64,000 bases of DNA, from the NCBI GenBank assembly GCA_017472225.1, contig JAFUQS010000062.1, positions 10,825 through 74,824 of the forward strand, in the 5' to 3' direction. The notes under the pieces are model-generated. The model was given only the letters and a program-made list of their open reading frames with translations. It had not been told where the DNA came from and made no database searches. Both the position numbers and the translations under genes were made by a program. Positions 1-64,000 of the stretch are shown here, piece after piece (the first letter of the stretch is position 1; every line of letters begins with the position of its first letter). The stretch is from Clostridia bacterium. GTDB lineage: Bacteria; Bacillota; Clostridia; Oscillospirales; Acutalibacteraceae.

Positions 1-1873
1 GGAAGTAGCCCTTGAAAAGACCACAGGGTACTTTTTTGTCTGTTCTGACAACAATTTCACCTGTTTCACCAACAGGACAGGGATTACCGTCAAGGTCAAC
101 AATATCGATATCATATCCGGGAACAGGCTTACCCATTGCACCCGGCTTCGGAGTTGTTCCGATAAGGTTTCCGATTGTAAGGGTGGTCTCAGTCTGTCCG
201 AAGCCTTCCATAATCACAAGACCGGTTGATTTTTGGAACTGATAGAATACCTCGGGATTGAGCGCTTCACCGGCTGTTGTCGCATATCTGATTGATGAAA
301 GATCATACTTTGAAAGATCTTCCTTAATAAGCATTCTGTACATTGTGGGAGGTGCACAGAAGGTTGTGATGTTGTACTTGGCAAACATCGGTAGGATCTC
401 TGAAGCGTCAAATCTGTCAAAGTCATAAGTAAATACTGCACCTTCACTCATCCACTGACCGTAGAATTTACCCCACATTGCCTTACCCCAACCTGTGTCA
501 GAAATTGTAAGATGAAGGTCTGTCGGCTGAACTGAGTGCCAATATTTTGCTGTTACAAAATGACCGAGGGCATATTTATATGAGTGAGTGGCAATCTTGG
601 GATAACCTGTTGTGCCGGAGGTGAAGAACATAAGCATTTCATCATCACCGCAGGCTGTATCCTCTTCACGGTTGAAGATACTTCTGAAGAGCTTATACTC
701 TTCATCAAAGCTGTGCCAGCCTTCTCTTGAGCCGTTGACAATAATTTTAAGGCTGAGTCCGTCATAGCTTTCACTTGCAAGGTCAACCTGATTTGCAGTT
801 TCACCGTCTGAAGTACAAAGGATAGCCTTAACACCGGCAGCCTTGAAACGATACTCAAAATCGTGAACAACAAGCTGATTTGTTGCAGGGATAATAACAG
901 CACCAAGCTTGTGGAGAGCAAGAGCAGTAATCCAGAACTGATAGTGACGCTTGAGAACGAGCATAACTCTGTCGCCCTTGGTGATACCGAGGCTCTTGAA
1001 GTAGTTTGCAGCTCTTGCAGACTCTTTCTTCATATCCTTGAATGTGAAACGTCTTTCTGTCTTGTCGTTTGAAATATGAAGCATTGCAAGCTTATCGGGG
1101 TACTTATCCGCAACAGCATCAACAACATCGAAAGCAAAGTTGAATTTATCTTCATCCTTGAAGCTGATATCCTTGAGAATGCCGTTTTCATCCTCAGTGG
1201 TTTCAACAAACTTTTCAACAACAAGATGGTGCTGTGTTTTTGCAGCAACCTGAGCTTCGTTGACGATCTCCTGAACAGGAGCCTCATCGCCTGCAATAAC
1301 AACAGCGACGAATGTGCAGTCCTGACCGTCAACAGCAATCATGCCGTGAGGCGCAGAGCTCTTATAGTAGATACTGTCCCCTTCTTCAAGGATTTCTGTA
1401 TGCTGACCAATCTGAACCTTAAGCTTACCGGAAAGCACATAGTCAAATTCCTGACCGCTGTGAGTTGTTGTGCTGATAGGCTTGTTCTGAAGCTCTTCCT
1501 TATATTCGTATTTTGCAAGATAAGGTTCAGCAAGCTTATTTCTGAAAAGAAGAGCAAGGTGATTGATTTCAATGCCTTCATCATCTTCCTTTGAAGTGAT
1601 CTTACCCTGTCCCTTTCTTGTTACTGTATATGATGAAAGGTTACTGCTTCTGCCTTCAAGAAGGTCGGTTTTACCAATACCAAACACCTTTGCGCACTTA
1701 TGGATAAAAGAGAAGGGAAAATCATCTGCACCGGCTTCATATGAAACATATTCTTCAAGGCTGATTTCAACCTTTTCAGCCATCTCCTCCTGAGTATAGC
1801 CGGCAATTTCTCGCATTTCCTTAATTCGGAAAGCCACCTCTTTAAGTTCGTTGTTCATTTTGTTGAGTTCCAT
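1..1873 (-). CDS. Fusion protein: XRE-type HTH + cupin domain + AMP-forming acyl-CoA synthetase (medium-chain/ACS-like). The C-terminus lies beyond the left window edge.
   Basis: Absent from the ORF track because there is no stop codon in the window. Manual minus-strand translation from ATG 1873 (SD CAGGAGG at 1884-1890) showed no stop in every stretch checked codon by codon (about 1021-1873) and reads on to nt 1. It gives MELNKMNNELKEVAFRIKEMREIAGYTQEEMAEKVEISLEEYVSYEAG (HTH), HSGQEFDYVLSGKLKVQIGQHTEILEEGDSIYYKSSAPHGM (cupin), then FAFDVVDAVADKYPDKLAMLHISNDKTERRFTFKDM, MFFTSGTTGYPK and MEGFGQTETT (adenylation motifs). The ORF-track entries in 12-1806 are off-frame shadows. Confidence 0.85.
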   Translation of the reverse strand, partial: MELNKMNNELKEVAFRIKEMREIAGYTQEEMAEKVEISLEEYVSYEAGADDFPFSFIHKCAKVFGIGKTDLLEGRSSNLSSYTVTRKGQGKITSKEDDEGIEINHLALLFRNKLAEPYLAKYEYKEELQNKPISTTTHSGQEFDYVLSGKLKVQIGQHTEILEEGDSIYYKSSAPHGMIAVDGQDCTFVAVVIAGDEAPVQEIVNEAQVAAKTQHHLVVEKFVETTEDENGILKDISFKDEDKFNFAFDVVDAVADKYPDKLAMLHISNDKTERRFTFKDMKKESARAANYFKSLGITKGDRVMLVLKRHYQFWITALALHKLGAVIIPATNQLVVHDFEYRFKAAGVKAILCTSDGETANQVDLASESYDGLSLKIIVNGSREGWHSFDEEYKLFRSIFNREEDTACGDDEMLMFFTSGTTGYPKIATHSYKYALGHFVTAKYWHSVQPTDLHLTISDTGWGKAMWGKFYGQWMSEGAVFTYDFDRFDASEILPMFAKYNITTFCAPPTMYRMLIKEDLSKYDLSSIRYATTAGEALNPEVFYQFQKSTGLVIMEGFGQTETTLTIGNLIGTTPKPGAMGKPVPGYDIDIVDLDGNPCPVGETGEIVVRTDKKVPCGLFKGYF

Positions 1874-1910
1874 TTTACTTACGCCTCCTGACAAAAGAAA
1901 ATTTTTAAAC

Positions 1911-1945
1911 AAAAAACTCGTCTCAAAGAATAACTTTGAGACGAG
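1911..1945 (-). terminator. Intrinsic terminator of T-box leader 1
   Basis: Minus-sense CUCGUCUCAAAG-UUAUU-CUUUGAGACGAG (12 bp perfect stem, 1917-1945) followed by U6. Its 5' arm overlaps the T-box antiterminator region. Confidence 0.85.
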
Positions 1946-2190
1946 CAATAAACTAATGTTATACCCGCGGTACCACTCAAATTGCGATTCAAAATCGCCA
2001 CCTCAAGCTCCAACAAGCCCTATGCATTAACGCAGCAATCACGAAAGGTATCTACTTATCAAAGATGTTCGGACCTTCAGCTCAGAAGTGATAGGAAAAT
2101 GAAGGGTTGTTTATCGGCTTTCCAGCACCGCCGACTCTCTGTAAAACGCTGACTTCTTCCGTCTTCGTCATAGCTTTTAATATTTAATTT
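1911..2190 (-). promoter_or_regulatory. T-box riboswitch leader, specifier AUC (Ile)
   Basis: Minus-sense elements in order: K-turn/base AGCUAUGACGAAG...CUUCUGAGCU; AG bulge plus distal loop AGAGAGUCGGCGGUGCUGGAAAGCCGA; specifier loop U-AUC-A directly before the lower helix CUUC (codon at 2090-2092); Stem III GCGAUUUUGAAUCGC; T-box core AAUUUGAGUGGUACCGCGGG (1964-1984) with a UGGU bulge (pairs with discriminator A73); then the terminator. Confidence 0.8.
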
Positions 2191-2196
2191 GATGAC

Positions 2197-2225
2197 ATTT
2201 TAGCACTTTAAGAAATTAAAGTCAA
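2197..2225 (-). promoter_or_regulatory. Sigma-A type promoter for T-box leader 1
   Basis: Minus-sense TTGACT (2220-2225), 17 nt spacer, TAAAAT (2197-2202), preceded by TGc (extended -10). Confidence 0.65.
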
Positions 2226-2244
2226 TAGATTTTTCTCAATTTTT

Positions 2245-3048
2245 TCAGATTTTTTCAATTGAAAACAGCTTCATAGCATTTTTATAAAGGATTTTCTCCT
2301 CCTCTTCCTGTGTAAGCTTCATGGATTTGAAGGCTTTGTATTCTTCTTCATGGCTCCACATAGGAAAATCAGTTCCGAAAACAACCTTATCTGCGCCGTA
2401 AAGTCTGATGAGCTCTCTTACCTCACAGGGCGGAAGCCAATTAAAGGTTGAGCAGCAGTCAACATAAAAGTTTTCATAGTCATGCAGCTTTTCAGCCGCC
2501 TCTTTCCAGCAGGACCAACCGCCGAAATGAGCACCGATAACAGTAAGATTTTTATGCTTTTCCAAAACATTTTTCACTCTGTCCGGATTTGAAAAATCAT
2601 ACCTGATATCTCCCGTATGAAGAAGCACGGGAAAAACACCCTCGCACAAACTGTATATTCTGTCGCACTTAGGGTCATCAATGCAGAATTTTTGAAAATC
2701 AGCATGTAATTTGATGCCCTTGAGACCAAGCTCTTTTATTTTTTCAATGTCTTTTTCAATCTCATAGGAATCAGGGTGCAGCGTGCCAAGACCGGTCAAA
2801 AGTCCGTTTGATTTTTTCACGGTGTCAGCAATGAAGGTGTTTATGGAGTTCACCTGATGAGGAGTTGTTGCAACTGAAAAGACCACATAATGCTTAACTC
2901 CGATTTTATTACCGCTTTCTATAAGTGAAGAATATCTTCCGTCATGGTACATTGCCAAATCATAAAAATCTGCAATCCCCCGCACTGCCCTATCTGCAAT
3001 TTTATCAGGATAAATATGGCAGTGACAGTCAATTATCGGATAATTCAT
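2245..3048 (-). CDS. Amidohydrolase-2 family (ACMSD-like metal-dependent hydrolase/decarboxylase) protein
   Basis: 267 aa. N-terminal IIDCHCHIYP (HxH metal motif), KLHADF, LLHTGD and FGTDFPMW are typical of the PF04909-type TIM-barrel amidohydrolases. Confidence 0.7.
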   Translation of the reverse strand: MNYPIIDCHCHIYPDKIADRAVRGIADFYDLAMYHDGRYSSLIESGNKIGVKHYVVFSVATTPHQVNSINTFIADTVKKSNGLLTGLGTLHPDSYEIEKDIEKIKELGLKGIKLHADFQKFCIDDPKCDRIYSLCEGVFPVLLHTGDIRYDFSNPDRVKNVLEKHKNLTVIGAHFGGWSCWKEAAEKLHDYENFYVDCCSTFNWLPPCEVRELIRLYGADKVVFGTDFPMWSHEEEYKAFKSMKLTQEEEEKILYKNAMKLFSIEKI

Positions 3049-3083
3049 AAATGTTCATCTCTTTAATTTAAATTGAATTTTTT

Positions 3084-3111
3084 CAGGTGCACCGAAAAAT
3101 CGGAGCACCTG
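3084..3111. other. GC-rich intercistronic stem-loop between the ligase fusion and the amidohydrolase
   Basis: CAGGTGC-A-CCGA-AAAA-TCGG-A-GCACCTG. Flanking T4/A4 extend the stem. A U-tract follows it only in the plus sense (AAAATTTTTT), not in the sense of the operon. Confidence 0.5.
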
Positions 3112-3119
3112 AAAATTTT

Positions 3120-5639
3120 TTATGCAGTTTCAACTGAATTTGCTTTCTGAAGGCCGTATTTTTCAATAGCCTCTTCACGCATTTTATATTTAAGAATTTT
3201 ACCGGCAACATTCATCGGGAAGGAATCAACGAAATCAACATATCTGGGAACCTTATGCTTAGCCATATGATCTCTTACATACTGCTTCATTTCATCCCCG
3301 GTCATGCTTTCGCCTTCCTTAAGAATAATGCAAGCAGCAATTTCCTCACCATACTGCTCATCGGGTACACCGATAACCTGAACGTCGCTTACCTTCGGAT
3401 GTGTATAGATGAATTCTTCGATTTCCTTCGGGTAAATATTTTCACCACCACGGATAATCATATCCTTGAGTCTGCCTGTAATACGGTAGTTACCGTCCTC
3501 TGTTTTGCAGGCAAGGTCACCTGTATGAAGCCAACCTTCCTTATCAATTGCGGAAGCTGTTGCCTTGGGCATTTTGTAATAGCCCTTCATAACATTATAT
3601 CCTCGTGCAACGAATTCGCCCGTTACACCAACAGGAAGGTCCTCACCTGTTTCAGGATCAACTATTTTACATTCAATTTCGGGAAGTGCCCTGCCAACAG
3701 TACTTACTCTGACCTCGAGGGAATCATCGGTTGAACTCATGGTACAGCCGGGAGAAGCCTCTGTCTGACCGTAAACAATCGTGATTTCATCCATGTGCAT
3801 CTTGTCAACAACATCCTTCATAACTGAAATCGGACAAGGTGAACCAGCCATAATACCTGTTCTCATGTGTGAGAAGTCAGTTTTCGGGAAATCCGGATGC
3901 TCAAGCATTGCAATGAACATGGTGGGAACACCGTGGAAGGCAGTAATCTTCTCCTGATTGATACAAGCAAGAGACGGCTTCGGTGTGAAATACGGAAGCG
4001 GATAAAGTGTTACACCATGAGTCATTGAAGCGGTCATTGCAAGAACCATACCGAAGCAATGGAACATAGGCACCTGAATCATCATTCTGTCAGCAGTGGA
4101 AAGGTCCATTCTGTCACCAATGCACTTGCCGTTATTAACAACATTGTAGTGAGTGAGCATAACACCCTTGGGGAAGCCTGTTGTTCCCGATGTATACTGC
4201 ATATTACAAACATCGTTCGGGTCAACATTGGCAGCAATTCTGTATACCTCTTCAACGGGAACATTTTCGCTTCTTTCAATCGCTTCTTCCCATGTAAGGC
4301 AGCCTTTTTTCTTGAAACCGACCGTAATAACATTTCTGAGGAACGGAAGACGGCGACAATGGAGAGGCTGTCCCGCTTTTGTTGTTTCAAGCTCAGGACA
4401 AAGCTCTCCGATAATATCGGCATAATGTGAATCACGATAGCCTTCAACAAGAATAAGGGTGTGAGTATCAGATTGTCTGAGGAGATATTCAAGCTCATGA
4501 ATTTTATAAGCTGTGTTAACAGTTACAAGAACAGCACCGATTTTTGTTGCAGCCCAGAAGGCAATATACCATTGCGGAATATTCGTTGCCCATACTGCAA
4601 CATGACTGCCCGGCTTCACACCAAGAGCAAGAAAAGCACGGCAACATTCGTCAACATCATCACGGAACTGGGCGTATGTTCTTGTGTAATCAAGTGTTGT
4701 ATATTTAAAAGCATACTGGTCAGGGAATTCCTCAACCATCTTATCAAGCACCTGAGAGAAGGTCTTTTCAATAAGAGCTTCTTTTTTCCAGACATAATTA
4801 CCTGTGCCTCTGTTGTTGGTGTAAAGATGGCTCTTTTTTCTTGATGGAGCCTGAAACTTTTGCATGAACTGAACAAAATGCGCAAAAATAACATCAATTT
4901 CGGTGAGATCAGGCATCCAATCAGGATTCCATTCAAGAGAAATAAAGCCACTGTAATTTATAGATGAAAGTGCATTGATTACAATGTCAACCGGCACCTC
5001 ACCTTCACCGATAAGGCAATACTCACGCTCACCGTCAATTACTGCTGAGTCCTTAAGATGAACATGCTTGATGTAAGCACCAAGATTTGTGATAGTAGCC
5101 TCAGTATCCTCCTGTTGTTCACAGAATGTATGATAAACATCCCAAAGTGCCGCAATTGAATCACTTGCGAACTCCATAAGAACATCACGCAATGCAGCTG
5201 TGTCAGCAAACATACCGCAGGTTTCAATAAGAATTGTTACATTCTTTTCAGCAGCATAAGAAACAATTTCAGAAAGACAAGCAACTACATTCTCTCTTGC
5301 ATTTTCATCGTTGCCCGAAGCGTAAACTCTTACATAAGGAACACGTATTCCTGCTGCAAAATCAATGTTACGGATAATATACTTTGCATTTTCTTCAACG
5401 CTCTTTGAGGAAATATCTGTACTGATATCAACACAAGGCACAGTAATTCCGGCATCGTTAAGCTTACGCATTGTTGCGGCTGAATTATATTTGTGGAAGG
5501 GACCGTTTTTGTAGGAAAGCTCAGAATCCAGAACATTATGAAGTTCTATACCCTTATAGCCGATTTCTTCTGCAAGAGCTGTGAAATCCTGCCATGAATA
5601 TTCCTTCCAACCGTTAATTGAAAAAGAAAGCTTCATCAT
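3120..5639 (-). CDS. Fusion protein: xylose-isomerase-like TIM barrel (sugar phosphate isomerase/epimerase, AP_endonuc_2-type) + AMP-dependent acyl-CoA synthetase/ligase
   Basis: 839 aa. Residues about 1-265 read GYKGIELH, ILIETCG, WDVYH, HVHLKD, ISLEW (TIM-barrel metal-site pattern). Residues about 280-839 read MQYTSGTTGFPKGVMLTH, YGQTEASP, WLHTGDL, GRLKDMIIRGGENIYPKEIE, GKILK (adenylate-forming superfamily). The SD GAGGAGG lies inside the last codons of the upstream gene, with a 3 nt gap, so the two are translationally coupled. Confidence 0.85.
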   Translation of the reverse strand: MMKLSFSINGWKEYSWQDFTALAEEIGYKGIELHNVLDSELSYKNGPFHKYNSAATMRKLNDAGITVPCVDISTDISSKSVEENAKYIIRNIDFAAGIRVPYVRVYASGNDENARENVVACLSEIVSYAAEKNVTILIETCGMFADTAALRDVLMEFASDSIAALWDVYHTFCEQQEDTEATITNLGAYIKHVHLKDSAVIDGEREYCLIGEGEVPVDIVINALSSINYSGFISLEWNPDWMPDLTEIDVIFAHFVQFMQKFQAPSRKKSHLYTNNRGTGNYVWKKEALIEKTFSQVLDKMVEEFPDQYAFKYTTLDYTRTYAQFRDDVDECCRAFLALGVKPGSHVAVWATNIPQWYIAFWAATKIGAVLVTVNTAYKIHELEYLLRQSDTHTLILVEGYRDSHYADIIGELCPELETTKAGQPLHCRRLPFLRNVITVGFKKKGCLTWEEAIERSENVPVEEVYRIAANVDPNDVCNMQYTSGTTGFPKGVMLTHYNVVNNGKCIGDRMDLSTADRMMIQVPMFHCFGMVLAMTASMTHGVTLYPLPYFTPKPSLACINQEKITAFHGVPTMFIAMLEHPDFPKTDFSHMRTGIMAGSPCPISVMKDVVDKMHMDEITIVYGQTEASPGCTMSSTDDSLEVRVSTVGRALPEIECKIVDPETGEDLPVGVTGEFVARGYNVMKGYYKMPKATASAIDKEGWLHTGDLACKTEDGNYRITGRLKDMIIRGGENIYPKEIEEFIYTHPKVSDVQVIGVPDEQYGEEIAACIILKEGESMTGDEMKQYVRDHMAKHKVPRYVDFVDSFPMNVAGKILKYKMREEAIEKYGLQKANSVETA

Positions 5640-5642
5640 AAT

Positions 5643-7055
5643 TTACGCCTCCTCATATACGATTTTATTGATTGCATTAAGATATGCACGGATACTTGCA
5701 CCAATAATGTCGGTTGAAATACCCTTGCCGGAATAAAGCTTACCGTTATTACGAAGCTTTACAAGTGCAGAGCCCATAGCCTCCTGACCTTCTGTTACGG
5801 ACTGAATCTGGAAGTCGTCAAGCTCATAATGATGACCCACAATCTGTTCAATTGCAAGAAAAGCTGCATCAATGGGTCCGTCACCGCCTGCAAGACCGTT
5901 GATTTTTTCATCGTTTTTGCTCATTGTGATGTTCGCAGTTGCAGAAATAACATTACCGCTATTGATTACATAAGAATCAAGGAAATATGTTGCAGGAACC
6001 TGCAAGGCTGCCGAAGCGATTATGGCGTCAAGCTCCTTTGCACCAACAGGCTTTTTACGGCTGATACGCTTAAATTCTTCATAAACCTTTGACATATCAT
6101 CCTGAGAAAGATCGTATCCGAGAGCCTTTACAGCCTTTGTAACTTCGGAAATATCGTCATGTTCATTAAGAGTGAACTCATTACCGATTGCACCCATAGC
6201 AGAATCAAAAGGAGAGGTTTTACTTCTCTTGGAATTTGCAATCCAATCAATCTGCTTTGAAATTCTGCGGAATTCAGTCATTTTAACTGCAGTTTCAAGC
6301 ATAAATTCATCTGAATGAACCTTAATTGCCTGACAAACAGGAGCAAGGGATGCAGCCTCATTGCCTGAAATTGATGTAACCTTAATTTCTCTGACACCTG
6401 ATTTAATTGCAGAAACACAAAGAGCAGTTGACATACTCATTTCATCGCTGCACTGAATACCTACATTAACATTTTCAGCTGCAGGCACATTGGCATAAAC
6501 ATCGTCTATAAAGGTTGAAATTTCGTCAGCTAGCATGGTGCCTGCTGTGTCACAAAGTGTTACTGTTGCAGCACCTGCCTCAATTGCGGCTGAAACTGCA
6601 TTATAAAGGAAATCAACCTCACTTCTTGTTGCGTCATCAGCGATGAATTCAACATCCTCACAAAGTGATTTTGCCTTTTTAACAAGCTCTTTAATCATTT
6701 CAAGAACCATAGGAGGCTTCTTTTTGCAGATAAATTCCATCTGAACGGTTGAAGTAGGAACAGCAACCTGTATTCTGGGGTGTTTTGCATCCTTGAGAGC
6801 ATCTGCTATTCTTTCAACATCAGCCTCTTCAAGATTGACAGGCACAGCAAGAACACTGTTATTTACACAAGAAGCTATTGACTTGATGAGAAGTACATCT
6901 GTTTTTTCTTTCACAATCTGGGGAAGCTCGATAACGGAAACATTCACTTTATCAAGCAGCTTTGCAATTTCAATTTTCTCCCTGAAACTGAGAGCATAAT
7001 CACTTGACTTTGCAGCTTGCTTTAATGTAATGTCAGCAATTGATATTTTTTCCAT
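5643..7055 (-). CDS. 2-isopropylmalate synthase (LeuA)-like protein lacking the canonical catalytic motifs; the LeuA allosteric/dimerisation domain is retained
   Basis: The ORF-track entry 5643..7211 is over-extended through the T-box. The real start is ATG 7055 (MEKISIADITLK) with SD AAGGAG at 7065-7070. The HMGL-like TIM-barrel scaffold is recognisable, but DTTLRDGEQ reads ADITLKQAAK and the HxH site reads QCS. The C-terminus DDFQIQSVTEGQEAMGSALVKLRNNGKLYSGKGISTDIIGASIRAYLNAINK matches the LeuA_dimer domain. Confidence 0.7.
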   Translation of the reverse strand: MEKISIADITLKQAAKSSDYALSFREKIEIAKLLDKVNVSVIELPQIVKEKTDVLLIKSIASCVNNSVLAVPVNLEEADVERIADALKDAKHPRIQVAVPTSTVQMEFICKKKPPMVLEMIKELVKKAKSLCEDVEFIADDATRSEVDFLYNAVSAAIEAGAATVTLCDTAGTMLADEISTFIDDVYANVPAAENVNVGIQCSDEMSMSTALCVSAIKSGVREIKVTSISGNEAASLAPVCQAIKVHSDEFMLETAVKMTEFRRISKQIDWIANSKRSKTSPFDSAMGAIGNEFTLNEHDDISEVTKAVKALGYDLSQDDMSKVYEEFKRISRKKPVGAKELDAIIASAALQVPATYFLDSYVINSGNVISATANITMSKNDEKINGLAGGDGPIDAAFLAIEQIVGHHYELDDFQIQSVTEGQEAMGSALVKLRNNGKLYSGKGISTDIIGASIRAYLNAINKIVYEEA

Positions 7056-7118
7056 TTCTAAAAACTCCTTTTTGCTTTTATAATCACTTCTATCACTTTT
7101 GCGAAGAGTAATGATAAC

Positions 7119-7156
7119 AAAAAAATCCTTGAAATTACAGAACGTAACTTCAAGGA
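7119..7156 (-). terminator. Intrinsic terminator of T-box leader 2
   Basis: Minus-sense UCCUUGAAGUUAC-GUUCU-GUAAUUUCAAGGA (13 bp, one GU pair) followed by U7. Confidence 0.85.
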
Positions 7157-7395
7157 CGAATAAAATCCGTGGTACCACCTTGTTTACCGCAATATTACGG
7201 TCACTCTTCAAGACTCTGACAAGTCTTTAGCCATGATAACGGGGCATCCGTGACTGCCTACACAACAAATTGCCTTCAACAGTCCTGCTCGGAAATGAGA
7301 CTGAATAATCATCTCGTATCGGTTCGCACCAACCACCGACTCTCTTAAACCAAAGAATAAAAATTCATAATTTCGTCAACGCATTTGTGATATTG
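7119..7395 (-). promoter_or_regulatory. T-box riboswitch leader, specifier CUC (Leu)
   Basis: Minus-sense elements: base UGCGUUGACGAAA...UUUCCGAGCA (K-turn-like GA motif); AG bulge/distal loop AGAGAGUCGGUGGUUGGUGCGAACCGA; specifier loop GU-CUC-A directly before the lower helix UUUC (codon 7297-7299); Stem II GACUG...CAGUC; Stem III AAGACUUGUCAGAGUCUU; T-box core AAACAAGGUGGUACCACGG (7165-7186) with a UGGU bulge; then the terminator. Confidence 0.8.
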
Positions 7396-7401
7396 AAATG
7401 C

Positions 7402-7430
7402 ATTTTATCATAAAGAATAAAAAATGTCAA
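7402..7430 (-). promoter_or_regulatory. Sigma-A type promoter for T-box leader 2
   Basis: Minus-sense TTGACA (7425-7430), 17 nt spacer, TAAAAT (7402-7407), preceded by TGa (extended -10). Confidence 0.7.
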
Positions 7431-7460
7431 CACTTTTACACTTTAAAATTCAAGAATTTC

Positions 7461-8093
7461 TTATTTTGTGCCGAAAATTCTGTCACCTGCATCACCAAGT
7501 CCGGGAACGATATAGCCGTTTTCATTGAGCTTCTCATCAAGCGCAGCACAGTAAACATGAACATCAGGATGTGCTTTTGTAAAAGCTTCAATTCCTTCAG
7601 GTGCAGCAATTATGCACATGAAACGGATTGAACGGGGCTTTCTGAGTTTAATTTGGGACACAGCATCTATACCTGAGCCACCTGTTGCAAGCATCGGGTC
7701 AACAACAAAAACATCTCTTTCGCCGATATCCTTGGGAAGCTTACAATAATATTCAACGGGCTTGAGTGTTTCCTCATCACGGTAAAGTCCGATATGACCT
7801 ATTCTGCATGAAGGTACAAGACTTGTTATACCGTCGACCATGCCGAGACCTGCACGGAGAATGGGTACAACAGCAAGCTTTTTGCCACATATATGCTTAA
7901 CCGTTGTTTTGCAAATAGGTGTTTCAACCTCAACAGCCTCCAAAGGAAGCTCTCTGGTTGCTTCATAACACATAAGAGTTGCAATTTCTGAAACAAGAGC
8001 ACGGAAATCCTTTGAGCTTGTTTCTTTATTTCTGAGTATGGAAAGCTTATGCTGAATAAGCGGATGATCAAAAACAGTTACATTGTTATACAT
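7461..8093 (-). CDS. upp: Uracil phosphoribosyltransferase
   Basis: 210 aa. [35 protein letters not shown] and DPMLATGGS are characteristic of Upp. SD AGGAAA lies 7 nt upstream. Confidence 0.93.
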
Positions 8094-8186
8094 AATAATG
8101 TTTCCTTTCTTTTTCTTTGAATTTACATATTTTAATTATAGCTTCATTCTGTCGATAAATCAAGGCTAAAATCTAAAATTCTCGAA

Positions 8187-8215
8187 TTGACTTGTATAAT
8201 ACAGTATGCTAAAAT
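8187..8215 (+). promoter_or_regulatory. Sigma-A type promoter
   Basis: TTGACT, 17 nt spacer, TAAAAT with TGc extended -10, about 35 nt upstream of the 8250 CDS. Confidence 0.6.
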
Positions 8216-8249
8216 ACTTATGTAAACATTTTAGCAAAGGAGAAAAAGT

Positions 8250-9563
8250 ATGAAAAAACAAAAGCGCAAGAAAAAAGGTTGTCTTATTGGTCTCAGTGTT
8301 ATCGCAATTATGCTCGTTGCAGTAATTATTGCCGCTTCGGTTCTGCTTCCCGGAATTGACACAGGCGGATACCGTTACATCGCAATCAATGCAGGAACAT
8401 CCTTCCTGAAAAAACAATCGAGCAGTGAAGTTGACGCACTGCTTCAAAAAACAGGCGGCTTCATAAAGGGTGTATGCCACCCGAATGAAAATTATGAGCA
8501 AATCAAGGACGCCAACATCGAATGGGTGAGATTTGATCTTACTTCACTTCCTTATGACGAAAACGGCAACCTTACACAGGGATATAAAGACTTCAAGGAG
8601 CGTGCCAAGGGTTATGCCGACAACGGAATGAAGGTTATGTGCGTCACCCAATATCCTGAAGTGTACATAGAAGCGGGACTCGACCCGAGAGAGGCTGCAA
8701 GCAAAACAAAAATTCAGGAATATGCCCGTTTCATTGCTGAGGATCTTCAGGGAATCGTTCACGCTTTTCAGATTACAAACGAAATGGGTATTGAGCATTT
8801 CACTCTTCCGCTGACTCTCGATGAAGCTGCAGAATATATCGGCATACAGCTTGAAGCCATGTACGATGTCAGAGGTGATATAATCATCGGCTTCAACTGT
8901 GCCGGTGGCGCAATTTATACACTCGTTGAAAAAATGCAGCCCTACCTTGAATACTGTGACTATGTTGCCCTTGATCTTTATCTCGGTTGCTTTGAAAACA
9001 TGTTCAAGGACATATGGGTATATAACGGTATTCTCAGATATCTGTGGAGCTACACCGGAAAGCCCATTATTCTTAATGAATTCGGCTACATGGGATACGG
9101 TGATGTTAAAAGCGATGAGCAAAAGCAGGAAATTCTGCGTACCTACGGTGTTGAAAGTGAAGAAGAAGCAAGAAAGGATATATTCGCTTTTATCGATAAT
9201 CTGCCCAAGGATTTCAAGGAGCATATGCTGAGTCTTGAATATTCAGATGAAAAAGAACTTGCAGACAAGCTGTTTGACACAGAACTTGCCAATCATCTAT
9301 ACAGAGAAATTCAGGGTGGTTATCAATTAACGGACTACCGCCATACTCCTGAGGATCAGGCAAGATTCTTCACAGATACCATTGCGGGAATAAGAGAACT
9401 CGATTTCCTTTGCGGTGCAATTGTTTATTGCTACAGCGACAGTGATGCCTGTTATATATGCGGACAGGAGGATTGCCCGATTGAAACCGGATGGGGGCTT
9501 GTGGATTTACACGGTGAACCAAAGCCGGCATACTATGCCGTTCAGAAAGCATTTGAAAACTGA
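8250..9563 (+). CDS. Membrane-anchored glycoside-hydrolase-like protein (clan GH-A TIM-barrel pattern)
   Basis: 437 aa. One N-terminal TM helix. Candidate acid/base ITNEMG and nucleophile ILNEFGY are spaced as in GH5-like enzymes. The family is not resolved by eye. Confidence 0.4.
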   Translation: MKKQKRKKKGCLIGLSVIAIMLVAVIIAASVLLPGIDTGGYRYIAINAGTSFLKKQSSSEVDALLQKTGGFIKGVCHPNENYEQIKDANIEWVRFDLTSLPYDENGNLTQGYKDFKERAKGYADNGMKVMCVTQYPEVYIEAGLDPREAASKTKIQEYARFIAEDLQGIVHAFQITNEMGIEHFTLPLTLDEAAEYIGIQLEAMYDVRGDIIIGFNCAGGAIYTLVEKMQPYLEYCDYVALDLYLGCFENMFKDIWVYNGILRYLWSYTGKPIILNEFGYMGYGDVKSDEQKQEILRTYGVESEEEARKDIFAFIDNLPKDFKEHMLSLEYSDEKELADKLFDTELANHLYREIQGGYQLTDYRHTPEDQARFFTDTIAGIRELDFLCGAIVYCYSDSDACYICGQEDCPIETGWGLVDLHGEPKPAYYAVQKAFEN

Positions 9564-9570
9564 TATAAAA

Positions 9571-9609
9571 ATAGCTGTAAAAAACTTGTGTTTTTACAGC
9601 TATTTTTTG
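9571..9609. terminator. Bidirectional intrinsic terminator (8250 CDS / rnhA)
   Basis: ATAGCTGTAAAAA-loop-TTTTTACAGCTAT with T-runs on both strands. Confidence 0.75.
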
Positions 9610-9725
9610 TTTTATCTTTTCCTGACCACTGACCGCTACAAGCTGCTTTCAGAAAGAGAATTCCCTTTTACGCTGATGTTCTTACTTTTTTAATGGTTAT
9701 TTATTACCGCCGCTTTTTCTCGGAT

Positions 9726-10166
9726 TTATTTGATGAATTTCTGACTTTCTTTCACTGCGAGTTCATCACATCTTTCATTTTCCGGGTGGCCGGCATGACC
9801 CTTTATCCATTCCATCACAACATCGTGCTTTTCAATCAGTTCAAGAAGCTCAGCCCAAAGTTCAGGATTTAAAGCCGGCTTTTTATCCTTCTTTTTCCAG
9901 TTATTAGCCCGCCATGATTGTGCCCATCCTAAGGTTATGCCGTTAAAAACATATTGTGAATCAGTAATTATTTTCACCTTACAAGGCTCCTTCAGTGCCT
10001 TGAGACCTTCAATGACAGCCGTCAGCTCCATACGATGGTTTGTTGTATGCTCCTCCCCGCCGGAAAGCTCTTTGCGTTTTCCCTTATAATCAAGAATTGT
10101 TCCCCAGCCTCCGGGTCCGGGATTACCTGAGCAGGCACCATCTGAATATACAGTAACTTCTTTCAT
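9726..10166 (-). CDS. rnhA: Ribonuclease HI
   Basis: 146 aa. VYSDGACSGNPGPGGWG, TNHRMEL, ITDSQY, WIKGHAGHPENERCDELA. Confidence 0.93.
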   Translation of the reverse strand: MKEVTVYSDGACSGNPGPGGWGTILDYKGKRKELSGGEEHTTNHRMELTAVIEGLKALKEPCKVKIITDSQYVFNGITLGWAQSWRANNWKKKDKKPALNPELWAELLELIEKHDVVMEWIKGHAGHPENERCDELAVKESQKFIK

Positions 10167-10363
10167 GAAATATCTCCTATAAAAAAACGATTTGAATTAT
10201 TTTATCACATCCCTGATTTTGTTTCAAGATGAAAAAAACATAACTTTAAAGCAAATCTTAATAAAAGATGAAATTATATAAAGTGCTTGAAGATTTATTT
10301 ATTTTATTGTATTATATTATGTATGTGCAAACACTGACTTAAGTTACAGAAAGAAGGCTGAAA

Positions 10364-13318
10364 ATGTTAAAGCAAAAAAGAAGTCTGTGGGATGAATATA
10401 AATACATAATCATTTCATTCCTCGCCTCAGCGGTCACAATGCTTGTGATTTATATGTGCAACAGTATGATCCCTCTCGGTGATAACACTATTTTAAGAAT
10501 GGACCTTTATCATCAGTACGGTCCTTTGTTTGCTGAGCTTTATGAAAGGATAACAGAAGGAGACAGCTTGTTTTATTCATGGGCTTCAGGCCTCGGAAGC
10601 TGCTTCCTCGGAAATTACTTCAACTATCTGTCAAGTCCTGTCGGCGCTATTGTGGTGTTTTTCGGTCACAAAAATGTAACCGAAGCAATCGCAGCCATGA
10701 TTCTCATAAAAGCAGCTCTTTCATCCGCCACCTTCACATATTATCTGAAAAAATCACTTCACAGTCAGTCATACGCTTCAAGTGCTTTCGGTGTTATGTA
10801 TGCTTTCTGCGGTTATATGCTTGCTTACTATTGGAATGTTATGTGGCTTGATGCAATGGTTCTTCTGCCGATAGTTCTTCTCGGAATTGAAAGAATCATT
10901 GATAACGGTAAAATGAGAACCTTCGTAACAGGTCTTGCGCTTTCGATGTTTTCAAATTACTATATGTCATATATGCTCTGCATTTTTTCTGTATCATATT
11001 TCTTCTATTATTACTTCAAGGATTATAGCTTCAGCTCTGTTGTGAGTGAAGAATATGCTGAAGCGAATAAAGGCTTTTCATTTAAAAACAACAGATTTTT
11101 CAGAAGCGGTGTTATTTTCACTGTTGCCGCATTAACTGCTGCGGGACTTATGGCTGTTGTACTTCTTCCCGTTTATAAAATTCTTCAGTCATGCTCTGCA
11201 ACATCAGGTACCTTCCCCTCAGATCCCGAATCCTACTTCACCTTCTTTGACTTTTTCGCAAACCACCTTGCAAGTCTCACAACAACTATAAGGTCAAGCG
11301 GTGACGATGTTCTTCCGAATGTTTACTGCGGAGTTCTTACACTTGTACTCGCTCCCCTTTTCTTCTTCACCAAATCTATATCAAAAAAAGAAAAGGTCGT
11401 AACTATCGGACTTCTTGTTGTTTTATACTTCAGCTTCAATGTAAATATTTTCAACTACATCTGGCACGGTATGCACTTCCCTAACGATCTGCCCTACCGT
11501 CAATCGTTCATTTATTCATTTGTGCTTTTGGTTATGGCATACAAAACCTTCATGCGGCTTAATGAATTCAAGGCTCGTCATTTTGGTGTTGTGGGCGTTG
11601 CTCTCATCTGCTTCACAATGCTTGTTGAAGAGCTCACATCAAAAAATGTTACAACCGGAACAGTTATTCTCACTCTTATCCTCATTGTGCTTTATGTTGT
11701 AGTTCTTGCAGTATTCATGGACAAGAGATATCAGTCCGTTTCCGTTGCAGCTCTTCTTATCGTCTGCGTTTGCAGTGAAGCTGTTATGTGTGACACCAGT
11801 TCTCTTAATATTTCCATTTCAAAAGACTCCTATGTATCCGATTATGACGATTTCTCCACAATAAAGGATACACTTGACACAATTGAAAACGATGATTTTT
11901 ATCGTATGGAGCTTACAGACCTGAGAACAAGAATGGATCCCTCATGGTACTATTACAACGGTGCCTCCGTTTTCTCATCGATGGCATATGAAAGGCTTTC
12001 AAATCTTCAGGATGACTTAGGTATGATGAGCAACCGAATAAACAGCTACACATATAATCCGCAGACTCCCGTTTATAACATGATGTTTTCGATGAAATAT
12101 ATCGTGAACAACTATACACCCGATGCATTGGCAGCATCACCGAATTATTCACAGGTAGCAACCCATTCAAAGTATACGGCCTACAAAAACAATTACTATC
12201 TCCCGATTGCATATCTTGTTGACAGTGCCGCTTCTACCTGGGGAACAGATGAGTATATTTCCAATTGGAAGACGAACACAAACAGTGACCCGTTTGCACT
12301 TCAGGGCGATTATTTTAACCTCGCCACAGGCGGTCTCGGAAGTCCCTTCCAAAAGCTCGAGCCTGAATACATCACATATTCAAATGTCAACTCCTTCAGC
12401 GAAAGCATGAGTTCATCAAGCTTCTATTATGACAAAACAACAGATGACCTTGACGGCTCTGCAACTGTTTATCTCTCTCCCGAAACTGATACGAATGTAT
12501 ACATCTATTTTGATATTACCGGAGCAGATTCAAAGGACATCACAATCAACTCTCCTCTCGGCACAATGACCCATAATGCAAATCAGGATTGTGTCCTTGA
12601 CCTTGGATATTACAACGCAGGCGATACAATCTCCATAAACTTCCCCTTTGAAGAAAACAGTGGTACACTGAAATTCTTCGCATATACTCTTAATCAGGAA
12701 ATCATGAACCTGGGTTACAAGGTTCTCAGCGAACAGCAAATGCTCACAGAGGAATTTGAAGACACCTACATCAAAGGAAGAATTACAGCAGAAAAAGATT
12801 GCCTGCTTTATACTTCAATCCCCTATGATGAAGGTTGGAAGGTTTATATTGACGGCACACAGGTAGCTGAGGAAAAAATTATCAAGGTTGGTGAAGCACT
12901 TCTCGGCATTATGGTTGAAGAAGGAAATCACACCGTTGAATTTAAATTTGAAGTTCCTTCTCTTATGATAGGTGCTGTAATTACAATTATTACACTGCTT
13001 TTAATTGCAGCTTATTACCTGATTAAAAAGTTGAAAAAAGGCAGTTCAAGAACTGAAATACGGTATGCAGAAATTGACAATAGCTGGACTGATGAGGTTC
13101 TTATGCCTGAGCCGGTTGTTTCTGAAGCTTCATCAGAAGAAGCCGGACCTTCCCTTCAAGCATCCAACGCTTACGCTGACAGCTATCCGAAGCGTGAATT
13201 GATTGAACCGAAGTCTGCAGTTATGAAGGAGATTTTTTCACCAAGACCGACTCAGATTGAGGTTATTGAAATTGAGGAAGAAATTTCAGACAGTAACAAC
13301 AATAATATAACAGAATAA
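10364..13318 (+). CDS. YfhO-family polytopic membrane protein (putative glycosyltransferase)
   Basis: 984 aa. More than 10 N-terminal TM segments, a large extracytoplasmic domain, a C-terminal TM helix and a disordered tail. The length and the start (DLYHQYGPLFAEL...) fit YfhO family members as I recall them. Confidence 0.6.
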   Translation: MLKQKRSLWDEYKYIIISFLASAVTMLVIYMCNSMIPLGDNTILRMDLYHQYGPLFAELYERITEGDSLFYSWASGLGSCFLGNYFNYLSSPVGAIVVFFGHKNVTEAIAAMILIKAALSSATFTYYLKKSLHSQSYASSAFGVMYAFCGYMLAYYWNVMWLDAMVLLPIVLLGIERIIDNGKMRTFVTGLALSMFSNYYMSYMLCIFSVSYFFYYYFKDYSFSSVVSEEYAEANKGFSFKNNRFFRSGVIFTVAALTAAGLMAVVLLPVYKILQSCSATSGTFPSDPESYFTFFDFFANHLASLTTTIRSSGDDVLPNVYCGVLTLVLAPLFFFTKSISKKEKVVTIGLLVVLYFSFNVNIFNYIWHGMHFPNDLPYRQSFIYSFVLLVMAYKTFMRLNEFKARHFGVVGVALICFTMLVEELTSKNVTTGTVILTLILIVLYVVVLAVFMDKRYQSVSVAALLIVCVCSEAVMCDTSSLNISISKDSYVSDYDDFSTIKDTLDTIENDDFYRMELTDLRTRMDPSWYYYNGASVFSSMAYERLSNLQDDLGMMSNRINSYTYNPQTPVYNMMFSMKYIVNNYTPDALAASPNYSQVATHSKYTAYKNNYYLPIAYLVDSAASTWGTDEYISNWKTNTNSDPFALQGDYFNLATGGLGSPFQKLEPEYITYSNVNSFSESMSSSSFYYDKTTDDLDGSATVYLSPETDTNVYIYFDITGADSKDITINSPLGTMTHNANQDCVLDLGYYNAGDTISINFPFEENSGTLKFFAYTLNQEIMNLGYKVLSEQQMLTEEFEDTYIKGRITAEKDCLLYTSIPYDEGWKVYIDGTQVAEEKIIKVGEALLGIMVEEGNHTVEFKFEVPSLMIGAVITIITLLLIAAYYLIKKLKKGSSRTEIRYAEIDNSWTDEVLMPEPVVSEASSEEAGPSLQASNAYADSYPKRELIEPKSAVMKEIFSPRPTQIEVIEIEEEISDSNNNNITE

Positions 13319-13324
13319 CAGGAA

Positions 13325-13356
13325 GAAAGGACATCCTTAGCCAAGGATGTCCTTTC
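13325..13356. terminator. Stem-loop between convergent genes (weak U-tracts)
   Basis: GAAAGGACATCCTT-AGCC-AAGGATGTCCTTTC, 14 bp perfect. Confidence 0.55.
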
Positions 13357-13376
13357 TCAAGTTAAAGAGACTGAAC

Positions 13377-13571
13377 TTATTTCATGTTCTTTTCATAAGA
13401 TTCGATCATCTTTTTAACCATCTGACCGCCAACTGAACCGGCTTCACGTGATGTGAGATCACCGTTGTAACCCTGCTTGAGGTTTACGCCAACTTCTGAA
13501 GCAGCTTCCATCTTGAACTTATCAAGAGCATTTCTTGCTTCGGGTACCATACCCTTAGAATTCTTAGCCAT
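13377..13571 (-). CDS. Alpha/beta-type small acid-soluble spore protein
   Basis: 64 aa. ALDKFKMEAASEVGV and LTSREAGSVGGQMVKKMIE are the SASP signatures. Confidence 0.9.
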   Translation of the reverse strand: MAKNSKGMVPEARNALDKFKMEAASEVGVNLKQGYNGDLTSREAGSVGGQMVKKMIESYEKNMK

Positions 13572-13775
13572 AGCTTACACTCTCCTTTAAATATACTTTT
13601 TGCGTTTGCAAATATATTTTGTGTGTGATGTAAAAATATATAAGTGTAAGTATTTGGAAAGTCATTATGTCCAATTTAATATACAGAAAAATCAAGGCCA
13701 AAAGTAATTACATAATTAAAAACAGCTTCAACTTGAATATCCATTGAAAAATAATGCAATAATTTGAAAATAATA

Positions 13776-13804
13776 TTGCATATTTTTGCATCGTGATGTA
13801 TAAT
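13776..13804 (+). promoter_or_regulatory. Sigma-A type promoter
   Basis: TTGCAT, 17 nt spacer, TATAAT. An 8 bp inverted repeat ATGCAATA/TATTGCAT (13754-13781) overlaps the -35. Confidence 0.55.
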
Positions 13805-13838
13805 TATTGAAATTATTTTTCACTGAGGAGGTTTGCCT

Positions 13839-14657
13839 GTGCACAAGGAGCGTATTATTGATATGCATGTTCATTCAGACAATTCACCCGACGGAATACA
13901 CTCACCGATGTTCATCTGTGAACAGGCTGTTGACAAAGGGCTCAGAGCAATTGCCTTCACAGACCATTGCGAGATTGATACTTATCATTCTCAGAAATAT
14001 GATTGCATGGCTTTTCACTCATACTTTGAATGTTCAAAGGCAAGGGTTGCTTTTGAAGGTCAGTTGCTTGTTTTAATCGGTCTTGAAATCGGTCAACCAA
14101 ATTCGGACTATGAGCTTACGAAAAAAATCGTTAATTCCCGTCCATATGATGTGATTCTCGGCAGTATTCACACACCGAAGGGCTTCAACTGCGATATAAA
14201 GGAAATTGAATATGACAAAATTGATGTTTATGATTTCATGAAAAATTATTTTGCCGAGCTTACGGAAATGGCATATTGCCCTGAAATCGATATTCTTGCC
14301 CATATAACATGTCCCATGAGAAGAATTCAAGGCAAGTACGGTATCGCCTTTGATTATGAAAAAATTCAAAAGGAAACCGATGAGCTTCTCAAAGCGATTA
14401 TTAAAAACGATAAGGTTCTTGAAATAAATACATCGGGACTTCGTCAGCCTATAGGAAAAACTATGCCTGATGAAAACATCATCCGAAGATATAAAGAGCT
14501 TGGCGGCAAGCACATAAGCATAGGCTCTGATTCACATTCAGCATATGACACAGGTGCAGGTATCAGAGAAGGTATGCTTCTTGCAAAAAGATGTGGATTT
14601 GACCGACTTACTTTTTTGGTCGATCGTGAAATAATGGAAATTGAAAACAATATATAA
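13839..14657 (+). CDS. PHP-domain phosphoesterase (histidinol-phosphatase HisJ family)
   Basis: IDMHVHSDNSPDG, FTDHCE, GSIH, EINTSG, GSDSH. The track start TTG 13833 is 1 nt from the SD GGAGG. GTG 13839 (7 nt spacing) is preferred, and ATG 13863 is also possible. Confidence 0.75.
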   Translation: MHKERIIDMHVHSDNSPDGIHSPMFICEQAVDKGLRAIAFTDHCEIDTYHSQKYDCMAFHSYFECSKARVAFEGQLLVLIGLEIGQPNSDYELTKKIVNSRPYDVILGSIHTPKGFNCDIKEIEYDKIDVYDFMKNYFAELTEMAYCPEIDILAHITCPMRRIQGKYGIAFDYEKIQKETDELLKAIIKNDKVLEINTSGLRQPIGKTMPDENIIRRYKELGGKHISIGSDSHSAYDTGAGIREGMLLAKRCGFDRLTFLVDREIMEIENNI

Positions 14658-14662
14658 AGGAT

Positions 14663-16153
14663 GTGATAACCGTGTCACAGGATAACAACACACTAATTAA
14701 AATCGATAAAAAAACCATAATCGGAATAACGGCACTCTTAGTCGGTATTATGCTGTTTGCAGGAATACTCACCCAGGTTGTTCCGACCGGTGCTTATGAC
14801 CTTGATGCTGACGGTTCGATAATCAATGGTACCTATCACGAAATTTCAAGGGATGAAGTGGATTACAGCTTCTGGAGAGTTTTTCTTGCACCTGTTGAAA
14901 CCTTTATTTATTCAACATCCGATGCGATGACCGGTGTTGCAATTATTTTAATCATCGTTATCATCGGCGGTACTTTTCTTGTTCTTGATAAAAGCGGTGT
15001 ACTGAAATACATCATGTCAACAATTGTTGATAAATATTCCGAAAAGAAATACACACTTCTTGCCATAATAATTTTTGCTTGTATGCTGCTTTCCTCTTTT
15101 GCGGGTATTCTGGAGGAATCCGTTACCTTAGTGCCTTTAGCCGTAGCAATCACCCTATCGCTCGGTTGGGACTCTTTTGTAGGTCTCGGAATCAGCCTCA
15201 TTTCTGTCTCATTCGGTTATGCTGCCGCCACCTTCAACCCCTTCAATGTAGGAATCACTCAGTCCATGGCTGATTTGCCAATGTTTTCAGGTGTTCTTTT
15301 CAGAGTTCTTGTTTTTGCGGTGGTTTATGCCGTTTTAACTATTTTCTTTATTACATATGCAAAAAAGATTGAAAAAGATCCTAAGAAATCCCTTTGTTAT
15401 GAAAGTGACCTTGAGCTTCGAAAAAGATTTCTCAATGAAGAAGAAATGGAAAAGGCAATGGCTAATCAAAAGCTGCCCAAGGCTACGAAGGCTTTTGTGA
15501 GTGCATTGATCGGTGTTCTTATAATCACGGTAATCTGCCTTGTTACCAACACCTTAATTGAAGATCAGACTTTGTCAGATATCATAGGATATCTTCCGTT
15601 GGTTTCAATGGCAATTCTTTTCACTGTCGGCGGTCTTCGTGCCGGATTCATATCCGGACTGAGCAAAAAGGAGCTTGCGGATGTATTCAAAAAGGGAGCA
15701 AAAACTATTCTCCCCTGCGCACCTATTATTCTTATTATTATCAGCGTTACATACATCCTCAAAAGCGGTAAAATTATTGATACTCTGCTTTATTGGGTAT
15801 ACAACCTTATAAGCGATGCAAACCCCTATGTTGCAATTATAATCATTTTTGTTGTTATAGGCATATTTGAATTTTTTATCGGAAGCGGCTCTGCTAAAGC
15901 ATTTCTCCTGATGCCGATTCTTCTTCCCCTTGTTGATATGCTCGGTGTGGGGAGACAAAATCTGATTGTTGCTTTCTGCCTCAGTGACGGACTGTGTAAT
16001 GTTCTTTTCCCGACAAACGGACTTCTGATTATTGCGCTCGGTATTATCAACATATCTTATCTTAAGTACATACGATGCGCATGGAAGCTGTTTTTAGCTG
16101 AGTTTGTGGCTTGTATAGGCATACTTCTGCTCGGAACTGCAATCGGTTATTAA
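14663..16153 (+). CDS. YfcC/DcuC-like (C4-dicarboxylate anaerobic carrier family) integral membrane transporter
   Basis: 496 aa, polytopic. The N-terminus ...LTQVVPTGAYDLD... resembles YfcC. The start is uncertain (GTG 14663 or GTG 14672). Confidence 0.55.
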   Translation: MITVSQDNNTLIKIDKKTIIGITALLVGIMLFAGILTQVVPTGAYDLDADGSIINGTYHEISRDEVDYSFWRVFLAPVETFIYSTSDAMTGVAIILIIVIIGGTFLVLDKSGVLKYIMSTIVDKYSEKKYTLLAIIIFACMLLSSFAGILEESVTLVPLAVAITLSLGWDSFVGLGISLISVSFGYAAATFNPFNVGITQSMADLPMFSGVLFRVLVFAVVYAVLTIFFITYAKKIEKDPKKSLCYESDLELRKRFLNEEEMEKAMANQKLPKATKAFVSALIGVLIITVICLVTNTLIEDQTLSDIIGYLPLVSMAILFTVGGLRAGFISGLSKKELADVFKKGAKTILPCAPIILIIISVTYILKSGKIIDTLLYWVYNLISDANPYVAIIIIFVVIGIFEFFIGSGSAKAFLLMPILLPLVDMLGVGRQNLIVAFCLSDGLCNVLFPTNGLLIIALGIINISYLKYIRCAWKLFLAEFVACIGILLLGTAIGY

Positions 16154-16166
16154 AGGCATATAAAAC

Positions 16167-16206
16167 AAAAATTCTCGGTATCAGTTAAGATACCGAGAAT
16201 TTTTTA
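16167..16206. terminator. Bidirectional intrinsic terminator
   Basis: AAAATTCTCGGTATC-AGTTAA-GATACCGAGAATTTT with flanking A/T runs. Confidence 0.8.
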
Positions 16207-16213
16207 TATCACT

Positions 16214-17878
16214 TTATTTTATAAGATATACTCTTGTTTCATAAGGTCTTGTCATGAAGCCGTTGTGTACCAAGGGATTATTGTCATAATTCCAAAGGAC
16301 AAGCTCTGCTGCATTGAGATCAAAGTCTTTAGGAGCTCTGAAAGCAATTTCCTTATCTGTGAATGAGCAGAGAACAAGCATCTTCTGACCTTCATATGTT
16401 CTGACATAAGCAAAAATGTCCTTGCAGGTTTTAAGCATCTCAAAGTCACCGTATTTAACAATGTCATTTTCCTTACGGAACTTAAGAAGCTTCTTATAGT
16501 AATTAAGAATTGAGTGCGGATTGTTCTTTTCAGCTTCTACATTGATTTCAGTGTAGTTAGGATTGATTTCAAACCAAGGTTCTTCAGCAGTTGTGAAGCC
16601 TGCATTCTTTTCTGCGCTCCACTGCATCGGAGTTCTTGCATTGTCTCTTGAAGCATACATACAGAACTTCATTGTAATGCTGTCAGGGATACCGAGCTTT
16701 CTGAACAAAGCATATGTGTTGAAGGATGAAACATCCTTGTACCTGTCAATTGTGGGAATCTTCGGGTTTGTCATACCGATTTCCTGGCCCTGATAGATGA
16801 AGGGTGTACCACTCTGACAGATATACATTGTTGCAAGCATCTTACCACTCTGCTGACGGTACTTTTCACTGCCGTAACGAGAGATGATTCTGGGCTGGTC
16901 ATGATTTTCAATGTAGTTAGCATTCCAAGCCTTGCCGTAAAGATCCTTCTGCCAACGGGCATATACCTTCTTAAGCTTACCGGGCTTAAAGGGAGTTACA
17001 ATCCAGTTAGTAATGACATTGTCGCAGCCCATATGCTCAAAGTGGAACATCATGTTAAGAAGCTGATCGTCGCCTTCTTTGATGAATTCAAGAGCTCTCT
17101 TTGTTGTCATCATGGGAGCTTCGCCAACTGTAAAGCAATCATACTGATCATAGATTTCCTTGAACTCACGAAGATATTCCTTAAGGTGAGGACCGTTCAT
17201 ATAGTGCTCGATACCACAAGCAGTGGGAATCGGGAAACCGTTGGGAAGGCCTTCTTTTTTGGAAATGAAGGTGATAACATCCTCTCTGAAGCCGTCAACA
17301 CCCATATCGAGCCAGAACTTAATGATATCCTTAACTTCCTGACGTACCTTCGGATTATCCATGTTAAGGTCGGGCTGTTCCTTTGCAAAAACATGAAGGT
17401 AATACTTGTCAATATCCTTGCAGTATTCCCAAGCCTTGCCCTGGAAGGTTGAAAGCCAATTGTTAGGCTCCTTTCCGGGCTTTCTGCCTTTGCGCCAGAT
17501 ATAGTAATCATGATAGGGGTTGTCTTCTCCCTTCATGCTTTCTTTAAACCATTCGTGTTCAGTTGAGGTATGGTTAACAACAAGGTCCATAATAACCTTG
17601 AGACCTCTTTTATGAGCTTCATCAAGAACAGTTTTGAACTCCTCAAGTGTACCGTAATCCTCAGAAATATCCCTATAGTTTGCAATGTCATAACCATAGT
17701 CAGCATTGGGTGAAGGATAAAGCGGTGAGAACCAGATAGCATCAACACCCAATTCCTTTATGTAATCAAGCTTTGAAAGAATACCTTTCAAGTCACCGAT
17801 ACCGTCACCGTTACCGTCGCAAAAGCTGCGGGGCCAGATCTGATAGACAGACATCTCTTTATACCATTTTTTCTCCAT
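16214..17878 (-). CDS. GH13 oligo-1,6-glucosidase / alpha-glucosidase
   Basis: 554 aa. YQIWPRSFCDGNGDGIGDL, GVDAIWFSPLYPSPNADYGYD, DLVVNHTS, GFREDV, GEAP, ENHDQPR. Confidence 0.9.
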   Translation of the reverse strand: MEKKWYKEMSVYQIWPRSFCDGNGDGIGDLKGILSKLDYIKELGVDAIWFSPLYPSPNADYGYDIANYRDISEDYGTLEEFKTVLDEAHKRGLKVIMDLVVNHTSTEHEWFKESMKGEDNPYHDYYIWRKGRKPGKEPNNWLSTFQGKAWEYCKDIDKYYLHVFAKEQPDLNMDNPKVRQEVKDIIKFWLDMGVDGFREDVITFISKKEGLPNGFPIPTACGIEHYMNGPHLKEYLREFKEIYDQYDCFTVGEAPMMTTKRALEFIKEGDDQLLNMMFHFEHMGCDNVITNWIVTPFKPGKLKKVYARWQKDLYGKAWNANYIENHDQPRIISRYGSEKYRQQSGKMLATMYICQSGTPFIYQGQEIGMTNPKIPTIDRYKDVSSFNTYALFRKLGIPDSITMKFCMYASRDNARTPMQWSAEKNAGFTTAEEPWFEINPNYTEINVEAEKNNPHSILNYYKKLLKFRKENDIVKYGDFEMLKTCKDIFAYVRTYEGQKMLVLCSFTDKEIAFRAPKDFDLNAAELVLWNYDNNPLVHNGFMTRPYETRVYLIK

Positions 17879-17940
17879 AAGTGTACTCCTTTTTATTAAA
17901 ATTTAAGATTTCAAGGGCGGATAAATCCGCCCCTAATAAA

Positions 17941-19527
17941 TTACTTCTGTGCTGCAGCCTTTTTTTCTTCAATTTCAGCAACAAGCTCTCTTTGTCTCTT
18001 TTCGGTAAGAGTATAGAAGAACATGGGAACTGCACAAGCAAACATACTGATTACACCTGAAAGAATCAATACATTCCAAAGTGCATCCGGTGATTCAACA
18101 AAGCCGGTTTCAGCATCAATACCTGCAATGCTCATTGACATAACACCAATGAATGCACCGACTGCCATACCGATTTTATTGATAAGGGTCTGCATAGCAA
18201 AGCAGATACCTTCACCTCTTTCGCCTGTTTTCCATTCGAGGTAGTCAACAGTGTCACCAATCATAGCGTAACTCATAATGTTGTTAACGCCCTGAGGAAT
18301 ACCGAGAAGAATAAGACCTACAGCAGCAACAATGAGCTTCCAAGGAGCATCGTAGCCGACAAAATACATAACAGCCATAACTACACCGCCGAACAGGTGC
18401 ACAAGGATGTAAGTATACTTCTTTGTAAATTTCTTTGTAAGCCAGGGAACAAGAACCGATGCAGCAAGACCACCGGGAATAACGAGAAGCGTAATAATTC
18501 CGTACAAGCCTTCGTTTTTAAGAACATACTTTGCGAAATAAAGACCGCCGGTGTAGGTGTAAACCATTCTTGCACCGCCAAGAACACCTGAGAGAACGAT
18601 AAGAAGAAGTTCCCTGTTCTTGAAAAGGAGCTTAAGATTATGTCCGAAGGAAGGAACATTGTCATAATCGGCAGTAATATGCTCCTTGGTGTTCTTGAAG
18701 CCATAGAAGAACATAGGCATTGCAGCTACAACAAATACAACTGCACAGATAAAGTATATCCACTTAAGTGTATCAGCATTTGCCTGAATGCTGTCATTCA
18801 TAACAGTGCCGATAAATGAACGGGCAGCCTCTTCAACTGTTTTGCCCTGATTTGCAACAATACCAGCAATCTGCTCAGCCTTATCGATCATGATCTGATC
18901 AAGATGTGCTTCTGTATACTTGAACTTTGCTGTTGCAGCATTTGTGATGATAGGAACACCAACTGTAACAATACCTGCACCAACAGTACAAACAAGACGA
19001 ACAACTGTAAGAATGTTACCTCTGACGGTTGTGTCATTGGTAAGACAGGTTGCAAGACCCCAATAAGGAACATCGGCAACAGTATATACAACAGACCAGA
19101 TTACATAAAGAACTGATATAACTGCGAATGCCCATGTGGTTTTAGCCTGATAAACAGGAAGGAAGCAAAGAATTGTGCAGATGCCGATGGGAATTGCCAT
19201 CCACTTAAGGTATGGTCTGCACTTACCCCACTTTGTTCTGGTTTTGTCAACAATTGAACCCATGATAGGGTCGTTACAAGCATCGAAAATTCTTGTGGCA
19301 AGCATAAGAATTGCAACTGCAATAGCACCGTCCATTGCACCGACCTTAACACCCTCAGCACCAAAAAGAAGTGCATCGGTCAAGAATACAGTAAGGTAGG
19401 AACCGATGATGGTACAAATAAAGTTCTGACCAAAACCTGCAACACCGTAGGCAATGGCTTCCTTCGGTTGAACACCCTTGCCGGGAGTTGTACCGAAGAG
19501 TTTGTGAAGTAACGGTTGGATTTTCAT
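17941..19527 (-). CDS. GPH-family (MelB-like) glycoside:cation symporter
   Basis: The track ORF extends to 19680 through its own SD and promoter. ATG 19527 (MKIQPLLHKLFG...) follows AAGGAG. 12-TM pattern with the GxxDPxxG-like motif CNDPIMGSIVDKT. Confidence 0.8.
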   Translation of the reverse strand: MKIQPLLHKLFGTTPGKGVQPKEAIAYGVAGFGQNFICTIIGSYLTVFLTDALLFGAEGVKVGAMDGAIAVAILMLATRIFDACNDPIMGSIVDKTRTKWGKCRPYLKWMAIPIGICTILCFLPVYQAKTTWAFAVISVLYVIWSVVYTVADVPYWGLATCLTNDTTVRGNILTVVRLVCTVGAGIVTVGVPIITNAATAKFKYTEAHLDQIMIDKAEQIAGIVANQGKTVEEAARSFIGTVMNDSIQANADTLKWIYFICAVVFVVAAMPMFFYGFKNTKEHITADYDNVPSFGHNLKLLFKNRELLLIVLSGVLGGARMVYTYTGGLYFAKYVLKNEGLYGIITLLVIPGGLAASVLVPWLTKKFTKKYTYILVHLFGGVVMAVMYFVGYDAPWKLIVAAVGLILLGIPQGVNNIMSYAMIGDTVDYLEWKTGERGEGICFAMQTLINKIGMAVGAFIGVMSMSIAGIDAETGFVESPDALWNVLILSGVISMFACAVPMFFYTLTEKRQRELVAEIEEKKAAAQK

Positions 19528-19660
19528 TTTTTCATCCTTCTCCTTATATATAATTTTCATAAAAGGTATTTTATCATAATAAATAAAAAAAGGCAATAGA
19601 GTAAAAATAAAATTGTTCAAAAAGGTGAATTTGTTAATAAAAAATTCAAAAATACTTCTG

Positions 19661-19700
19661 CAAAAAAATAACTCTCCCACCTGAAGGAAAGTTATTTTTT
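19661..19700. terminator. Intrinsic terminator downstream of uvrA
   Basis: AATAACTCTCC-loop-GGAAAGTTATT, flanked by A7 and T7. Confidence 0.7.
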
Positions 19701-19705
19701 ATATA

Positions 19706-22534
19706 TTATAAATATCTTTTCAGGTACTGACCCGTGTAGGAGCTTTCGCAGTTTACAATTTCTTCGGGAGTACCTGTTGCAACAACAACTCCTCCCCCGT
19801 CCCCGCCTTCGGGGCCAAGGTCGATAATATGGTCTGCGCACTTAATAACATCAAGGTTATGCTCAATAACAATTACGCTGTTTCCGTTATCAACAAGCGA
19901 ATGCAACACATTGATAAGCCTGTGAACGTCGGCAGTATGAAGTCCCGTAGTAGGTTCATCGAGAATGTATATAGTTCTTCCTGTAGCCGGCTTTGAAAGC
20001 TCAGTCGAAAGCTTGACACGCTGTGCTTCACCACCTGAAAGTGTGGTAGCAGGCTGACCTATTTTGATATAACCTAAACCAACATCATAAAGTGTTTTCA
20101 GTTTGTTGTAAATCTTCTTGTGATTTTCAAAGAAGTTCATTCCTTCTTCAACGGTCATTTCAAGAACATCATAAATTGACTTGCCTTTATATTTTACACT
20201 GAGAGTCTCGCTGTTATATCTCATACCCTTGCATACTTCACAAGGAACAAAAATATCGGCAAGAAAGTGCATTTCTATTTTAACAATACCATCACCCTGA
20301 CAGGCTTCACATCTGCCCCCCTTTACATTGAAAGAGAATCTGCTTGCATTGTATCCTTTGGCTTTTGAATCAGCAGTTGCAGCAAAAAGCTCACGGATAT
20401 CTGTAAACACACCTGTATAGGTTGCAGGATTTGAGCGTGGTGTTCTGCCAATGGGAGACTGGTCAATGTCGATTACCTTGTCAAGATGCTCAATACCTTC
20501 CATTTTTCTGAACTGACCCGGAATTTTTTTCGAGCCGTTGAGCTCATTTGAAAGATGCTTGAAAAGTATTTCGTTAACAAGTGATGATTTACCCGAGCCT
20601 GACACACCTGTAACACAAACAAGCTCACCGAGTGGAATTTCAACATTTATGTTTTTAAGGTTATTCTGACCTGCCTCATAAATTCTGATGCTTTTGCCGT
20701 TTCCTTTGCGTCTTGTTTCAGGAATCGGTATTTGCTTTTTGCCGCTCAGGTACTGACCTGTGATTGAGTCTTCACAGGTCATAATATCCTGAACAGAGCC
20801 TTGGCAAACTACATTACCGCCGTGAATTCCCGCACCGGGACCGACATCAACAATATGGTCAGCTTCAAACATTGTATCTTCATCGTGTTCCACAACAATG
20901 AGAGTGTTTCCGATATCACGCAGATGCTTCAAGGTGCCGATAAGCTTAGCATTATCACGCTGATGAAGGCCTATACTCGGCTCGTCAAGTATATACAGAA
21001 CACCGACAAGTGATGAACCAATCTGCGTTGCGAGACGGATTCTCTGACTTTCACCGCCTGAAAGAGAGCCGGACTGACGGGAAAGAGTCAGATAATTAAG
21101 ACCTACGCTTTCAAGAAAAGACAGTCGTTCTTCAATTTCCTTGAGAATAAGCTTGGCAATCATCATTTCTCTTTCTGTAAGATTATCTTTAAGAGATCTG
21201 ACGAACTTCAAGGATTCGGTTACAGACAATGAACACACTTCATGTATATTCTTTCCGCAAACGGTCACGGATAAAGCCTCCTTGCTGAGCCTTGCACCGC
21301 CACATTCCTTACACTCGTTGGTTGTCATCAGCGTTTCAATTTCTCGTCTTGAAAGTTCTGAAGAAGATTCATTATATCTTCTCTGAAGATTGTTGACAAT
21401 ACCTTCAAAGGCTGTGAAATAAGTTCCGCCGCCATAGCTCGTTGTGCGTTCCATTTTAAGCTTTTCACCATTTGTACCATAAAGCAACGCATTATATGCT
21501 TCAAGGCTGAAATCTTCAACAGGAGTATCAAATGTGAATCCGTATTTTTTGCCGAGTGCATCAAAATACATACCTGCAATGCTTGAAGAATCTTTGGCTG
21601 ACCAGCCGAAAGCCTTTATAGCTCCCTGACGGATTGACAGCTTTCTGTCCGGAATTATCATCGACGGCGAAATTTCCATATATACACCGAGTCCGGAACA
21701 TTTTTTGCACGAACCAAAGGGACTGTTGAAGGAGAACATTCTCGGTGTGATCTCACCAATGCTTACACCGTGCTCAGGGCAGGCATAATTAAGCGAAAAC
21801 ATCATTTCTTTGTCACCGATTACATCAATAATCAGAAGACCGTCAGAAAGCTTTGTTGCAGTTTCAATTGAATCACACAAGCGTGACCTTATACTGTCTT
21901 TAATGACGAGTCGGTCAACAACAACCTCAATATTATGCTTTTTGTTTTTTTCAAGCTTTATCTGTTCCGATAAATCATAGATTATCGAGTCAATTCTGAC
22001 ACGGACAAATCCTGATTTTCTCACACCTTCGAGCTCCTTGACATATTCACCCTTTCTGCCTCTGACAATCGGTGAAAGGAGCTGAATTTTTGTGCCCTCG
22101 GGCAGCTCAAGAACCTTGTCGGCAATCTGATCAACGGTTTGCTGTTTGATTTCTCTTCCGCAGACAGTACAGTGAGGAACGCCGATTCTTGCATAAAGTA
22201 AACGGAAGTAATCATAAATTTCCGTTATAGTACCCACTGTTGAACGGGGATTTTTTGAAGTTGTTTTCTGATCAATTGAAATTGCCGGAGAGAGCCCTTC
22301 AATATAATCCACCTCAGGCTTTTCCATCTGTCCGAGGAACTGACGAGCATAAGAAGAAAGAGATTCAACATAACGCCTTTGTCCCTCTGCATATATTGTG
22401 TCAAAAGCAAGAGAGGATTTGCCGGAGCCTGAAAGTCCCGTGAACACAACAAACTTATCTCTCGGGATAGTCAGATCAACATTTTTAAGGTTATGTTCTC
22501 TTGCACCTTTTATAATCAAATCTTTCTGTGACAT
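19706..22534 (-). CDS. uvrA: Excinuclease ABC subunit A
   Basis: 942 aa. Two ABC modules ([20 protein letters not shown]), LSGGE signatures and zinc-finger cysteines. Confidence 0.97.
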
Positions 22535-22553
22535 ATAACACCAATCCTAATTA

Positions 22554-24515
22554 TTACATCATACTTTTCAGCTTTTCAATTTTATCTCTGAGCATAGCAG
22601 CATATTCAAATTCAAGAATCTTAGCAGCATCCTTCATTTCAGCAGTAAGTTGTCTGATAGTCTTTTCTTTATCTATACGTGAAAGACGCTTGAATTCCTT
22701 ATCGGTATCAACTGCCTTGGTTGAAATTTCGAGGACATCCCGCACCTGCTTGATAATGGTCTGCGGTATAATTCCGTGCTTTTCATTGTATTCATTCTGA
22801 ATTTTACGTCTGCGCTCAGTCTCTGTTATGGCATATTCCATCGAGGGGGTTACACAGTCAGCATACATTATAACTTCACCGTTAGCATTTCTTGCTGCAC
22901 GGCCGATTGTCTGCACAAGAGATGTTTCCGAACGCAGAAAGCCTTCCTTATCAGCGTCGAGAATTGCCACAAGTGATACTTCAGGAATATCAAGACCTTC
23001 ACGAAGCAGATTGATGCCAACAAGCACATCAAACTCACCAAGGCGCAGGTCACGGATAATTTCCATACGCTCCATCGTATCCACATCATAATGCATATAT
23101 CTGACCTTTATGCCCAGGTCATCAAGATAATCTGTCAATGATTCCGCCATTTTCTTTGTAAGTGTAGTAATAAGAACTCGCTCATTTCTTTCAACTCTCA
23201 TATTGATTTCACTTACAATATCGTCAATCTGACCCTCTGTTGGTTTAACGGTAATAACCGGGTCGAGAAGACCTGTGGGTCTTATAATCTGTTCAACAAT
23301 CTGTGAGCTTTTTTCTTTTTCAAAAGGTCCCGGAGTGGCACTGACAAACACCTTCTGTCCGACAAGTGAATAAAACTCATCGAATTTCAAAGGTCGGTTA
23401 TCAAATGCCGAGGGCAAACGGAATCCGAAATCTATAAGGCTTTCTTTTCTCGACCTGTCACCGCCGTACATTGCTCTGAGCTGCGGAAGCATTACATGAG
23501 ATTCATCAACAAACAAAAGAAAATCATCAGGGAAATAGTGGAGAAGCGTAAACGGTGCTTCTCCGGGCTCTCTGCCTGCCATAATTCTTGAATAGTTTTC
23601 AATGCCCTTGCAAAAGCCTGTTTCCTTGAGCATCTCAAGGTCATAGAGAGTTCTTTCTTTTATTCTCTGAGCCTCAAGCAGCTTACCTTGCTTGGTGAAT
23701 TCAATAACACGCTGCTCCATTTCATACTTGATTTCAGCCATTGCACTTTCAAGCTTATCAGGCGAAACAACATAGTGCGATGCAGGATACACGGCAACAT
23801 GAGAAAGGTTATTTTTGATTTCACCTGTCAATGGGTTTATCTCGGAAATTCGGTCAATTTCATCACCGAAAAATTCAACTCGTATTGCCGTATCACTTGT
23901 GTAAACAGGATAAATTTCAACAACATCGCCACGGACTCTGAATTTGTTTCTTACAAAATTAACATCGTTTCTTTCATATTGTATTTCAACGAGCTTTGTG
24001 ATAAGCTCATCTCTGCTTTTTTCCATGCCGAGTCTTAATGAAATCACCATGTTGCGGTAATCAATAGGATTACCGAGAGAATAAATACAGGATACACTTG
24101 CAACTATGATAACATCTCGACGCTCGGAAAGTGCCGAGGTTGCCGAGTGTCGCAGCTTATCAATTTCATCATTGATAGCTGAATCTTTTTCTATATAGGT
24201 ATCCGTTGTAGGAATGTAGGCTTCCGGTTGGTAATAATCATAATAGGAAACAAAATACTCAACAGCATTCTCAGGAAAAAATTCCTTGAACTCGCTGCAG
24301 AGCTGCCCCGCCAAGGTTTTGTTGTGAGCAAGGACTAAAGTAGGTCTGTTGACCCTGGCAATTATATTAGCCATGGTGAAGGTTTTACCTGAACCGGTAA
24401 CGCCCATAAGAGTCTGCTCTTTATAGCCTTTATTGATACCCTCAACAAGGCTGTCTATTGCTTCAGGCTGATCTCCTGTCGGCTTATAAGGTGAAACAAG
24501 CTTGAATTTATCCAC
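22554..24515 (-). CDS. uvrB: Excinuclease ABC subunit B
   Basis: 653 aa. [14 protein letters not shown], and a C-terminal UVR domain ([20 protein letters not shown]). GTG start with SD GGAGG 7 nt upstream. Confidence 0.97.
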
Positions 24516-24532
24516 GGTAAAACCTCCTTTGT

Positions 24533-24551
24533 GAACATTTGTTCTATTATA
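24533..24551 (-). promoter_or_regulatory. LexA (Cheo/SOS) box abutting the uvrB -10 element
   Basis: GAACATTTGTTC (24533-24544, GAAC-N4-GTTC) lies 1 nt downstream of minus-sense TGaTATAAT (-10 at 24546-24551). Confidence 0.75.
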
Positions 24552-24594
24552 TCATAGTGTTTTAAAAAAATAAAGAGTTATACGGATATTTTAT

Positions 24595-24625
24595 AAAAAA
24601 ATCCCCAAACAAATCTGTTCAGGGA
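24595..24625 (-). terminator. Intrinsic terminator (minus sense) downstream of radC and the structured element
   Basis: Minus-sense UCCCUGAACA-GAUU-UGUUUGGGGA (10 bp including 2 GU pairs) followed by U7. In the plus sense the same positions are C-A mismatches, so it is oriented for the minus strand. Confidence 0.75.
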
Positions 24626-24634
24626 GAGCGTTTT

Positions 24635-24841
24635 GTTAAGTTGGCGGGAGTCGAACACGATATGTCTCAAATGTCCGATTTCACACGCATTTGAAATTTT
24701 CAAAGTTTAATGAGAGGGTATTTTTTCTGTAACAAGGCATAAATTCGATGGAAGACTTGCGTCTTTCGAGAATTTTAACGCAGTTACGGGGAAAATAGAC
24801 CTCATTAAACCATATCGGATTCGGCTCCCGCCAACTTAATC
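24635..24841. ncRNA. Unclassified rod-like structured element of about 205 nt (candidate ncRNA; a MITE-like palindrome is not excluded)
   Basis: Nested helices: 24636-24655/24820-24839 (20 bp); 24658-24664/24811-24817 (7 bp); 24705-24714/24801-24810 (10 bp); 24719-24733/24783-24797 (15 bp); 24742-24746/24770-24774; apical 24752-24756/24761-24765 with loop TTGC. There is a one-sided 40 nt loop at 24665-24704 with its own 6 bp hairpin. The right arm contains the radC stop codon. Confidence 0.5.
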
Positions 24842-25594
24842 ATCTTCATCATCGGGAAACAAAGGATCAAGACCATAAAATATATGAGCAAACCTTGGCA
24901 TTTTCACCATAGAGTTAAACGATGTTTCAGAAACAATAATATGATCCGATAATTCAACCTTAAGCGAACGCAGCAGCTTATAGGCGGATTCCGTCACTGC
25001 AACATCCTCCCTTGAAGGAAGTGTAACACCGTGAGGATGATTATGAGAGATAATAACAGATGTTGCTTTTGTTTCAAGAACAACGGAAGCAAGCTTTCTC
25101 AAGTCAAACATGGAAGAAGAAATATCTCCTTCATTAAGCTTTCTGCATGCTATAAGATGATGCTGAGGGTCAAAACAAAGAGCATATACACATTCATTTT
25201 CGGTAATCGAATATTTTGACCTTAAGAATTCAACAAGGGATTCTGTATCCGTGTAATTGGGTTCAAGAAGCGAAAGGTTCTCAAGATATCTCTTATATAA
25301 CGGCAGAATCATATTGATAAGACAAGCAGCATTGTCTGTTATGTATTTATGTTTGGTGAGACTCGCTCTGTCTGCCTTTAAGACTGCTGAAAACGAACCG
25401 TAATAATCAATGAGCTCATGTGCTATTTTGTTCGTATCCCTTTGCGGAATAACAAAGTACAAAAGCATTTCAAGAACCTCATGGTCAGCAAGACCATCAA
25501 ATCCTCTGAGAAAAAATCCTTCTCTCATTCTTGTTCTGTGTCCCTTATGGGTGTTTTCAGTTTTATTGTTGCTGTCTGTTTTATTCTGTACCAT
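24836..25594 (-). CDS. radC: RadC-like JAB/MPN domain protein
   Basis: HRTRMREGFF, LLEMLLYFVIPQRDT and the JAMM motif IISHNHPHG. ATG 25594 (SD GGAGA 7 nt upstream) is preferred over the track GTG 25597. Confidence 0.88.
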   Translation of the reverse strand: MVQNKTDSNNKTENTHKGHRTRMREGFFLRGFDGLADHEVLEMLLYFVIPQRDTNKIAHELIDYYGSFSAVLKADRASLTKHKYITDNAACLINMILPLYKRYLENLSLLEPNYTDTESLVEFLRSKYSITENECVYALCFDPQHHLIACRKLNEGDISSSMFDLRKLASVVLETKATSVIISHNHPHGVTLPSREDVAVTESAYKLLRSLKVELSDHIIVSETSFNSMVKMPRFAHIFYGLDPLFPDDEDD

Positions 25595-25620
25595 CACAAT
25601 TTCTCCGATATAAAAATATA

Positions 25621-25647
25621 CAAAGAGCCTCGCAATAAGGCTCTTTG
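25621..25647 (-). terminator. Stem-loop downstream of pfkA
   Basis: CAAAGAGCCT-CGCAATA-AGGCTCTTTG, 10 bp perfect, with a U-rich tail in the minus sense. Confidence 0.65.
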
Positions 25648-25668
25648 TGAAATAAAGCTATAATAAAA

Positions 25669-26634
25669 TCAGATTGAAATTTCAAGAGCCATCTTATACA
25701 TATCAAGATCGACTGTATTCTTCATGCTAAGTGCTTCAAAAATATCGAAATCAAGAATCTTTTCCTTCTGCATTGCAACAACTCTGTTACCAATGCCTTC
25801 TTTAAGAAGCTGAACTGCGTGATAGCCCATCTGACTTGCAACAATTCTGTCTTTAGCCGTGGGTGAACCGCCACGCTGAACATGACCTAAAATAGTAGCT
25901 CTTGCTTCAACACCGGTTTCAGCCTGAATTCTCTTTGCCATTTCTTCAACGCCACCGATAGCTTCGGAAACAATGATAACAAAATGAACCTTGTTGCTCT
26001 TCTGTGTTCTCTTCATTCTTTCGATAACATCACGGTCAAAATCATAGGGAACCTCGGGAAGAAGAATTGAGGTAGCGCCACAAGCAATACCTGAAGAAAG
26101 AGCAAGATAACCGGCACCTCTTCCCATAACCTCAACAACTGCGCAACGGTCATGTGACTCAGCAGTATCTCTGATTCTGTCAACCATCTGCATAATAGTG
26201 TTCATTGATGTGTCATAACCGATTGTATAGTCACAACAACCGATGTCATTGTCGATTGTGCCGGGAATAGCAACACAGGGAATACCACGAAGTGAAAGAT
26301 CTCTTGCGCCTCTGAATGAGCCGTCGCCACCGATAACAACCAGGCCTTCAATACCTCTTCTTTTGCAGGTTTCAATAGCATCGGACATACCCTCTTCTGT
26401 CTTAAAGCGAGAGCTTCTTGCAGAATAAAGAATTGTGCCGCCTCTGTTAATAATATCGGATACGGAACGAAGATTCATTTCATACATATCGTCTTCCATA
26501 AGACCGTTGTAGCCTCTTCTGATACCGTATACCTTCATTCCAAGCTCACAGCCTGCACGAACAACCGCTCTGATAGCAGCGTTCATACCCGGTGCGTCAC
26601 CGCCGCTTGTTAAAACACCAATTGTCTTGATCAT
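25669..26634 (-). CDS. pfkA: ATP-dependent 6-phosphofructokinase
   Basis: 321 aa. GVLTSGGDAPGMNAAIR, GGDGS, PGTIDND, MGR. Confidence 0.96.
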   Translation of the reverse strand: MIKTIGVLTSGGDAPGMNAAIRAVVRAGCELGMKVYGIRRGYNGLMEDDMYEMNLRSVSDIINRGGTILYSARSSRFKTEEGMSDAIETCKRRGIEGLVVIGGDGSFRGARDLSLRGIPCVAIPGTIDNDIGCCDYTIGYDTSMNTIMQMVDRIRDTAESHDRCAVVEVMGRGAGYLALSSGIACGATSILLPEVPYDFDRDVIERMKRTQKSNKVHFVIIVSEAIGGVEEMAKRIQAETGVEARATILGHVQRGGSPTAKDRIVASQMGYHAVQLLKEGIGNRVVAMQKEKILDFDIFEALSMKNTVDLDMYKMALEISI

Positions 26635-26802
26635 TGTAACATCCTCCTGTTGGTCTGCATATGTTCTGAATCAACTGACATGATATAATCAGAATATTCA
26701 CAGTTATAAAATAATCATTGAATATTATACACAATTAACCCTAAAAGTCAAGGTTTATCATCCAAAAATGACTTATTTCGTCATTTTTAAGAAACAAATC
26801 GG

Positions 26803-29800
26803 TCATTTTCTCACAACAACATTTTCTTCACCGAGAATATACCTCAATTCTTCAACCATCGGTTCATTATAAGAAACATGACCGGCTTTCTTATAAACCT
26901 TACTGTCAGTATAGTAATAATAAATCGGAAATGTTCCGGGGAAAATATCGCAAAGCAGCTTGATTTTACGGTCTGCAGCCTGATTTTCGCTTGAAAGACG
27001 AAGAAAAATTCCCGATCTTTGCTTTTTTTGCGGTTCTTTATTTTTTTCTTCTTTATATATATTTGACGGATTCGGCTCAATTGTTTCACAAATAACAGAA
27101 GGCTCTCTGTCTTCTCTCATGCTTAGCCTTCCCCGGATAAGAACGATGTTCCCCGGCTGAAGCAACATTGCTCTGTCGGCAAAAAGCCGTGAAAAAACAA
27201 GGCATTCGATTGAAGATGAAATATCTTCAATTTCAACAAAGCACATTGTTGAATTATTCTTGGTTGTTTTCTTTTCGAGCCTTGAAATTATGCCCATTAT
27301 TTTAACCTTGGAATTATCCTTGAATTTTGAACCGAAGGAACCATCACTTTCAATTATATCCGCAATTTTATCTGCTTTAATTTTTTCGGAAAGCTCCTTA
27401 TATTCATCCATCGGATGACCCGAAATGTAAAGTCCTGTTATATCCTTTTCAAAGCGCAGAAGCTCATTATAGGGCATTTCCTCAAGCTCGGGAGCAGAAA
27501 TTGAATTCATATGAGAAAACTCAGAACCTTCATCAAAAAAGCCTATCTGCCCGATTACATTTCTGTTTTTATCCGCTTCCAATTCACCGACAATAATGGG
27601 AAGCATATACAGCATTTGACGGCGATTCAGATCAAGTCCGTCAACAGCACCGCATTTAATAAGACTTTCCACAGCTCTTTTATTGAAATCTTTTCCGTAA
27701 ACCCGTTTGCAGAATGAATAAAACGAGGTATATTTTCCGCCCTGTTCACGGTTGTCAATAATGGTTTTAATAAATCCCCTGCCGAGATTTTTTATTGCAA
27801 GAAGACCGAATCTGATGGCTCCGTTTTTTACGGTGAAGCCTTCAAAGCTGCTGTTTATGTTTGGTGAGAGAACCTTGATTCCAAGCCTTGTACATTCAGC
27901 AATATATGTTGAAACCTTGGCTGATGAATCAAGAACACTTGTGAGAGTAGCCGCAAGAAGCTCACACGGATAATGAGCCTTCAGATAAGCTGTCTGATAG
28001 GAAACATAAGCATAAGCTGCTGCATGAGATTTATTGAAGGCATACTTTGCAAAGTTGGACATTTCATCAAAAATAGCGTTGGCAGTTTCAACACTGACAC
28101 CATTTTTTACAGCTCCGCAAACACTTCCGTCCGGTAAACCATTTATGAAAATCTGTCTTTCTTTTTCCATAACATCGATTTTCTTTTTGCTCATAGCCCG
28201 TCGCACAAGGTCGGCTCTGCCGTAAGAATAACCGGCAAGCTTACGGCATATTTCCATAACCTGCTCCTGATAAACCATACAACCGTAGGTAACATCAAGA
28301 ATATCTTTAAGAAGCTCAGATTTATATCTGGTATCCTGAGGATTGTGTCTGTTGTGAATATAAGTATCAATTGAATCGGCCGGGCCGGGACGGTAAAGTG
28401 AAATAACCGCTATAAGATCCTCAAGGCTCTGAGGCTTAAGACGGGAAAGCACACTTCTCATGCCTGCAGATTCATACTGAAAAACGGCATCTGTTCTGCC
28501 TTGTGAAAGCATTTCAAAGGTTTCTTCGTCTTTATAATCTATTTCATTTAAATCAAAATCGGGATTTGTTCTTTTTATCATCTTAACGGCATCATCAATA
28601 ACCGTTAAGGTGCGAAGACCGAGAAAGTCCATTTTGAGAAGTCCGAGCTGCTCCAATGTAACCATTGTATACTGTGTAACAACACTTTCATCATTAACAG
28701 CAAGAGGTACATAGGCTGAAACCGGATCTCTTGTGATAACAACACCCGCAGCATGGGTTGAAGCATGACGGGGCATACCCTCGACTTGTTTAGCGATGTC
28801 AATAAGCTTTCTGACATCATCGTTTGAATTATAAAGTGTTTTTAGTTCGGCAGACTTCAGAGCCTTGTCGATTGTAATTTTCAACTCATTCGGTATAAGC
28901 TTGGCAACCTCGTCAACAGTGGCATAAGGAAGCCCCAAAACTCTGCCGACATCACGAATGGCAGCTCTTGCAGCCATTGTTCCGAAAGTAACAATCTGTG
29001 CAACATGGTCTGCACCGTATTTTGAAATAACGTAATCAATAACCTCCTGACGTCTGACATAACAAAAGTCGATATCAAAGTCAGGCATACTTACTCTTTC
29101 AGGATTAAGAAAACGCTCAAAAAGAAGATTGTATTCAATCGGGTCAATACCCGTTATACCGATACAGTAAGCCGCAAGAGAGCCGGCACCGGAGCCTCGT
29201 CCGGGTCCCACGGGAATATTTCTGCTTTTGGCATATCTGATGAAATCGTGGACAATAAGAAAATAATCCACATACCCCATTTTGTTTATAACTTCAAGCT
29301 CATAGTTCAATCTGTCAATATAATTCTGAGGAGGATTATCCCCTTTGTGTACAGAAAGGCCGTAAAAGCATTGATTTTTGAAGTATTCGAAGTGGTCCAT
29401 GTTGTTCGGCACTTCAAAATGCGGAAGCTTTGTGTTGCCGAATTCAAATTCAACATTACACATATCAGCGATTTTTTGTGTATTGGAAACAGCCTCGGGA
29501 ATATCAGAAAAAAGCTCAAGCATTTCTTCTTCACTTTTAACATAGAATTCATCTGTACTGAATTCAAGTCCCGTGCTCTCGCCAAGAACATGGTTTGTCT
29601 GGATGCATATAAGCACCTGCTGAACAGATGAATCCTCTTTTTTGAGATAATGGGCATCATTAGTGGCAACAAGCGGAATATCTGTTTCCTTTGAAAGGCG
29701 CACTAAATCAGGCATAATTTCAAGCTGTTCACGAAGCCCGTGATTCTGCACTTCAATAAAATACTTTCCTTGACCGAATAAATCACGATACCAAACGGCT

Positions 29801-30270
29801 GTTTGTTTAGCTCCTTCATAGTCGCCCCTCATAAGAGCCTGAGGAATTTCACCCGCAAGGCAACCTGAAAGGGCAATAAGCCCTTCATGATGCTTCTCCA
29901 GAAGCTCACGGTCAATTCTCGGCTTGGTGTAAAAGCCTTCTGTCCATGCTTTGCTGACCATTGCAATCAGGTTTTGATAACCGGTATTGTTTTCACAAAG
30001 AAGGACAAGATGATATCTTTCATTGTCGAAGCCGTGTACCTTATCATGTCTTGTGCGTTGTGCAACATAACACTCACAGCCGATTATAGGCTTCACACCC
30101 TTTTCCTTTGCTGCCTTATAAAAATCCACAGCGCCGTACATCACTCCATGGTCGGTAATCGCAACCGAATTCTGACCAAGCTCAAGCACTCTGTCCATAA
30201 GCCTGTTTATTCTGCAAGCGCCGTCAAGAAGGCTGTACTCTGTATGAAGATGCAGATGTGTGAAGGACAT
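26803..30270 (-). CDS. dnaE: DNA polymerase III alpha subunit (DnaE type)
   Basis: 1155 aa. PHP N-terminus FTHLHLHTEYSLLDG, palm PDFDIDF, C-terminal OB fold. Confidence 0.96.
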   Translation of the reverse strand: MSFTHLHLHTEYSLLDGACRINRLMDRVLELGQNSVAITDHGVMYGAVDFYKAAKEKGVKPIIGCECYVAQRTRHDKVHGFDNERYHLVLLCENNTGYQNLIAMVSKAWTEGFYTKPRIDRELLEKHHEGLIALSGCLAGEIPQALMRGDYEGAKQTAVWYRDLFGQGKYFIEVQNHGLREQLEIMPDLVRLSKETDIPLVATNDAHYLKKEDSSVQQVLICIQTNHVLGESTGLEFSTDEFYVKSEEEMLELFSDIPEAVSNTQKIADMCNVEFEFGNTKLPHFEVPNNMDHFEYFKNQCFYGLSVHKGDNPPQNYIDRLNYELEVINKMGYVDYFLIVHDFIRYAKSRNIPVGPGRGSGAGSLAAYCIGITGIDPIEYNLLFERFLNPERVSMPDFDIDFCYVRRQEVIDYVISKYGADHVAQIVTFGTMAARAAIRDVGRVLGLPYATVDEVAKLIPNELKITIDKALKSAELKTLYNSNDDVRKLIDIAKQVEGMPRHASTHAAGVVITRDPVSAYVPLAVNDESVVTQYTMVTLEQLGLLKMDFLGLRTLTVIDDAVKMIKRTNPDFDLNEIDYKDEETFEMLSQGRTDAVFQYESAGMRSVLSRLKPQSLEDLIAVISLYRPGPADSIDTYIHNRHNPQDTRYKSELLKDILDVTYGCMVYQEQVMEICRKLAGYSYGRADLVRRAMSKKKIDVMEKERQIFINGLPDGSVCGAVKNGVSVETANAIFDEMSNFAKYAFNKSHAAAYAYVSYQTAYLKAHYPCELLAATLTSVLDSSAKVSTYIAECTRLGIKVLSPNINSSFEGFTVKNGAIRFGLLAIKNLGRGFIKTIIDNREQGGKYTSFYSFCKRVYGKDFNKRAVESLIKCGAVDGLDLNRRQMLYMLPIIVGELEADKNRNVIGQIGFFDEGSEFSHMNSISAPELEEMPYNELLRFEKDITGLYISGHPMDEYKELSEKIKADKIADIIESDGSFGSKFKDNSKVKIMGIISRLEKKTTKNNSTMCFVEIEDISSSIECLVFSRLFADRAMLLQPGNIVLIRGRLSMREDREPSVICETIEPNPSNIYKEEKNKEPQKKQRSGIFLRLSSENQAADRKIKLLCDIFPGTFPIYYYYTDSKVYKKAGHVSYNEPMVEELRYILGEENVVVRK

Positions 30271-30290
30271 ATCATCCCCTCCTTTTCTGA

Positions 30291-32039
30291 TTATTTCACT
30301 TTCAGCCTTTCGACCAATTCCTTATCGGGTTTAGTGATTATAGTCCAATACTCGTGATATATCACCATACCCGCCTTGCCGCCGTTAGGCTTTTTAAGTT
30401 GTTTTGCTCTTGTATAATCAACAGGCACAAGAGATGAATCTTTCGCCTTGCTGTGAAAAGCAGCGATAACTGCTGCCTGCTCGATAGAAAGGTCGGATAT
30501 TTCTTTCCCTTCACCAAAAATCACAACATGAGAGCCGGGAATTTTCTGTGTATGAAGCCACATATCGTTTTTTCCGGCAGTTTTAAGGGACAGCTTATCA
30601 TTCTGAAGGTTATTTCTGCCGACAAGGATTTTAAACCCGTCGTCACTTCTGAATTCAAGTGGCGGAAGCTCCTTAGGTGCTTTCTGCTTTTTTCCTTTTG
30701 TATTTTTGATATATCCACCATCAGACAGTTCCATTCTGATAGCTGAAATCTCACTGTCAGTATCCGCTCTTGAAAGCTCATAAAGAACAGATTCAAGATA
30801 AACGATTTCATCCTCGCCGTTCCTGATTAAATCAACAAGCAGTTTTTCTGCCGTCTGAGCCTTGCGGTATTCTTTGTAATACTTTTTCTGATTTTCCTGC
30901 GGGGACAAAGCCGGGCTGCAAGGAATTCTGATTAAATTACAATTATCGTAATAGTTTTCTACTTCGTAATAAGATACACCCTTTTGCAGACGGTGCATAT
31001 TTGCAACAATGAGTTCACCGTAAAGCCTAAGTTGATCTTTGTCTTCGCAGCGCTTCAGTTCTTCCCTTTGTATGGCGATTTTTCTTGCCGTTCTTTCAAT
31101 AAGATTGTTAAGCAGCTTTATAAGCTCATGACCTCTGTGGTTTATTCTGTTGATTCTATCACGCTCGAAATAGAAATCGTCGAGCAATTCGGAGCAACTG
31201 TTATATTCCTTAAGATTAAGCTTATCGCCGTATTGCTTTATGGGACAATGGGACAAATCCCTCGGTTTACCGTTTTCTTCAGCAATAACATAAACCTGTG
31301 AAACAGTATCAAGATTTTTCTGAATTGCGCCCAATTCACCTTTCAGAATATCCACCTGAATCGGATTCAGTGAGCTTACAAAAACATCCTCAAACGCCGT
31401 TCTGTGAGCAATTTCACGGCTGACTACAGGTGAAACACCCTGAACCGTATTCATGATTGCCGAGGAAAGATACTTATCCTTCTGGCAGAGTATCCGTTCC
31501 ATAACCTCATCTGTTTTTGCGCTCTCAAGGCTCAATTTATCCTGCTTTGGCGGAAGCTTATATTCGAGTCCGGGCAAAATCTGTCTGACAGAAGATGTAG
31601 TGTAGTCAACTCTTTTAATTGAATCAATGATTTTTCCTGCTGAAATCAGTATAAGATTTGAATATTTACCCATGATTTCCAGGCAAATCGAAAGCTCAAT
31701 TCTGTCGCCGATTTCATTCGTTGCATCAAAGTCAACAAACAGAATTCTATCCGTTTCAAACTGCCTTACATCCTTAATCAAAGCTCCCTGAAGATACTTT
31801 CGCATAAGCATACAGAACATGGGAGGAACAGGAGGATTATCAATGTTGTGAGTTGTGAAATGCACTCTCGGACTATCAGCACGGACACATAAAAGAAGCT
31901 TCTTTGTCACGCTTCTGCCCCTGAGATTCAAGACAATTTCGTCCTTTGTGGGCTGATTGACTCTGTCAACACGAAGTCCGACAGCCTCATTCAAAAGCTC
32001 TGTTCTGACTTTTCTTAAAAAAATACCATCTAATGCCAT
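30291..32039 (-). CDS. rqcH: NFACT-family ribosome quality control protein (RqcH / FbpA-like)
   Basis: 582 aa. MALDGIFLRKV..., PPMFCMLMRKYL, EIMGKYSNLIL, and a C-terminal DUF814-like region WLHTQKIPGSHVVI. Confidence 0.88.
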   Translation of the reverse strand: MALDGIFLRKVRTELLNEAVGLRVDRVNQPTKDEIVLNLRGRSVTKKLLLCVRADSPRVHFTTHNIDNPPVPPMFCMLMRKYLQGALIKDVRQFETDRILFVDFDATNEIGDRIELSICLEIMGKYSNLILISAGKIIDSIKRVDYTTSSVRQILPGLEYKLPPKQDKLSLESAKTDEVMERILCQKDKYLSSAIMNTVQGVSPVVSREIAHRTAFEDVFVSSLNPIQVDILKGELGAIQKNLDTVSQVYVIAEENGKPRDLSHCPIKQYGDKLNLKEYNSCSELLDDFYFERDRINRINHRGHELIKLLNNLIERTARKIAIQREELKRCEDKDQLRLYGELIVANMHRLQKGVSYYEVENYYDNCNLIRIPCSPALSPQENQKKYYKEYRKAQTAEKLLVDLIRNGEDEIVYLESVLYELSRADTDSEISAIRMELSDGGYIKNTKGKKQKAPKELPPLEFRSDDGFKILVGRNNLQNDKLSLKTAGKNDMWLHTQKIPGSHVVIFGEGKEISDLSIEQAAVIAAFHSKAKDSSLVPVDYTRAKQLKKPNGGKAGMVIYHEYWTIITKPDKELVERLKVK

Positions 32040-32048
32040 AGTACACCT

Positions 32049-32810
32049 TTAACCAACAAAATTAACCGGATTTGACTGCTTTAAAACGATACAATAAAGC
32101 TCAGGAAATTCTTTTTTTATCATACCCATCAGTCTGCCCATTGAGGGTACCTCTGTTTCAAAATGACCTGCAGCAATAACCGTAATACCTCTTTCCTTTG
32201 CTTCAAGCATCTCATGATGGCTGATATCTCCCGTTACATAAGCATCGGCGCCCGAATTTATTACATCGTTCAGAAAGCTCATTCCGGCACCACCGCATAC
32301 TGCGACCTTTTTGATTGTGTTTCCGCAGTCAACCACCCTGCAAACGGTGTGAAGCTTTTCACTGACTTTTTTTGCAAATTCAAGAGAAGATACAGCTTCG
32401 ATGTCTCCCATCCGTACCATCGGAATCTGACATTCAGAGGAAGGTACACCAACAGGATTTTTTATTTCAAGAATTTCACAAAGAACATCATTGACTCCAC
32501 CGGCAGCACAGTCAAAGCAAGTATGAGCTGAAATTGCGCTTATACCACTCAAAGCAAGTTCATAAGCGGGATTACCCTTCAGAAAATTCTTCTGAGCCTT
32601 AAAAATTATCGGATGGTGAGTGATTATTAAATCAGCACCGACTTCTTTTGCCTGACTTAAAGTTTCTGTTGTCAGATCAAGGCAAAAAGCAACCTTATTC
32701 ACCTTTTTCTCGTTGTCACCGACAAGCACCCCGCAATTATCCCATTCGCTTTTTGTGTGGTAAGGCGCAATTTTATCTATATAATCGGAAATTGTTTTAA
32801 CGGTAATCAT
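32049..32810 (-). CDS. Nif3-like dinuclear metal centre protein (YqfO family)
   Basis: 253 aa. WDNCGVLVG, IITHHPIIF, GHFETE. Overlaps the trmK stop, as in the Bacillus yqfN-yqfO pair. Confidence 0.85.
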   Translation of the reverse strand: MITVKTISDYIDKIAPYHTKSEWDNCGVLVGDNEKKVNKVAFCLDLTTETLSQAKEVGADLIITHHPIIFKAQKNFLKGNPAYELALSGISAISAHTCFDCAAGGVNDVLCEILEIKNPVGVPSSECQIPMVRMGDIEAVSSLEFAKKVSEKLHTVCRVVDCGNTIKKVAVCGGAGMSFLNDVINSGADAYVTGDISHHEMLEAKERGITVIAAGHFETEVPSMGRLMGMIKKEFPELYCIVLKQSNPVNFVG

Positions 32811-33499
32811 CCATATACCTCCGTTACTTTCATTTTTATTTCGTCTATCAGCTTTTCTAAAAACTCCATATCTTCAACGCCCGCACTTTTTTGCGCAGCA
32901 AGCTTCTTTTCAAGAGTAAAAATAAGCTTATCTATGTATTTACGGGTTATTTCATCCCTGTTTTCGAGCAGCTCGCCCAAATAGTAATATGACTCGGGCA
33001 TATTATATTTTTCGCCTGTATATACTGCAGATAAAGCAACATAGAATCTTTTTCCGTCTGTTGCAGTTTTTTCTTTTCTAATTCTGAAACCGTTTTCACA
33101 AAAAAAACGACGCAAAACCTCGGCATGTGTCATTGGCTGAGCAATTATATTGATTTTTTCGTTATATACCCACTTTGCCTTTTCGATGATTTCGGAAATA
33201 AGAATTCCACCCATTCCCGCCATAACTATATCATCAGCCGAATTTTCAGGAACATTCTGCAAACCGTCAGACAAAATCAGCTCAACTTTATCAGAAATAC
33301 CACAATCAATAACAGTCTGCCGTGCATTATCCAAAGGGCCTTTTCTTAAATCGGCAGCTATACCTTCAGGACAAATATTGTTTTGTATCAGATAACATAA
33401 AAGATACGCATGATCCGTGCCGATATCGGCAGTAACACTCCCCTCACGGACAAGAGAAGCAACCATCGAAAGCCGGGAATCAAGTTTAATTCTGCTCAT
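32807..33499 (-). CDS. trmK: tRNA (adenine22-N1)-methyltransferase
   Basis: IKLDSRLSMVASLV, ADIGTDHAYL, AGMGG. ATG 33499 follows SD GGAGG by 5 nt, whereas the track start 33517 lies upstream of the SD. Confidence 0.85.
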   Translation of the reverse strand: MSRIKLDSRLSMVASLVREGSVTADIGTDHAYLLCYLIQNNICPEGIAADLRKGPLDNARQTVIDCGISDKVELILSDGLQNVPENSADDIVMAGMGGILISEIIEKAKWVYNEKINIIAQPMTHAEVLRRFFCENGFRIRKEKTATDGKRFYVALSAVYTGEKYNMPESYYYLGELLENRDEITRKYIDKLIFTLEKKLAAQKSAGVEDMEFLEKLIDEIKMKVTEVYG

Positions 33500-33520
33500 T
33501 ATTACCTCCGGGAACAAACA

Positions 33521-33543
33521 GAGCCACCCGAAAAAGGTGGCTC
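33521..33543 (-). terminator. Stem-loop terminator
   Basis: GAGCCACC-CGAAAAA-GGTGGCTC. Confidence 0.6.
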
Positions 33544-33556
33544 AAGTTGAAAAGCT

Positions 33557-33760
33557 TTATTTCGAAGCAAGATATTCGTTGATTCTCGCAACAAGAGCAT
33601 CCACACTTACACCGTGAACGGCGCAGGCTTCTTCAACACTTTCGCCTCTTGAAGCAGGGCAACCGAGACAATGCATACCCATTTCAAAAAAGAACATTGC
33701 AGTGCCGGGCTCTTTATCAAGAATATCACCGATGAGCATATCTTTTGTGATTTCTTTCAT
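33557..33760 (-). CDS. DUF1858 / hybrid-cluster-associated redox disulfide domain protein
   Basis: 67 aa. MHCLGCPAS motif and overall size. Confidence 0.6.
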   Translation of the reverse strand: MKEITKDMLIGDILDKEPGTAMFFFEMGMHCLGCPASRGESVEEACAVHGVSVDALVARINEYLASK

Positions 33761-33783
33761 TGTAATGACCTACCTTTTTAATT

Positions 33784-34740
33784 TTATTTACCAAGCTTAT
33801 GCTTTAACTCAACAGCAGCTTTTGCTTTTTTAACAATATTTTCCGCATCCAAACCGTAAATCTTAAGAAGCTCCAGAGCAGGACCCGATTTACCGAATGT
33901 GTCATTCACACCAAGGCGGATAACAGGAACGGGATATTCTTCAGCAAGAGCTTCTGCAACTGCTCCGCCAAGACCACCGATTATGCTGTGTTCCTCTGCT
34001 GTAACAATGGCACCTGTTTCCTTTGCTGCCTTAACAAGAATATCTTTATCAATAGGCTTGATTGTGTGGATATTGATAACACGGGCATCAATGCCTTCCG
34101 CTTTGAGTGACTCGGCAGCAATAAGAGCTTCGTTCACCATAAGACCCGAAGCAACGATGGTAACATCGTTACCTGCCTTGAGTTCAACACCCTTGCCAAG
34201 CTCAAATTTATAATCCTCTGCATTTACACGGGGAACGGCAAGTCTGCCGAATCTCATATAAACAGGTCCTTCATGTTCTGCAGCCGCAATAACTGCCTGT
34301 TTTGCTTCAACATCATCAGCGGGATTGATGATCACCATATTGGGAATTGAGCGCATGAGCGCAATATCTTCACAGCACTGATGACTCGCACCGTCTTCTC
34401 CGACAGAAATACCGGCGTGTGTTGCACCGATTTTAACATTGAGATTAGGATAAGCAATTGAGTTTCTTACCTGCTCAAAAGCTCTGCCGGCTGCAAACAT
34501 TGCAAAGGAAGAAGCAAAAACAGTATAGCCTGTGGTGGCAAGACCGGCAGCAACACCCATCATATTGCCTTCTGCAATACCGCAGTCAATAAACTTATCG
34601 GGAAATTCCTTTTTGAAAGTGATTGTTTTGGTAGCCTTTGCAAGGTCAGCATCAAGAACAAGAATATCATCTCTTGAGCCAAGCTCCTTCAAAGCGGCAC
34701 CATAAGCGTCTCTTGTTGCACATTTAATTACATCAGCCAT
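33784..34740 (-). CDS. tkt: Transketolase, C-terminal (pyrimidine-binding) subunit
   Basis: 318 aa. CGIAEGNMMGVAAGLA, THAGISVGEDGASHQ. Confidence 0.93.
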   Translation of the reverse strand: MADVIKCATRDAYGAALKELGSRDDILVLDADLAKATKTITFKKEFPDKFIDCGIAEGNMMGVAAGLATTGYTVFASSFAMFAAGRAFEQVRNSIAYPNLNVKIGATHAGISVGEDGASHQCCEDIALMRSIPNMVIINPADDVEAKQAVIAAAEHEGPVYMRFGRLAVPRVNAEDYKFELGKGVELKAGNDVTIVASGLMVNEALIAAESLKAEGIDARVINIHTIKPIDKDILVKAAKETGAIVTAEEHSIIGGLGGAVAEALAEEYPVPVIRLGVNDTFGKSGPALELLKIYGLDAENIVKKAKAAVELKHKLGK

Positions 34741-34743
34741 CTT

Positions 34744-35586
34744 TTACACCTCCAGCTCTGCCATTGCGGCATCAAGTTCAGCCATAGCCTGTGCATACTG
34801 TTCAGCATTGGGAGCTGAACCATGCCAATCGCACTTATCTTCCATGAATGATACACCCTTACCCTTAGTTGTGTGGGCAACAATGCAGGTCGGCTTATCC
34901 TTACATTCGTCAGCCTTATTGAAAGCTTCTTCAATCTCTCTGAAGCAGTGTCCGTTAATTTCAATCACATTCCAATTGAAGGCTTCAAACTTTTCCTTGA
35001 TGGGATAAGGTGAATTAACCTCATCAAGTGAGCCGTCAATCTGAAGGTTGTTATAGTCAACAATTGCAACAAGATTATCAAGCTTGCGGTTACCGGCAAA
35101 CATTGCTGCCTCCCAGACCTGACCTTCTTCAATTTCACCGTCACCAAGAGGAACATAAACCTTAAAGCTTTTGCCCTGAAGCTTTCCGCCGAGAGCCATA
35201 CCGCAAGCGGCTGAAATACCCTGACCAAGTGAGCCTGTACTCATATCAACACCGGGAGTATATCTCATGCTTGGATGTCCCTGAAGGATTGAGTCGGGCT
35301 TTCTGAGTGTTTTGAGAAGCTCAACAGGGAAAAATCCTCTGTGTGCAAGTGCTGCATAAAGAGCAGGTGCAGTGTGTCCCTTTGAAAGAACAAATCTGTC
35401 TCTGTTTTCATCATCGGGATTTTTCGGGTCAACATTCATCTTTTCAAAGTAAAGATAAGTGACAATGTCAGCGATTGAAAGTGATCCGCCCGGATGACCT
35501 GATTTGGCATTGAATGTACCTTCGATTACACCCTTGCGCACATTAACCGCTATTTTTTTAAGTTCTTTCTTTCTGTTTTCGTCCAT
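34744..35586 (-). CDS. tkt: Transketolase, N-terminal (TPP-binding) subunit
   Basis: 280 aa. SGHPGGSLS, SKGHTAPALYA, GDGEIEEG, DYNNLQIDG. Confidence 0.93.
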   Translation of the reverse strand: MDENRKKELKKIAVNVRKGVIEGTFNAKSGHPGGSLSIADIVTYLYFEKMNVDPKNPDDENRDRFVLSKGHTAPALYAALAHRGFFPVELLKTLRKPDSILQGHPSMRYTPGVDMSTGSLGQGISAACGMALGGKLQGKSFKVYVPLGDGEIEEGQVWEAAMFAGNRKLDNLVAIVDYNNLQIDGSLDEVNSPYPIKEKFEAFNWNVIEINGHCFREIEEAFNKADECKDKPTCIVAHTTKGKGVSFMEDKCDWHGSAPNAEQYAQAMAELDAAMAELEV

Positions 35587-35597
35587 TGTAATCCTCC

Positions 35598-36437
35598 TTA
35601 TTTATTACCATAGTTTTGAATGATATATTCTATTAAGTCAGCAACCGCACCGTTATTACAGTGGCAGGTAACCAGCTTTGCAATCTTTTTCATGCCCTTT
35701 GGTGCCTGTCCGCAACAAGCCGGAAGACCGACCTGCCTGAGCATTTCATAATCATTGAAATAATCACCGATGGCGGCAGTATGTTCTTTTTCAACGCCTA
35801 AAATTTCAGCGAGCTTCAGAACAGCCTTACCCTTGTTTGTATCCTCGTTAACCATTTCATAGCTGCACACTGAAGAAAACATCAGGTTTTCGGTTGTGTT
35901 TGACATACTTTCAATAAATCTGCTTACAAGCTTAAGCTCAGAAGGAAAGCCTGTAAAAATAACCTTGTACCAATTATCTTTTGGCATTTTTTCGAAATTA
36001 TAATAATATTTTACGGGCAATCTTGCATTTATTGCAAGAATTCTTGAAGCAACCGTAGGTCTGAAAATCAGAACTGCCTTATCGGTTATCACCTGAAAAG
36101 CAAGATAGGGATATTTCTTTGCAGTCTTTCTTACCATGTCAATGCAGTGCTCATTAAGAGGACTTGACCAAACCATTTTTTCCTCTGCAAAGTCATAAAT
36201 GCCTGCACCGTTGATTACAATTGCCTTGCCGTCTGCGATATCAAGCCTTTTAAAATGCTTACGCATAGATTCAGGTGCTCTGCCTGAAGCAAGGGTAAAG
36301 TTTCCGCCGTATTCATCAATAAATTTATGAACGGCGTCATAATTGCGCTGAACTAATTGTCTTCTCTTGTTATTGATTGTACCGTCAATATCAGAAGCAA
36401 TAAGCCAACCGGATAGTGTATTTCCGTTTTTTACCAT
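35598..36437 (-). CDS. Cof-type HAD-IIB phosphatase
   Basis: 279 aa. Motif I SDIDGT, motif IV GDYFNDYEM. Confidence 0.8.
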   Translation of the reverse strand: MVKNGNTLSGWLIASDIDGTINNKRRQLVQRNYDAVHKFIDEYGGNFTLASGRAPESMRKHFKRLDIADGKAIVINGAGIYDFAEEKMVWSSPLNEHCIDMVRKTAKKYPYLAFQVITDKAVLIFRPTVASRILAINARLPVKYYYNFEKMPKDNWYKVIFTGFPSELKLVSRFIESMSNTTENLMFSSVCSYEMVNEDTNKGKAVLKLAEILGVEKEHTAAIGDYFNDYEMLRQVGLPACCGQAPKGMKKIAKLVTCHCNNGAVADLIEYIIQNYGNK

Positions 36438-37354
36438 TATTTTTTTATCCTCCTTAGGAAATCTGTGAAGTAATCGGGAAGCTCACTCTGAATCTCCACA
36501 TACTTTCCTGTTCGTGGGTGTTTAAAACCAATTAAGCCGGCATGAAGGCATTGTCCGTTAAGATTTTCAATTACCTTGCGAGGACCATATACAGGATCCC
36601 CGGCAACCGGATGACCGATATATGACATATGCACTCTAATCTGATGAGTTCTCCCCGTTTCAAGCTTAAGTCCGAGGTGCGTAAAATTGTCATATTCATC
36701 AATTACTTTATAGTGAGTGATTGCATTTTTTGAATTTTTTGTTGTTACGGTCATTTTCTTTCTGTCAACCGTATGTCTGCCAATAGGAGCATCAACCGTG
36801 CCCTCGGCTGTTTTGAATTTACCGTAAACCACACTCTGATACTCTCTCGAAAAAGAGTGAGCCTTTATCTGGTCTGCAAGTGAAATATGAGCAAAATCGT
36901 TTTTTGCCACGATAAGCAGACCGCTTGTATCCTTATCTATACGATGTACAATTCCCGGACGAATTATACCGTTAATTCCTGAAAGACTGTCCTTACAATG
37001 AAACAGCAAAGCGTTAACAAGTGTTCCGTCATAATTTCCTGCAGCAGGATGTACAACCATCCCCTTTTGCTTATTCACAACAAGCAAATCGTCATCTTCA
37101 TATCTGATATCAAGAGGTATGTTCTCTGCTTTAATTTCCAAGTCTTTCGGCTTCGGTATTACAACGGTAATTTTGTCGCCTGATTTGACTTTATAATTTT
37201 TAGTTATTATAAGTGTGTTTACCGAAACATTACCATCATCAATAAGCTTTTGCGCCGCAGAGCGTGAAGAAAGTCCACACTTCTGAAATATCACCTTATC
37301 TATTCTTTCGCCGTTCAGTTCTTCATCTGCAGTGATTATATGTGCATCAACCAT
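36437..37354 (-). CDS. rluD: RluA-family 23S rRNA pseudouridine synthase (RluD-like)
   Basis: 305 aa. S4 domain, HRIDKDTSGLL, GRTHQIRVH. 1 nt TAATG overlap with the next gene. Confidence 0.9.
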   Translation of the reverse strand: MVDAHIITADEELNGERIDKVIFQKCGLSSRSAAQKLIDDGNVSVNTLIITKNYKVKSGDKITVVIPKPKDLEIKAENIPLDIRYEDDDLLVVNKQKGMVVHPAAGNYDGTLVNALLFHCKDSLSGINGIIRPGIVHRIDKDTSGLLIVAKNDFAHISLADQIKAHSFSREYQSVVYGKFKTAEGTVDAPIGRHTVDRKKMTVTTKNSKNAITHYKVIDEYDNFTHLGLKLETGRTHQIRVHMSYIGHPVAGDPVYGPRKVIENLNGQCLHAGLIGFKHPRTGKYVEIQSELPDYFTDFLRRIKK

Positions 37355-37859
37355 TTTGCACCCCGGCTTTCTTTTCCTTATGCTCCTTATACATCAAATA
37401 TATCTGATTGAAAAAGAGCACAAAAGCGGAAACGGTTATGAGGCAATCAGCAAAATTGAAAACGTAAAAATCAACAAACAAAACCTCAATATAATCAATT
37501 ACAAAGCCCCTGAATATCCTATCAATTATGTTGCCGAAGCCTCCTGCACAAATCAGAACGAGGGACACAAAATCAACTTTATTCTTGATTTTACCTGAGA
37601 ATATCAAAGCTGCAATAATAACGAAGCATATAACAGACAAAACAGTCATAACTGTAGTTCTGCCTTCCATAAATCCCATCATAGCCCCGTCATTTTCCAA
37701 ATAACGGAGCCTGAGAATATTCGGAATTACCATAGCTTCTTCTACGGGCTTAAGAAAAGCATCAACAAGATACTTTATAACCTGATCCAATGCCACCAAG
37801 ACTGCTATAACAACTGCCACAATTATGTTACGTTTTCCTGTGCTTAATACTGTGCTCAA
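37347..37859 (-). CDS. lspA: Lipoprotein signal peptidase II
   Basis: 170 aa, 4 TM segments, NDGA, FNFAD. Classical lspA-rluD pairing. Confidence 0.88.
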   Translation of the reverse strand: MSTVLSTGKRNIIVAVVIAVLVALDQVIKYLVDAFLKPVEEAMVIPNILRLRYLENDGAMMGFMEGRTTVMTVLSVICFVIIAALIFSGKIKNKVDFVSLVLICAGGFGNIIDRIFRGFVIDYIEVLFVDFYVFNFADCLITVSAFVLFFNQIYLMYKEHKEKKAGVQNG

Positions 37860-37879
37860 TTTATCCTCACAAATGTATA

Positions 37880-38899
37880 TTATTTATCGGAGTCGCCTGA
37901 TTCTGAAATCAAGTCGCCAAAACCGAAATCATTATCTTCTGTTGAATCGAATATTTTTGCTAAATAGGAGTTAACATCAGGAATTTCTGCCTGCTGATTA
38001 CCTTTTTCTTCCGCTGAATGTGAAAACAATTCATCATTATCCTCGGAAGGATTCACCTGAAAGTCCTTTTTCTCATAAATGGTTACATCTTCCTCTTCTG
38101 CCTCAGGAATTTCAGTATCTTCTTCGAGAGCAGACTTAAGATCAAATTCAGGAATTTCAACAGGAATCACTGTTTCTTCCTTTGTCGGCTCAGAAGCTGC
38201 CTCTTTTTTTTCAATAGGCTCATACTCTTCAGATTCAGAAACTACAACCTGAGCAAGCTCTATCAAGGAAGAAAGCTCCTTCTTGATTTTAGTTGTCTCC
38301 TCTTTTATCTTCAGAAGCTCGGCATTTGCTTCATCAATAATTCTGTCAGCTCTTTCACGGGCAACTCTTGCATCCTCATAAGCCTTTGCAACAATGACGG
38401 AAGCCTTTTCATTTGCACCCGAAATTATTTCATCAACCTTGGCTCTTACATCGGCAAGATACTTTTCTCTGTAAGCATCAGATTCTGACTTAAGCTTAGT
38501 ATATTCTCTTTGCAGGGAAGCAAGTTTTTCATCTGCTTCGTGAGTTTTCTGCACATAGTATGCTTCTGCTTCGGCTGACTTTTCGTTGAAAAGAGCTTCT
38601 GCTTTTTCTTCAGCACTCCTGATTGCTGCATCTGCTGTCATGTTAGCTTCCTCAAGCTTTGAATCTGCGGCAGTCTGAGCAGAAAGAAGTGCATTGGCAA
38701 TTGCTGCCTTGTTTCTGTTATATTCGTCAATTACGGGAGAAATTGATGCAAGTCTTTCATTAAGAATATTATTATCATTATAAAGCTTACTGTAGCTCTT
38801 GGAAACCTTCTGAAAGAAAGCATCTACCTCAGATGCTTTGTAGCCTCCTTTGCCGTTTTGGGAAAAGCGCTGTGAGTTAATCTGCATTGGTGTCAACAT
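37880..38899 (-). CDS. divIVA: DivIVA-domain cell division protein
   Basis: 339 aa. N-terminal LTPMQINSQRFSQNGKGGYKASEVDAFF, coiled coil, acidic tail. Confidence 0.88.
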   Translation of the reverse strand: MLTPMQINSQRFSQNGKGGYKASEVDAFFQKVSKSYSKLYNDNNILNERLASISPVIDEYNRNKAAIANALLSAQTAADSKLEEANMTADAAIRSAEEKAEALFNEKSAEAEAYYVQKTHEADEKLASLQREYTKLKSESDAYREKYLADVRAKVDEIISGANEKASVIVAKAYEDARVARERADRIIDEANAELLKIKEETTKIKKELSSLIELAQVVVSESEEYEPIEKKEAASEPTKEETVIPVEIPEFDLKSALEEDTEIPEAEEEDVTIYEKKDFQVNPSEDNDELFSHSAEEKGNQQAEIPDVNSYLAKIFDSTEDNDFGFGDLISESGDSDK

Positions 38900-38928
38900 T
38901 TTATAATCCTCCCCTTTTAATCAATAAA

Positions 38929-39513
38929 TTATTTGAATGATTCCATATCAATCTGACTGAAGAAATCACCAAAAAGCTCAACGGTTTCAGGAACAAAGGC
39001 ACAGATGTTTTCGGCAAATCTTGCAAAAACTGATTTTGTTACAAACTTCGCACCATCAAGAAAGTCCATCGCTCTGACTTTCTGCTCCTCAGTGAGAAGT
39101 GAAAGGTTAACAACAACGATAGTATCCTTTTCCATCATAAGAGCTGCAACATTTTTTGCATCGTAAATATCACGGAGAAGAATTGAGTTAAGCTTGAACT
39201 TGTTTGCAGGTCTTGCAGTGTTCATGTTATAAATATTTGCGCCCTGTCTCGGTGCTTCCTTCGGTGCAGTCTTTTTTTCCTTATGAGGTGCACCGAAATT
39301 ATATTCAGGCACATTGATAGTGCTCTGAGGTGAATAGCTGTAATCATCAGCTACAGTATCATCAGAGTCAGTGTCATAAATGCTTCCCTGAGTGTTGTCA
39401 TTGTCCTGACCGTCATCTTCATAATCGTCAGGGCTGATTGCTGAATCATAATCATCATAATCATTCTGAAAGTGTTCGCTGAATTTTTCCTTGATATTTT
39501 TAACAAAGCTCAT
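38929..39513 (-). CDS. sepF: Cell division protein SepF
   Basis: 194 aa. Acidic low-complexity N-terminal half. The C-terminal SepF core reads IVVVNLSLLTEEQKVRAMDFLDGA. Confidence 0.85.
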   Translation of the reverse strand: MSFVKNIKEKFSEHFQNDYDDYDSAISPDDYEDDGQDNDNTQGSIYDTDSDDTVADDYSYSPQSTINVPEYNFGAPHKEKKTAPKEAPRQGANIYNMNTARPANKFKLNSILLRDIYDAKNVAALMMEKDTIVVVNLSLLTEEQKVRAMDFLDGAKFVTKSVFARFAENICAFVPETVELFGDFFSQIDMESFK

Positions 39514-39531
39514 TTTTATAACTCCTTTAAA

Positions 39532-40254
39532 TCAATATATTCTATGTCCGAAAAGAGCAGTTCCGACTCTGACAAGTGTTGAACCATTCATAACTGCCGC
39601 TTCATAGTCCGAAGACATTCCCATTGATAATATAGTCATGTCTACATTATCTAACTTTTTGTCCATTATGTCAATAAATATTCTATGCATTTTTGAAAAA
39701 TATTTATTCAGACGTGTCTCGTCCTCACAAATAGGAGGAATTGTCATAAGACCTTTGATTTTTAAAGCCTTCATTTCCGAAATTTCATGAACAAGCTCAG
39801 TCAGGTATCCTTCATCAACACCGCTCTTACTCTCTTCTCCGCCGATATTAACCTCAACGAGGCATTCGGTTACAATACCTGCACTTTCGCTTCTCTTTGA
39901 AATTTCATTTGCAAGCTTAACACTGTCAACCGATTGAATCATCGACACCTCGGTAATAATCTGCCTGACCTTGTTGGTCTGAAGATGTCCTATCAGATGC
40001 GCTTCGCAATTATCAAGCCTGAGATGAGGTTTTTTACTTAAAAACTCCTGCACCTTATTCTCGCCTATAAGGTCAATTCCATGCTCAATTGCATGATTGA
40101 TGAAAATAGGCTCAACAGTTTTGGATACAGCCATAAGTCTGACATCATTCTCGCTTCTTCCGCTTTTAACAGCGGCAGTGCCTATTCTTTCTTTTATTTT
40201 TTCTATGTTATATTCAATATCACTGAATCTTGTTTCAACTGATAATTTTTCCAT
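39532..40254 (-). CDS. yggS: YggS/YlmE-family pyridoxal-phosphate homeostasis protein
   Basis: 240 aa. LMAVSKT, IGENKVQE, HLIGHLQTNK, LSMGMSSDY. Confidence 0.9.
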   Translation of the reverse strand: MEKLSVETRFSDIEYNIEKIKERIGTAAVKSGRSENDVRLMAVSKTVEPIFINHAIEHGIDLIGENKVQEFLSKKPHLRLDNCEAHLIGHLQTNKVRQIITEVSMIQSVDSVKLANEISKRSESAGIVTECLVEVNIGGEESKSGVDEGYLTELVHEISEMKALKIKGLMTIPPICEDETRLNKYFSKMHRIFIDIMDKKLDNVDMTILSMGMSSDYEAAVMNGSTLVRVGTALFGHRIY

Positions 40255-41545
40255 CGGTTATGTTTGTTCCTTTCACTATAATACTGTCATAAGCTTCAAG
40301 CTCCCGGTAAGAAGCTGTTTTTTTCTCATCAATTATTTTATTGCCATCTTTATCGGTAGTGTAAGCAACATACTTTTCTGCAATTACAAAGCCGTCACCG
40401 TAATAAAGAATATTTATCGGAGTAAATTTAGCAAAGCTTCCCGAAAGCACATAAACGCCGTCGATGCCCTCCTCATTTTTCAAAAGGGCGGCACTGTTTA
40501 TTCTGAAGCCTTCATATTCTTCAATTGTAATCGAAAGCTTTTCTTTTCTGAGAACTGCCAGACGCTCATTAAGGTATTTACATTTCAATGTTACGGTTAT
40601 CATGCCGTCCTTCAGATCTGACACATCATAAACAGTCATAGGCACTTCATAAATACTTCTTTCAGGAAAATCAACCTTAACGCTTTTGCCTGTTTTTATG
40701 ATTGTTGCATCTTCAATTGAAACATCAAAGAGCAAATACCATGTGTGCTGACCTATAATTTTTCCGTAAGCATTTTCATAAGTTTCGCTTTGAGAATTTA
40801 TAAGCCTTTCAGCTTCAAGGCTTTGCACTTTTTTTTGAACGATATCATCATACGCCTTCGCATTTTCATATCCGTCAACCTCGCTCACAAAATAACCTGC
40901 AAAGGGTGACCTGACATAATCCATTGCCGAAAGACCCGTTTCGAGAGAAGTAATCTTGCTGTTATACGATTCAATCATCGAAGAAAAATCTATGCTTTCA
41001 CCCGTTGCAATCTGCTTGGATGTTACATTCTCCCTGAATTCGTCCATAGCCTCAGAAAGAGCTGAAAAATCACCATCTGCAATAGCTCCGGCATAGCTCT
41101 GAGCTGCAGAATAAATCTGAGAATTAAGATAAATAACATTTATTCTGCTTAAATCCTTTTGAGCCTGAAGCTGCGTGAGGTTGCTTTTCTTTTCCTCAAG
41201 CTCCCGCATTTCAAGGTAAGAATCAGCCTGATTCTCATTTTCAAATGCAACAGCAATAACATCGTTTATTGCAACATTTACACTATCAGACACAACAGGA
41301 ACATAAACCTTATTAGAATTCTTATATAAAATTGAAGTGTTTTTTCCGTCAACAATCCTGCTTTCATCTCTCACTGCAAAGCCTTCGACACTAAGAACTT
41401 CCTTCTGTGTTGATTTCAGCGCATATTCGGTTTCAATTTTTCCCGTTCTGCTGAAATAAGCACTCTGCACCATATACAGAACAATCGAAACGGCAACAAT
41501 AATCAAAACCGCAACGGAAAATTTTTGTCCTTTGCCCTCTTTCAT
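40235..41545 (-). CDS. Membrane-anchored HlyD-like / coiled-coil protein (function unknown)
   Basis: 436 aa. A single N-terminal TM helix, a central coiled-coil-like segment and beta-rich flanks. The call rests on architecture only. Confidence 0.35.
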   Translation of the reverse strand: MKEGKGQKFSVAVLIIVAVSIVLYMVQSAYFSRTGKIETEYALKSTQKEVLSVEGFAVRDESRIVDGKNTSILYKNSNKVYVPVVSDSVNVAINDVIAVAFENENQADSYLEMRELEEKKSNLTQLQAQKDLSRINVIYLNSQIYSAAQSYAGAIADGDFSALSEAMDEFRENVTSKQIATGESIDFSSMIESYNSKITSLETGLSAMDYVRSPFAGYFVSEVDGYENAKAYDDIVQKKVQSLEAERLINSQSETYENAYGKIIGQHTWYLLFDVSIEDATIIKTGKSVKVDFPERSIYEVPMTVYDVSDLKDGMITVTLKCKYLNERLAVLRKEKLSITIEEYEGFRINSAALLKNEEGIDGVYVLSGSFAKFTPINILYYGDGFVIAEKYVAYTTDKDGNKIIDEKKTASYRELEAYDSIIVKGTNITDGKIIS

Positions 41546-42480
41546 TTCTGTCTCCCATGTTCATCTATTATATTCAATGCGCTTTCAATAAGCTGTTCTT
41601 TTGAAAGCATATCTGTTTTAAGCCAATTTATTTTCTCATTTCTTCTGAACCAGGTAAGCTGCCTTTTTGCATATCTTCTGGTTTCCATTTTAAGCTTTTC
41701 CAAAGCTTCATCCAAGGTTACCAAGCCGTCAAAATACGGCTTGAGCTCCTTATAACCAATTGCCTGCTTTGCAGTTTTTGAGCAATTACTTGCAAAAAAG
41801 CTCTCAGCTTCTTCAATAAGTCCGTTCTTAACCATGAGATCTACCCTATGATTGATACGGTCATACAAAAACTGTCTGTCCTCTGCCGTGATTCCGATTA
41901 AGCACCAATCGTATTCACTTTCATGACGATGAGAAAGCTCGCACTGCTCGGTTATGGTTTTCCCCGTGGAATAATAAACCTCAAGAGCACGGATGATTCT
42001 TTTGGCATCATTAAAGTGAAGTCTTGCTGCAGTTTCGGGATCAACCTCCGAAAGCTCGCTCAAAAGCGTTCCTATGCCCTCTTGCTCAGCTTTCTTTTCA
42101 AGCTTCTCTCTTATATCACTTTTCTCGTAATCAAGAAATTCCGTGTTGTTAACAAGAGTATCAACATAAAGTCCTGTACCACCAACTACAACAGGTGTTT
42201 TGCCCCGGCTGATTATATCCTTAATGCATAACATGGCTTTTTGCTTATAAGCAGCAACCGAAAAGTTTTCACCCATAGATAAAAAACCAATAAGATGATG
42301 AGGTATTCCCTGCATCTCAGCGACAGTTGGCTTTGCCGTAGCAATATCCATATTCTCATAAATCTGCATTGAATCGGCAGACACGATTTCTCCACCGATT
42401 TTTTTTGCGATTTCTATTGACAAGGATGTTTTTCCCGATGCGGTAGGCCCGACTATGACAGGAATTAAAGGTTTGTTCAT
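41542..42480 (-). CDS. miaA: tRNA dimethylallyltransferase
   Basis: 312 aa. GPTASGKTSLSIE, DSMQIY, GGTGLY. Confidence 0.94.
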   Translation of the reverse strand: MNKPLIPVIVGPTASGKTSLSIEIAKKIGGEIVSADSMQIYENMDIATAKPTVAEMQGIPHHLIGFLSMGENFSVAAYKQKAMLCIKDIISRGKTPVVVGGTGLYVDTLVNNTEFLDYEKSDIREKLEKKAEQEGIGTLLSELSEVDPETAARLHFNDAKRIIRALEVYYSTGKTITEQCELSHRHESEYDWCLIGITAEDRQFLYDRINHRVDLMVKNGLIEEAESFFASNCSKTAKQAIGYKELKPYFDGLVTLDEALEKLKMETRRYAKRQLTWFRRNEKINWLKTDMLSKEQLIESALNIIDEHGRQK

Positions 42481-42498
42481 GTTGAATTCTCCAAAAAA

Positions 42499-44541
42499 TT
42501 ATTGAATACGCCCGAACTGTTTTTCAAGCTCATACTTTGAAAGCTCAATAAGAACAGGTCTTCCATGAGGACAATATCTGACCTCATCATCATAAAGCAC
42601 CTGCTCGGCAAGGGCTTTCATTTCAGCCGTAGAATTTTTATATCCCGCCTTGATGGCAGCCTTACAAGCGGCAGTGTGGTAAATTCTGTCGATTTTTTCA
42701 GGCTCCGTATTCAGGCGGTTTTCTGCAAGATAAGAAGCAATTTCAATCACTGTATCTTCTATATCGTCGCCTGAAATGAGCATCGGGCACTCTCTTATTA
42801 TGACAACACCGTCACCGAAGTCCTCCAACAGATAACCCGCTTTTTTGAAAACAAGGCGATTTGCAAGAACAATATCATAATCATTCTTCGGAAGAGTCAC
42901 CGTAATCGGTGCAAGAAGCACCTGAGAAGAAACCTTGTTTTCGGCATTTTTCTTCATCTTGTTATAAATAATTCTTTCGTGAGCCGCATGCTTATCGATA
43001 AGACAAACCCTGTTATCATACTCACAGATTATATATGTCTTGAAAGCCTCACCGAGAAGCCTCAGCGGTCTTGGCGGCATTTCATTCTGCTTGACGGCTT
43101 TTATTTCAACCATACGCTCAGAAGCAGCCTGTTGGGATTTTGCAGTTGGAAAGACTTTAATTTCCTCTTGTTTAACCGGTGGCACAATCTTAACAGTTTC
43201 CGTTTTGATTTCTTCCTTTTTTGCTTCAACCGTTTTGGGCTGTACAGGGTTTTGGTAAGCTTCGGCAGATTTGATTTTATTCTCCCTTTGCTGCTTTTTA
43301 AACGAGCTTAACAGGTCAGGCTCATCACTGCTTTTGGAATAAATATTTCCTGTGTCCGGTGATGAAACAACCGTAGACTGAAATTGCTTTGAGGTCATTT
43401 TATTCCAGAATTCTTCCGGCTTTGCTTCAGGTGCCTTTTCCTGCTTCTGCGGCTTCGGTGCATCTTCTTCAATCATTGTGAACTGAATCGCCTCGGGACG
43501 AGCCTTTTCAGTGAGCTTGTTTATTCTTGAAAGATCAACCTTGGGAGCAGTGTCAAGCTCTTCAATGGCACTCTTTACTGCATAATAAACCGCAGATGAT
43601 ACCCTTCTTTCATCACTGAAACGAACCTCAGTTTTTGCAGGATGTACATTCACATCAACCGTCTGCGGAGGAATTGTTATGTTAAGCACACAGCTCGGAA
43701 ATTTTCCGACCATAATGGAGTTTTTATAAGCATTCTCCATTGAAGCCGTACAAGAGCGTGACTTGATATATCTTTTATTAAGATAGAAAAACTGCATTGA
43801 GCGTGAAGGTCTTGCAGCAAAAGGCTTGCAAGCATAGCCTTCAACCCTGACACCGTCAAGTTCATAATTTACTTCAATAAGCGAATCAGCAAAAACTCTG
43901 CCGAAAACGGAATATATTGCAGATTTAAGTTTTGAATCACCGGGAGTGATAAGCGCTTGCTTGCCCTCACGGATAAAACGGATGCTGATTTCCGGATGCG
44001 AAAGAGCTATTTTGTCCACAACATCGGCAACTGCATTCGCCTCAGAAACATCTCTTTTCAGAAATTTCATTCTTGCAGGTGTGTTGTAAAACAAATCACG
44101 GACCACGATTGTTGTTCCGTTGGGACAGCCTGCCGGCTCATACTTTGTCTGCACTCCGCCGCTTACAGCATATGCCGTTCCGCTTTCTTCTTTTTCTGTT
44201 TTGGTTAGAATTTCCGTTCTTGAAACAGCGGCAATTGAAGCCAGAGCCTCCCCTCTGAAGCCGAGGGTAAAAATTGAATTCAAATCGCTTTCATCGGAAA
44301 TCTTGCTTGTGGCATGGCTGAGAAATGCCTTGGGCACATCCTCCCTTTCAATTCCGCAGCCGTTATCGGTAATACGTATATAAGTAACACCGCCGTTTTT
44401 AATCTCAAGGGTAATTGCCGTTGCACCTGCGTCAATTGAGTTTTCCATCAATTCTTTAACAACCGATGCGGGCCTTTCGACAACTTCACCGGCCGCTATC
44501 AATTCAGCTATATGTTTTGATAATACATTGATTTTTGCCAT
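42499..44541 (-). CDS. mutL: DNA mismatch repair protein MutL
   Basis: 680 aa. IAAGEVVERPASVVKELMENSIDAG, GFRGEAL, C-terminal endonuclease domain. Confidence 0.96.
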   Translation of the reverse strand: MAKINVLSKHIAELIAAGEVVERPASVVKELMENSIDAGATAITLEIKNGGVTYIRITDNGCGIEREDVPKAFLSHATSKISDESDLNSIFTLGFRGEALASIAAVSRTEILTKTEKEESGTAYAVSGGVQTKYEPAGCPNGTTIVVRDLFYNTPARMKFLKRDVSEANAVADVVDKIALSHPEISIRFIREGKQALITPGDSKLKSAIYSVFGRVFADSLIEVNYELDGVRVEGYACKPFAARPSRSMQFFYLNKRYIKSRSCTASMENAYKNSIMVGKFPSCVLNITIPPQTVDVNVHPAKTEVRFSDERRVSSAVYYAVKSAIEELDTAPKVDLSRINKLTEKARPEAIQFTMIEEDAPKPQKQEKAPEAKPEEFWNKMTSKQFQSTVVSSPDTGNIYSKSSDEPDLLSSFKKQQRENKIKSAEAYQNPVQPKTVEAKKEEIKTETVKIVPPVKQEEIKVFPTAKSQQAASERMVEIKAVKQNEMPPRPLRLLGEAFKTYIICEYDNRVCLIDKHAAHERIIYNKMKKNAENKVSSQVLLAPITVTLPKNDYDIVLANRLVFKKAGYLLEDFGDGVVIIRECPMLISGDDIEDTVIEIASYLAENRLNTEPEKIDRIYHTAACKAAIKAGYKNSTAEMKALAEQVLYDDEVRYCPHGRPVLIELSKYELEKQFGRIQ

Positions 44542-44568
44542 AAAGTCATCGCTTCCTTTCTGTATTTT

Positions 44569-47199
44569 TTATACCTGAGTACCCCTTGCTTTATTAACAA
44601 GCTCATGAAGCATGGTCAGAGCTTCAAGCGGGGTCAGCGTGTTAACATCAATATTTTTAATTGAATCTATAAGTTCATCATCAACAGTTGATTTTAACGA
44701 AATCTGAAGCTCTTCTTCCTCGTCAGGAGTCTCAATGCTGTTCATGATATTTCTTGAATCCGGCGAATTTTTTTCGAGCTCATTTAAAATCGTTCTTGCC
44801 CTTGAAACAACCGGATTGGGAATTCCCGCCAATTTTGCAACCTCAATACCATAGCTGCCATCAGCACAGCCTCTGACAATTCGTCTGAGGAAGGTGATGG
44901 TATCTCCCCTCTTTTTGACAGAGATATTATAATTTTTGACGCCTTCAACCTGTTTTTCAAGTTCTGTAAGCTCATGATAGTGGGTTGAGAAAAGGGTTTT
45001 TGCACCGATTTTCTTTTTGTCAACAATATACTCAAGCACAGCCCTTGCGATGCTCATACCGTCGAAGGTGGATGTGCCTCTGCCGACTTCATCAAGAATA
45101 ATAAGGCTACGGCTGTTTGCATTTTTAATGATGGTTGAAACCTCATTCATTTCAACCATAAAGGTTGACTGACCTGTTGCAAGGTCATCGGAAGCACCCA
45201 CACGGGTGAAAATACTGTCAATAATTGAAAGCTCTGCCCTTTTTGCGGGAACAAATGAGCCTATCTGCGCCATAAGACAGATAAGTGCTACCTGACGCAT
45301 ATATGTAGACTTACCTGCCATATTAGGTCCGGTAATAATTGCACACCTGTTTGCACCGCAATCAAGATGCGTATCATTCGGCACAAACGGCATATCGCCA
45401 AGCATAGCTTCCACCACCGGGTGTCTTCCTTCAACAATATCAATGGCAGTGCCGTCGAGCATTGTGGGACAAACATAATTGTTCCTTACTGCAACATTGG
45501 CAAGTGAACAAAGCACATCTGTTACAGCGATTGCACCTGCAGTTGACTGTATACGGTTAAATTCCCCGGCAACTGTTTTTCTTATCTGACAGAAAATTTC
45601 ATATTCAAGCTTGATAATTCTTTCCTGTGCGCCGAGAACCTTACTTTCAAGGTCCTTGAGCTCCTGTGTGATATATCTTTCACAGTTTGCAAGGGTCTGT
45701 TTTCTTATGTATTCATCGGGTACAAGCTCTTTATAGGAATTTGTAACCTCAATATAATAACCGAAAACTCTGTTGTAGCTGATTTTAAGCTTTGGAATTC
45801 CTGTCTTTTCTTTTTCTCTTGCTTCAATTTCGGCAATGTACTTTTTGCCGTTATTCTGGATATCACGAAGAGAATCCAGCTCCTCGTTGAATCCGTCGTT
45901 TATAATATCGCCTTCACGGATACTGAAAGGTGCATCCTTATTGATAGCAGCATCGATAAGCTCCTGAACATCAGTTAAAAGATCAAGTGAAGCATATTGC
46001 TGCTTAAGATAAGCACTTGTGCTGTCTGAAAGCAGTGCTTTAATATCAGGAAGGCGTTCAATTGTCTGTTTTAAACCGTTAAGATCCTTTGCATTTGCGG
46101 TTTCATAAACCACTCTTGTCAAAAGTCTTTCGATGTCAAAAATGTTGCTCATTGCCGAAGTAAGCTCAGACAGTTTAATACTGTTGTCACAAAGCTCACC
46201 AACTGCATTATGCCTTCTTGTAATCTGAGCAAAATTTATAAGAGGTTTTTCAAGCCATGAGCGAAGAAGTCGTTTACCCATTGAGGTTTTTGTTTTATCA
46301 AGCACCCACAAAAGTGAGCCCTTCTTTTCACGGCTTCGCATAGTTTCCACAATTTCGAGATCCCTTTTTGTGGAATAACTTATTTTCATGTGTTGAGTTT
46401 CTGAATAAAGATTGATTTCTCTGATGTTCTGAAGGTCATTCTTCTGAACATTCATCAGATATTTAAGAGCAACGCCCACTGCGACAACTGCATTCGGCAT
46501 GCTTTGAAGATTCAATTCAGATATTTTTTCTTTTGAAAAATGATTTTCACAAATCCTGAGACAATCGTTAAGATCAAAGTAGCTGTCCTCAGGCATTTCG
46601 CACGATGCTTCAATTCTTTGGTTGATAAAGTCCGATATCACCTTGTTTTTTGCACAAGCTGAGTTAAGAACGATTTCGCTCGGAGAAAATACTCCCAATT
46701 CATTGATAACAGATGAAAATATATTCTTGCTGTTTTCAATAAATGTCAGGTTAAGTGTGCCCGTCGATACATCGACAAAACAAATTCCCGCACCTTTATC
46801 GTCAAGATAAATTGAAGTGAGATAGTTATTCTTTGATTCATCGAGCATATTATTTTCAATGATACTGCCCTTTGTAATAATACGGACAACATCTCTTTTA
46901 ACAAGACCCTTAGCAGTTGCAGGGTCTTCAACCTGTTCGCATATTGCAACCTTATAGCCGTTTGCAACAAGCTTTGCGATGTAGTTTTCGGAAGAATGGA
47001 AAGGCACACCGCACATGGGAGCTCTTTCACCATTGCCACAGGCTCTTCCGGTTAAGGTAAGCTCAAGCACTGCCGAGGCAGTTTTTGCGTCCTCAAAAAA
47101 CATCTCATAAAAATCACCAAGGCGGAAAAACAAAATAGTGTCCGGATATTCCTTTTTGATTTCAAAATACTGAGCCATCATAGGTGTCATTTCAGACAT
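44569..47199 (-). CDS. mutS: DNA mismatch repair protein MutS
   Basis: 876 aa. TPMMAQYFEIK, GDFYE, GPNMAGKST, STFMVEM. Confidence 0.97.
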   Translation of the reverse strand: MSEMTPMMAQYFEIKKEYPDTILFFRLGDFYEMFFEDAKTASAVLELTLTGRACGNGERAPMCGVPFHSSENYIAKLVANGYKVAICEQVEDPATAKGLVKRDVVRIITKGSIIENNMLDESKNNYLTSIYLDDKGAGICFVDVSTGTLNLTFIENSKNIFSSVINELGVFSPSEIVLNSACAKNKVISDFINQRIEASCEMPEDSYFDLNDCLRICENHFSKEKISELNLQSMPNAVVAVGVALKYLMNVQKNDLQNIREINLYSETQHMKISYSTKRDLEIVETMRSREKKGSLLWVLDKTKTSMGKRLLRSWLEKPLINFAQITRRHNAVGELCDNSIKLSELTSAMSNIFDIERLLTRVVYETANAKDLNGLKQTIERLPDIKALLSDSTSAYLKQQYASLDLLTDVQELIDAAINKDAPFSIREGDIINDGFNEELDSLRDIQNNGKKYIAEIEAREKEKTGIPKLKISYNRVFGYYIEVTNSYKELVPDEYIRKQTLANCERYITQELKDLESKVLGAQERIIKLEYEIFCQIRKTVAGEFNRIQSTAGAIAVTDVLCSLANVAVRNNYVCPTMLDGTAIDIVEGRHPVVEAMLGDMPFVPNDTHLDCGANRCAIITGPNMAGKSTYMRQVALICLMAQIGSFVPAKRAELSIIDSIFTRVGASDDLATGQSTFMVEMNEVSTIIKNANSRSLIILDEVGRGTSTFDGMSIARAVLEYIVDKKKIGAKTLFSTHYHELTELEKQVEGVKNYNISVKKRGDTITFLRRIVRGCADGSYGIEVAKLAGIPNPVVSRARTILNELEKNSPDSRNIMNSIETPDEEEELQISLKSTVDDELIDSIKNIDVNTLTPLEALTMLHELVNKARGTQV

Positions 47200-47251
47200 A
47201 ATTGTTTTTCCTCCCGTGATTTTAAACTTCTTAAAATTAAATATTACTTAA

Positions 47252-47668
47252 TCAGTGACAGCCGCTGCATGATGAACAAGAGCCGCCGCAGTCGTGATGA
47301 TGCTCTTCTTCAGGTTCACAGGTTGCAGGGTCGGCACCGTTAACACAAAGGCCGAGAATCTGCATGATGTAGTTCATCATTGCGTCAACTTCTGTTCTTG
47401 CTGCATCATAAGCCTGCATTTTTTCGTTATCCATGAACTTTGTGTAAGCTTCGTTGAAGGACTCTTCATATTCCTTCATCTTTGCAGAGTCGGGTGTTTC
47501 CTTTGAAGCTTCCATCTGATAGTTCATCTGTATCATCTGAATCTGACCCATAAGCTCATTAAGCTCTGCATCGCTTTCGTTAGCCTGTCTTGCCTGTGTG
47601 AATCTGATGTAACGTTCATCCTGCTGAATTGCTGCACCGAGTTCACGTGTGAGTTTGATAATGTCCAT
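47252..47668 (-). CDS. YlbF/YmcA-family protein with a Cys/His-rich C-terminal tail
   Basis: 138 aa helical protein. Its position between miaB and mutS mirrors B. subtilis ymcB(miaB)-ymcA. The tail reads CEPEEEHHHDCGGSCSSCSGCH. Confidence 0.55.
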   Translation of the reverse strand: MDIIKLTRELGAAIQQDERYIRFTQARQANESDAELNELMGQIQMIQMNYQMEASKETPDSAKMKEYEESFNEAYTKFMDNEKMQAYDAARTEVDAMMNYIMQILGLCVNGADPATCEPEEEHHHDCGGSCSSCSGCH

Positions 47669-47714
47669 TTTGTTTGCTCCTTAAAATAAAATTTTATTTA
47701 TAATAAAAGAATTA

Positions 47715-49163
47715 TTATACTTTTTCGCCGTAAACAATCCACGTTCTGGGATTGGTTACCTTAACATCGGTAAATGTACCGATAAGACTCTTTTCACCGG
47801 GGAATTCAATAATAACATTCCCCTCAGTTCTTCCTGAAAGCATACCCTCACCTTTTGCCTCGCCCTCAACAAGAACACGGTAGGTTCTTTCCTTCATTAA
47901 GGCAGTGCGCTCACCTGCTATTCTTTCCTGCAGGTCAGTCAGCTCCTTGAACCAAACACCCTTTTCTTTCCTTGAAACAGGATCAGGCATATCATAAGCC
48001 TTTGTTCCGGGTCTCGGTGAAAAAATAAAGGTGAAAAGTGAAGTGTATTTTACCCTTTCAATAAGAGAAAGTGTATCCTTGAATTCTTCATAGCTTTCAC
48101 CGGGAAAGCCGACTATTACATCACTTGTGACAGAAAGCTCGGGCATTTTTTTATAAGCATATTCAATAAGCTCAAGATATCTTTTTCTGTCATAGTGTCT
48201 GTTCATTTCCTTGAGAACTCTGTCATTTCCTGACTGAAAAGGCAGGTGCAGATGCTTGGCTACCTTATCGCACTCAGCCATTGCATCAAGCAGCTCAAAG
48301 GTACAATCTCTGGGATGAGAAGTCATGAAACGGATTATGAAATCGCCTTCAATTTCATTTATTGCCCTCAGAAGTGCAGGAAAGCGTTTTTCTTCAGGCA
48401 GATCCTTATTATATGAATTCACATTCTGACCAAGAAGCGTGATTTCCTTATAGCCTTGTGAAACGACCTCTTTCACTTCATTCATAACCGCATCAAAGTC
48501 ACGGCTTCTCTCTCTGCCTCTGACATAAGGAACAATACAGTATGAGCAAAAGTTGTTGCAGCCATACATAATGGGGATCCACGCCTTAAAGGTACCGTCA
48601 CGCCTGACGGGAATGCCCTCAACTATATTGCCGTCAGAATCGGTAACATCAATTACCCTCTTTCCTGTGCAAAGGCATTTATATATAAATTCGGGCAATT
48701 TATAGGAAACATGAGTTCCGAAAACCAAATCAACAAACGGATAGCTGTTTTTTAAGATTTCTGCAACACTTTTCTGCTGTGTCATACAGCCACACAAAGC
48801 AATTATCAGGTCCGGATTACTCTTTTTATATTGCTTTAATGCACCTACATTGCCGAAAACTCTGTCCTCAGCGTGCTCTCTTATGGCACAGGTATTATAT
48901 AAAACAAGGTCAGCATTTTCCGGCGTATCTGTAAATTCATAGCCCATTTCAGCCAACATACCCTTGAGTCTTTCACCGTCGGAAACATTCCCCTGACAGC
49001 CATATGTGTGAACAAAAGCTTTTGGCGCTTGTGTGAAACGGGAGGACAAAACTGTCCTTACCATTTCAGCATATTCCTTCTGCTTATCCAATTCCTTCTG
49101 AGGAACGGAGAATTTATCAATCAATATTACTACCTTCTTCTTTAAGTTTATCCGAAACAGCAA
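47715..49163 (-). CDS. miaB: tRNA-2-methylthio-N6-dimethylallyladenosine synthase
   Basis: HTYGCQGNVSD, radical-SAM CNNFCSYCIVP, TRAM domain. The track start overlaps whiA by 47 nt. An internal TTG at 49124 (8 nt overlap) is a more likely start. Confidence 0.9.
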   Translation of the reverse strand: MLFRINLKKKVVILIDKFSVPQKELDKQKEYAEMVRTVLSSRFTQAPKAFVHTYGCQGNVSDGERLKGMLAEMGYEFTDTPENADLVLYNTCAIREHAEDRVFGNVGALKQYKKSNPDLIIALCGCMTQQKSVAEILKNSYPFVDLVFGTHVSYKLPEFIYKCLCTGKRVIDVTDSDGNIVEGIPVRRDGTFKAWIPIMYGCNNFCSYCIVPYVRGRERSRDFDAVMNEVKEVVSQGYKEITLLGQNVNSYNKDLPEEKRFPALLRAINEIEGDFIIRFMTSHPRDCTFELLDAMAECDKVAKHLHLPFQSGNDRVLKEMNRHYDRKRYLELIEYAYKKMPELSVTSDVIVGFPGESYEEFKDTLSLIERVKYTSLFTFIFSPRPGTKAYDMPDPVSRKEKGVWFKELTDLQERIAGERTALMKERTYRVLVEGEAKGEGMLSGRTEGNVIIEFPGEKSLIGTFTDVKVTNPRTWIVYGEKV

Positions 49164-50058
49164 TGAGCCTTTTCAATCTGTGATTCACAGCCGAACGGCT
49201 CATGGGAGGCACACACATTTCACCGATTTCACGAAGACTTGCCTCTTCATTTTCAACCCGCAACCGTGCCACCTGCTTTAAATCATCACTGAGAGTCACA
49301 AAAACTCCCTTCTCTTTAAGAAACTCTATTGCGGAAACCTGATCAAAAGCTGCATCTGCAGTTCTGAGAAGATTTGCATTTTCAAAATTATTACGTCTGT
49401 TGGTCAGATTTCGGATATCCTTATAAATCTTAATGTTCATAATTTCCATCGAAGAATTTGAAGCCCCCATAATTGTCAGAAGATCTTCAATACTTTCACT
49501 GTCTTTGATGTAAATCACATTGACATATCTTCTGACCATGTGCTTCGCCTTAAGACCGTAATCTGTCAGCATTTTGAGAAGATCCATGCTCAATGTTTTA
49601 AAGGGTACAACAAATTCTATGTGATAGCTCTTATTCGGGTCAGATGCCGTTCCGCATGACAAAAAGGCTCCCCTTAAAAAAGCTGCATCGCAACAGTTGA
49701 AGCTTTCTTCACCGTCATATGCTTCATTTGAAAGGTTTCCTCTGTCAATTCTGAGAATCCGTTCATTTCCCGTTGAAGAAAAACATGAAAGAACCTTTTG
49801 TCTGTCCTCTTCCGAAGAAAAGTCCGCTGTTATTTTGCCCGCTTCGGAAACAAGCTTTGTTGCTCTGACTCCGCAAGCCCTTCCGGCAACCTCAATATAT
49901 TTATCCGCAACACCGTTGTGGTCTGTCATAAGAGAGATACCACCGAGGTTGAAGCTTCTTCCGAAAAGCAGCATACCATATGCCATTGCATGAACACAGC
50001 ATTCGGGCATATCTTCAATTTTTATAAGCTCATCTTTTATTTTTGACGAAAAAGACAT
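49117..50058 (-). CDS. whiA: DNA-binding protein WhiA
   Basis: 313 aa. MSFSSKIKDEL, LAGLIDADG-like repeats, C-terminal HTH SRSAVNHRLKRL. Confidence 0.92.
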   Translation of the reverse strand: MSFSSKIKDELIKIEDMPECCVHAMAYGMLLFGRSFNLGGISLMTDHNGVADKYIEVAGRACGVRATKLVSEAGKITADFSSEEDRQKVLSCFSSTGNERILRIDRGNLSNEAYDGEESFNCCDAAFLRGAFLSCGTASDPNKSYHIEFVVPFKTLSMDLLKMLTDYGLKAKHMVRRYVNVIYIKDSESIEDLLTIMGASNSSMEIMNIKIYKDIRNLTNRRNNFENANLLRTADAAFDQVSAIEFLKEKGVFVTLSDDLKQVARLRVENEEASLREIGEMCVPPMSRSAVNHRLKRLIAVSDKLKEEGSNID

Positions 50059-50083
50059 GATTTCCTCCTGCTGTAATTTTTTA

Positions 50084-50986
50084 TCATTCTATAACCTTGA
50101 TTTCGGTTTCAAGCTCAACACCGAATTTTTCTTTAACGGTATTCTGACAAAAGCTTATAAGCTCAAGAATATCAGTTGTTGTTGCGTTGTCATAATTGAT
50201 TATAAAGCCGGCGTGCTTTTCACTTACCATTGCACCGCCTATTCTTTTTCCTTTAAGTCCGCTCTGTTCAATAAGTGCCCCGGCAAAATAACCCTCCGGG
50301 CGCTTGAAGACACTTCCCGCACTCGGATATTCAAGAGGCTGCTTATCCTTACGTCTGCCGATAAGGTCACGCATTTTTTCTTCAATATCTTCCTTTTTAC
50401 CTTTTTTAAGCTTAAGAACGAGTGAAGTTATAACATAATCCGAATCGGAGTATACACTGTGTCTGTATGACAAATTAAGCTCTTCTTTTGAGAAGCTGCC
50501 CTTATTACCGTTTGAATCTATATGATTGCAACGCACCAGAACATCTTTCATTTCGCCGCCGTAAGCACCGGCATTCATAACAGCCGCACCACCGCACGAA
50601 CCGGGTATACCGTAAGCAAATTCAAGTCCTGTAAGCTCCTTTGAAAGTGCATATTTACAAAGAACGGAAAGATTTGTACCCGCACCGACCTCAATTGTAC
50701 ATTCGTCAATATCCTTAATATAATCAAAGCCTTTACCGATGTGGATAACAGGTCTTTCTTTTATTCCGTCATCACTGACAAGAAGATTGCTGCCGTTACC
50801 TAAAATAAAAGGCTTCAGAGACAAGCTTTTAGCCGTTTCAATGATTTTCACAAGCTCAGCTTCATCCTTCGCAGACACAAAAGCTGCAGCGGGTCCTCCT
50901 GTTTTGAAGGAGGTATGATTTTTCATTGGCTCATTTTCTGTATAGTCAATTCTGCTTTTTTCAAGCAATCTGATGAATTCAGTCAA
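50084..50986 (-). CDS. murB: UDP-N-acetylenolpyruvoylglucosamine reductase
   Basis: 300 aa. TSFKTGGPA, LGNGSNLL, AGSVFKRP. TTG start with SD GGAGGA 6 nt upstream. Confidence 0.94.
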   Translation of the reverse strand: MTEFIRLLEKSRIDYTENEPMKNHTSFKTGGPAAAFVSAKDEAELVKIIETAKSLSLKPFILGNGSNLLVSDDGIKERPVIHIGKGFDYIKDIDECTIEVGAGTNLSVLCKYALSKELTGLEFAYGIPGSCGGAAVMNAGAYGGEMKDVLVRCNHIDSNGNKGSFSKEELNLSYRHSVYSDSDYVITSLVLKLKKGKKEDIEEKMRDLIGRRKDKQPLEYPSAGSVFKRPEGYFAGALIEQSGLKGKRIGGAMVSEKHAGFIINYDNATTTDILELISFCQNTVKEKFGVELETEIKVIE

Positions 50987-51004
50987 GAGAATTCCTCCGT
51001 GAAA

Positions 51005-51955
51005 TTAGTATTGTACCAATGCAGCACCGATAATGCCTGCATCGTTGCCGAGAGTTGCTCTGCAAATCTGAGTCTGAACTTCCTGCTGCTTTGTATATCT
51101 CATTACAGCAACATGTTCTTCAATCGGCTTTAACAAGGTGTCACCTTCGTTGCAGATACCACCGCCGAAGCAAAGCATATCAGGCTGGAATGCATTGATT
51201 ACATTCGCAGTGCCGAGTGCAACATAATAAATATAATCGTCGCACACCTTTTTTGCATACTCATCGCCTAAGCGCATACCGTCAAATGCAGTTCTTCCGC
51301 CGGCATTTTCGATATCACCGTCACAAAGCTCCCACATCTTACTGTCCTTATGCTCAAGCATAGCCGCCTTTGTCTGGTTGACAAGTGCCGTTGCGGAAGC
51401 ATATCTTTCCCAGCATCCGACTCTGCCGCAATTACAGGGCTCGCCGTCAAACTTAATTACAACATGGCCCAATTCTCCGCCGCCGTCATTGCAGCCGGTG
51501 AGAAGCTTGCCGTCAAGCACGATGCCACTGCCGACACCTGTGCCAAGAGTAATGGCAATAAAGCTTTTCTTACCCTTACCGCAGCCGGCAATCGCCTCGC
51601 CTAAAGCGGCAGCATTTGCGTCATTTTCAAGATAAACCTTAACATTCGGTAACTGCTCATTTATATATCTGACAGCCGGTACATTATAAAAATCAAGATT
51701 ATTGGCATAAACAATTTCGCCCACAGATTTATCAACAGAACCCGGTGTGCCGATACCTACAGATTCAATTTCTTCAACCTTTATGCCTGCATCCTCAGCA
51801 GCTGCATAGATACACTTGACGATATCATCAAAAATTTCCTTTGCAGGACGAGGCATATTTGTTTTTGCCTTACCTGTGCCAATAATTTCATATTTATCGT
51901 TAATAACGCCGACGGCAATATTTGTTCCGCCTAAATCTACTCCAACTTTATACAT
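51005..51955 (-). CDS. glcK: ROK-family glucokinase
   Basis: VGVDLGGTNI, ENDANAAALGE, CNCGRVGCWE. ATG 51955 follows SD GAGGTG by 6 nt, and the track GTG 51964 lies inside the SD. Confidence 0.88.
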   Translation of the reverse strand: MYKVGVDLGGTNIAVGVINDKYEIIGTGKAKTNMPRPAKEIFDDIVKCIYAAAEDAGIKVEEIESVGIGTPGSVDKSVGEIVYANNLDFYNVPAVRYINEQLPNVKVYLENDANAAALGEAIAGCGKGKKSFIAITLGTGVGSGIVLDGKLLTGCNDGGGELGHVVIKFDGEPCNCGRVGCWERYASATALVNQTKAAMLEHKDSKMWELCDGDIENAGGRTAFDGMRLGDEYAKKVCDDYIYYVALGTANVINAFQPDMLCFGGGICNEGDTLLKPIEEHVAVMRYTKQQEVQTQICRATLGNDAGIIGAALVQY

Positions 51956-51967
51956 TTGAATCACCTC

Positions 51968-52936
51968 TTAAAAATTTCCCCACAGCTTGATTTCATCTTC
52001 CTGCGGAATAATATCTTCGTCCATACCAAGATTGTGCATAAGCTCTCTTGCAGCATTGTAGCCCATCTTTTTCTGACGGTTGTTCATAGCCGCAATTTCG
52101 ATAATAACAGCAAGGTTTCTGCCCGGCTTTACGGGCACCACAGTATAAGGAACCTTGATACCGAGAATTTCAGTATATTCATTCTCTATACCCATTCTGT
52201 CATATACCTTTTCACTGTCCCAGGGTTCAAGCTGAATTACCATATCAATCTTTTCATTAAGCTTAACGGCACCCATACCGAAAATACGGCGGGCATTGAT
52301 AATACCGATACCACGAAGCTCAATGAAATGCCTGATGTTATCAGGTGCAGAGCCGACAATTGTACGTGAGCTTGTCTTTTTGATTTCAACGGCATCGTCG
52401 GCAATAAGTCTGTGTCCTCTTTTGATAAGCTCAACTGCCGCTTCACTCTTACCGACACCACTGTCACCAAGAATGAGAACGCCCTCACCGTAAACTTCAA
52501 CAAAAACACCATGACGAGTGATTCTTTCAGCAAGCTCAACATTAAGATAAGAAATAATTGATGCCATTGAGCGTGAGGTTGTATCCGTGGTTTTGAGAAC
52601 AGGGACACCGTACTTGGGAGCTAAATCCAATATAGGCTTCGGGCAATCAAGACTTCTTGCAACTATTATGCAGGCGGGCTGCTTTGACATATATTTTTCA
52701 ACCTTTTTATAGCCCTCTTCTTCATGAAAGCTGTTGACATACTCAACCTCTGCTTTTCCCATAAAGTTGATTCTTGCACTGTCAAAGAAATTATCGTATC
52801 CGGCTATAGTGAGACCGGGTCTGTGAACATCAGGAGAGGAAATAAAAATCTCCGACGGATCCTTGGGCAAATATAAGGTTTCAAACTGATTTTCCTTGAG
52901 TATTTTTGCAAGGGAAACAGAATATTTCGCTGCCAT
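51968..52936 (-). CDS. hprK: HPr kinase/phosphorylase
   Basis: HGVFVEVYGEGVLILGDSGVGKSE, ADDAVEI, ELRGIGI. ATG 52936 follows SD GGAGGTG. The track extension to 53008 covers the promoter. Confidence 0.93.
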   Translation of the reverse strand: MAAKYSVSLAKILKENQFETLYLPKDPSEIFISSPDVHRPGLTIAGYDNFFDSARINFMGKAEVEYVNSFHEEEGYKKVEKYMSKQPACIIVARSLDCPKPILDLAPKYGVPVLKTTDTTSRSMASIISYLNVELAERITRHGVFVEVYGEGVLILGDSGVGKSEAAVELIKRGHRLIADDAVEIKKTSSRTIVGSAPDNIRHFIELRGIGIINARRIFGMGAVKLNEKIDMVIQLEPWDSEKVYDRMGIENEYTEILGIKVPYTVVPVKPGRNLAVIIEIAAMNNRQKKMGYNAARELMHNLGMDEDIIPQEDEIKLWGNF

Positions 52937-52979
52937 ATTGCACCTCCAAGCGTACTTCTGTACATAATTATACTGATAC

Positions 52980-53008
52980 ATTATATAACAAAAAAAATAA
53001 TATGCCAA
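52980..53008 (-). promoter_or_regulatory. Sigma-A type promoter upstream of hprK
   Basis: Minus-sense TTGGCA, 17 nt spacer, TATAAT. Confidence 0.6.
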
Positions 53009-53075
53009 CTGTTTTGAGAGATTTTTTTTGAATTTATTTTAAATTTTTCCGATAAAAGCTGAAGAGAAGTGAAAA

Positions 53076-53113
53076 GCAGGTGATTCTGCACCACGAATGC
53101 AAAAATCACCTGC
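53076..53113 (-). terminator. Stem-loop terminator downstream of the lyase gene
   Basis: GCAGGTGATT-18 nt-AATCACCTGC, followed by UUUU in the minus sense. Confidence 0.65.
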
Positions 53114-53132
53114 CATATATATTCTTTTATTC

Positions 53133-54581
53133 TTACTGATCCTCACCGAAGTCAGCGATATAAGCCTCAATGAGCTTTTCTGGCCAATCTGATACAGGCT
53201 CAAGCTTACCTGTGAAGAAGCGGAGAGTCTTGGGCTCATGAACAAATCTGAGTCCACCGATAAGATGTCTGTGATCATACACCCATTTTACACGGTCAAT
53301 AACATATTCTGTCTGTGACAATGTGAACACTCTGCGAGGGAAGGCAAGACGAACCATTTCAACAGATGCAATATGCTCCGTTCCGTCCGGATTTCTTTCT
53401 TCTGACAAAGTACCTCTTTCCATGCCACGGATACCGCCACAAAGATATAAAGCAGCAACAAGCGAGCCTGCGGGATATTCTTCGGAAGGAATGTGACTTA
53501 CAACCTCACGGGCATCAATGTGGGCACCTAAGCCGCCGCCCGGTGTAATCATCGGCACACCACATTCGTCAAGCTCTCTTACACAATGGTCAATAAACTG
53601 AGGTGCCTGAGAAATAACATCCAGATCCATTGTCTCCTCAAATCCGACAGTCATTGCTTCCATTTCTTTAACGGACATACCGCCATAGGTAAGGAAGCCT
53701 TCAAACATTGTGATATAATCTTCCATTTCATGGAAAAGCTTTTCGTCACGGACAAGAATTCCGCCACCTCTGCCGAAGCCGAACTTACGGGCAGAGAAAT
53801 AAATAATATCAAACAAATCAGCAACCATACGGGTAATTTCACGTATGGATTTATCCTTCATTGATTCTTCACGGGTTTTGATAAAATAAAGATTATCCTG
53901 AAGCAAGGATGCATCGAGAATGGTAAGGATACCATGCTCTTTGGCAAGCTCGGTTGCCTGCTTCATGTTTTCGTATGAAATCGGCTGACCGCCGATAAGG
54001 TTTGTACCCGCTTCAAGGCGCATATATGCGATATTGTCTGCACCCTCACGCTCAATGCAAGCCTTAACCTTATCAAGGTCAATGTTTCCCTTAAAGGGCA
54101 GGTTGCTTTTTGCAATAAGGCCCTCATCCTTAACGAGCTCTTCAACTCTTGCACCAAGGCGTGTAACATGAGCCTTTGAGGTGGTAAAGTGATAATTCAT
54201 AATGATGCAGTTATCCGGCTTCACAAAATGCTGAGCAATTATGTGCTCACAGGCACGGCCCTGATGTGTCGGAAGCAGATACTTGATTCCGAAAATTTCT
54301 TCAAGCTTATCACGCATACGGTAGAAGGTTTCGCTGCCGGCATATGCATCATCTGCACGAAGCATTGCTGACTGCATATTGTCACTCATTGCGTTAACAC
54401 CTGAGTCGGTAAGCATATCCATAAAAATATCTCCGTTATGGAGAAGGAATGTATTGAAACCTGCTTCCTGCATTTTCGCAAGTCTTTCTCTTGCAGGTAA
54501 TAAATTGAGCTTCTGAACGATTTTAACCTTGTGCATTTCCATAGGAACCGGTTTGCGACTGTAAAATTTAACTTTTGGCAT
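53133..54581 (-). CDS. Beta-eliminating lyase family enzyme (tryptophanase / tyrosine phenol-lyase type, PLP-dependent)
   Basis: 482 aa from ATG 54581 (SD GGAGGAAG). EAGFNTFLL, DMLTDSGVNAMSD, DDAYAGSETFY, PTHQGR, PLP-lysine region FSARKFG, EPKTLRFFTGKL. It aligns along its full length to my recollection of E. coli TnaA. Confidence 0.8.
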   Translation of the reverse strand: MPKVKFYSRKPVPMEMHKVKIVQKLNLLPARERLAKMQEAGFNTFLLHNGDIFMDMLTDSGVNAMSDNMQSAMLRADDAYAGSETFYRMRDKLEEIFGIKYLLPTHQGRACEHIIAQHFVKPDNCIIMNYHFTTSKAHVTRLGARVEELVKDEGLIAKSNLPFKGNIDLDKVKACIEREGADNIAYMRLEAGTNLIGGQPISYENMKQATELAKEHGILTILDASLLQDNLYFIKTREESMKDKSIREITRMVADLFDIIYFSARKFGFGRGGGILVRDEKLFHEMEDYITMFEGFLTYGGMSVKEMEAMTVGFEETMDLDVISQAPQFIDHCVRELDECGVPMITPGGGLGAHIDAREVVSHIPSEEYPAGSLVAALYLCGGIRGMERGTLSEERNPDGTEHIASVEMVRLAFPRRVFTLSQTEYVIDRVKWVYDHRHLIGGLRFVHEPKTLRFFTGKLEPVSDWPEKLIEAYIADFGEDQ

Positions 54582-54619
54582 TTTATCTTCCTCCGAGGTC
54601 TTGTCATTTAACATGAATT

Positions 54620-54648
54620 AGTATATAATGACTCTTACGATTAGTCAA
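54620..54648 (-). promoter_or_regulatory. Sigma-A type promoter of the lyase gene
   Basis: Minus-sense TTGACT (54643-54648), 17 nt spacer, TATACT (54620-54625). Confidence 0.55.
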
Positions 54649-54651
54649 ACT

Positions 54652-54682
54652 GATGTTTTCGATAACAACAATCGAAAACATC
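54652..54682. promoter_or_regulatory. Perfect 12 bp inverted repeat; candidate LysR-type operator
   Basis: GATGTTTTCGAT-AACAACA-ATCGAAAACATC, immediately upstream of the lyase -35 and inside the divergent intergenic region shared with the LysR gene. Confidence 0.55.
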
Positions 54683-54714
54683 GATGTTAAAACATATCAA
54701 CAGAGGTAAACGCT

Positions 54715-55605
54715 ATGGAAATAAGAAATCTTATCACTTTCGTTCATGTGGCTGAATTAAACAGCTTCACAAAAGCGGCACATATACTTGATTATTCACA
54801 ATCTACCGTGTCTTTTCAGATAAAACAGCTTGAAACCGAATTGGATTGCCTGTTGTTTGAGAGGATAAACCATACCATCTCCTTAACCGAAGAAGGCAGA
54901 AAGCTGCTTAAGTATGCACAGAACATAACTCAGCTTACAGACGAATTCAATCAGAACCGCAATGCTGCAACTTCATTGAACGGATTTATTCATGTTGTCA
55001 CACCGGATTCTGTGTGTGAGGATATGATGGCAACAAACTATGCAGATTTTCACAAGCACTACCCCGGTATCCGACTGAAATTCACCACGGCTGATACCGA
55101 TGATATGTTCCGTATGCTTAACCACAATGAAGCTGACCTTATGCTGACACTGGATAATCACATATATCAGAACGATTATGTGATTGCAAAAGAAGAACAG
55201 GTCAAAATGCACTTTGTTACAGGCGTAAGCTCACCTTATGCAACGGAAAAGGAGCTTGCTATCCGTGACATTGCACATGAGCCTTTTATTCTGACGGAAA
55301 AGGGCATGGGCTATCGACGGGTTTTTGATAAAGCACTTGCAAAGCAATCCTTGGAAATTCAGCCTGTGCTTGAAATCGGCAGAACAGATATAATCACCGA
55401 TGTTTTGTCAAAAGGTATCGGCATATCATTTTTACCCGATTTTGTTACAGACAAGGCAATCAGAGACGGAAGGCTCGTATATCTGAATGTCACCGATATC
55501 AAAACAGATATATGGAAGCAGCTGATATATCACCGCAACAAATGGATTTCACAAAGCATGAATGCATTGATAGAATACATCAAAAAAATGGAATTCAAAA
55601 ATTAA
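54715..55605 (+). CDS. LysR-family transcriptional regulator
   Basis: 296 aa. N-terminal wHTH LITFVHVAELNSFTKAAHILDYSQSTVSFQIKQLE plus a substrate-binding domain. Confidence 0.9.
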   Translation: MEIRNLITFVHVAELNSFTKAAHILDYSQSTVSFQIKQLETELDCLLFERINHTISLTEEGRKLLKYAQNITQLTDEFNQNRNAATSLNGFIHVVTPDSVCEDMMATNYADFHKHYPGIRLKFTTADTDDMFRMLNHNEADLMLTLDNHIYQNDYVIAKEEQVKMHFVTGVSSPYATEKELAIRDIAHEPFILTEKGMGYRRVFDKALAKQSLEIQPVLEIGRTDIITDVLSKGIGISFLPDFVTDKAIRDGRLVYLNVTDIKTDIWKQLIYHRNKWISQSMNALIEYIKKMEFKN

Positions 55606-55609
55606 AAGA

Positions 55610-55650
55610 ACGGAGCCGTAAATCATTTAGACATACGGCTCCGTATTTTT
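55610..55650. terminator. Bidirectional intrinsic terminator
   Basis: ACGGAGCCGT-15 nt-ACGGCTCCGT followed by ATTTTT. Confidence 0.7.
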
Positions 55651-56905
55651 AAATTATAACTCTTTCCTTTTCTTCACGTTGCTTTCTGAGAAGCATCTGA
55701 CCTTCAAGGGGTGTTTCACATTCAAATGTGAAATTCATCATGGGATGCCTTGTTGAGTCTATAGCCTCCCCTTCTTCATTTCTGAGGTTCAACGCTTTAA
55801 TTGTAAAGGGCTTTTTCCCTGCCGCCATACATTCAAGCTCATCACCTTCAAAAAAGCGATTACGTTGTGAACAGTAAGCGACTCCGTTTTCCCATTTTTC
55901 CACAACAGCCATGACATCCCATTCCCGGTTATAGCCGCCCTTATAGCTGATCTGAGCGTTATCTGACGGGTCATCATAGAAAAAGCCTGTGCAGTAATCA
56001 CGGTAGCTCACCTTATGCATTTCATCAAGAATCCATTGCTCCGGCTTAAAATCGGGGGTGGGATTTTCAAAATAAGCATCAATCGCCATTCTGTATGCAT
56101 TGGTCACAACAGCAACATAATAAGCAGATTTTGCTCTGCCCTCAATTTTAAAGCTTGTAATACCTGCATCAATCATTTCAGGTATATGCTCAATCATGCA
56201 CATATCCTTTGAATTGAGAATGTATGTTCCGCCCTCGTCCTCACCAACGGGGAAATATTGACCCGGTCTTTTTTCTTCAACAAGGCGATAATTCCAGCGA
56301 CAGGGCTGAGCACACTCTCCTCTGTTGGCATCCCTGTTAACAAGATAATTTGATATGAGGCATCTTCCGGAAAAGGAAACACACATTGCACCGTGAACAA
56401 AGCACTCAATATCCATATCATCGGGGATATTATCTCTGAGTGAGCGGATTTCACTCATTTTGAGTTCTCTTGCAGTAACAACTCTTTTTGCACCAAGGTT
56501 GTAAAACGCATTTGCAGCAGCATAATTGACAATTCCGGACTGAGTTGAAATGTGAATTTCAGTATCCGGTGCATATTTTTTTGCATATTCAAGAACACCC
56601 AGGTCAGAGATAATCAGTGCATCAACTCCTGCACTGACAGCATTTTGCAAAAAAGACGGCAACTGCTCAAGCTCATCATTCCTCGGGAGCACATTACATG
56701 TGAGATACACCTTCACACCGTGAGAATGGGCATATTCCACAGCCTTATGCAACTCTTCATCCGTGAAATTGGCAGGGCCTGCTCTCATACCAAAAACAGT
56801 GCCGCCGAGGTACACTGCATCAGCACCGTATCTGACAGCGGCTTCTAATCTTTCCATATCACCAGCCGGAGCTAAAAGCTCCGGCTTTCTGATTACTTTG
56901 TTCAT
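55649..56905 (-). CDS. U32-family peptidase-like protein (YrrN/YrrO / TrhP-like)
   Basis: 418 aa from ATG 56905 (SD GGAGGC 7 nt upstream); the track start 57145 is inside mltG. PELLAPAGD, GADAVYLGG, E-x-F-x-HGAMC motif (CFVHGAMCVSFSGRC). Confidence 0.85.
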   Translation of the reverse strand: MNKVIRKPELLAPAGDMERLEAAVRYGADAVYLGGTVFGMRAGPANFTDEELHKAVEYAHSHGVKVYLTCNVLPRNDELEQLPSFLQNAVSAGVDALIISDLGVLEYAKKYAPDTEIHISTQSGIVNYAAANAFYNLGAKRVVTARELKMSEIRSLRDNIPDDMDIECFVHGAMCVSFSGRCLISNYLVNRDANRGECAQPCRWNYRLVEEKRPGQYFPVGEDEGGTYILNSKDMCMIEHIPEMIDAGITSFKIEGRAKSAYYVAVVTNAYRMAIDAYFENPTPDFKPEQWILDEMHKVSYRDYCTGFFYDDPSDNAQISYKGGYNREWDVMAVVEKWENGVAYCSQRNRFFEGDELECMAAGKKPFTIKALNLRNEEGEAIDSTRHPMMNFTFECETPLEGQMLLRKQREEKERVII

Positions 56906-56909
56906 TCCT

Positions 56910-58544
56910 TTAGCCTCCGATATTGCCATAAAGCACTCTTGCTGTGTTTTCCTGATGCTCAGCGGCTGTTTCGGCAAGATAAATTTCACCTGTTGAAGTA
57001 TCATGACAGAAGAAGTAATAGTCTGTATCAGCAGGATAAAGAGCAGCTTCAATAGCAGCCTTACCCGGGTTACAGATAGGTCCGGGAGGAAGTCCTGTCT
57101 GACTGTAGGTATTATACTTATCAAGATAAAGCGAATAGTAAACATCCGAGAAAAGATTGTATTCCTTGAGTGATGAAATATAATCTCTTGTTGAGTTCAT
57201 TTCAAGGTTGGGGTATGTTGCACTATCCTTAAGACGGTTATGAATAACGGATGAAATATCTGCCATCTGTGTGCCGTCCTTGGCTTCTCTTTGAATAATC
57301 GAAGCAATGTTGATAATCTGATCCTGTGTCATACCAAGCTCCTTGAGTCTTGTGCTGTATTCAGCAGTCCACCTTGACTCAAAGTTGTTGAAAAGCTTTT
57401 TAAGAACGGAGCTTGCATTTTCACCGATATAGAAATCATAGGTATCAGGGAAAAGATAACCCTCTGCCTTAAGATATCTTCCGCTTACATTTTTAATTTC
57501 TGAAATAAAGGTATACTGGTCACCTATAATTTCAAGGTTAGCATAAAGCTTTTCAGCCTCACAAACCTCATACTTTTCTATTTTCTCGAACACCTGAGCA
57601 ACGCTCCAGCCTTCAGGGAAGGTAAGACGGATTGTATCCTTTGCCACATTGCTTCTGACCATGATGCTTTCAAGCAGATTTTCGACACCGGCATCAGCAT
57701 CAAGATAATAAGAGCCCGGCTCATATTCTATTCTTCTTGTTTCAACAAAGGCTCCGTTTTTGTCGTAAATATCGACCTCGTCATAATGCCTGAATTTGCA
57801 GAATATATCCGTTATAAGCGGCTGCTTTATCAGACCCTTATCTGCAAGAATATTAAAGACCTCGTCATAGTCTGAGCCTTCAGGGATTTCAACATAAACA
57901 GATGATTGGTCATCAGAATTTATAACAAGAATGTCATTGATTACAGCAAGAGCCACCGTTGATGCGGTAACCGTAAGAATAGTGATGAAAATAAGACAAA
58001 CGCAGGTAACGAGCACACTCTGAACAAAGTTATACTTTCTTCTGCTTGTGCGCTTTTTTGCTTTTGAGGGAGCTGTACTTTTGCCCGACGGCTTCTGAGC
58101 TTTTGATGCAGTTCTGCCGTTTGCAGGTCTTTTTGCCGCAGCAGCTTTCGGATTGCCTGAAGCAGGTCTTCGCTGCGCCGACTGTCCTGTTCCCGATGCA
58201 GGTCTTCTTGCCGGCTGAGCTTGAGAAGCTCTCCTTGCCTGAGATGAAGCAGCCGTACCTGAGGGTCTCCTTGTCTGGGACGAAGCAGCACTTCTCGGAG
58301 CTGCACTTCTCGGAGCTGCACTTCTCGGAGCAGATGAGGGCTTGGTCACAGGGACATCATCTATATCGGGAATATGTAGCTCAAATTTTTTCGGCTTTGA
58401 TGCCATAGGAACGCCTTCAGAGGCACTTCTTGAATCAATATTAACACTGAAATCGCCTAATGACGGTGTTTTTGTGGGATAATATGAACCTGAATTCTGA
58501 CCGCCGAAGCCATCAGAACCTTCGTTGCGAAAACGATCATCCAT
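56910..58544 (-). CDS. mltG: Endolytic murein transglycosylase MltG (YceG-like) with a long basic low-complexity N-terminus
   Basis: 544 aa. TM helix, YceG core (FPEGW, ASIIQREA, NTYSQTGLPPGPICNPG). Confidence 0.88.
   Translation of the reverse strand: MDDRFRNEGSDGFGGQNSGSYYPTKTPSLGDFSVNIDSRSASEGVPMASKPKKFELHIPDIDDVPVTKPSSAPRSAAPRSAAPRSAASSQTRRPSGTAASSQARRASQAQPARRPASGTGQSAQRRPASGNPKAAAAKRPANGRTASKAQKPSGKSTAPSKAKKRTSRRKYNFVQSVLVTCVCLIFITILTVTASTVALAVINDILVINSDDQSSVYVEIPEGSDYDEVFNILADKGLIKQPLITDIFCKFRHYDEVDIYDKNGAFVETRRIEYEPGSYYLDADAGVENLLESIMVRSNVAKDTIRLTFPEGWSVAQVFEKIEKYEVCEAEKLYANLEIIGDQYTFISEIKNVSGRYLKAEGYLFPDTYDFYIGENASSVLKKLFNNFESRWTAEYSTRLKELGMTQDQIINIASIIQREAKDGTQMADISSVIHNRLKDSATYPNLEMNSTRDYISSLKEYNLFSDVYYSLYLDKYNTYSQTGLPPGPICNPGKAAIEAALYPADTDYYFFCHDTSTGEIYLAETAAEHQENTARVLYGNIGG
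58288..58331. repeat. 15 bp direct tandem repeat, about 3 copies, inside mltG
   Basis: GCACTTCTCGGAGCT repeated at 58288, 58303 and 58318. It encodes (PRSAA)x3. Confidence 0.85.
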
Positions 58545-58546
58545 AG

Positions 58547-59125
58547 TTATTCCTCCTCCATTTTGAAAATATATATCTTCTTATCGGTGATAAGATAATT
58601 AACCTTTACATCGTGTTTATCAAGAGATAAGCTATCGGAAAGACAGCTTTCAAAGCAAATTCCGACAGATTCGCCGCAGAACTCAGAAAGAAAACGATCA
58701 TAGTAGCCTTTGCCGTAACCGAGTCTTCCGCCTTTTTTGTCAAAGCCGAGACCAGGAACAAGACAAACGGTATTTTCATCATAATCTGCCTTCTTGCAAA
58801 GCTCCTTTACCGGCTCTTTGATGCCGTACATACCTGTTATCATATCCTCAGGGCTTTCAGTGAAATAAAACTCCATGCTTCCTTCACTGTCAATGCACAA
58901 GGGAAAAGCAACTTTCTTGCCATCGCTCAAGGCTTTTCTGAACACAGCATCGATATTCACTTCACTGTTCACGGCTGAATACAGAAAAACCGATGTACAT
59001 TCTTTATACATATCGCTTTCAGTAAATAAACGGCAAATTCTTTTCTGAAGCTCTGCCCTGTTTTCAGTATTATTCCGTATTGCTCTGTATTTTATGCGAA
59101 GTGAAGCTTTATCATCAGGTCTCAT
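58547..59125 (-). CDS. 5-formyltetrahydrofolate cyclo-ligase
   Basis: 192 aa. LRIKYRAIRN..., VPGLGFDKKGGRLGYGKGYYDRFL. Confidence 0.88.
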   Translation of the reverse strand: MRPDDKASLRIKYRAIRNNTENRAELQKRICRLFTESDMYKECTSVFLYSAVNSEVNIDAVFRKALSDGKKVAFPLCIDSEGSMEFYFTESPEDMITGMYGIKEPVKELCKKADYDENTVCLVPGLGFDKKGGRLGYGKGYYDRFLSEFCGESVGICFESCLSDSLSLDKHDVKVNYLITDKKIYIFKMEEE

Positions 59126-59664
59126 TTTGATTGAATCTGACTTCTGATTTCATCAGACTTTTCCTTTGAAATTAACTGAGCCACAATTTCAAGACCGAAA
59201 TCAACAGCCACACCGGCACCCTTAGCAGTGATGAATCTGCCGTCACAAACAACATAATCCTCACTTATGTTTGCTCCGTCAAGCTCATTTTCAAAGCCGG
59301 GATAAGCAATTGCATTTCTGCCTTTAAGCAGCCCTTTATGACCTAAAATTTGAGGAGCAGCACAAATGGCACAAACAAATTTATCATTCTGAGCTGCAAA
59401 ATCAATAGCCTTTTGCACCACAGGGCTGTTCTCAAGATTAAGAGCACCGGGCATTCCTCCGGGAAGAATAACGGCTTCAAGCTTATCGTCAAGAATTACA
59501 TCCTTCAAAGAACAGTCTGCCGTTACCTTGATTCCGTGGCTGCCGCAGACAACTTCACCGGTTACACCGACGGTTTTCACCTCAAGGTGTGCCCTTGTTA
59601 ACATATCAATGGGAGCAATAGCCTCCAATTCTTCAAAGCCGTCAGCAAGAAAACAATAAATCAT
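59122..59664 (-). CDS. DJ-1/PfpI (ThiJ) family protein
   Basis: 180 aa from ATG 59664 (SD AGGAG). LADGFEELE, LPGGMPG, nucleophile elbow AICAAP. Confidence 0.85.
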   Translation of the reverse strand: MIYCFLADGFEELEAIAPIDMLTRAHLEVKTVGVTGEVVCGSHGIKVTADCSLKDVILDDKLEAVILPGGMPGALNLENSPVVQKAIDFAAQNDKFVCAICAAPQILGHKGLLKGRNAIAYPGFENELDGANISEDYVVCDGRFITAKGAGVAVDFGLEIVAQLISKEKSDEIRSQIQSK

Positions 59665-59678
59665 TTGTGTCAACTCCT

Positions 59679-60518
59679 TTAATTCAACGCCAAATTCATA
59701 TAGATATCCGTATATTGCCAATCCCTTTTAAGTTCATTATTTATGGGATATATCATTCCGAATTTTTTGGGAAAAGATATAATTGAAAACTCACTCATAT
59801 CATACGGTGAAATAACAACACAGAAAGGTTTACTTACAATTTTCAGCACCTTTTTAAGCTCCTGCTCAAGCTTATCCTGTTCGCAAATAAATTCAAAAGC
59901 TATATCATCATTTTCATGAGTGAAACAACAATATGCAGAATCAGAAAGCTTCAAAAAATCAGCTTTTCCTTTTTTCATAGCAGCAACTGCATAGTCGGTT
60001 GCAGTTCCGCAGTAATCAACCATGTTTCCTTTGTAATTTTTTCTCATAGCTTTGAGTGTTTCAGCATTTGAAATGATTTCAACAGAAAAATCGGCTTGAT
60101 AATCAGTTTCGAAAAAATTATTCCAATAATGCATTGCTTCCTGAAATCCGAACTTTTTATAATAATTATACAGTTCATCATTCGCAGGAACAAGACTGAT
60201 ATAATCAATACCCTCATTTCCGCAAAAAAGCTCAGCCTCTTTAATAAGCTTACCCATTAAGCCTTTTTTTCTGTATTGAGGCAATGTTGCAGCCGAATAC
60301 AAGTAGTACCCTTGATAGCTTTTACCTTCAAAAGAGAGAGTATTTTTCAAAAGGTAAAAGGCCGAAACAGCTTTTCCGTTCTCAATTTCAGCAAAACAAA
60401 GAATGTCATTTTTATATTCCTCTTTGTAAATGCAATTTATATAACCATAATCGTCACCAAAAACCACATTCCATAAATCCCTAAGACTTTCTTTGTACTT
60501 AAGAGCATCAATCAACAT
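59679..60518 (-). CDS. GNAT-family N-acetyltransferase with a C-terminal extension
   Basis: 279 aa. Acetyl-CoA motif A LPQYRKKGLMGKLI. 11 nt overlap with the upstream gene. Confidence 0.7.
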   Translation of the reverse strand: MLIDALKYKESLRDLWNVVFGDDYGYINCIYKEEYKNDILCFAEIENGKAVSAFYLLKNTLSFEGKSYQGYYLYSAATLPQYRKKGLMGKLIKEAELFCGNEGIDYISLVPANDELYNYYKKFGFQEAMHYWNNFFETDYQADFSVEIISNAETLKAMRKNYKGNMVDYCGTATDYAVAAMKKGKADFLKLSDSAYCCFTHENDDIAFEFICEQDKLEQELKKVLKIVSKPFCVVISPYDMSEFSIISFPKKFGMIYPINNELKRDWQYTDIYMNLALN

Positions 60519-61407
60519 ACTTATATACAGCTTCGTATTTATCGGGCAGAAGTGCCGGATGATACGAAAGCTTTGCCCTTCTCAAGTTTTCAGCACCGAC
60601 ATCATCTTCACGGTCGATGTATTTATACGCTTTAAGCTCATTCATAACAAACTGCTGATTTATCATGGGATATGCTCCCCTTATATCGGGATAAGCCTTT
60701 TCAAAATGCACACAGAAGGCCTCATCATTCATTCTTTCGCCCATTGTGTAGGCAACAACTCTGCCGTCACATCTCAGAAGTCCGCCGACATATCCGAGCG
60801 CATCATAATTTTCAAAAACCAGCTTAATGATTTTCAATTCATTTTCAAGGTCACTTCTGAATTCGCTTTCACTTTTCAAAAGCCAATCCTCGCTCATCGC
60901 AAGACACTCATCGATATTTTCTGACGTGATTTTTTCATAAGACCAGTTGTTATTTCTCATAAAGAAAGAAATATGATTTCTTTTTGGCTGATACTTTTTA
61001 CCCTTGAGGTTTATAAGGTCCTCCGAAAGATAAATATAATCAAAGCTGTCTCTTTCAAGAGTGATATCGAATTCCTTTCCGAAATTTTCTGAAAGGAATT
61101 CTGCATTTTCAGAATTCATACCAAAAATACCGAAGGTGGTTTTTCTTTCAATTCCGTCTTCAATAATCGCCTTTATTGCATTGTAAACATCGCCGTTGCC
61201 GACAGGAAAACAGTATTCTGCATAGTCTTCGACAAAACAGCACCTTGTTACAAGACAACCGCAGACCTCGGCAACAAGAATATCCATTTTTGCGCAGTAT
61301 GAAAATATATTTCCGAAGGTGTATTCGCAAGTGAGAAAGCCGGACTGATTTATTTTTTCGTTAATCCAGTCCTTGTCCCCAAGAGTGGGACGGTGAAAAT
61401 CAATCAT
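60508..61407 (-). CDS. DUF2156 (MprF C-terminal, aminoacyl-tRNA-dependent transferase-like) domain protein
   Basis: 299 aa, soluble. LGDKDWINEKI...CEYTFGNIFSY and DYIYLSEDLINLKGKKYQPKRNHISFF resemble standalone DUF2156 proteins as I recall them. Confidence 0.55.
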   Translation of the reverse strand: MIDFHRPTLGDKDWINEKINQSGFLTCEYTFGNIFSYCAKMDILVAEVCGCLVTRCCFVEDYAEYCFPVGNGDVYNAIKAIIEDGIERKTTFGIFGMNSENAEFLSENFGKEFDITLERDSFDYIYLSEDLINLKGKKYQPKRNHISFFMRNNNWSYEKITSENIDECLAMSEDWLLKSESEFRSDLENELKIIKLVFENYDALGYVGGLLRCDGRVVAYTMGERMNDEAFCVHFEKAYPDIRGAYPMINQQFVMNELKAYKYIDREDDVGAENLRRAKLSYHPALLPDKYEAVYKYVD

Positions 61408-62074
61408 TATTCAAAAGATTCCTTTCAACGGTATCAATTACCGTTTCTGATATTTCTTCTAACGGTAAGGGCTCACCGTCCTTGCCGCAGTGGATAATAC
61501 TCCAACCGAGCTTTTCAGCCGCATATGCTGCTGCCTTGTGGCATGAAATGAGATATTCAACATCTCTTTCATGAACATCTTTTTTATTTTCATCACCCTG
61601 ATATCTCTTTGAAAGAAGCTTCTGAGAAACATCAACGGGCATTTCAAGGTAAATTACCAGATCCGGGGCAGGAATTCCCATTTTGTTATATTCAAAATCA
61701 AAAAGCCATTCAAGATAACTGTCCCAATCCTTTTCATCAAGCTTCGTCATCTGATGGGATGCATTTGATGTTGTATATCTGTTTGCTACCGTAATTTTAT
61801 CGGAATTATATTCCTTTTCCCAATATTTTTTATAGCTTGCATATCTGTCAACAGCATAAAAGGTTGAAGCTGCATAAGCGTTGACATCCGAAGGCTTATC
61901 GCCCATTTCACCGCCGAGATACATTTTGACAAGTGTGCTTGACGGATCATTATAATAAGGCAGGTCCAGAGTATAGGTTTCTATACCCTTACCGTTCAAA
62001 TACTCTTTGAGAAGATTTGCCTGAGTGGACTTTCCGCTTCCGTCAAGTCCTTCTATCACTACCATTTTACCCAT
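61400..62074 (-). CDS. tmk: Thymidylate kinase family protein
   Basis: 224 aa. P-loop VVIEGLDGSGKSTQ, DRY-like AVDRYAS, LID-region basic residues. Confidence 0.8.
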   Translation of the reverse strand: MGKMVVIEGLDGSGKSTQANLLKEYLNGKGIETYTLDLPYYNDPSSTLVKMYLGGEMGDKPSDVNAYAASTFYAVDRYASYKKYWEKEYNSDKITVANRYTTSNASHQMTKLDEKDWDSYLEWLFDFEYNKMGIPAPDLVIYLEMPVDVSQKLLSKRYQGDENKKDVHERDVEYLISCHKAAAYAAEKLGWSIIHCGKDGEPLPLEEISETVIDTVERNLLNND

Positions 62075-62090
62075 TTTTTATTTCTCCGAA

Positions 62091-62441
62091 TCAATATGTA
62101 AGAATTACTGCAAAAACAGTGAGCTTTTCATTTTCGGTGCGATTTGCAATTGAATGCTTTTCACCGCCAAGGCAAACACAACTGTCACCCGGCTTGAGAA
62201 TTTCAGTTTTGCCGTTGTCATCATAAGTGGCAGTACCTTCAATTATATAGAAAACCTCTTCTTCATTTTCGTGAACATGAGCACCGATTGAGCAGCCGGG
62301 CTCAAGGGTGATTGTGCCGATAAGTCTTGATGAGCCTTTATATTCACCCTTATCGAGAATTTCCCTGATAACAGCCTGTCCGTCTCCGCCTCTCATATTA
62401 ACCTTAACATTAACTGTCATGTTTTCATTTCTTTTAATCAT
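62091..62441 (-). CDS. Cupin-domain protein
   Basis: 116 aa from ATG 62441 (SD GGGGGAAG). GCSIGAHVHENEEEVFYIIEG...PGDSCVCLGGEKHS. Confidence 0.75.
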   Translation of the reverse strand: MIKRNENMTVNVKVNMRGGDGQAVIREILDKGEYKGSSRLIGTITLEPGCSIGAHVHENEEEVFYIIEGTATYDDNGKTEILKPGDSCVCLGGEKHSIANRTENEKLTVFAVILTY

Positions 62442-62472
62442 ACATACTTCCCCCATTTTTACAATCCATATG

Positions 62473-62501
62473 ATTATAACAACTTTTTTCGTTTTATTCA
62501 A
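62473..62501 (-). promoter_or_regulatory. Sigma-A type promoter of the cupin-tmk-... operon
   Basis: Minus-sense TTGAAT, 17 nt spacer, TATAAT with TGt extended -10. Confidence 0.6.
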
Positions 62502-62544
62502 TGCTTTTTAATAAAATTTTACCGTTGAGTTTCAAATATAATAA

Positions 62545-62573
62545 TTGACAAAATCCGTAATATATCTTAAAAT
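62545..62573 (+). promoter_or_regulatory. Sigma-A type promoter of thyX
   Basis: TTGACA, 17 nt spacer, TAAAAT. Confidence 0.65.
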
Positions 62574-62594
62574 GATAGAAATACACAATAGGAT

Positions 62595-63974
62595 GTGATA
62601 AAATTGGCAAAAAGCGGAGCTTACCTCATCGGTATAACAGATTGCACGCAGGATGTATGTGCCGCATCGGGCAGAATTTCAACACAAAGCGGAACTGCTC
62701 TTGAAATATTTGAAAGAAGTCATGATGAAGAAAAAAATACAAAGCTTATCGGAAAGGTTACCCGTTCCGGTCATACTTCAACAATAGAGCACGCATTCTT
62801 CAACCTTGCTTTTGAAAATGTTTCAGTCGTTGTTGAGCAGTTCATGATTGAATTCAGACTTGCCTCTTTCACAGTAAAATCCCGTCGCTATGTTGACTTC
62901 AGTGACTGCGGATATTATATGCCTGAATTCAAAAATGATGAGGACAAGGCTGAATATACAAAAACCATTGATGAGCTGTTTGTGTCCTACGGCAAGCTTT
63001 GTGAAAGCGGTATTCCTAAGGAGGATGCACGTTTTGTTCTCCCCTATTGCTTCTTCAGTAATTTTTATTGCTCACTTAACGGCAGAGAGCTTGTCAATGT
63101 GCTCAATGCAATGATTTACGGCAGAGGCAGGAAAATTAAAGAGATATATGAAATCGGTATTTCACTTCTTGCTCAGGCAAGAGAGAAGACTCCCGGTATT
63201 TTCTCAGATTTTGAAGTAAAGGGCGAAAAATACCGTGATGAAGCTGACCTCGGATTTGGAGAAATTGCCGAGGACGAAACCGGCAGTGATAAATGCGAAA
63301 TTCTTTCGGTAACTCAGGACGGCGAGAAAAATGTTTGCCGCACTGCTCTTATTGAGCAATATAATTATTCACCCAATCAGATTGAAAAAATCCTTTCTGA
63401 TGAAGAAAATATCAGAAAAATTTTAAAGGCAGTTACCTCATCCGCAAGGGCAAGAGCTCTTGAAAGCTATAACTGTACAGTACGCTTTAACCGGGTTTCA
63501 CTTGCGTGTCTGACTCACTTTGCACGCCACAGAATGCAAAGCATCTGCATTCCCGGGCTTATGAAAACAAGAAGAACAGACTATGTTGTGCCTGAAACCG
63601 TGAAAGAAAATGATGACCTTCTTAAAATATACGAAGGCTGTTTCAGCAAAATGGCAAAGCTTTACGAAAGCTTCAAAAACAAGGGTTATGACGAAAATCT
63701 TCTTATTTACTGTGTTCTCAGTGGCTGCACCCTTGACATTGTCACAACCATGAATGCAAGAGAAATGCTTTTATTCTTCCGTCTTCGCTCATGCACAAGA
63801 GCACAGTGGGAAATTCAGGAATATGCCGTTGACTTTCTTTCAAAGCTTCGCAAAATTTCTCCCGACCTTTTCTCACATTACGGTCCGAGCTGTTATGTGA
63901 CAGGTGTCTGCCCTGAAGGACGACTCAGTTGCGGCAGAAGTGCTGAAATTAAAGAAATCTTTAAAAGCTTATAA
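62595..63974 (+). CDS. thyX: FAD-dependent thymidylate synthase ThyX, tandem two-domain form
   Basis: 459 aa, twice the usual length. The N-terminal half reads SGHTSTIEHAFFNLAFENVS...FRLASFTVKSRRYV. The C-terminal half reads THFARHRMQS...NAREMLLFFRLRSCTRAQWEIQEYA. Non-ATG start (GTG 62595 or TTG 62604). Confidence 0.8.
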   Translation: MIKLAKSGAYLIGITDCTQDVCAASGRISTQSGTALEIFERSHDEEKNTKLIGKVTRSGHTSTIEHAFFNLAFENVSVVVEQFMIEFRLASFTVKSRRYVDFSDCGYYMPEFKNDEDKAEYTKTIDELFVSYGKLCESGIPKEDARFVLPYCFFSNFYCSLNGRELVNVLNAMIYGRGRKIKEIYEIGISLLAQAREKTPGIFSDFEVKGEKYRDEADLGFGEIAEDETGSDKCEILSVTQDGEKNVCRTALIEQYNYSPNQIEKILSDEENIRKILKAVTSSARARALESYNCTVRFNRVSLACLTHFARHRMQSICIPGLMKTRRTDYVVPETVKENDDLLKIYEGCFSKMAKLYESFKNKGYDENLLIYCVLSGCTLDIVTTMNAREMLLFFRLRSCTRAQWEIQEYAVDFLSKLRKISPDLFSHYGPSCYVTGVCPEGRLSCGRSAEIKEIFKSL

Positions 63975-64000
63975 AAAAATCAGAGCTTGACATTGAAAAA

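Follow-up and report, generated by a model that had tools for sequence, protein, structure and literature searches.

A LeuA-like protein without a synthase active site, co-translated with an acyl-CoA ligase in gut and rumen bacteria, is a candidate leucine sensor

Hundreds of gut and rumen bacteria carry a gene related to leuA, which encodes 2-isopropylmalate synthase (IPMS), that is co-translated with an acyl-CoA ligase. We analyzed one such gene and its relatives, starting from a 64,000-nucleotide stretch of the genome of a Clostridia bacterium (hereafter, the window). We observe directly the loss of the catalytic residues, the pattern of conservation in the family, the gene order, the coupling to the ligase, the specificities of the T-boxes, and the neighboring genes for a VorB-type 2-oxoacid:ferredoxin oxidoreductase (VOR) and IlvE. 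With confidence about evenly divided, we propose that the 470-aa product is a LeuA paralogue unable to carry out the Claisen condensation, and that it is a non-catalytic, leucine-binding partner, acting in trans, of a downstream ligase that activates isovalerate. The lack of any catalysis, the binding of leucine, the contact between the proteins, the inhibition, and the isovalerate substrate are all inferred. The sensor role is thus well motivated and has not been demonstrated.

Introduction

Rumen and gut Clostridia, for instance ruminococci, need or use isovalerate, 2-methylbutyrate, and isobutyrate for leucine, isoleucine, and valine, and these 'isoacids' are fed to dairy cattle for the building of branched-chain amino acids. 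The physiology that leads from branched-chain acids to amino acids has been on record for decades (Allison et al., 1962, 1966, cited in PMC7356843), and carboxylation of isovalerate to leucine was reported in rumen bacteria (Allison, Bryant et al., 1962–1971, cited in PMC7356843). In the literature that we searched, we found the genes and regulation of the isoacid route undescribed, no earlier link between the isovalerate pathway and a LeuA-derived protein, and no description of the family reported here, be it the LeuA pseudoenzyme, the pathway genes, or the T-box-controlled ligases and VOR.

Results

A leucine-specific T-box operon

The predicted operon runs from a promoter through a Leu T-box and the LeuA-like gene to a gene fusing a TIM barrel to an acyl-CoA ligase, with or without an Amidohydro_2 gene at its end. 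Its features in the window are as follows.

7402..7430, minus strand: sigma-70-type promoter of the Leu operon (TTGACA-17-TAAAAT, TG-extended), matching at 11 of 12 positions, better than any other site in the region
7149..7388, minus strand: T-box leader with specifier CUC (Leu) at 7299–7297 (RF00230, 121.2 bits against a gathering score of 93, E 8e-27)
7125..7157, minus strand: intrinsic terminator of the Leu T-box, a 15-bp stem followed by a T run
7055..5643, minus strand: LeuA-like pseudoenzyme gene, 470 aa plus stop
5654–5648, minus strand: Shine-Dalgarno sequence GAGGAGG for the next gene, inside the Y-E-E codons of the LeuA-like gene, conserved in relatives
3120..5639, minus strand: 839-aa fusion of a xylose-isomerase-like TIM barrel (residues 21–240) and an AMP-forming acyl-CoA ligase (residues 300–814), proposed to be an isovalerate-CoA ligase
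2245..3048, minus strand: Amidohydro_2/TatD-like hydrolase of 267 aa with an N-terminal HxH, here the final gene of the Leu operon

The promoter lies directly upstream of the start of the T-box, and the LeuA-like gene begins with an ATG at 7055, preceded by AAGGAG, and stops at 5645–5643. A first-pass annotation, made from the letters of the window alone, had called a Leu T-box and translational coupling of the LeuA-like gene to the ligase fusion, and both calls hold in the window and across the relatives. Of the 81 loci whose upstream DNA is long enough, 67 have a detected T-box before the LeuA-like gene, and every one of the 67 specifies leucine (CUC 51, CUG 15, CUA 1), the specifiers being read from the Rfam alignment and the CM alignment. 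Only 3 nt separate the LeuA-like stop from the ATG of the fusion; among relatives, 59 of 70 loci have a spacing between −4 and +5 nt, with the Shine-Dalgarno sequence inside the conserved YEE codons. The fusion follows the LeuA-like gene in all loci with enough downstream DNA, and still does so at 37% identity.

Among the 270 homologues listed, no Rosetta-stone fusion of the LeuA-like gene to the ligase was present. Separately, a few members of the family stand alone, without the TIM-barrel/ligase fusion.

The ligase portion of the fusion falls in a generic ANL subfamily and is PRK12583-like, below the cut-off. Its TIM domain largely keeps the E/D/H/E metal ligands; the first of these, a Glu, is Lys in 24 of 63 orthologues, which weakens the case for this domain as a conserved metalloenzyme. 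The Amidohydro_2 gene occurs in only about one third of related loci, and we rejected it as an obligatory third component.

A LeuA fold without the LeuA active site

The domain order of the 470-aa protein is that of the short bacterial form of LeuA (PRK00915/TIGR00973), a DRE-TIM metallolyase of the Claisen-condensation subgroup: an HMGL-like barrel, a helical accessory segment, and a LeuA_dimer domain.

6246..7055, minus strand: HMGL-like (DRE-TIM) barrel without its metal site (K12, Q13, K16, Q201, S203), residues 1–270
6042..6245, minus strand: linker and subdomain II-like helical segment (LGYDLS...), residues 271–338
5646..6041, minus strand: LeuA allosteric/dimerisation domain (GDGPIDA, EAMG, GISTDIIGASIRAY), residues 339–470, the most conserved part of the protein

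Pfam places HMGL-like (PF00682) at residues 4–268 (E 6e-36) and LeuA_dimer (PF08502) at residues 339–465 (E 7.5e-30). All 17 matching NCBIfam models, the LeuA and CimA equivalogs among them, score below their own cut-offs, the best LeuA equivalog reaching 318.6 bits against a cut-off of 532. An AF2 model (pLDDT 92) has the barrel and the regulatory domain intact, and its barrel superposes on 3RMJ_B, 3EEG, and 3EWB with an rmsd of 1.6 Å and target TM-scores of 0.85–0.94.

We placed the catalytic motifs by HMMER alignment to the solved IPMS structures 3RMJ, 3EWB, and 3EEG, and took the roles of the residues from PMC11532901, PMC11057210, PMC9860122, and PMC10464499. In these alignments DTTLRDGEQ corresponds to D8-I-T-L-K12-Q13-A-A-K16, HCHxDLG to Q201-C-S203-D-E-M-S, and GERAGNA to a gapped 'gne.a..as', the very replacements given in the first-pass annotation. 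The segment AHESGIHQDG, which it could not recognize, is missing together with the whole of subdomain I; a short, variable linker (residues 271–300) with pLDDT below 50 in part stands in its place, and LeuA is the longer protein by about 50 aa. That annotation would have been refuted by Arg, Asp, and His-x-His residues in shifted positions, and neither the profile nor the structure-based alignments contain a shifted Asp/His/His.

Work on MAMS assigns a function to each of the lost positions. The essential metal in MAMS and IPMS is bound by Asp90, His288, and His290 in MAMS numbering; the variants R89K, Q93N, and H388A/D/E have no detectable activity, and accessory subdomain I bears the catalytic His (MAMS His388, with Tyr399) (PMC11532901). 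In the LeuA-like protein the counterparts of Asp90, His288, and His290 are Gln13, Gln201, and Ser203, those of Arg89 and Gln93 are Lys12 and Lys16, and His388 has none. The loss extends through the family: the Asp/His/His triad is kept in 0 of 105 representatives (the five intact LeuA controls all keep it), either metal-ligand His in only 3, the CoA-bridging Gln in 5, and the DRE-TIM Arg in 33. With its catalytic residues absent and its fold and reading frame conserved over many lineages, the protein counts as a pseudoenzyme by sequence; that it has no residual or new activity is an inference.

Conservation has shifted to the regulatory domain

The family is present in the genomes of at least 595 species, and roughly 110 clusters at 50% identity consist entirely of LeuA-like proteins of 455–480 aa. 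Database entries currently carry the names 'alpha-isopropylmalate synthase regulatory domain-containing protein' or 'hypothetical protein'. Mean pairwise identity within the family is 0.575 in the regulatory domain and 0.325 in the barrel, the reverse of real LeuA, where the regulatory domain is at 0.387 and the barrel at 0.453. Judging from these identities, selection in the LeuA-like family has moved to the regulatory domain.

Retention of this domain, inferred at first pass, is borne out by a gap-free alignment to the regulatory domains of real LeuA proteins, with GDGPIDA, EAxG, and G-x-S-T-D-I...AY..A.N all kept. In IPMS the carboxylate of leucine sits between two helix N-termini at the dimer interface of the regulatory domains (PMC11057210). 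The corresponding motifs, G391-D-G-P-I-D-A and S447-T-D-I, follow the LeuA consensus with hardly any variation, a comparison made at the level of motifs only; GDGPIDA aligns to 'GNGPLAA' of MtuIPMS, and its G391 and D392 match positions known for feedback resistance in LeuA. A profile of the C-terminal domain matches 3F6G in the PDB (E 1.6e-9) and, weakly, 1SR9 and 3FIG (full-sequence E 0.0065, with no single stretch within the limit of E = 1). Real LeuA sequences had to be part of the profile for these matches to appear; phmmer with the domain as a single query gave nothing relevant in the PDB.

Neighboring ligases and a proposed carboxylation pathway

Downstream of the Leu operon, the window holds the beginning of a second module.

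2225..2197, minus strand: promoter of the Ile T-box
1934..2180, minus strand: second T-box leader, specifier AUC (Ile) at 2092–2090 (89.7 bits, E 3e-20, just under the gathering score)
1946..1916, minus strand: terminator of the Ile T-box
1..1873, minus strand: HTH(XRE)-cupin-acyl-CoA ligase, MbcS-like, beginning at 1873 and truncated by the left edge of the window; it was typed through its orthologue in a related locus (L001)

In relatives, the LeuA-like gene and the fusion usually lie beside MbcS-like ligases with Ile or Val T-boxes, a VorB-type oxidoreductase, and IlvE. The neighboring ligases match MbcS best; of the T-boxes that precede them, 36 are specific for Ile and 18 for Val. VorB and IlvE both exceed their NCBIfam cut-offs, VorB with 546 bits (cut-off 399) and IlvE with 452 (cut-off 307). 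Related loci thus encode an acyl-CoA ligase, a Vor-type oxidoreductase, and a branched-chain aminotransferase together. Because the positions concerned lie beyond the left edge of the window, where only the ligases are visible, the presence of VOR and IlvE in this genome is inferred from its syntenic relatives.

This company points to the synthesis of leucine from isovalerate, and AMP-forming ligases under starvation-induced T-boxes indicate a biosynthetic rather than a fermentative direction. MbcS activates 2-methylbutyrate and isobutyrate, and isovalerate only poorly (PMC10026030), which would explain why the Leu module has a different ligase. That this ligase activates isovalerate is our proposal, the substrate being inferred from the Leu T-box, the AMP-forming class, and the poor use of isovalerate by MbcS. 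In our best reading the cluster encodes the route described by Allison, in which branched-chain acids are turned into the corresponding amino acids; substrate and direction of flux are inferred.

Discussion

A proposed leucine-sensing partner of the ligase

In the mechanism that we favor, uncharged tRNA-Leu would switch the Leu operon on. The ligase would convert isovalerate to isovaleryl-CoA, the VorB-type oxidoreductase would carboxylate this reductively to 2-oxoisocaproate, and IlvE would transaminate the product to leucine. Translational coupling keeps synthesis of the LeuA-like protein in step with that of the ligase. The LeuA-like protein is predicted to dimerize through its regulatory domains and to take up free leucine in pockets at their interface; when leucine is plentiful it would damp the committed, ATP-consuming step, a feedback inhibition in trans like that of HisZ on HisG.

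HisZ is a catalytically dead paralogue of histidyl-tRNA synthetase that serves as the regulatory subunit of the short-form ATP phosphoribosyltransferase HisG, and both the HisZ–HisG complex and the binding of histidine are experimentally established. The two cases would share a dead paralogue, drawn from the metabolism of the same amino acid, as the end-product-sensing trans subunit of a committed enzyme. They differ in the ancestral fold (a class II aminoacyl-tRNA synthetase for HisZ, DRE-TIM plus LeuA_dimer here) and in the partner (a PRTase for HisZ, a TIM-barrel/ANL-ligase fusion here), and for the LeuA-like protein complex formation and ligand binding are only inferred. A second parallel is offered by IlvN and IlvH, the ACT-domain small subunits of acetohydroxyacid synthase, which are likewise separate polypeptides encoded beside a catalytic subunit and bring branched-chain feedback to the first enzyme of a route, a function that we can only infer for the LeuA-like protein. 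IlvN, however, is a small ACT-fold protein and not a degenerate enzyme, and its fold is unrelated to LeuA_dimer.

A broader reading, which we put forward tentatively and with less than even confidence, is of a three-branch cluster that forms the genetic basis of isoacid carboxylation in rumen and gut Clostridia. It would combine a LeuA-derived leucine-sensing subunit of an isovalerate-CoA ligase with two MbcS-like ligases that carry HTH-cupin sensors in cis, each branch gated by its T-box (Leu, Ile, or Val) and placed under two end-product controls, one through tRNA charging and one through the free amino acid. The predicted chemistry, from branched-chain acid through acyl-CoA and a ferredoxin-dependent step to 2-oxoacid and amino acid, is that of the known isovalerate carboxylation pathway; the classical work on that pathway, to the extent that the citing paper conveys it, concerns physiology and not genes or regulation. 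MbcS, to which the Ile and Val ligases are similar, has a preference for 2-methylbutyrate and isobutyrate (PMC10026030), but in S. aureus it feeds lipid synthesis, and it has neither an HTH-cupin extension nor T-box control.

What the barrel may still do

The former active-site face of the barrel has kept or acquired conserved polar residues (D8, T10, E43, S102, Q105, E107, Y108, E136, D141, R144, D169, and K225), and the barrel is still under purifying selection. Such residues would be superfluous in a pure sensor and may point to a second ligand or to a newly acquired activity. It is possible, if on balance unlikely, that the barrel is neo-functionalized and metal-free. It would then have isovalerate, 2-oxoisocaproate, isovaleryl-CoA, or an acyl-adenylate as a small-molecule ligand, or catalyze a new step that needs no metal, and would cooperate with the amidohydrolase, the TIM domain of the fusion, or both, for example in substrate delivery, in product channeling to VOR, or in proofreading. 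The model of the barrel has high confidence, its identity to consensus across loci is 0.59, and the conserved polar residues lie at the C-terminal ends of the beta strands; there are also family-specific replacements (PxSxVQMEY, K225 in place of a LeuA Glu, and K/R12), a precedent for 2-oxoisocaproate bound in MtuIPMS crystals (3HPS), and the largely preserved E/D/H/E ligands of the TIM domain. Many of the conserved barrel residues are, however, common to LeuA and may be structural, the metal ligands and the essential Arg/Gln/His set are all gone, and sequence change has been much faster in the barrel than in the regulatory domain. Moreover, the TIM domain shows the Glu-to-Lys change and about two thirds of loci have no Amidohydro_2, so that a fixed chemistry involving three enzymes is not conserved.

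LeuA_dimer is a dimerization module, and most of it is conserved, the C-terminal helix included, a pattern suggestive of a protein interface; the tight translational coupling suggests stoichiometric assembly. Both would suit a scaffold that acts independently of leucine, holding the ligase in an active oligomer or tethering it to VOR and IlvE, with the regulatory domain as a surface for dimerization or docking. We consider this improbable: the leucine-pocket motifs of IPMS are still at the LeuA consensus, the embedded Shine-Dalgarno sequence explains part of the C-terminal conservation, and the Ile and Val ligases carry a cupin, a domain of small-molecule type, in the equivalent position, which fits sensing better.

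Clear full-length homology to LeuA and an upstream Leu T-box, as in genuine leuA genes, would speak for a working isopropylmalate or citramalate synthase with shifted or alternative catalytic residues, but the alignments leave very little room for one. No Asp/His/His has moved elsewhere, subdomain I is deleted with its catalytic His, the triad is absent from all 105 relatives compared, and the LeuA and CimA models all fall short of their cut-offs; the Arg-to-Lys change alone inactivates MAMS (PMC11532901). The loss of every catalytic motif could in principle mark a decaying remnant without function, a reading already refuted by the conservation data: an intact frame of constant length in at least 595 species, invariant columns at 37% overall identity, and conserved synteny and coupling under a dedicated T-box.

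Relation to LeuA and consequences for annotation

Set against LeuA itself, the LeuA-like protein is alike in the superposition of the barrel, the motifs of the regulatory domain, and the placement of a Leu T-box. It differs in lacking the metal triad, the essential Arg, the CoA-bridging Gln, and subdomain I, in its shorter length and sub-threshold equivalog scores, in its inverted gradient of conservation, and in its neighborhood; in the loci seen, its gene is never beside leuBCD but beside the acyl-CoA ligase fusion. It would be a new example of the evolution of an enzyme into a regulator, the feedback domain of a canonical pathway and its dead barrel having apparently moved to the first enzyme of a salvage pathway. 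The locus also offers a testable gene set, namely three amino-acid-specific, T-box-gated ligase modules, a Vor-type oxidoreductase, and IlvE. LeuA-like proteins of this kind could easily be miscounted as leuA in metabolic reconstructions of gut metagenome-assembled genomes, and leucine prototrophy by way of isopropylmalate would then be predicted wrongly.

LeuA_dimer domains at 60–71% identity also occur after fragments of unrelated domains (MFS, response regulator, TGT, MBOAT, and 7TMR-HDED). We rejected these as natural sensor fusions; because their N-terminal parts are partial domains, and each is different, they are probably chimeras of assembly or gene calling.

A LeuA paralogue without catalytic residues

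The 470-aa LeuA-like gene and the gene for an 839-aa fusion protein lie on the minus strand in one operon (hereafter, the Leu operon), with the following features.

7430..7402, minus: strong promoter, TTGACA-17-TAAAAT
7388..7149, minus: Leu T-box leader, 121 bits, specifier CUC at 7299-7297
7157..7125, minus: terminator of the Leu T-box
7055..5643, minus: LeuA-like CDS, 470 aa, AAGGAG 5' of the ATG at 7055, stop at 5645-5643
Residues 4-268 of the LeuA-like protein: HMGL-like barrel (Pfam, E 6e-36)
Residues 339-465 of the LeuA-like protein: LeuA allosteric/dimerisation domain (Pfam LeuA_dimer, E 7.5e-30)
Within 5637-5654, minus: SD of the fusion, GAGGAGG, inside Y-E-E codons of the LeuA-like gene
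5639..3120, minus: fusion gene, 839 aa, starting 3 nt past the LeuA-like stop; xylose-isomerase-like TIM barrel (residues 21-240) plus complete AMP-forming acyl-CoA ligase
3048..2245, minus: Amidohydro_2 gene, downstream of the fusion

The LeuA-like protein matches the NCBIfam models for LeuA (2-isopropylmalate synthase, IPMS), CimA and homocitrate synthase, all far under the curated cut-offs (best score 318.6 bits vs 532). Catalytic columns were read by aligning it with HMMER to the IPMS catalytic-domain structures 3RMJ, 3EWB and 3EEG; these alignments are unambiguous and have almost no gaps. The LeuA motif DTTLRDGEQ is replaced by D8-I-T-L-K12-Q13-A-A-K16, HCHxDLG by Q201-C-S203-D-E-M-S, and GERAGNA by a gapped, unrelated stretch. 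In the sister enzyme MAMS, Asp90, His288 and His290 are by experiment the ligands of the essential metal, Arg89 and Thr257 bind the 2-oxoacid, and Gln93 and His388 bridge to CoA, roles that the authors expect to hold in IPMS too (PMC11532901). The LeuA-like protein has K12 for Arg89, Q13 for Asp90, K16 for Gln93, Q201 for His288 and S203 for His290. The subdomain carrying the catalytic His is wholly absent; a short linker spans residues 271-300, where conservation within the family is lowest and pLDDT is partly <50. IPMS catalysis requires accessory subdomain I (PMC9860122). In an AF2 model built from a 100-sequence alignment (mean pLDDT 92), the barrel superposes with IPMS barrels at 1.6 Å, so misalignment hides no 'shifted' catalytic residues. 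The catalytic losses that the first-pass annotation had reported, including that of the AHESGIHQDG segment, therefore stand in every detail; Arg, Asp or His-x-His residues in shifted positions, which would have refuted them, were found neither in the alignments nor in the superposition.

Retention of the LeuA regulatory domain, also claimed at first pass, is supported by the LeuA_dimer match and by a gap-free alignment to LeuA regulatory domains in which G-D-G-P-I-D-A, E-A-x-G and G-x-S-T-D-I...A-Y..A.N are kept. Its profile matches the LiCMS regulatory domain 3F6G (E 1.6e-9) and, weakly, MtuIPMS 1SR9 and 3FIG (full-sequence E 0.0065, no single stretch within the E = 1 limit), the weak alignment setting GDGPIDA against GNGPLAA. 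In MtuIPMS, leucine occupies a hydrophobic pocket formed where the regulatory domains dimerise, and the N-termini of two helices flank its carboxylate (PMC11057210). The motifs kept here sit, in the AF2 model, where two helices of the beta-beta-beta-alpha units start (H394-406 and H450-469). This placement fits a retained capacity for leucine binding without proving it, and leucine binding remains an inference from sequence and model.

A widespread family conserved in its regulatory domain

By word-indexed search we obtained more than 120 clusters from Clostridia MAGs, 59-91% identical to the LeuA-like protein and all about 470 aa. The sole informative source name among them is 'alpha-isopropylmalate synthase regulatory domain-containing protein'; public annotation of the family consists only of a domain-based name, and recognizing it has practical value when the metabolism of gut and rumen Clostridia is reconstructed, since its genes could be mistaken for leuA and counted as such. 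Exhaustive HMMER searching of 1.8 billion representatives yielded about 110 family clusters at 50% identity (455-480 aa, 517 to about 265 bits), with genuine LeuAs beginning at about 233 bits (about 500-516 aa, 28-36% identity, two matched stretches). At least 595 genomes encode a relative in a scan of one genome per species, and carriers among the matches listed include Acutalibacteraceae, Oscillospiraceae, Lachnospiraceae, Christensenellales, Faecousia and others, mostly from rumen and gut.

The Asp/His/His triad occurs in none of 105 family representatives, and His at either position in only three; the five intact LeuA controls aligned with them all keep the triad. Together with the NCBIfam scores and the motif losses, this effectively excludes a genuine synthase using alternative residues. 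A decaying relic is likewise effectively excluded by the number of genomes and the near-constant length across clusters. Within the family, mean pairwise identity rises from 0.325 (barrel) to 0.575 (regulatory domain), whereas in the LeuA controls it falls from 0.453 to 0.387 (n=5 sequences only); the gradient is inverted relative to enzyme LeuA. Identity to consensus over 70 syntenic loci is 0.59 in the barrel, 0.47 in the linker and 0.80 in the regulatory domain; purifying selection is concentrated in the last.

Two full-length LeuA homologues of about 505 aa (P0255 and P0264) have partly degraded motifs, with LC-DGEQ or LC-EGER for LR-DGEQ and RAYND or HSQND for HCHND; they may be intermediates or independent catalytic losses. 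Five other proteins (P0233, P0240, P0243, P0244, P0268) carry a LeuA_dimer domain 58-71% identical to that of the window protein behind unrelated partial domains (MFS, response-regulator, TGT, MBOAT, 7TMR-HDED). Such combinations probably reflect chimeric metagenome assemblies and not real architectures.

Pairing with the TIM-ligase fusion

Annotation of 84 related loci (tblastn, with window proteins and neighbours seen in relatives as queries) places the same fusion directly 3' of the LeuA-like gene wherever enough downstream DNA is available. The interval from LeuA-like stop to fusion start is -4 nt (ATGA overlap) in 29 of 70 loci and +1 to +5 nt in 30, with the SD of the fusion conserved. 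In the window the two genes share one reading frame, with only TAA ATT between them (5637-5654, minus). Translational coupling, first suggested by an SD in the last codons of the LeuA-like gene, is thus upheld by gaps of -4 to +5 nt in 59/70 loci. The C-terminal ...VYEE is conserved and its codons double as the SD, so part of the C-terminal protein conservation reflects a dual-coding constraint.

The pairing is not absolutely universal, since a divergent member (P0306; L086 10001-11449, L087 1611-3059) lies by itself, convergent with rplS and without a ligase fusion 3' of it. The catalytic motifs are likewise missing from P0236, a 468-aa protein of the same cluster with about 37% identity to the window protein.

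Conservation is highest in the ligase domain (0.82) and lowest in the TIM domain (0.59). The D/H/E metal ligands of the TIM domain (4800-5639, minus) are kept in most orthologues, and the first metal-ligand Glu (E139) is Lys in 24/63; this barrel, whose function is unexplained, may also be sliding towards a non-catalytic role. Amidohydro_2, likewise unexplained, occurs in only about a third of related loci. On the plus strand at 8250-9563, between upp (8093..7461) and an RNase H gene, lies a 437-aa ORF to which Pfam assigns nothing at E <= 1e-5; the call is uncertain because a 226-aa ORF overlaps it on the opposite strand.

T-boxes and neighbouring branched-chain modules

A second operon adjoins the first on the same strand, so that the window holds two operons under different branched-chain tRNAs (Leu and Ile T-boxes).

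2225..2197, minus: promoter of the Ile operon
2180..1934, minus: second T-box, 89.7 bits, just under the gathering score of 93 (E 3e-20), specifier AUC (Ile) at 2092-2090
1946..1916, minus: terminator of the second T-box
1873..1, minus: HTH-cupin-acyl-CoA-ligase gene, XRE-type HTH, continuing past the left window edge

A Stem I covariance model built from eight T-box leaders gave 127 hits in the window and 82 loci, and we read the specifier column of each. All 67 T-boxes detected 5' of LeuA-like genes specify Leu (CUC 51, CUG 15, CUA 1), which confirms the Leu T-box proposed at first pass; the 54 upstream of HTH-cupin ligases specify Ile (AUC 36) or Val (GUA 11, GUC 7). The Leu T-box is present in 67/81 loci with >=330 nt of upstream DNA, and in five of the other 14 the LeuA-like gene belongs to a longer operon and comes immediately after ilvE.

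Most long loci place the pair next to genes for one or two HTH-cupin ligases, a small P-loop protein, a four-subunit 2-oxoacid:ferredoxin oxidoreductase (VOR) and an Aminotran_4 protein; in some, the aminotransferase gene is directly 3' of the fusion. A member whose identity to the window protein is only 37% is also accompanied by the complete set. Model cut-offs are exceeded by the oxidoreductase alpha subunit for VorB (546 bits vs 399) and by the aminotransferase for branched-chain aminotransferase, IlvE (452 vs 307); the HTH-cupin ligase scores best with MbcS, under cut-off (444 vs 850). HTH-cupin ligases occur as one copy (Ile T-box) or two (Ile and Val T-boxes) adjoining vor and ilvE. In this organism vor and ilvE are inferred to lie past the window edge, having been seen only in relatives.

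An XRE-type HTH and cupin joined to an MbcS-like acyl-CoA synthetase is an unusual architecture (1-1873, minus; L001 15188-17449; many loci); the HTH-cupin may be an in-cis sensor or confer a DNA-binding role on the ligase. A P-loop protein of ~225 aa is conserved between the ligase and vor genes (L001 17505-18182 and orthologues), has a weak CbiA/MinD-like match and no NCBIfam hit, and may be a maturation or assembly factor of the oxidoreductase.

Proposed role of the LeuA-like protein

Since uncharged cognate tRNA is the signal by which a T-box turns its genes on, the Leu, Ile and Val modules all serve amino-acid supply. AMP-forming ligases act in the activating direction. In the simplest chemistry by which a short-chain acyl-CoA ligase, a Vor-type oxidoreductase and IlvE would yield branched-chain amino acids, branched-chain acids undergo reductive carboxylation: isovalerate would give leucine, 2-methylbutyrate isoleucine and isobutyrate valine. 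Allison and colleagues showed this carboxylation in rumen bacteria in the 1960s (cited in PMC7356843 as references 42-44 and 47). Purified MbcS is selective for 2-methylbutyrate and isobutyrate and uses isovalerate poorly (PMC10026030), which fits MbcS-like ligases in the Ile and Val modules and a different ligase class in the Leu module.

The ligase of every module bears an extra non-ligase element. For Ile and Val it is an HTH-cupin in cis; for Leu there is a TIM barrel in cis plus, in trans, the LeuA-like protein. End-product feedback classically acts on the first ATP-consuming step of a biosynthetic branch, and the cell already has a leucine sensor in the regulatory domain of LeuA. On these grounds the most likely role of the LeuA-like protein is that of a non-catalytic subunit giving leucine feedback to the isovalerate-activating ligase. 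We infer the leucine binding, the physical contact with the fusion, isovalerate as substrate, and inhibition rather than activation. The LeuA-like protein would sense free leucine and the ligase would be damped, which would give the two layers of leucine sensing put forward at first pass, tRNA-Leu charging via the T-box and free leucine via this protein. Such a subunit would be analogous to HisZ, acting in trans with HisG, and to IlvN with the acetohydroxyacid synthase catalytic subunit.

Two other readings remain possible. The dead barrel has a conserved polar face (D8, T10, E43, S102, Q105, E107, Y108, E136, D141, R144, D169, K225) that a sensor does not explain, and this keeps alive a neo-functional barrel with a second ligand or new activity; the protein could also be a leucine-independent scaffold. 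The isopropylmalate synthase family, pseudoenzyme regulators, T-boxes and the isoacid pathway are each known singly. We found no description of the LeuA-derived pseudoenzyme, its obligate pairing with a ligase fusion or the three-T-box cluster in full-text literature searches or a T-box regulon survey.

The Stem I model also matched T-boxes in the flanks of three loci, controlling genes outside the query set: L041 150-263 (minus; Leu CUC), L072 4552-4665 (plus; Asn AAC) and L020 1433-1543 (minus; Met AUG).

Follow-up and report, generated by a model that had tools for sequence, protein, structure and literature searches.

The radC–uvrB locus

The window, that is, the whole stretch of 64,000 nucleotides that was analysed, contains the gene block dnaE-pfkA-radC-uvrB-uvrA, and a hairpin-forming element lies in the spacer between radC and uvrB. 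Both genes are read on the minus strand. The radC gene (24836-25594) codes for a RadC-like JAB domain protein of 252 aa counted from its ATG (Pfam PF04002, E 1e-29), and UvrB, also assigned by Pfam, is encoded at 22554-24515. The identical RadC protein was found on seven metagenome contigs, so that the DNA comes from an uncultured organism, and its nearest named homologues belonged to Acutalibacteraceae MAGs. The radC stop codon (24836-24838, minus strand) falls within the closing helix of the hairpin and overlaps the end of the element, as the first-pass annotation of this DNA had pointed out.

The signals around the element could be delimited as well. An intrinsic terminator of radC, considered ancestral, was recovered by a terminator scan on the minus strand at 24625-24602 with a T-run extending to ~24592, in agreement with the minus-sense terminator previously placed at 24595-24625. 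It lies 11 nt downstream of the element and is conserved in relatives that do not carry it. The uvrB promoter (24533-24554, minus strand), with the -10 element TGATATAAT, was recognized together with a LexA/Cheo-type box, GAACAAATGTTC, as a nearly invariant block in an alignment of four species; we take GAACAAATGTTC to be an SOS box on the basis of established knowledge of Firmicute LexA sites. On the plus strand, a promoter scan revealed no promoter-like site upstream of the element, which agrees with the earlier reading that no convincing promoter was present there.

Predicted fold of the spacer

In silico folding of positions 24635-24841 as plus-strand RNA gave an MFE of -95.7 kcal/mol, against -43.8 ± 3.9 kcal/mol for shuffled sequences (z -13.5, 0/200), and the minus-strand RNA of the same region reached -79.1 kcal/mol (z -9.3, 0/200 shuffles). 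The long hairpin that had been read from the letters of this spacer was therefore recovered, with its coordinates and sequence unchanged. The plus-strand fold consists of a single extended hairpin, formed by a closing helix of 21 bp (24635-24655 with 24820-24840), a second helix of 7 bp (24658-24664, CGATATG, with 24811-24817, CATATCG), a third one of 10 bp (24705-24714 with 24801-24810), a fourth one of 15 bp (24719-24733 with 24783-24797) and apical helices of 2, 6 and 8 bp leading to a UUGC loop. The helices of 7, 10 and 15 bp and the UUGC loop stand as first described, and the closing helix and the apical part are revised from 20 bp and two helices of 5 bp, respectively. The one-sided loop of 40 nt reported on the plus strand was found at 24665-24704, carrying its own 8-bp hairpin (24667-24674 with 24687-24694), and all four T-G pairs attributed to the structure were present (24651/24824, 24725/24791, 24726/24790 and 24728/24788). 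The plus-strand MFE structure contains eight G-U pairs and the minus-strand one four, a difference that is not significant in a single sequence (binomial p ~0.4-0.55).

Element boundaries and termini

Including the flanking TA dinucleotides, the whole element spans 202 nt (24637-24838) and corresponds to an internally deleted member of a family whose full-length copies measure 278-283 nt. The left TA (24637-24638) represents a putative duplicated target or a terminal dinucleotide, and the right TA (24837-24838) makes up, on the minus strand, the first two bases of the radC TAA stop, the third base (A) of which is supplied by the element itself. The terminal inverted repeats coincide with the closing helix: the left one, AGTTGGCGGGAGTCGAAC (24639-24656, plus strand), was detected by an inverted repeat search and forms the 5′ strand, and the right one, ATTCGGCTCCCGCCAACT (24819-24836, plus strand), was detected by the same search and by the fold and forms the 3′ strand. 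The arms of this copy extend over 29 nt with 90% complementarity, and the two match perfectly over their outer 15 nt. The element stays under the ~500 bp expected of a bacterial MITE and has no coding capacity, since all six frames are interrupted and the longest open stretch comprises 52 codons without a start.

Insertion relative to related species

The comparison with related genomes suggested in the first-pass annotation was carried out with three species (L007/L008, L010 and L012) that share the order dnaE-pfkA-radC-uvrB-uvrA and whose RadC proteins are 74, 68 and 65% identical to that of the window. Their radC-uvrB spacers measure 113, 128 and 131 nt, respectively, vs 320 nt in the window, and the alignment opened a clean gap of ~205 nt in the relatives, matching the element. 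The blocks aligned on either side of this gap comprised the RadC C-terminus, the terminator, the extended -10 of uvrB and the GAACAAATGTTC LexA-type box. Neither the alignment nor a covariance model of its right branch (R1, described below) detected the element in the orthologous spacer or in the flanking sequence of the three relatives. Subtraction of the element and one TA from the window reconstructs the empty site GATGAT-TA-ACAAAACG, in which the TAA stop is kept, and the RadC C-terminus of the relatives ends at most 1-2 residues from that of the window protein. As judged by alignment, the element is thus shown to be an insertion relative to the three relatives sampled, and the predicted SOS-type promoter of uvrB, placed downstream of the terminator, is untouched by it.

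Related elements in other gut bacteria

The first relatives were obtained by using a 19-nt arm as a pattern against metagenome contigs, which returned 23 loci; the partner arm was present at nine of these, which were considered true relatives. They included a bare hairpin of 48 nt made of both arms (L025), an element of 153 nt with both arms kept (L020) and a subfamily of ~283 nt present at at least three different flanks (L014/L030, L028/L032/L033 and L016/L022), so that elements 48, 153 and 283 nt long all terminate in the 19-nt arm sequence of the window copy. It was observed that L014 and L020 share a flank that is 88% identical and that the first 113 nt of their elements are 99% identical. 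Moreover, BLAST revealed a copy 68% identical to the 283-nt form in the cultured Vescimonas fastidiosa MM35 (NZ_AP023416.1:189619-189909), the sole one in an 860-kb replicon. The interior of the Vescimonas copy is homologous to that of the family, and its 28-nt termini are unrelated in sequence (10/28 matches) but have the same length and are still flanked by TA.

As the interiors of this first group looked unrelated to that of the window copy, the longest frame through the element was translated and used to search protein collections. Five spurious small ORFs were returned, from contigs on which the window element has clear homologues. Full-length copies of 278 nt were found in L048 (445-722(-)) and L049 (5074-5351(-)), the latter adjoined by a second, partial copy with a single TA common to both. 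In addition, L052 carries a copy cut at the contig end, L050/L051 carry partial copies and L053 an internally deleted one of ~155 nt. The TTAGGCAARCGGGAC... subfamily occurs at four different flanks (L049, L052, L050/L051 and L053). Over 198 nt, the window copy and L048:445-722(-) show 74% identity, with one gap of ~77 nt. By nhmmer, the window element matched the family profile with an E of 1e-51, and all groups together with the Vescimonas fastidiosa copy were joined at E 1e-13 to 1e-17. The matches to the full-length profile also established a common orientation, window(+) = L028(+) = L048(-) = L049(-).

All copies have TA at both ends, and the outer base adjacent to it differs between loci. 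The family termini read TA-AGTTGGCGGGAGYCGAAC, TA-GGCAAACGGGACCCGAAC and TA-CCATCGGTTGACAAGGGC and constitute the best-conserved sequence between subfamilies with diverged interiors. L048 and L049 were both found upstream of tRNA-Leu(GAG), and this shared site, which speaks against a purely mobile repeat, looks like vertical retention accompanied by structure-preserving change.

Within the 64-kb window, the arm search, the family profile and the covariance model all returned one copy. A two-arm pattern run on 185,579 representative genomes gave three hits, all by chance and within coding sequence, with a gap range fitted to 207 nt that would miss copies of 278-283 nt. BLAST of the element against phage and plasmid collections produced no match, pattern scans of viral contigs gave nothing or chance hits, and the only literature matches to the arm sequence were 2A-peptide cloning primers.

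Full-length architecture and the deletion in the window copy

The full-length copies share a common layout. Between the two flanking TA dinucleotides, a closing helix of ~20 bp and then a short second one enclose a left hairpin branch of ~105 nt and a right one of ~109 nt, which are separated by a mini-hairpin of 3 bp; the return strands of the two helices follow the right branch. The second helix of the window hairpin is present at the same position in L048, L049 and L028. Pairwise alignment to L048 and L049 showed that positions 24665-24704 (plus strand) of the window are a remnant of the left branch after a deletion of ~77 nt, situated where full-length relatives have their ~105-nt hairpin. 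The 5′ half and the apex of this branch are missing from the window copy, and the remainder refolds as a small local hairpin, so the one-sided loop of 40 nt is explained by the deletion. The right branch (24703-24810, plus strand) is preserved as a long rod, which includes the U-G pairs 24725/24791, 24726/24790 and 24728/24788. An origin of the left and right halves as inverted duplicates was not demonstrable beyond the termini.

The overall shape of the window hairpin had been likened to that of 6S RNA, a reading that was not supported. Scanning of 24300-25100 on both strands against Rfam, as advised in the first-pass annotation for 6S RNA and the radC motif, returned at E<=10 nothing credible over the element and neither of these two families. 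Furthermore, the one-sided bubble is a deletion remnant, unlike the two-sided central bubble with which 6S RNA mimics an open promoter, the plus strand offers no promoter, and the element is absent from the three relatives and does not behave as a conserved housekeeping gene in them. The radC RNA motif was rejected on the same scan and by position, as this motif belongs to the 5′ UTR and the element lies 3′ of radC. At gathering thresholds, the only Rfam match in the whole window was a T-box leader located elsewhere. Among the relatives, seven copies (L020, L022, L025, L028, L036, L048 and L049) scanned at E<=1 could be assigned to no family, the best match being a miRNA model at 16.8 bits.

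Other identities were also considered. The arms resemble a T-loop and an acceptor 3′ strand, but their derivation from a tRNA or tmRNA was rejected, since ARAGORN found nothing in the window and the T-stem is unpaired; the only tmRNA trace in the family was a trivial fragment hit of 10 bits. A small protein conserved among the 283-nt relatives was discarded because single-base indels in the Vescimonas copy break the frame.

Evidence for mobility

Several observations relate to the way in which these elements spread. Derivatives that differ in their internal deletions and keep both termini were found in the window, L020, L053 and L025. Overlap between TA(A) and the stop codon of a flanking gene was seen in the window, L014 and L025, which is what an element that seeks TA should show, and in L022 the frame of the flanking gene continues for 11 codons inside the element. 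Another, indirect indication came from short-read assembly: two independent Logan assemblies (k = 31) of the window species both end 31 nt after the base preceding TA. In Logan, a contig is a path without branches through a k = 31 graph, and each 31-mer of that graph is unique (bioRxiv 10.1101/2024.07.30.605881); the two arms of the window element have no 30-mer in common. A break at this exact base would be expected if the sequence from TA onward recurred elsewhere in the sample. No autonomous element or transposase with the family termini was encountered among the metagenome hits, the neighbouring genes and the phage, plasmid and viral collections, and none of the true family members among the 23 metagenome matches exceeded 283 nt.

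The occurrence of the family at unrelated loci of gut Oscillospirales fits a dispersed MITE-like repeat. A MITE-like insertion with 20-bp inverted repeats had been named in the first-pass annotation as the main alternative to an RNA, and it is supported by the lack of the element in the three relatives, the TA flanks and the presence of the same termini at unrelated loci. It is therefore probable that the element is a non-coding, non-autonomous, MITE-like palindromic repeat that was inserted at the TA of the radC TAA stop in an Acutalibacteraceae-like lineage. The element would have been mobilized in trans by a TA-targeting DDE transposase of the IS630/Tc1-mariner type that recognizes the termini and duplicates TA, as suggested by the TA flanks and by the precedent of RUP and its partner IS630-Spn1 (PMC2229807); a duplication of TA at insertion is likewise inferred.

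A conserved, strand-biased hairpin in the right branch

The right branch was analysed in an alignment of eight copies from 5-6 lineages, in which 90% of the cells pair. Compensatory changes were present in 23 of its 37 pairs, vs 9.6 ± 2.1 in shuffled alignments (0/500) and 5-10 with slid partners, so that the covariation which the first-pass annotation had proposed to look for in relatives was found. The U-G pairs occupy the same columns across copies, including 24725/24791, 24726/24790 and 24728/24788 of the window, and alternate with C-G. The strand-asymmetric wobble pairs originally noticed in the window are thus an inherited trait of the family: read in the plus-sense orientation, G-U cells outnumber A-C cells by 27:5, the RNAalifold consensus reaches -30.0 kcal/mol in the window-plus sense vs -14.3 kcal/mol on the opposite strand, and the hairpin is more stable in the window-plus sense in 8/8 copies. 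A covariance model of this branch (R1) matched the window copy exclusively on the plus strand, at 92 bits (E 1e-22), and its scores over the copies ranged from 89 to 113 bits in the plus sense vs 18-38 bits on the other strand. It also recovered a solo copy on which it had not been trained (L033:1887-1999, 70 bits). In the 283-nt relatives, 12 internal compensatory pairs were counted. On these comparisons, the right branch is far better conserved in structure than a passive palindrome would need.

The same preference did not extend to the remainder of the element. The left-branch consensus showed none (-26.4 vs -26.4), and in L048 and Vescimonas the two strands of the whole element were of about the same stability. 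A mirror-image strand preference of the two branches, hinted at by the per-sequence energies, was rejected in view of the left-branch consensus.

The compensatory pairs, together with the strand-specific bias, the scores of the covariance model and its detection of an untrained copy, speak for a functional structured RNA. According to this explanation, the plus-sense sequence would be an sRNA or a cis-acting mRNA element, its dispersal would be secondary, and the window copy might be active, antisense to the radC 3′ end. The internal compensatory pairs of the 283-nt relatives and the Vescimonas copy, whose interior was kept while its termini were replaced, point in the same direction. However, the window offers no plus-strand promoter-like site upstream, and a conserved promoter outside the element is not possible, given that the flanks differ at each locus. 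The orientation also varies, being antisense to radC in the window, and in Vescimonas and L014 the element has the same sense as the upstream gene. Besides the neutrality of the left branch and of the whole element in L048 and Vescimonas, most of one branch is gone from the window copy, and three related species lack the element. Moreover, copies shrunk to 48-155 nt keep their termini, which argues that it is the termini and not the fold that are propagated. Altogether, a functional plus-sense RNA is an unlikely explanation for this element, and the element is probably not an independent sRNA gene; the asymmetry of the wobble pairs, which had been taken as an argument for selection on a plus-sense RNA, does not by itself show such a gene.

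The strand-specific asymmetry of the main hairpin could also be accounted for by an element whose mobile or active form is folded single-stranded DNA, in the manner of attC sites, IS200/IS605-type elements and rolling-circle single-strand origins. This would explain the G-T pairs and the existence of a large orientation-specific structure without a promoter. Such a mode is highly improbable, considering that terminal inverted repeats and TA flanks are foreign to IS200/IS605 and attC, that no HUH/Y1 transposase, integron integrase or plasmid context was found at any locus, and that the left branch shows no asymmetry. IS200/IS605-type palindromes and integron attC sites were rejected as identities of the element itself, which has inverted repeats of 20-29 bp with TA flanks and a left branch without strand preference. 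Single-strand substrates of this kind are devoid of terminal inverted repeats and bear subterminal hairpins on one strand, along with a specific flanking tetranucleotide or R/L boxes. The motifs that we take to define integron attC, dif/Xer sites and ssoA CS-6 are absent from the element, and these identities were rejected as well.

With the MITE-like repeat retained as the preferred reading, some features still exceed the requirements of a simple cut-and-paste MITE, namely the 23/37 compensatory pairs, the strand-specific U-G pairs and the unrelated termini of the Vescimonas copy. A tentative and rather doubtful proposal is that the ~109-nt hairpin is under strand-specific purifying selection, as either a mobile structured RNA module that would act on the host transcripts into which it is inserted or a structured transposon end that would be recognized as a single strand. 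It is prompted by the proportion of compensatory pairs, by the U-G columns kept in 5-6 lineages and by the maintenance of the Vescimonas interior with replaced termini. No class resembling a mobile structured RNA module or a structured single-stranded transposon end is described in Rfam or in the MITE reviews consulted.

Proposed consequences for radC and for the genomes that carry the family

In the context of radC, the insertion of a MITE-like repeat into TAA would regenerate the stop codon, because the element starts with A, and would leave RadC unchanged. The element would then be a passive passenger of the radC 3′ UTR, read in the minus sense, with the stop codon on one side and the old terminator on the other. 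By analogy with Correia elements (RNase III) and ERIC (RNase E), its terminal duplex of ~20 bp and its hairpin of ~-79 kcal/mol may alter the processing or the stability of radC mRNA.

A stronger version of this idea holds that the element was co-opted as a radC 3′-UTR element, the terminal helix around the stop codon serving in the minus sense as a target of RNase III or RNase E or as a barrier to 3′-exonucleases and thereby setting the level of radC mRNA, which would be compatible with a MITE origin. Its location after the radC stop and ahead of the conserved terminator implies co-transcription with radC, the minus-sense RNA is predicted to fold at -79.1 kcal/mol (z -9.3), family copies are often found directly after stop codons, and Correia and ERIC provide precedents (PMC2229807; PMC10969869). 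Nevertheless, the radC locus bears no sign of selection, the copy is a deletion derivative that is absent in relatives, and the conserved hairpin would lie in its weaker orientation within radC mRNA. Co-option at radC is thus quite unlikely.

The passively carried MITE-like repeat, which remains the favoured reading, has implications that reach beyond this locus. A candidate sRNA is removed from the window, in which the insertion has left both RadC and the SOS-regulated promoter of uvrB intact. In its place stands a TA-flanked repeat family of ~280 nt from uncultured gut Oscillospirales (Acutalibacteraceae-like, Vescimonas and others), for which no earlier description was found. The family breaks short-read assemblies at a predictable point; its copies are found on stop codons and can extend a gene by C-terminal residues, L022 being an example. 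In addition, its covarying, strand-biased hairpin provides a test case for whether the folds of bacterial MITEs are selected at the level of RNA or single strands or are merely inherited.

Comparison with known systems

The element resembles 6S RNA in its length of ~200 nt and its mostly rod-like shape; however, 6S RNA is a single housekeeping gene, whereas the window element is a dispersed repeat that is not conserved in relatives. Closer parallels are found among small mobile repeats. With RUP and other IS630-type MITEs it shares the small size, the non-coding nature, the terminal inverted repeats, the insertion at TA, the long stem-loop, the intergenic or gene-end location and a Gram-positive host (PMC2229807). 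RUP is 107 bp long, is present in ~100 copies per genome and has inverted repeats that match those of its partner, IS630-Spn1 (PMC2229807). Unlike RUP, the family described here measures ~280 nt at full length, is without a known partner IS, has a possibly low copy number and contains a conserved branched interior. Many accepted bacterial MITEs are also without a known partner (PMC2229807).

The Correia/NEMIS elements of Neisseria likewise have TA flanks, size variants generated by internal deletion and a long inverted-repeat duplex in read-through mRNA, and they are often co-transcribed. Their inverted repeats are ~26 bp long and their stem is cut by RNase III (PMC2229807; PMC10969869). For their part, Correia elements measure 100-155 bp, carry IHF sites and promoters and reach hundreds of copies per genome, and there is no sequence relation between them and the present family. 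A similar comparison applies to ERIC, which also forms an imperfect palindrome and is found in transcribed regions near gene 3′ ends in either orientation. ERIC measures 127 bp, is confined to Gammaproteobacteria and has no sequence relation to the family, in which, by contrast, two long branches are formed. When placed at the 3′ end of Yersinia genes, ERIC changes transcript decay in a fold-dependent manner (PMC10969869).

Possible exchange between copies and effects on adjoining sequences

Comparison of two metagenomic copies of the repeat family, at L014:7908-8190 and L020:4094-4246, revealed a common left flank with about 88% identity, and despite this divergence the elements themselves were 99% identical over their first 113 nt, which suggests a recent exchange or conversion between copies. 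The L020 copy presented an internal deletion of 130 nt relative to that of L014, and its right flank differed. In another metagenome contig, a solo right-branch hairpin was found adjoining a full element (L033:1887-1999, minus strand), and it scored 70 bits with the covariance model built on this conserved branch, although it was absent from the training set. At a further locus, a convergent ORF of 156 aa extended 11 codons into the element (L022:2241-2276, ending in KLAGAEHHRF*); here the C-terminal end of the gene has been replaced by the insertion.

Two Logan contigs of the window's species (L002 and L003), from independent k = 31 assemblies, both ended at the equivalent of window position 24809, 31 nt past the base that precedes the element's TA. 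At such a point a k = 31 assembly can be predicted to break, and the shared end is probably due to this repeat family.

The family was also represented in the cultured Vescimonas fastidiosa, with a single copy within the 860 kb of pMM35_01 (L036:2975-3259, corresponding to NZ_AP023416.1:189619-189909); a gamma carbonic anhydrase gene has its stop codon 3 nt before this copy. Its interior shared 68% identity with the 283-nt group, and its TA-flanked termini, of equal length (28 nt), were unrelated in sequence to those of this group.

The uvrB promoter and other features of the window

The uvrB promoter, on the minus strand at 24533-24554, was composed of an extended –10 element (TGATATAAT) immediately followed by a LexA/Cheo-type box (GAACAAATGTTC). 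Since this block showed nearly no variation among the radC-uvrB spacers of four species, uvrB appears to be SOS-regulated in the window's clade.

Only one Rfam family exceeded its own threshold in the 64-kb window, a T-box leader on the minus strand at 7149-7388 (121 bits, where the gathering score is 93). Three tandem 15-nt units resembling CGGAGCTGCACTTCT, with 90% identity, were found at 58281-58331 and are probably a coding repeat.

Proximity to tRNA genes

Several family copies were located 100-330 nt from tRNA genes (L048:264-348, L049:4854-4937, and L053:about 64-135). The L048 and L049 copies were both placed upstream of tRNA-Leu(GAG), which shares its strand with the conserved hairpin. 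Separately, the 3′ strand of the element arm (GTTCGACTCCCGCCAACTTA) bore a loose likeness to a T-loop plus acceptor end.
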